Part shown: in pieces, positions 1-12,820 of the stretch
Layout: every line of letters starts with the position of its first letter
Position numbering within the stretch: position 1 is the stretch's first letter
NCBI GenBank assembly: GCA_037481775.1
Contig: JBBFKZ010000013.1
Location: 36,764 to 49,583 of the forward strand
Direction of reading: 5' to 3'
DNA from: Candidatus Bathyarchaeia archaeon
Lineage (GTDB): Archaea; Thermoproteota; Bathyarchaeia; Bathyarchaeales; Bathycorpusculaceae
DNA length: 12,820 nt
The notes under the pieces: generated by a model
What the model saw: the letters and a program-made list of their open reading frames with translations, nothing else
Told to the model about the DNA's origin: nothing
Databases searched by the model: none
Made by a program: the position numbers and the translations under genes

Positions 1-257
1 GAGTTTTTGCTTATCCGCTGGATAAAAGCTGGTTGGGGAAGCAGATAGATCCTGCTCTCATAGAGCGTCTTACGCGTTTAAGTGAAGAGTTCGGCTTAAG
101 CGTTGCAGGCGAGGGCGGCGAAATAGAGACCACTGTTTTAGACGCGCCGATGTTCAAAAAGAAAATTGAAATTTTGGACTCTGCCATTGAAGCGAAAGGC
201 AACTCGGGCGTTTTCATAATCAAAAAGGCACGGTTGACCTCAAAAGTGGTTGAGTAA
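1..257 (+). CDS. dph6: Diphthine--ammonia ligase (Dph6 family), C-terminal part, 5'-truncated by the window edge
   Basis: Frame is open from base 3 (VFAYPLDKSWLGKQID...), so the ORF-track start at 33 is an internal TTG. Contains the family motifs WLG..ID and AGEGGEIETTVLDAPMFKKKI. Confidence 0.88.
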   Translation, partial: VFAYPLDKSWLGKQIDPALIERLTRLSEEFGLSVAGEGGEIETTVLDAPMFKKKIEILDSAIEAKGNSGVFIIKKARLTSKVVE

Positions 258-332
258 AGCGACGTGTAATCTGAACGTTAAAAAGTTAAATGCGTCATCA
301 GATTAGAATATGGCTGGCGAGGCCTTTAGAAA

Positions 333-2747
333 ATGGTAGGCGAGTTGTTGCCGGAAAGTCTCCGTAAAGAATGTGATGCTAATCTCTTGCGATGCGAAAC
401 CACACAGGAACTAAAGCCACTTCAAGAAATAATTGGTCAAGAGCGTGCAGTTCGAGCTTTAAAGTTTGGTTTGGGCATCAGAAATCAGGGTTTCAACATT
501 TACGTGGCAGGCTATCCTGGAACAGGAAGGAAAACCGCGGTTAAAAGCTTCGTGGAGGAAATAGCCCAAGTTGAACCGGTGCCTTCCGACTGGTGCTACG
601 TAAACAACTTTGCCAACCCATATGAACCGAAGGCTATACAGTTGCCCGCTGGAAAAGGGCGGCAGTTCCGCGACGACATGAAATTTCTTATCGACCGCGT
701 CAAAACGGCGCTTCCTAAAGCCTTCGAAAGCGAAGACTATGCCGCAAAAAGAGACGCTACTATCCGCGAAGTAGAAAGGCAAAGGAAAGAGTTAATTGAC
801 AAATTAAATGTTAGGGCGCAGCAGGAAGGCTTCATAATTCAAAGCACTCCTATGGGCTTGCTTCTTATTCCAGTAGTTAATGGTCGTCCGGTCAGCGAGG
901 AAGAATTGTTAAGGTTACCGCCGAAGATGCAGCAGCTAATTCAGGAAAAGCGCGAGCGTCTAGAGGCTGAGTTCCGAAGCGCGATGCGGCAGTTCATTGA
1001 TTTAGAACGGAAAATTCACGAAGCACTTAGAGAGCTCAATCGGGACGTCGCGCTCTACGCCATCGGCAACTTGGTAGAAGAGTTGATTGAAAAATACAAG
1101 GACATGCCTGAAATCGCTGTTTACCTAAAGGACGCGCAAAATGATATTCTGGACAACATAGCTCAGTTCATAAAACAAACTGAACCTCAGCAGCCGCTTC
1201 CTTTTCCGTTGCCTTGGATACGAGAGGCCCCATTCAAAAAATACGAAGTAAACGTGATTGTTGACAACTCCACGCTTAATGGCGCACCCGTTGTAATGGA
1301 GTTTAACCCTACATACCAAAACCTTTTCGGTACAACAGAGAAAGAGGTGCAGTTCGGCGCGCTTATAACTGATTTCACCATGATTCGCGGCGGCTCCCTG
1401 CACAAAGCCAACGGCGGCTACTTGATTATTCCAGTTGAGGATTTGCTTCTAAATCCCTTCGCCTACGAAGGGCTGAAACGTGCCTTAAGAGATGGAAAAA
1501 TCATCATCGAAGAACCTCAGGAGCGCTTTGGTTTTATCAGCACTAAAAGCTTGAAGCCGCAGCCTATTCCGTTAAAAGTTAAAGTAATCCTCATTGGAAG
1601 CCCCTACCTTTATCAGCAACTGTACCTTTTGGACATGGAATTCGCGGAGCTCTTCAAAGTCAAAGCAGAATTCGACACCACAATGCCCCGCACAGAAGAG
1701 AATATACAGCAATACGCGGCTTTCGTCTGCACCCTGTGCCAAAAAGAAAACCTAAAGCATCTCGACAGCACAGGCTTAGCAAAAATAATCGAGTGCAGCC
1801 AACGGCTGTCCCAAGACCAGCAAAAGTTGTCCACCCGTTTCGCCGAAGTCGCTGACATACTTCGAGAAGCCAACTTTTATGCCACACAAGAAAACTCGCG
1901 CTTCATAACCGCTGCTCACGTGAGAAAAGCCATCGAGGAGAAGATCTATCGCTCAAAACTTATCCAAGAGAAAATCCAGGAAATGATCCAAAGAGGCATA
2001 CTCTTAATCGACACGGACGCCGAGAAAATCGGGCAAGTCAACGGCTTATCTGTGATGAGCCTCGGAGACTTCTCCTTTGGTACACCTTCCCGAGTTACCG
2101 CAAGCGTTGGGCTGGGCCAAGAAGGCGTTATCGACATAGAGCGCGAGGCTAAACTGGGCGGGCCCATTCACACGAAGGGCGTTCTTATCCTTAGTGGCTA
2201 CTTAAATGAGAAGTACGCACAGGATAAGCCCCTCAGTCTCTCCGCTAGGCTTGTTTTTGAGCAGAATTACGCTGGTGTGGAAGGTGACAGCGCCTCAAGC
2301 ACTGAATTATATGCCATACTTTCGGCGCTTTCCGGGTTGCCGATAAAGCAGTACATCGCCGTTACGGGCTCAGTGAATCAGAAGGGTGAAGTTCAAGCGA
2401 TAGGCGGCGTTAACGAAAAAATTGAAGGGTTCTTTGAAGTCTGCAAGGCTAAAGGCTTAATCGGCAAGCAGGGTGTGATGATCCCCGAGAGTAACGTGCA
2501 GAACCTGATGCTTAAGGAGGAGGTTGTGGATGCCGTCAGAAACGGGCAATTTCATATTTACGCTGTTAGAACCATTGATGAAGGCATCGAAATTCTGACG
2601 GGTGTTAAAGCTGGTAAAAGACTGGCAGACGGAACTTTCGAGGAGGGCAGCGTAAATTACCGCGTGGACCAGACGCTTAGGGCGATGGCTGAAAAACTAC
2701 GCGAGTTCGCTTCAGCCGAGAGCGCGGCAAAGAAAACTGAAGATTAA
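333..2747 (+). CDS. Lon-family (S16) protease, soluble LonC-like type
   Basis: N-terminal IIGQERAVRAL; degenerate P-loop GYPGTGRKT (510-536); DWCYVNNF; long helical insertion; GSLHKANGGYL; LFKVKAEFD; FEQNYAGVEGDSAS with Ser653 and IGGVNEK with Lys696, the 43-residue Ser-Lys spacing of Lon proteases. No hydrophobic TM insert as in archaeal LonB. Confidence 0.93.
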   Translation: MVGELLPESLRKECDANLLRCETTQELKPLQEIIGQERAVRALKFGLGIRNQGFNIYVAGYPGTGRKTAVKSFVEEIAQVEPVPSDWCYVNNFANPYEPKAIQLPAGKGRQFRDDMKFLIDRVKTALPKAFESEDYAAKRDATIREVERQRKELIDKLNVRAQQEGFIIQSTPMGLLLIPVVNGRPVSEEELLRLPPKMQQLIQEKRERLEAEFRSAMRQFIDLERKIHEALRELNRDVALYAIGNLVEELIEKYKDMPEIAVYLKDAQNDILDNIAQFIKQTEPQQPLPFPLPWIREAPFKKYEVNVIVDNSTLNGAPVVMEFNPTYQNLFGTTEKEVQFGALITDFTMIRGGSLHKANGGYLIIPVEDLLLNPFAYEGLKRALRDGKIIIEEPQERFGFISTKSLKPQPIPLKVKVILIGSPYLYQQLYLLDMEFAELFKVKAEFDTTMPRTEENIQQYAAFVCTLCQKENLKHLDSTGLAKIIECSQRLSQDQQKLSTRFAEVADILREANFYATQENSRFITAAHVRKAIEEKIYRSKLIQEKIQEMIQRGILLIDTDAEKIGQVNGLSVMSLGDFSFGTPSRVTASVGLGQEGVIDIEREAKLGGPIHTKGVLILSGYLNEKYAQDKPLSLSARLVFEQNYAGVEGDSASSTELYAILSALSGLPIKQYIAVTGSVNQKGEVQAIGGVNEKIEGFFEVCKAKGLIGKQGVMIPESNVQNLMLKEEVVDAVRNGQFHIYAVRTIDEGIEILTGVKAGKRLADGTFEEGSVNYRVDQTLRAMAEKLREFASAESAAKKTED

Positions 2748-2750
2748 CTT

Positions 2751-3548
2751 TCACTTTCGCTCGATCAACTTTATTTCAAAGAGTTTTGACCATAATTTTC
2801 CGGTCACGAAAATCCTGTCCGCCTCTTGGTCATAGGCAATTCCATTAAGCACGCTGTTTGGGTTCTGATTTGCTTGCGGGTAAATCCCTGCTAAGTCAAT
2901 CCAGCCTTTGACTTGGCCTGTCTCAGGGTTGATGATGGCGATTCTATCTTCGCCCCACACGTTAGCGTAAACGTCTCCTTTGACAAACTCCAGTTCATTA
3001 AGTCTTGTCACCGATGTGTTTCCGTCATGAACCTCAACTTGGCCAATCTTCTGGAAGGTTTCAGGATCCAAAAAGTACAGGTTTGCTGTTCCATCGCTCA
3101 TTATTAGCTTCTTGCCATCATGCGTAATACCCCAGCCCTCAGTTGGATAACTAAAGTTCCGTATTAACGCAAATGTCTGCTTGTCATACACGAAGCCTAC
3201 ATGGTTCTGCCAGGTCAGCTGGATAATTTTGCCGTTGAAAATTGTGATGCCTTCACCGAAAAATTCGCTGGGCAAACTATGCATCTGCAGGACTGTGCCT
3301 GTTTCCAAGTTTACCCTACGCAATGAAGAGTAACCCCATAACCCCGTGCCTTCGTAAAGCACACCCTGATCGATGACTAACCCCTGGGTGAACGCGTTTG
3401 GATCATGTGGATAAACCTTCACAACTTCATAAGTGTAGGCCAACGGTGCGCGGCTCGCGGGTGCCCCCGTAAGCGTGAGAAATGCGCCAGTGCCCAGCGC
3501 AAGTGCGGCTACAATCAAGAGAATGGCAGCTAAATTTTGCTTTTTCAT
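2751..3548 (-). CDS. Glutaminyl-peptide cyclotransferase (plant/bacterial-type QC, beta-propeller), exported or membrane-anchored
   Basis: Motifs YPHDPNAFTQGL, LYEGTG, FFGEGIT, QLTW, EGWGIT, MSDGT, LNELE, YANVW, VLNGIAYD, VTGKLW. N-terminus MKKQ followed by a hydrophobic stretch. Confidence 0.93.
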   Translation of the reverse strand: MKKQNLAAILLIVAALALGTGAFLTLTGAPASRAPLAYTYEVVKVYPHDPNAFTQGLVIDQGVLYEGTGLWGYSSLRRVNLETGTVLQMHSLPSEFFGEGITIFNGKIIQLTWQNHVGFVYDKQTFALIRNFSYPTEGWGITHDGKKLIMSDGTANLYFLDPETFQKIGQVEVHDGNTSVTRLNELEFVKGDVYANVWGEDRIAIINPETGQVKGWIDLAGIYPQANQNPNSVLNGIAYDQEADRIFVTGKLWSKLFEIKLIERK

Positions 3549-3616
3549 GTCCCTTTTCCAGTTATTCTTTCTACTTAGGTCACTTATGCCTTTCCCTTTC
3601 GTTTTGCTGCAGTTTT

Positions 3617-3631
3617 GAATAAATTTATATC
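3617..3631 (+). promoter_or_regulatory. Putative BRE/TATA (GAATAAA-TTTATAT) for the desulforedoxin-like gene
   Basis: TTTATAT at 3624-3630 preceded by a purine-rich stretch, ~55 nt upstream of TTG 3684. Confidence 0.5.
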
Positions 3632-3683
3632 TAAAAAGCGCAGAAAATATAGTGTTGCTAGCGCATGTGGATGGTGCTATTTT

Positions 3684-3863
3684 TTGGCGAAAAAAGGTGA
3701 AAAATACAAGTGCGAAGAATGCGGCCTAATCGTGTTGGTTGAGGATCCCTGCGGGTGTGAGCCAGTTGAGATAATCTGCTGCGGTGCGCCTATGAAACCC
3801 GTTAAGGAAACTGCTAAGGCGAAGGCTAAACCTAAAGCTGAATCAAAAGCTAAGAAGCAATAA
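3684..3863 (+). CDS. Small desulforedoxin-like (CxxC...CC) metal-binding protein, 59 aa, with Lys/Ala-rich tail
   Basis: Start re-placed at TTG 3684 (SD-like GGATGGTG 3669-3676): MAKKGEKYKCEECGLIVLVEDPCGCEPVEIICCGAPMKPVKETAKAKAKPKAESKAKKQ. YKCxxCG..V.V...CCG.PM matches the desulforedoxin/desulfoferrodoxin N-terminal pattern. Confidence 0.75.
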   Translation: MAKKGEKYKCEECGLIVLVEDPCGCEPVEIICCGAPMKPVKETAKAKAKPKAESKAKKQ

Positions 3864-3876
3864 GCGTAGCTGCTAT

Positions 3877-3897
3877 CCTCTCCTTTTTCTCTTTTAA
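3877..3897 (+). terminator. Pyrimidine/oligo-T terminator
   Basis: CCTCTCCTTTTTCTCTTTTAA shortly after the stop codon; same C-rich, T-run, AA form as after 8374 and 12423. Confidence 0.5.
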
Positions 3898-4006
3898 TTA
3901 CCGCGAATTACAAATGCCTTTTTCAACTGTGCTTATTTGGCGTCTGTATTGTAAATAAATAAAACTTATTACATCTCTGCGACTGTAAAGTGTATCGGGT
4001 GCACTT

Positions 4007-4222
4007 TTGAAAATAATAAAAGAAGAGCGGAAACGCAGCAAAGCGCTTATACTTCTGCTTCTTCCCGCTATCGTTTTCATCTGGATGATCGGATGGAGCC
4101 TATACTGGATCGGTCACCAGAAAGAGCGTCAGAAGGCAAAGCCTATTGAGGCTCGAGAGCCGGATTATGTTCACTTAATGCCCATGGCGATTGAAGAACC
4201 TTTGGAAGCCCGAAGCGAATAA
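4007..4222 (+). CDS. Small single-pass membrane protein, hypothetical
   Basis: TTG start with SD-like GGGTG (3997-4001); basic N-terminus, hydrophobic Trp-rich segment LILLLLPAIVFIWMIGWSLYWIG, charged tail. Confidence 0.6.
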   Translation: MKIIKEERKRSKALILLLLPAIVFIWMIGWSLYWIGHQKERQKAKPIEAREPDYVHLMPMAIEEPLEARSE

Positions 4223-4351
4223 GAGCACCGTGCTGCGTAAGTGCTAAACGAAAATGAGTAAAGTACGATGATAGTTATTTTTTCCACTGTTGTGTCATAT
4301 AACGAAAGGTGCCAGGCGGGCACTGCTGTTTTTCAAATTGCGCTTATGCTT

Positions 4352-4753
4352 TTAGAAGAATCTGCGCTTCTTTTTTTCCTGGTTCCCGGGGCTTTCAGCT
4401 AAGACGCTGCCTGTTGCCACTGTCATGGTGACGGCACCTGCAGTTTCAAGCTGCTCTGCTTCTTCCTCAGCGGCAGGCGCTTCTGCTGGTTGCGGCTGTT
4501 GCAGCTTTGCTTCGAGCTCTTTCTTTTTGGCTTCCATTTGGTCTATGGCTTCTTTGAGTGCTCTGTTGCGGTTTTTCAATTCTTCAACTATTGCCTTCTC
4601 TCTTTTTAGCTCTTCAAAGGCTATTTTTTCTTCAAGCGTCTTTAGCGTGTTCTCCAATTCTTTCTGTTTTTCTTGGAGGACGCGAGTTTCTGCCTCAAGT
4701 TCCATTCGCATAGAGCGCAGTTGTTCAAGTTCCTGTTTTATGCTCATCGCCAT
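4352..4753 (-). CDS. Coiled-coil hypothetical protein
   Basis: E/K/L-rich heptad pattern over ~85 aa, then a Pro/Ala/Glu linker and C-terminal KKKRRFF. Start at 4753 or 4747. Confidence 0.7.
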   Translation of the reverse strand: MAMSIKQELEQLRSMRMELEAETRVLQEKQKELENTLKTLEEKIAFEELKREKAIVEELKNRNRALKEAIDQMEAKKKELEAKLQQPQPAEAPAAEEEAEQLETAGAVTMTVATGSVLAESPGNQEKKKRRFF

Positions 4754-4925
4754 CCAGTTTACAACATTGATAAATTAGAAAAATAGTTTTGTGAAAAACC
4801 AATCCATACTCCAAATCAGAATTGGAACACATTGGGAAGCGGAGTGCGCTTGCGTAATCTCCCAGCGCTTGCTGAAAGTTATTAAGGAACCCGTTGCATT
4901 CTAAATGGAGTCGAGTGGATAATTG

Positions 4926-5276
4926 TTGAGCTTTAAGAGACATATGCATCCGAAAGTCAGCAACGCCGAAATAGAGCTGTTCAAGGCGCTGAGTGCGGCG
5001 GGTCTAACCAATGGCATGGTAACCCAGAAGCCAATCGTGCTGAAAGCCACTGTTCCTGATTTTTGCTGGCTTGACAAGCGGAAAGCCGTCTACCTGGACG
5101 GTTTGCAAGCGCACTCTGGCGATAAGCAGCAGGAGCGCGACGAGGAGGTCCGCGTGCTGCTTGAGGAAAAAGGCTGGGATGTGCTTCGCATACCATACAA
5201 GCCGCCTTTAAGCGGGAAAGAACTGCAAAGAATAGTTGCGCTGATCCGAGATTTCCTAGGAACAAGTGACGAGTAA
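4926..5276 (+). CDS. DUF559/Vsr-like endonuclease domain protein
   Basis: S.AE..LF..L, then PDFCW...AVYLDG...H......RD.....L...GWDVLRI, the layout of DUF559/Vsr-type nucleases. Start uncertain (TTG 4923/4926 or ATG 4944). Confidence 0.68.
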   Translation: MSFKRHMHPKVSNAEIELFKALSAAGLTNGMVTQKPIVLKATVPDFCWLDKRKAVYLDGLQAHSGDKQQERDEEVRVLLEEKGWDVLRIPYKPPLSGKELQRIVALIRDFLGTSDE

Positions 5277-5353
5277 AGCTTTTTTCCGCGTTTAAATGTA
5301 CCCTGATTTTTGTAGGCGTAGCCATGAGTTTTAGAGTAATGCTCACGTTTAAG

Positions 5354-5396
5354 TTTGAAACGCTTGTTTCATCGTGTTCCTTAACTATACTTTTGC
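5354..5396 (+). promoter_or_regulatory. Conserved upstream element, copy A (contains palindrome GAAAC-GCTT-GTTTC, 5357-5370)
   Basis: TTTGAAACGCTTGTTTCATCGTGTTCCTTAA-CTATACTTTTGC aligns with 7487-7530 at 34/44 columns; ends 23 nt before ATG 5420. Confidence 0.65.
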
Positions 5397-5419
5397 TACT
5401 TATTAGTTTGTGATGTAGA

Positions 5420-6463
5420 ATGCTGCTCAAAAGCCGACTTACCGCTTTGCTAATAATCGCGCTACTTGTTATTACAGTGCTTCCTGCGTCTGCTATGCTT
5501 TATGGTCAAGCCTCCGTTCAGGCGGCTCCTGCGGAAGAGATGATTAAACTAGCTGATCGCGCGGCGCAGCAAGTTAAAAATCTAATAGATCTTGTGCAAG
5601 TTAATGAGACTGCTCTCCAAGCGATCGAAAGCGTAGGTCTTGATGCTGCGTTGGAAGGCAATGTTTCTCTCTACAATGAAGGCGCTAGAAAGCTGTCTGC
5701 TGCTCATGACGCGCTTGCAATGGTTGATTACGAGGCTGCTGTTGATTACGCAACTGAGTCTCTGCGCATTTTCAGAGAAGTTTTCCAATCAATACATGTG
5801 ATCCTTGAGAAAGCAGAGCTCCAGAAGGGGCAGATGGTTGACAATCAAGGATTACTAGAGGCTATAACACGAGAGATACAAAGAATAGACTGTCTGCGGG
5901 AAGTTCTGCTTGAAGATGTGCCTGAAGAAATTGAACAGTGGCTTGATAATGCCAAATCTCTTCTAGACATGGATGCTGCCAGAGCGCTGCTTTTAGAGGG
6001 TAATGCTGCAGAGGTTATTTCCCGTTTACAGAGCGCAAAAGAGATGCTTTCACAAGTTTACGCTTACTTGAAGGCAAAGGCCAAGGAATCTACTGCTTGG
6101 CGTATCTATAATTATTGCCAAAGAATTCGCGAAAGAATTAGTGAAGAATTTAGGCGAGGAAACCAAACGGGCGTCGACTTCACCGGTGTTCTCGAATCTT
6201 TGGGTTACCAAAACGAAAACCAGTTCATGGAAGCCTTGGAGGGTCGAATTCAAGTGGTCCAAAACAAAACAGATGATTTTCAGAGTGTGAGGCGTGCTTT
6301 GGAGGAGCTTGGGCAAATGGTTCAAGAAATGGATCAAGCGCTTACACAGGAAATGAAAAGGTGTCAAGGTGGTTCTGGTTCAGGCGGCGTCGGCAGCAAC
6401 TCGGGTTCAAGCAACGGCGGCATGGTTGACGGCTACGGGCAAGGTAATGGCGGTAAGCCATAA
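5420..6463 (+). CDS. Secreted all-alpha-helical protein of unknown function with Gly/Ser/Asn-rich C-terminal tail
   Basis: Signal peptide MLLKSRLTALLIIALLVITVLPASA; amphipathic helical A/E/L/Q-rich body; GGSGSGGVGSNSGSSNGG tail; SD-like GTGAT at 5410-5414. Confidence 0.82.
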   Translation: MLLKSRLTALLIIALLVITVLPASAMLYGQASVQAAPAEEMIKLADRAAQQVKNLIDLVQVNETALQAIESVGLDAALEGNVSLYNEGARKLSAAHDALAMVDYEAAVDYATESLRIFREVFQSIHVILEKAELQKGQMVDNQGLLEAITREIQRIDCLREVLLEDVPEEIEQWLDNAKSLLDMDAARALLLEGNAAEVISRLQSAKEMLSQVYAYLKAKAKESTAWRIYNYCQRIRERISEEFRRGNQTGVDFTGVLESLGYQNENQFMEALEGRIQVVQNKTDDFQSVRRALEELGQMVQEMDQALTQEMKRCQGGSGSGGVGSNSGSSNGGMVDGYGQGNGGKP

Positions 6464-6503
6464 AAAGCATGTTTATAAGCAGAATTTTCCTGTTTTTTCT
6501 TGG

Positions 6504-7385
6504 CTATTTGAGTTCTACCTGGTTCTCAAGCCCGATCTTTTTTACTTCAACTATCTCTAGCCTTTCCAGTCTTCTAACCAGTCTCCAAAGGCTTGTTCGT
6601 GGCATATCTGAGAATCTTTCTCTTATCTCTGCCTCAAAGGCCTTGCCACCTTTTTCCGCTAGAAACTTTATCACTTCTTTATCTTCCTGTTTTAACTGAG
6701 GGTTGGATTTCAGTATTTTCTTAATGTTAGGCCCTCTTCTTCGCTTAACGATCAGTAATGCTGACAGAAGAGCCGCGGCTGCCGCGAATATGATTGCTGT
6801 TAAATATTCTGTTGGAATTGTAGCTTGGGTGGCGCTGTTGCCTTCGCTTTCTTCCTCATGCTGTATTGGTAGCACGTAGCTTATCTCCCATTTGCTGGGC
6901 TGTAATGATAGGACTATACAAGTGCCTGTTGTGTCTATTGCGGTTGGTACATCACTTAGATAAATCACTGTTGCGTTCTGAGGTAGAGAGACTTTCACGT
7001 TATATGGTGCATCGGCAACGAGGGTCCACACTTCCGCTTCTTTCTTTGTAAGTGCAAGTGTTTCATATTCAACCGAAACATGCTTTGCGCCTAAGGTGAA
7101 GATGGTTATTTTGTCGCCATTCAGCTCATAGTCCACTGGCATCTGATTTTCATCAAGCACCATTACATTCTCAATAGACGAGGATAGAAGCGACAGCGTT
7201 ATTTCAGGAGATAACTCGTTTGCGGCTAAAGTTTGTGTGACATGAACCAAGCCATCTCTATATATCGTAAGGTTTGTGGCTTCAACTTCGAACAGCGCTT
7301 GTCCTGCAGCTGTTGCAAACATGCTTATGGGTAGCAATAGCATGAGTAAGGTTGCGAGGATGAGCTGTTTGCTGCAGAGTTCCAT
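6504..7385 (-). CDS. Membrane-spanning one-component regulator: signal peptide, extracellular beta-rich domain, TM, cytoplasmic winged HTH (COG2512-like)
   Basis: Start more likely ATG 7385 (MELCSKQLILATLLMLLLP...). TM YLTAIIFAAAAALLSALLIV followed by KRRR. C-terminal LKQEDKEVIKFLAEKGGKAFEAEIRERFSDMPRTSLWRLVRRLERLEIVEVKKIGLENQVELK has a wHTH pattern. Confidence 0.82.
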   Translation of the reverse strand: MELCSKQLILATLLMLLLPISMFATAAGQALFEVEATNLTIYRDGLVHVTQTLAANELSPEITLSLLSSSIENVMVLDENQMPVDYELNGDKITIFTLGAKHVSVEYETLALTKKEAEVWTLVADAPYNVKVSLPQNATVIYLSDVPTAIDTTGTCIVLSLQPSKWEISYVLPIQHEEESEGNSATQATIPTEYLTAIIFAAAAALLSALLIVKRRRGPNIKKILKSNPQLKQEDKEVIKFLAEKGGKAFEAEIRERFSDMPRTSLWRLVRRLERLEIVEVKKIGLENQVELK

Positions 7386-7450
7386 TTTTCCCCGCGTTAA
7401 TTTAGTCTTTCTTAAGATTATATTTTTTGTGTATCCGCTATACAGGTACA

Positions 7451-7482
7451 TTTAGTTTGGACAAGCGTGGAACAAGTATTCC
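7451..7482 (-). promoter_or_regulatory. Conserved upstream element, degenerate copy C, oriented toward the regulator gene
   Basis: Minus strand GGAATACTTGTTCCACGCTTGTCCAAACTAAA: 15/24 identity to copy A (5357-5380), followed by AAACTAAA as in copy B; contains near-palindrome GGAAC-AAGT-ATTCC (7469-7482). Confidence 0.5.
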
Positions 7483-7486
7483 TACT

Positions 7487-7530
7487 TTTGGAACGCTTTT
7501 CTCGCAGTGTCCCTTAAACTAAACTTTAGC
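7487..7530 (+). promoter_or_regulatory. Conserved upstream element, copy B
   Basis: TTTGGAACGCTTTTCTCGCAGTGTCCCTTAAACTAAACTTTAGC; ends 25 nt before GTG 7556; SD GGTGAT at 7545-7550. Confidence 0.65.
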
Positions 7531-7555
7531 ATTTACTTTTATCCGGTGATTCAGT

Positions 7556-8374
7556 GTGAAAAACCCAAATTTCGCAAGAAACTCCGCCAAACTTGGCGCT
7601 TCCATCGTTGCCTTGCTGATGATACTGCTAACTTTCGTGCCATCGAGCTTAGCAGCTGGTAGCGTTGCGCATTCATCTGCGGCTGGAGGACCTGGATTTC
7701 CTGGAGTTTCCAACAATGCTGTGACATGTAACCGAACTGATTTAACGCCTGTGGCTCAAATGGAGCAGGTTAGGGCTGGTGAGCCTACATTATTCTGCTA
7801 TAGAAACACCACTATGCTGATGAATTGCACAAGAAACTGTAGCTTAGTTGTTACGGTGGATCCCGCAGTGAAGCCTAAGCTTTTCGGCTTTTCAATTGAC
7901 GCAAACCAGACCATGACTCTGACGATGAACGTAAGTGGCTCGCCGCTTGAAGGTGCCCGCGTCATGGAGCGAACCCTCAACTTCTACTTGGGACTTGAAC
8001 CCAACGCTACGTTGCAATTGCGCGTCCAGATACGTCTTTACATTAATCAAACCGAGCTTAATCAGGAGCTTAACAGAGAAGTCAACGTTTCAAGGCTTAC
8101 GTGGATGTATTGGAACAGGACACGCGCCGAATGGGAAGCAGTGCCAAGCTACGTGGACCAGGACGGATACCTAGTCTGCAACACAAACCACCTCTCCACT
8201 TGGACTGTTGCTGAGGTGGAAGCGGCGACAGAGAGCATCAGTGAAACAGACGCTGCAGACGTCATGGCAACAGGGAAAAATGGCATAGACGCGACCTACA
8301 TTTACGCTGGAGCAGCAGTAGCAATAATAATTCTTGCAATAGGCTTATATGCGCTTGCAAAGCACAAAAGATAA
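7556..8374 (+). CDS. Membrane-anchored surface protein (probable glycoprotein) with GPS/GAIN-like HLS motif
   Basis: GTG start with GGTGAT SD; signal peptide; ten N-x-S/T sequons; WMYWN...EWE...LVCNTNHLSTWTVA; acidic linker; C-terminal TM plus KHKR. Confidence 0.82.
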   Translation: MKNPNFARNSAKLGASIVALLMILLTFVPSSLAAGSVAHSSAAGGPGFPGVSNNAVTCNRTDLTPVAQMEQVRAGEPTLFCYRNTTMLMNCTRNCSLVVTVDPAVKPKLFGFSIDANQTMTLTMNVSGSPLEGARVMERTLNFYLGLEPNATLQLRVQIRLYINQTELNQELNREVNVSRLTWMYWNRTRAEWEAVPSYVDQDGYLVCNTNHLSTWTVAEVEAATESISETDAADVMATGKNGIDATYIYAGAAVAIIILAIGLYALAKHKR

Positions 8375-8382
8375 ACTTGAAC

Positions 8383-8400
8383 TCCTCCCTCTTTTTTTAA
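8383..8400 (+). terminator. Pyrimidine/oligo-T terminator
   Basis: TCCTCCCTCTTTTTTTAA just after TAA 8374. Confidence 0.6.
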
Positions 8401-8464
8401 CTGTTTTCAGATTGTATTTATCTATTTACGGTGGGAATTGCTTTTAAATGTGGCAGCATTAATT

Positions 8465-9703
8465 ATGGGATTGGAGGAAAGCTATTTGGATGAAGATAAA
8501 AAAGCGCAAATAAGGGAAGCATTGCGTCAGTTGCATGCTGGGGTTCCTTCTGAGCAAGTTAAAGAGAGGTTCAAGCAGGTTTTGGAGAATACCAGTTCTA
8601 TAGAAATTGCCAAAATAGAGGGGGATCTTATCAAAGAGGGTGTGAAGCGTGAGGAACTGCGGAAGCTTTGCGATGTGCACTTAGCCATTTTTAAAGAACA
8701 ATTAGAGAGGCAGGCCTCTGATTTGACTCCAACGCAGCCGATACGCATATTGATGGAAGAGCATAGGATAATGCTGCAAAAGGCAGAACAGCTTTCATCC
8801 ATCGCCAATAAACTGGCGAAAGTAAGCGAAATGCGCTATGTTGCCGACGACATCCACACAGTTACGCATATAGCAGAAGATTTTGTTGATTCAGAAAAGC
8901 ATTATTTGCGGGAAGAAAATGTGCTCTTTCCCGTTATCGAGAAGCACGGCATAACTGAGCCTCCGGCTATAATGTGGATGGAGCATGATCAAATAAGGGG
9001 CTATAAAAAGAAGCTTCGCCAACTCGTACAAGACTTGAGCGAAATTAGTTTTGAAGATTTTAAAACGCAATTGCATGATACGGCCAGCTTATTGCATAAT
9101 CAGTTGTCAAGCCATTTCTACAAAGAAAATAACATTTTGTTCCCGGCAGCTCTGTCGGTGATCACGGATCAAGAGTGGCTGGAGATTCGAAGGGAGTTCG
9201 ATGAGATCGGATATTGTTGTTTCACGCCTGTCGAACTAACTGCTTCGCCTATGCTCCAGACCGAAGCTGCCAATGTAAGCGCTAGGTCAGAAGGGATTTT
9301 GCAATTCGAAACTGGCAGCCTCACAAAGGAGGAACTTGATGGACTGCTGAATACGCTTCCAGTCGATGTTACCTTTGTAGATGCTAATGATGCTGTTAAA
9401 TACTTCAGTAAACCTGACAAACGCATCTTTGTGCGTACAAAGGCTGTGATCGGCAGAAAAGTGCAGTTGTGCCATCCCGAAAAGAGTGTTCATGTAGTAA
9501 ACAGGATTCTGAATGCCTTCAAAACTGGGAAAAAGGATCACGCTGAATTCTGGATAAACCTAAACAACCGCCTGATACACATACGCTACTTTGCTGTGCG
9601 AGACAGCCGTGGGAAATATTTGGGCACGCTTGAAGTATCTCAAGATGTAACTGACATCAAAAAACTCGAAGGCGAGAGGCGCCTTCTGGACTGGAATGAA
9701 TAA
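8465..9703 (+). CDS. DUF438 - hemerythrin-like - PAS domain protein
   Basis: DUF438-type N-terminus (LHAG...VKERF...EIAKIE..LIKEG......LCDVH); hemerythrin-like ligand motifs MEEH, KHYLREENVLFP, MWMEHD, HFYKENNILFP; C-terminal PAS (LNTLPVDVTFVD...RIFVRTKAVIGRKVQLCHP...YLGTLEVSQD). ATG 8465 preferred over TTG 8438; TATA-like TTTTAAAT at 8442-8449. Confidence 0.9.
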   Translation: MGLEESYLDEDKKAQIREALRQLHAGVPSEQVKERFKQVLENTSSIEIAKIEGDLIKEGVKREELRKLCDVHLAIFKEQLERQASDLTPTQPIRILMEEHRIMLQKAEQLSSIANKLAKVSEMRYVADDIHTVTHIAEDFVDSEKHYLREENVLFPVIEKHGITEPPAIMWMEHDQIRGYKKKLRQLVQDLSEISFEDFKTQLHDTASLLHNQLSSHFYKENNILFPAALSVITDQEWLEIRREFDEIGYCCFTPVELTASPMLQTEAANVSARSEGILQFETGSLTKEELDGLLNTLPVDVTFVDANDAVKYFSKPDKRIFVRTKAVIGRKVQLCHPEKSVHVVNRILNAFKTGKKDHAEFWINLNNRLIHIRYFAVRDSRGKYLGTLEVSQDVTDIKKLEGERRLLDWNE

Positions 9704-9843
9704 CCATTTATCAATTTCACATTAATTATTCTCAATCAAAATTTTATCTAAATTACGATGTTGATTAAGTAAACTAAGGATATTCTCTAAGATCCTGCAG
9801 GTTATTACCTTTTAAAACGTGGCTTCTTGCTAAAGATACAATG

Positions 9844-9859
9844 TCAAAAATTTTATAAA
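9844..9859 (+). promoter_or_regulatory. Putative BRE/TATA (CAAAAA-T-TTTATAAA)
   Basis: Consensus TTTATAAA at 9852-9859 with an A-rich stretch upstream, ~40 nt before TTG 9898. Confidence 0.65.
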
Positions 9860-9897
9860 CATACCTCATTAAAGAAGGAGCCGAGGGAGAATAGGAG

Positions 9898-12423
9898 TTG
9901 AAAAATTCAACTCTAAATGCAAAAGAATCTGCTGTTGCCGCTGGCATCATCTTAACCTTGCTAATGCTTACCGCAAGTATGTACGTAGCTACTGCGCAAC
10001 CAATTATCGAGCTTACCACGTATCTTTTCCTTTCAGTTGCGCCAAGCCCCGTTGGCGTTGGCCAATCCGTGTCAATTGCGGTTCAGATGGACAAGACCTC
10101 TCCAACTGCGGCAGGTGTAGTAACTGGCGAATTCTTTTCAGGCTTCACGGTGGAGATAACAAAGCCAGATGGCAGCAAAGAAACTCAGGGACCATTTAAG
10201 GCCTATTCCACATCCGGATTCTTCTTCACCTATACGCCAACAATGGAAGGTAAGTATACCTTCCAAGCGATATTTCCAGGTCAATGGATAAACACTACCA
10301 CTTTTGCTCAGACTGGCTTCGGCTATCGAACAAACACTAACTACTATTTCCGACCCAGTAAAAGTCCAATCGTAGAAGTTACAGTGCAGTCTGAACGTAT
10401 TGAGCCATATCAAAATGTGCCTTTGCCGACAGAATATTGGACTCGACCGATATACGCTGAGAATAAGGGATGGTGGAAGATGGCTGACAACTGGCTTATG
10501 CAATGCTATAACACGCCAACCAGAGATTTCTGTATGACCACCGCTTTTGCTCCATATACCAAGGCGCCTCAAAGCTCGCATATTCTCTGGACGAAGCAGA
10601 TACTTTTTGGCGGCATCGCTGGCGGGTCCTTTGAAGATAAGAAGTACTATGCAGGATTGGCCTATGAGCAGTATTATCTTCCGCTGATACTGGAGGGCAG
10701 AGTAATTTTCGTTGATCATCCGCCCACTTCAAGCGCAGACATTTTCGGAACAAGATGTATTGACTTGTACACTGGCGAAGACATTTGGTTCATAGCTAAT
10801 GAAAGTATCAGTTTCGCGCAAATATATGACATAGAAAACCCCAATGAGCATGGCCTAATAGCGCATCTATGGGCTGTTTCAGGGCCGACAACTAATGCTA
10901 CCGCAAAAATCTATGATGCGTTTACAGGCCGCTTTCTATTTACAATAACTAACATAACTTGGGGCGGTCTACAGCGTTTCCGTGCGGGTCCAACAATATT
11001 TGGAGAAAACGGAGAGATCATATCATATTACCTTGATAATGCACGGAGATCCTTGATTCTGTGGAATTCCACCTTAGCTATATTCAAAGCTTTTCCATGG
11101 GTCGGAGCAGAAGTAGGCAACATCTACAGCCCCCGAGTCGGTTCAGTAGTGGATGGACGTTTGGGCATTCAATGGAATGTTTCGGTTCCAGCTTTGCCTG
11201 GGAATCCAAGCATCACTGTTGTTGGCGAAGGTTATTTGCTTGCGCAGGATCGAGTAGGCGTTTCAACTGCGGGTCAGTATAAATCTCAGTTTATAACTAT
11301 TGATGTTGCTTTTGACGCGAAGACTGGTCAGATGCTTTGGACACAAAATAGAACAGACTTGTACGCTGCTTATTTCAGGCCGCCAATGGTTATCAGCGAA
11401 GGTAAATACATTCTGTTTGATGAAGCTGAGTTGCGTTTGTACTGTTTTGACATTAAAACTGGAAACCGTGTCTGGGTCAGCGATCCCGCGCCTTCAGCAT
11501 GGGACATATTCACCTATCAAATTCACATAGCTTACGGCAAAGTTTACACTACTAGCTACAGCGGTCATGTCTTCGCTTATGATCTCAACACTGGGAAGCT
11601 TGCGTGGGACTTCTACATGGGCAATGCTGGAGTTGAGACTGTTTACGGTTCTTGGCCCACCTATAATGGCTTCACCATAGCTGATGGAAAAATTTATGTG
11701 GCAAATGATGAACACTCGCCTGACTCGGTTGCCTGGAGAGGCGGAAAGCTGTGGTGCATAAATGCAACGACCGGCGAGTTAATCTGGAGTCTTTCCGGCT
11801 GGCTGAGGAACCCAGCGATTTCAGATGGCATTTTAACAGCGCTTAATTACTTGGACGGGCGTGTCTATACCATAGGTAAGGGTCCGAGCAGAACCAGCCT
11901 TGAGGTTTCGCCTGAAATCGCAGTGCACGGCAGCAAAGTGCTTGTCAAAGGCATGGTAACCGACATTTCGCCTGGCACCAGAGAATTGGCTGTTGCGGCG
12001 CGGTTCCCGAACGGTGTTCCTGTTGTTGCTGATGAGAGTATGAGCGCTTGGATGGAGTACTTGTATATGCAGAAGCCTAAGCCTACTGACGTGAAGGGCG
12101 TTGAAGTGACTGTTACTGTGCTTGATCCGAATGGTAACTGTTATGATGTGGCTAAGGCTACGAGCGACGTGAACGGCTTTTACAGCGCGACGTTTGAGCC
12201 GCCTGTTCCTGGCAAGTACACTGTTATCGCCACGTTCACCGGTTCAGAATCCTACTACGGGTCTGTTGCGGAAACAGCCATATACGTTGAGGAGGCGCCT
12301 GCTGCTACGCCTGCTGCTACGCCTGCTCCTCAGGCGCCTGTTGAAACCTACTTTGCTGTCTCCACTGTAGCCATAATATTGGCAATTGCGGTTGCTGTGT
12401 TTCTGATACTTCGAAAACGTTAG
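9898..12423 (+). CDS. Membrane-anchored PQQ-like beta-propeller repeat surface protein
   Basis: Signal peptide; beta-rich N-terminal domain; repeated propeller motifs DLYTGEDIW, DAKTGQMLW, DIKTGNRVW, DLNTGKLAW, NATTGELIW; beta-rich C-terminal domain; PAAT linker; TM plus RKR. Confidence 0.88.
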   Translation: MKNSTLNAKESAVAAGIILTLLMLTASMYVATAQPIIELTTYLFLSVAPSPVGVGQSVSIAVQMDKTSPTAAGVVTGEFFSGFTVEITKPDGSKETQGPFKAYSTSGFFFTYTPTMEGKYTFQAIFPGQWINTTTFAQTGFGYRTNTNYYFRPSKSPIVEVTVQSERIEPYQNVPLPTEYWTRPIYAENKGWWKMADNWLMQCYNTPTRDFCMTTAFAPYTKAPQSSHILWTKQILFGGIAGGSFEDKKYYAGLAYEQYYLPLILEGRVIFVDHPPTSSADIFGTRCIDLYTGEDIWFIANESISFAQIYDIENPNEHGLIAHLWAVSGPTTNATAKIYDAFTGRFLFTITNITWGGLQRFRAGPTIFGENGEIISYYLDNARRSLILWNSTLAIFKAFPWVGAEVGNIYSPRVGSVVDGRLGIQWNVSVPALPGNPSITVVGEGYLLAQDRVGVSTAGQYKSQFITIDVAFDAKTGQMLWTQNRTDLYAAYFRPPMVISEGKYILFDEAELRLYCFDIKTGNRVWVSDPAPSAWDIFTYQIHIAYGKVYTTSYSGHVFAYDLNTGKLAWDFYMGNAGVETVYGSWPTYNGFTIADGKIYVANDEHSPDSVAWRGGKLWCINATTGELIWSLSGWLRNPAISDGILTALNYLDGRVYTIGKGPSRTSLEVSPEIAVHGSKVLVKGMVTDISPGTRELAVAARFPNGVPVVADESMSAWMEYLYMQKPKPTDVKGVEVTVTVLDPNGNCYDVAKATSDVNGFYSATFEPPVPGKYTVIATFTGSESYYGSVAETAIYVEEAPAATPAATPAPQAPVETYFAVSTVAIILAIAVAVFLILRKR
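12296..12327 (+). repeat. 12-bp tandem repeat (CGCCTGCTGCTA x2.7) encoding the PAATPAATPA linker
   Basis: Read directly from the sequence. Confidence 0.85.
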
Positions 12424-12451
12424 GTTCTGCAGAAAACCCGCGGCCCCTAAT

Positions 12452-12473
12452 CCCCCTTTTTTTAAGCTTTTTT
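12452..12473 (+). terminator. Pyrimidine/oligo-T terminator
   Basis: CCCCCTTTTTTTAAGCTTTTTT about 30 nt after TAG 12423. Confidence 0.6.
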
Positions 12474-12570
12474 GGTAGTTGCAGATGATTTGTGGCGTCA
12501 GGAATTAGTTGTTCTCGAAAATTCTTTGCGGGCTCTTCATTTTCTTTTTTGGTGGTTTTTTAGGTTTAAT

Positions 12571-12585
12571 GGGAAATTTTTATAT
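12571..12585 (+). promoter_or_regulatory. Putative BRE/TATA (GGGAAA-TTTTTATAT)
   Basis: Purine BRE-like stretch plus TATA-like box ~55 nt upstream of GTG 12641. Confidence 0.55.
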
Positions 12586-12640
12586 TGCTATTCAGTCAAT
12601 AATGCTTTCCAATTGGGGCTAAGCCATGGTGAGACTTGGC

Positions 12641-12820
12641 GTGTTGGGGGCTAAATTTGTAATGTTTAAAGCTGCTGGCTCTGCCAGGTCTCGGTTTTTG
12701 GTTGATCGAGCCTCTTTGTTGAGTTTGAAGAAGAAGGCGTTGCGTGCTGGTGTATGGTTTAGGGCGTTATCGCGGCTTGATCGTGTCTTTTTGAGTTTAA
12801 CCATTAAGGTGGCTGATGTT
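12641..12820 (+). CDS. Hypothetical basic protein, 3'-truncated by the window edge (absent from ORF track)
   Basis: Open frame from ATG 12626/GTG 12641 (SD GGTGA 12628-12632) to the window end: ...LVDRASLLSLKKKALRAGVWFRALSRLDRVFLSLTIKVADV. Upstream BRE/TATA present. Confidence 0.65.
   Translation, partial: MLGAKFVMFKAAGSARSRFLVDRASLLSLKKKALRAGVWFRALSRLDRVFLSLTIKVADV

Follow-up and report, generated by a model that had tools for sequence, protein, structure and literature searches.

A conserved Bathyarchaeia gene cluster with a shared operator/promoter element, a putative membrane-tethered regulator and its predicted extracellular partner

Introduction

Which factor reads a promoter element that precedes two genes for exported proteins, and could it be the putative membrane-bound regulator encoded between them? 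Bathyarchaeia are abundant in sediments and, to our knowledge, essentially uncultivated, with no transcription factor of theirs having a known operator. The question is raised by a stretch of 12,820 nt of Candidatus Bathyarchaeia archaeon (GCA_037481775.1, contig JBBFKZ010000013.1, positions 36,764 to 49,583, forward strand; hereafter the window), in which genes A, R and C lie side by side (Table 1). An initial annotation had described a ~44-bp element ahead of A and C and proposed a self-contained regulon in which R controls both exported proteins. The comparison set consisted of 75 related Bathyarchaeia loci, all fetched through R homologues. Our main reading, held with a probability of roughly 0.6, is that of a conserved Bathyarchaeia cluster around a membrane-tethered one-component regulator R, with R and A forming a co-component sensor and R likely activating the exported-protein genes via the dyads of the element.

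Results and discussion

The shared element in the window

Local alignment of the upstream regions 5277-5419 and 7452-7555 gave a score of 38, compared with 16.1 ± 2.4 for shuffled sequences, none of 2000 reaching 38. The annotated match was thereby reproduced, its first 44 columns (5354-5396 versus 7487-7530) holding 34 identities and one gap and stopping 23 nt before ATG 5420 and 25 nt before GTG 7556. The remaining 44 pairs among the upstream regions of the window's ten genes scored at most 19. A degenerate pattern, which was derived from both copies themselves and is hence not an independent test, matched the window only at 5357-5384 and 7490-7517 (expectation 0.00, 200 shuffles). A weight matrix of 72 sites, from other genomes only, matched only 7467-7518 (63.4 bits) and 5334-5385 (29.5 bits), the next best position scoring -4.9; the latter, the window's own A site, is weak compared with orthologous A sites, which mostly reach 50-70 bits.

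The element extends ~20 bp further upstream than the first 44-bp match, to a second dyad at 7469-7482 (dyad 1 in Table 1). It covers ~50 bp, comprising two 14-bp dyads of the form GRAAC-N4-GTTYC with centres 21 bp apart, followed by an almost invariant AGTGTCCCTTAA box, whose CCC lies mostly 42-45 nt before the start codon. The centre of dyad 2 is 21 bp upstream of a weak TATA-like TTAA, which the GC-rich AGTGTCCC precedes. The Shine-Dalgarno-like GTGAT of gene A, presumably complementary to the 16S rRNA 3' end, is conserved as (G)GTGAT in many orthologous upstream regions.

Table 1. Coordinates of genes and promoter features in the window
Feature	Position	Strand	Remarks
Dyad 1 position, A promoter	5336..5349	+	Degenerate in this genome; register from weight matrix
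Dyad 2, A promoter	5357..5370	+	GAAAC-GCTT-GTTTC, perfect palindrome; from sequence, pattern match and symmetry statistics
Box, A promoter	5373..5384	+	CGTGTTCCTTAA, variant of the consensus AGTGTCCCTTAA; at the expected BRE/TATA position
Shine-Dalgarno-like GTGAT, gene A	5410..5414	+	5 nt before ATG 5420
Gene A	5420..6463	+	347 aa; start ATG 5420
Gene R	6504..7385	-	293 aa; between A and C
R's own promoter	7416..7432	-	ACACAAAAAATATAATC: A-rich BRE and TATA, 31-47 nt before ATG 7385
Dyad 1, C promoter	7469..7482	+	GGAAC-AAGT-ATTCC
Dyad 2, C promoter	7490..7503	+	GGAAC-GCTT-TTCTC
Box, C promoter	7506..7517	+	AGTGTCCCTTAA, exact consensus match; read as GC-rich BRE-position element plus weak TATA (TTAA)
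Shine-Dalgarno-like GGTGAT, gene C	7545..7550	+	5 nt before GTG 7556
Gene C	7556..8374	+	272 aa; GTG start (ATG in orthologues)

Conservation of the cluster and its element

The neighbourhood proved to be conserved: by tblastn, 61 of the 75 R loci have an A homologue and 35 have one of C, one of the latter a fragment only. Of the 60 A genes whose start could be called, 59 are convergent with R and directly downstream of it (median gap 32 nt), and C is divergent from R in 30 of its 35 genes. R is the sole DNA-binding protein found in the conserved cluster.

The element recurs at orthologous loci, where nearly every A or C orthologue has it upstream, even for A proteins sharing only 31-45% identity. 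At least one site was present in 62 of 75 loci; the other 13 had none nearby in the DNA examined, and for about 8 of these neither a short contig nor distant relationship offers an explanation. Scanning 1,235,168 positions with a 73-site matrix (background mean -93, sd 17.5) gave 114 matches above 15 bits, of which 100 scored at least 40 bits; shuffled loci gave 0 matches, with a maximum of -0.8. Cross-validation yielded medians of 51.3 bits for C sites under a matrix from A sites only, and 45.5 bits for A sites under a matrix from C sites only. The exact 11-mer GTGTCCCTTAA occurs 81 times in 56 of the 75 loci, a count independent of site anchoring, from which the invariance of the box in the matrix partly arises. 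Among the 100 strong sites, mirrored positions were complementary at the two dyad registers in a mean of 2.92 and 3.38 of 5 cases, compared with mostly 0.1-1.8 of 5 at other offsets.

All 91 sites of the 55 loci with full flanks fell at 2919-6834, where R starts at 4001, a closeness to R that is partly by construction, the loci having been fetched through R. The outer 4-kb flanks of these loci held no site, the element being absent from the other genes there. Of the 114 sites, 53 precede A and 27 precede C. The remaining 34 comprise 8 C genes with mis-called starts, 2 A genes that are broken, 10 P1 and 11 P2 peptide genes, a single reverse-strand echo and 2 weak matches without an ORF. P1 and P2 are two families of small secreted-peptide genes that the element also precedes in some genomes; P1 peptides carry GPAPNSGDGIPDGSGF twice, and P2 peptides are Asp/Gln/Cys-rich. 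The proposed regulon is thus self-contained only in part, the peptide genes of relatives sharing its element.

The original match was short, as might be expected of chance similarity or of the remnant of a repeat or mobile element. That explanation is refuted by the shuffled alignments, the conservation across genomes, with orientation and distance to the start codon fixed in most of the 75, and the empty shuffled-locus scans, and Rfam and tRNA scans were likewise empty; its probability is practically nil. The element is a conserved cis-regulatory module common to both exported-protein genes and confined to the cluster within the fetched loci.

Architecture of the regulator

R contains hydrophobic segments at residues 2-32 and 192-216, the latter followed by KRRRGPN, the basic residues of which fit a cytoplasmic C-terminus. 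A structure model of moderate confidence (pLDDT 69.9) assigns residues 32-171 to a beta-rich region, 194-215 to a helix and 233-292 to a winged helix. R is accordingly predicted to consist of a signal peptide, a beta-sandwich ectodomain (about 30-175), a transmembrane (TM) helix (192-216) and a cytoplasmic DUF7343 winged helix (233-292), in agreement with the annotated outside-TM-inside topology with a C-terminal wHTH. The start at 7385 was adopted because most homologues have 291-296 residues; a start at 7451 was rejected for its poor fit to that length.

The isolated C-terminal 78 residues of R match DUF7343 with 28.3 bits (E 1.6e-6), above the Pfam gathering cut-off of 27.6, whereas full-length R reaches 24.5 bits, below it. 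All 21 aligned R homologues match the family at E up to 0.01 (best E 1.7e-5), and the winged helix is nearly invariant across the R family. In 144 of the 150 best representative clusters DUF7343 sits no more than 20 residues from the C-terminus, and a hydrophobic 19-mer occurs at most 50 aa before it in 84 of 108 proteins of at least 200 aa; judged from sequence, the architecture of R is thus a recurrent one among the closest relatives of its DUF7343 domain. With a predicted DNA-binding domain and at least one predicted transmembrane region, R falls under the definition of transmembrane transcription regulators (TTR) given in the pertinent passages of Demey et al. 2023 (PMC10269533).

The exported proteins and the predicted A-R complex

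Protein C has a signal-like segment (9-38), ten N-x-S/T sequons and a C-terminal TM anchor (243-271), and family searches matched it to no known family. Protein A begins with a hydrophobic signal-like segment, closes with a G/S/N-rich tail whose last residues are GGKP, matched nothing in Pfam, NCBIfam or PDB sequences, and appears to be secreted without a membrane anchor. The annotated lack of visible similarity between the two is borne out by hhalign (probability 3.5%), only their signal peptides being common to both.

A complex model of R 28-192 with A 36-316 reached an ipSAE of 0.85 in each of three runs, with the best control at 0.00; in the benchmark, 116 of 157 solved complexes and 2 of 215 mismatched pairs attained this value. 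The runs shared at least 87% of their contacts, the partner's pLDDT was at least 89, and recall of a known complex is unlikely because a sequence search found no solved relative of R or A. Secreted A is therefore predicted to bind the ectodomain of R, which qualifies the annotated view of the exported proteins as targets, A being not only a target but also a candidate binding partner. Predicted interface positions are more conserved than positions elsewhere in R (0.90 versus 0.79, p 2.5e-4) and in A (0.70 versus 0.63, p 0.012), a conservation that could also stem from fold constraints.

Promoter geometry and mode of regulation

R's promoter and other promoters in the window carry an A-rich BRE and TATA that are as far from the start codon as the box is. 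Of the 27 R upstream regions in which a TATA-like 8-mer was found, 18 have it starting 37-41 nt ahead of the ATG, and the box has its TTAA 38-42 nt ahead of the start codons. The dyads stop 7 nt short of the GC-rich box, which occupies the place where other promoters have BRE/TATA, and in the C promoter the centre of dyad 1 is ~55 bp upstream of R's divergent TATA. R's own promoter lacks the shared box.

This geometry fits an archaeal activator-dependent promoter of the EarA type. In the relevant passage of PMC13286277, EarA, the archaellum activator of Euryarchaeota, is a winged-helix protein bound just upstream of a weak-BRE promoter and thought to help recruit TFB, and mutations in the BRE remove the need for it. 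By analogy, the same way of working may apply to R at the GC-rich box, with a different binding site; the PMC13286277 passage does not describe EarA as membrane-bound.

In the main reading, R would be a type-I membrane protein whose N-terminal beta-sandwich ectodomain faces outward and is joined by a single TM helix to the winged helix inside, where the latter, most likely as dimers, would bind the two GRAAC-N4-GTTYC dyads. Since the dyads lie directly upstream of a non-canonical core promoter, R is most likely an activator at the A and C promoters, probably helping to recruit TBP/TFB as described for EarA. The putative targets, A, C and, in relatives, the two small secreted-peptide families, would all be exported, and R with A may constitute a two-protein extracytoplasmic sensor comparable to ToxR/ToxS or VtrA/VtrC. 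As A is both target and predicted partner, the circuit would contain feedback. We infer the binding of R to DNA, activation over repression, the signal sensed and the physiological role, for which the initial annotation had suggested that the cluster may serve envelope stress or surface remodelling.

The strongest conservation falls in a non-palindromic box at the BRE/TATA position, which a basal factor could read, and the element may conceivably be real and recognised by another factor, namely a soluble regulator encoded elsewhere or a TFB/TBP paralogue recognising AGTGTCCCTTAA. R and A would then be a surface complex merely co-located and co-expressed with its neighbours, the winged helix having another role; the predicted A-R binding alone would explain the gene linkage, and the 13 R loci lacking the element and the lack of a copy in R's own promoter point the same way. 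This is a tentative possibility to be taken seriously, set against the presence of R as the only DNA-binding protein found in the cluster, the suitability of palindromic dyads for a dimeric winged helix, and the pairing of a winged helix and a half-site that are both nearly invariant despite the divergence of A.

Many archaeal regulators bound at or downstream of TATA repress transcription. R may correspondingly bind the dyads as a repressor relieved by the signal, with the T-rich spacer between the dyads (73-98% T at positions -25 to -22) serving as the TATA that they flank, and the AGTGTCCCTTAA box lying at the transcription start or in the 5' leader. We regard this as rather unlikely, given that, set against the other promoters of the window, the spacer makes a poor TATA, and that the TTAA of the box lies near the distance of R's TATA-like 8-mer. 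With the TTAA as TATA, moreover, the Shine-Dalgarno-like GGTGAT falls within a leader that is only ~11-14 nt long, like those of neighbouring genes.

The single TM helix and the short basic linker after it would also permit R to act after regulated proteolysis, a signal or the loss of A leading to cleavage near the helix and release of the winged helix. Regulated cleavage is reported for ToxR (PMC6242745) and for anti-sigma factors (PMC4183432), and a Lon-like protease gene lies 3.6 kb away and is syntenic in close relatives. Across the 75 loci no protease gene is kept inside the cluster, Lon matches being confined to 9 of the first 10 loci, and passages of PMC10269533 report that tethered regulators function from the membrane in prokaryotes, so that we consider release by cleavage improbable.

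The cluster might also form a closed circuit for extracellular feedback or for signalling between cells of an uncultivated archaeal class, in which R and A, as a surface receptor, would sense the level of their own secreted products (A, and P1/P2 in relatives) and set transcription of the exported set directly from the membrane. We regard it as doubtful and speculative; if true, it would represent archaeal peptide autoinduction, resembling quorum sensing, on an inverted ToxR-type scaffold.

Comparison with known systems

In ToxR the HTH is N-terminal, the opposite order to R. The ToxR/CadC sequence of HTH, TM helix and C-terminal periplasmic sensor is not found in R, and the claim of a reversed topology relative to CadC and ArnR is supported by the passages of PMC9214523 and PMC13286277.

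R resembles ToxR/ToxS and VtrA/VtrC (PMC9214523, PMC8359183, PMC10624426) as a single-pass membrane protein with a cytoplasmic DNA-binding domain, in a separately encoded neighbouring extracytoplasmic partner whose binding to the sensor domain is here only predicted by modelling, and in its presumed control of exported-factor genes. R differs from those systems in being inverted, with the ectodomain N-terminal and the winged helix C-terminal, and in its DNA-binding domain, which is DUF7343 where theirs is OmpR-type; the isolated domain gave no Trans_reg_C (OmpR-type) match even at E up to 10. A is convergent with R and has its own promoter, whereas their partner lies directly downstream in the same orientation and often overlaps. 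A also looks helical rather than lipocalin-like as VtrC/ToxS are, going by a helix-like periodicity of conservation at the predicted interface. Unlike the bacterial co-component partners, A is apparently secreted without a membrane anchor, and the host is archaeal, hence the TBP/TFB-type promoter. PMC9214523 contains no mention of archaea (0 occurrences).

CadC (PMC9214523, PMC5430869) is likewise a membrane-embedded transcription factor with an extracytoplasmic sensor joined to a cytoplasmic DNA-binding domain by one TM helix, and activates its target by recruiting polymerase, as R may do; compared with it, R has its parts in the opposite order, and its ectodomain fold is unrelated. In the passage of PMC13286277 citing Bischof et al. 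2019, ArnR/ArnR1 of Sulfolobus acidocaldarius are archaeal membrane-bound transcription factors for surface-structure genes with an N-terminal HTH, compared with the C-terminal winged helix of R. The DUF7343 family, whose model the C-terminal 60 residues of R match, has no described function, operator or partner; a full-text search found no paper naming the domain, and the literature searches gave none on the shared motif, in keeping with the earlier statement that no characterised operator is known for this regulator family.

Conclusion

The locus supplies a defined, deeply conserved operator/promoter of ~50 bp, built from two dyads and, where a BRE would be, an unusual GC-rich box, together with a candidate regulator whose winged helix is small enough for EMSA and crystallography, and a predicted extracellular partner, A. 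The element is a practical marker for co-regulated secreted and surface proteins of these archaea. Should R prove to bind the dyads, the DUF7343 family would, as far as the literature was searched, have its first assigned operator. The arrangement of R raises the question of how a signal passes from a type-I membrane protein to a C-terminal DNA-binding domain. The locus looks like a new kind of archaeal surface-sensing switch and, if the main reading is true, would give the bacterial co-component transmembrane regulators a counterpart in archaea, built in the opposite orientation.

Shared promoter element

The upstream regions of A and C, the two exported-protein genes flanking the candidate membrane winged-helix regulator gene R, aligned locally with a score of 38, a value reached by 0 of 2000 shuffles (16.1 ± 2.4), and no other pairing of upstream regions from the window (44 pairs) scored above 19. 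The 44-column match described in the initial annotation was recovered with its 34 identities and stops 23 nt short of the A start codon and 25 nt short of that of C; its extent required revision, as these 44 bp take in the second dyad of the element, the GC-rich box and some downstream bases and overlook dyad 1.

The motif is present upstream of nearly all A and C orthologues, reading T-GAAAC-aAGC-GTTTC-a, about 6 mostly T-rich bases, TT-GAAAC-GCTT-GTTTC, two bases and AGTGTCCCTTAA; of the 70 strong sites before A and C, 52 have the CCC 42-45 nt upstream of the start codon, and GGTGAT is located 5-7 nt upstream of the start. The two 14-bp dyads are separated by 21 bp centre to centre, and the centre of dyad 2 lies 21 bp before the TTAA region. 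In the 100 strong sites, complementary bases occupy on average 2.92 and 3.38 of the 5 mirrored positions at the two dyad registers, and 0.1-1.8 of 5 at most other offsets; a secondary symmetry peak corresponds to the opposite pairing of adjacent half-sites. The most frequent half-sites (n = 400) were GAAAC (135), GGAAC (58), GGAAT (40) and GAAAT (40). Within the window, the A promoter has a degenerate dyad 1 and a box with two mismatches; with a matrix derived from 72 sites in other genomes, the A site scored 29.5 bits compared with 63.4 bits for the C site, and nothing in the rest of the window scored above -4.9. A known RNA was ruled out as the identity of the element, Rfam (gathering thresholds) and ARAGORN both returning empty results on the window.

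Specificity and targets of the element

A 73-site matrix produced 114 matches above 15 bits across the 75 related loci and the window, with 100 reaching at least 40 bits, against a background with a mean of -93 and a standard deviation of 17.5; shuffled loci gave zero matches, with a maximum of -0.8. The training sites were anchored on the box, so part of the box's invariance in the matrix stems from the procedure. Independent of this anchoring, 56 of the 75 loci together contain 81 exact copies of the 11-mer GTGTCCCTTAA, with about 0.3 occurrences expected by arithmetic, and matrices made from A sites only or C sites only detect the sites of the other gene set, at median scores of 51.3 and 45.5 bits (30.4 and 26.6 bits for the dyad part alone). 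At least one site is found in 62 of the 75 loci. Complete 4-kb flanks are available for 55 loci, and all 91 sites in these fall within positions 2919-6834, R starting at 4001, a restriction established on loci that were all found through R. The element is absent from the syntenic neighbours, comprising the DUF559 gene, a coiled-coil gene, glutamine cyclotransferase, Lon, a PQQ propeller and the hemerythrin/PAS gene.

A lies behind 53 of the 114 matches and C behind 27. The remaining 34 comprise 8 C genes with a mis-set start, 2 broken A genes, 10 genes of one kind of small secreted peptide (P1; 71-87 aa, signal peptide plus two GPAPNSGDGIPDGSGF repeats), 11 of a second kind (P2; 66-141 aa, signal peptide followed by repeats rich in Asp/Gln/Arg and in Cys), a single reverse-strand echo and 2 weak matches without an ORF. 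P1 and P2 lack a Pfam match, and the window contains neither. The targets thus all look exported. The element is very probably genuine, a promoter/operator module with deep conservation that serves a small regulon of exported proteins. The Asp/Gln/Arg-rich repeats of P2 bear Cys pairs, and these peptides might be metal-binding or redox-active.

Coordinates of features in the window and in related loci fetched via R homologues (prefix L; locus-internal positions)
Feature	Location	Strand	Remarks
DUF559 gene (Vsr-like endonuclease fold)	4923-5276	+	Immediately 5' of the A promoter; position kept in 13 of the closest loci (L001-L011, L041, L042)
A	5420-6463	+	
A tail	6364-6460		Low-complexity
R	6504-7385	-	
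Dyad 1 before C	7469-7482		
C	7556-8374	+	
DUF438/hemerythrin/PAS_10 gene	8438-9703	+	Directly after C, without the shared element; true start probably ATG 8467, not TTG 8438; counterpart only in two close relatives (L005 complete, L001 short fragment)
P1 gene	L016:6083-6322	-	Element before it, as before the two below and 7 more
P1 gene	L043:6092-6334	-	
P1 gene	L032:6302-6562	-	
P2 gene	L012:3585-3824	-	Element before it, as before the two below and 8 more
P2 gene	L038:6322-6744	-	
P2 gene	L019:6108-6320	+	
Dyad part only (25 bits)	L049:5350-5401	+	No box after it; downstream of a long R; locus without A
Inverted repeat of long-R clade (example)	L058:3925-3965		

Gene neighbourhood of R

The 75 loci were retrieved from species-level genomes via alignment of R homologues and are nearly all from Bathyarchaeia; the close homologues of R that carry names are all Bathyarchaeota/Bathyarchaeia or labelled Crenarchaeota. 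The genes of the window, including a diphthamide synthase fragment, a LonB-like protease and a glutamine cyclotransferase, are archaeal. Conservation of the neighbourhood, suggested in the initial annotation as a check on the proposed regulon, was borne out by tblastn, which located a homologue of A in 61 of the 75 loci and of C in 35, one of the latter being a fragment only. Of the 60 loci with a callable A start, 59 have A immediately downstream of R in convergent orientation (median gap 32 nt), and C is divergent from R in 30 of its 35 loci.

A single genome can hold two copies of the cluster, with L018 and L043 belonging to one MAG and L014 and L059 to another; A and C appear broken in L043. 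L014 carries a short R and L059 a long R, both with the element before A, and paralogous receptors may therefore converge on a single operator type.

Architecture of R

R contains hydrophobic segments at residues 2-32 and 192-216, the second followed by KRRRGPN, and its start was placed at 7385 because its homologues are mostly 291-296 residues long. The structural model (pLDDT 69.9) comprises a beta-rich region (32-171), a helix (194-215) and a winged helix (233-292). The isolated C-terminal domain is identified as DUF7343, with 28.3 bits against a Pfam cut-off of 27.6, and 21 of 21 aligned R homologues match DUF7343 at E up to 0.01. None of A, R and C has a significant NCBIfam match, and sequence searches of the PDB with profiles of the three proteins and with the isolated winged helix returned nothing below E 0.03.

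A search of 1.84 billion representatives with the 78-residue winged helix returned 454 clusters at E up to 0.001. Within the best 150 of these 454, it lies at most 20 residues from the C-terminus in 144; the 108 proteins of at least 200 aa among those 150 include 84 with a hydrophobic 19-mer within 50 aa before the winged helix and 68 with an N-terminal hydrophobic segment. A predicted out-TM-in order thus recurs across these closest relatives, with ectodomains of varying length.

R is longer in 27 of the 76 loci (window included), and the two long forms translated have an extra beta-rich domain before the TM helix. Long-R loci show GGAAC/GGAAT half-sites more commonly and KRLE instead of RRLE; this covariation was given no weight as evidence, since long versus short R is a single split on the tree. 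The modelled R ectodomain is similar in shape to the beta domain at the N-terminus of M1 aminopeptidases/LTA4H (E 5e-5, query-normalised TM 0.31-0.33) and gave an rmsd of 14-15 Å against Ost1/ribophorin I, predicted resemblances that serve as shape leads only, with no function drawn from them.

Predicted A-R complex and the fold of C

A was chosen for complex modelling with R on account of the tightest linkage in the cluster and of its signal peptide without an anchor. With R 28-192 and A 36-316 as input, the A tail being left out, all three runs gave an ipSAE of 0.85 (best control 0.00), with at least 87% contact agreement and partner pLDDT of at least 89. A score of 0.85 was attained by 116 of 157 solved complexes versus 2 of 215 mismatched pairs, counts that apply only approximately because the modelling drew on our own alignments. 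The model supports binding of A to the R ectodomain. Interface positions are more conserved than the remaining positions in both proteins, and sequence searches found no solved relatives of either.

A and C, described in the initial annotation as lacking visible similarity, indeed show no relationship beyond their signal peptides (hhalign probability 3.5%), and Pfam gave no match for either. Names attached to A in the Atlas and other sources (TPR, FliS, YgcG and others) were disregarded as mutually inconsistent. A orthologues mostly carry a Gly/Ser/Asn-rich tail, many ending in GG[KN]P or GGNGP, which could be a sorting or processing signal. The model of C was poor (pLDDT 62.5), and its Foldseek search against the PDB gave no match with E below 0.1. 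In the Atlas, C retrieved only Bathyarchaeota hypotheticals plus one Promethearchaeota structural lead, the Atlas model of C reaching TM 0.54 to a cluster of 423-aa proteins with HTH_24, HTH_HVO_0163_N and HTH_5. This modelled likeness suggests that other archaeal proteins join a C-like beta domain to an HTH.

Core promoter and direction of regulation

Other promoters in the window have an A-rich stretch and a TATA-like box, that of R being ACACAAAAAATATAATC. Of the 60 R upstream regions examined, 27 contain a TATA-like pattern, which starts 37-41 nt before the ATG in 18 of the 27. In the shared box, TTAA stands 38-42 nt upstream of the A and C starts, which places the GC-rich AGTGTCCC at the BRE position of a weak TATA. 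The dyads, as candidate regulator site, thus stand directly upstream of a poor BRE/TATA, resembling the arrangement of the activator EarA, for which an excerpt of PMC13286277 describes a site directly upstream of a poor BRE/TATA and BRE mutations that bypass the activator. By this analogy, activation is the more likely direction of regulation; a repressor model, in which the T-rich spacer between the dyads would itself be the TATA, is less likely.

A conserved inverted repeat particular to the long-R clade (L045-L071), TTAATAAGATTC ... GATTCAGAATTCTTATTA, lies about 35-75 nt upstream of the R start and is unlike the short-R promoter ATACAyAAgAATTATAATT. This repeat may be a separate operator controlling R itself.

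Relation to known regulators

Literature searches found nothing naming DUF7343, nothing relevant under COG2512, only unrelated contexts for the motif strings, including a primer table, and, for Bathyarchaeota regulators, nothing on this system among the matches listed. ToxR carries its HTH at the N-terminus. Excerpts of PMC9214523 and PMC13286277 place the HTH at the N-terminus in CadC and in ArnR/ArnR1, respectively, in contrast to the C-terminal winged helix of R. An excerpt of PMC10269533 reports a census that counted 1,384 transmembrane regulators in archaea, spread over 367 of 404 species, so the general kind is already known.

The best-supported reading, with a probability of roughly 0.6, is that R is the protein binding the element and works with A as co-sensor. 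If the predicted A-R binding holds, the pair would be like the bacterial co-component regulators ToxR/ToxS and VtrA/VtrC, as presented in PMC9214523, a paper that makes no mention of archaea; R and A differ from them in orientation, DNA-binding domain and gene arrangement.
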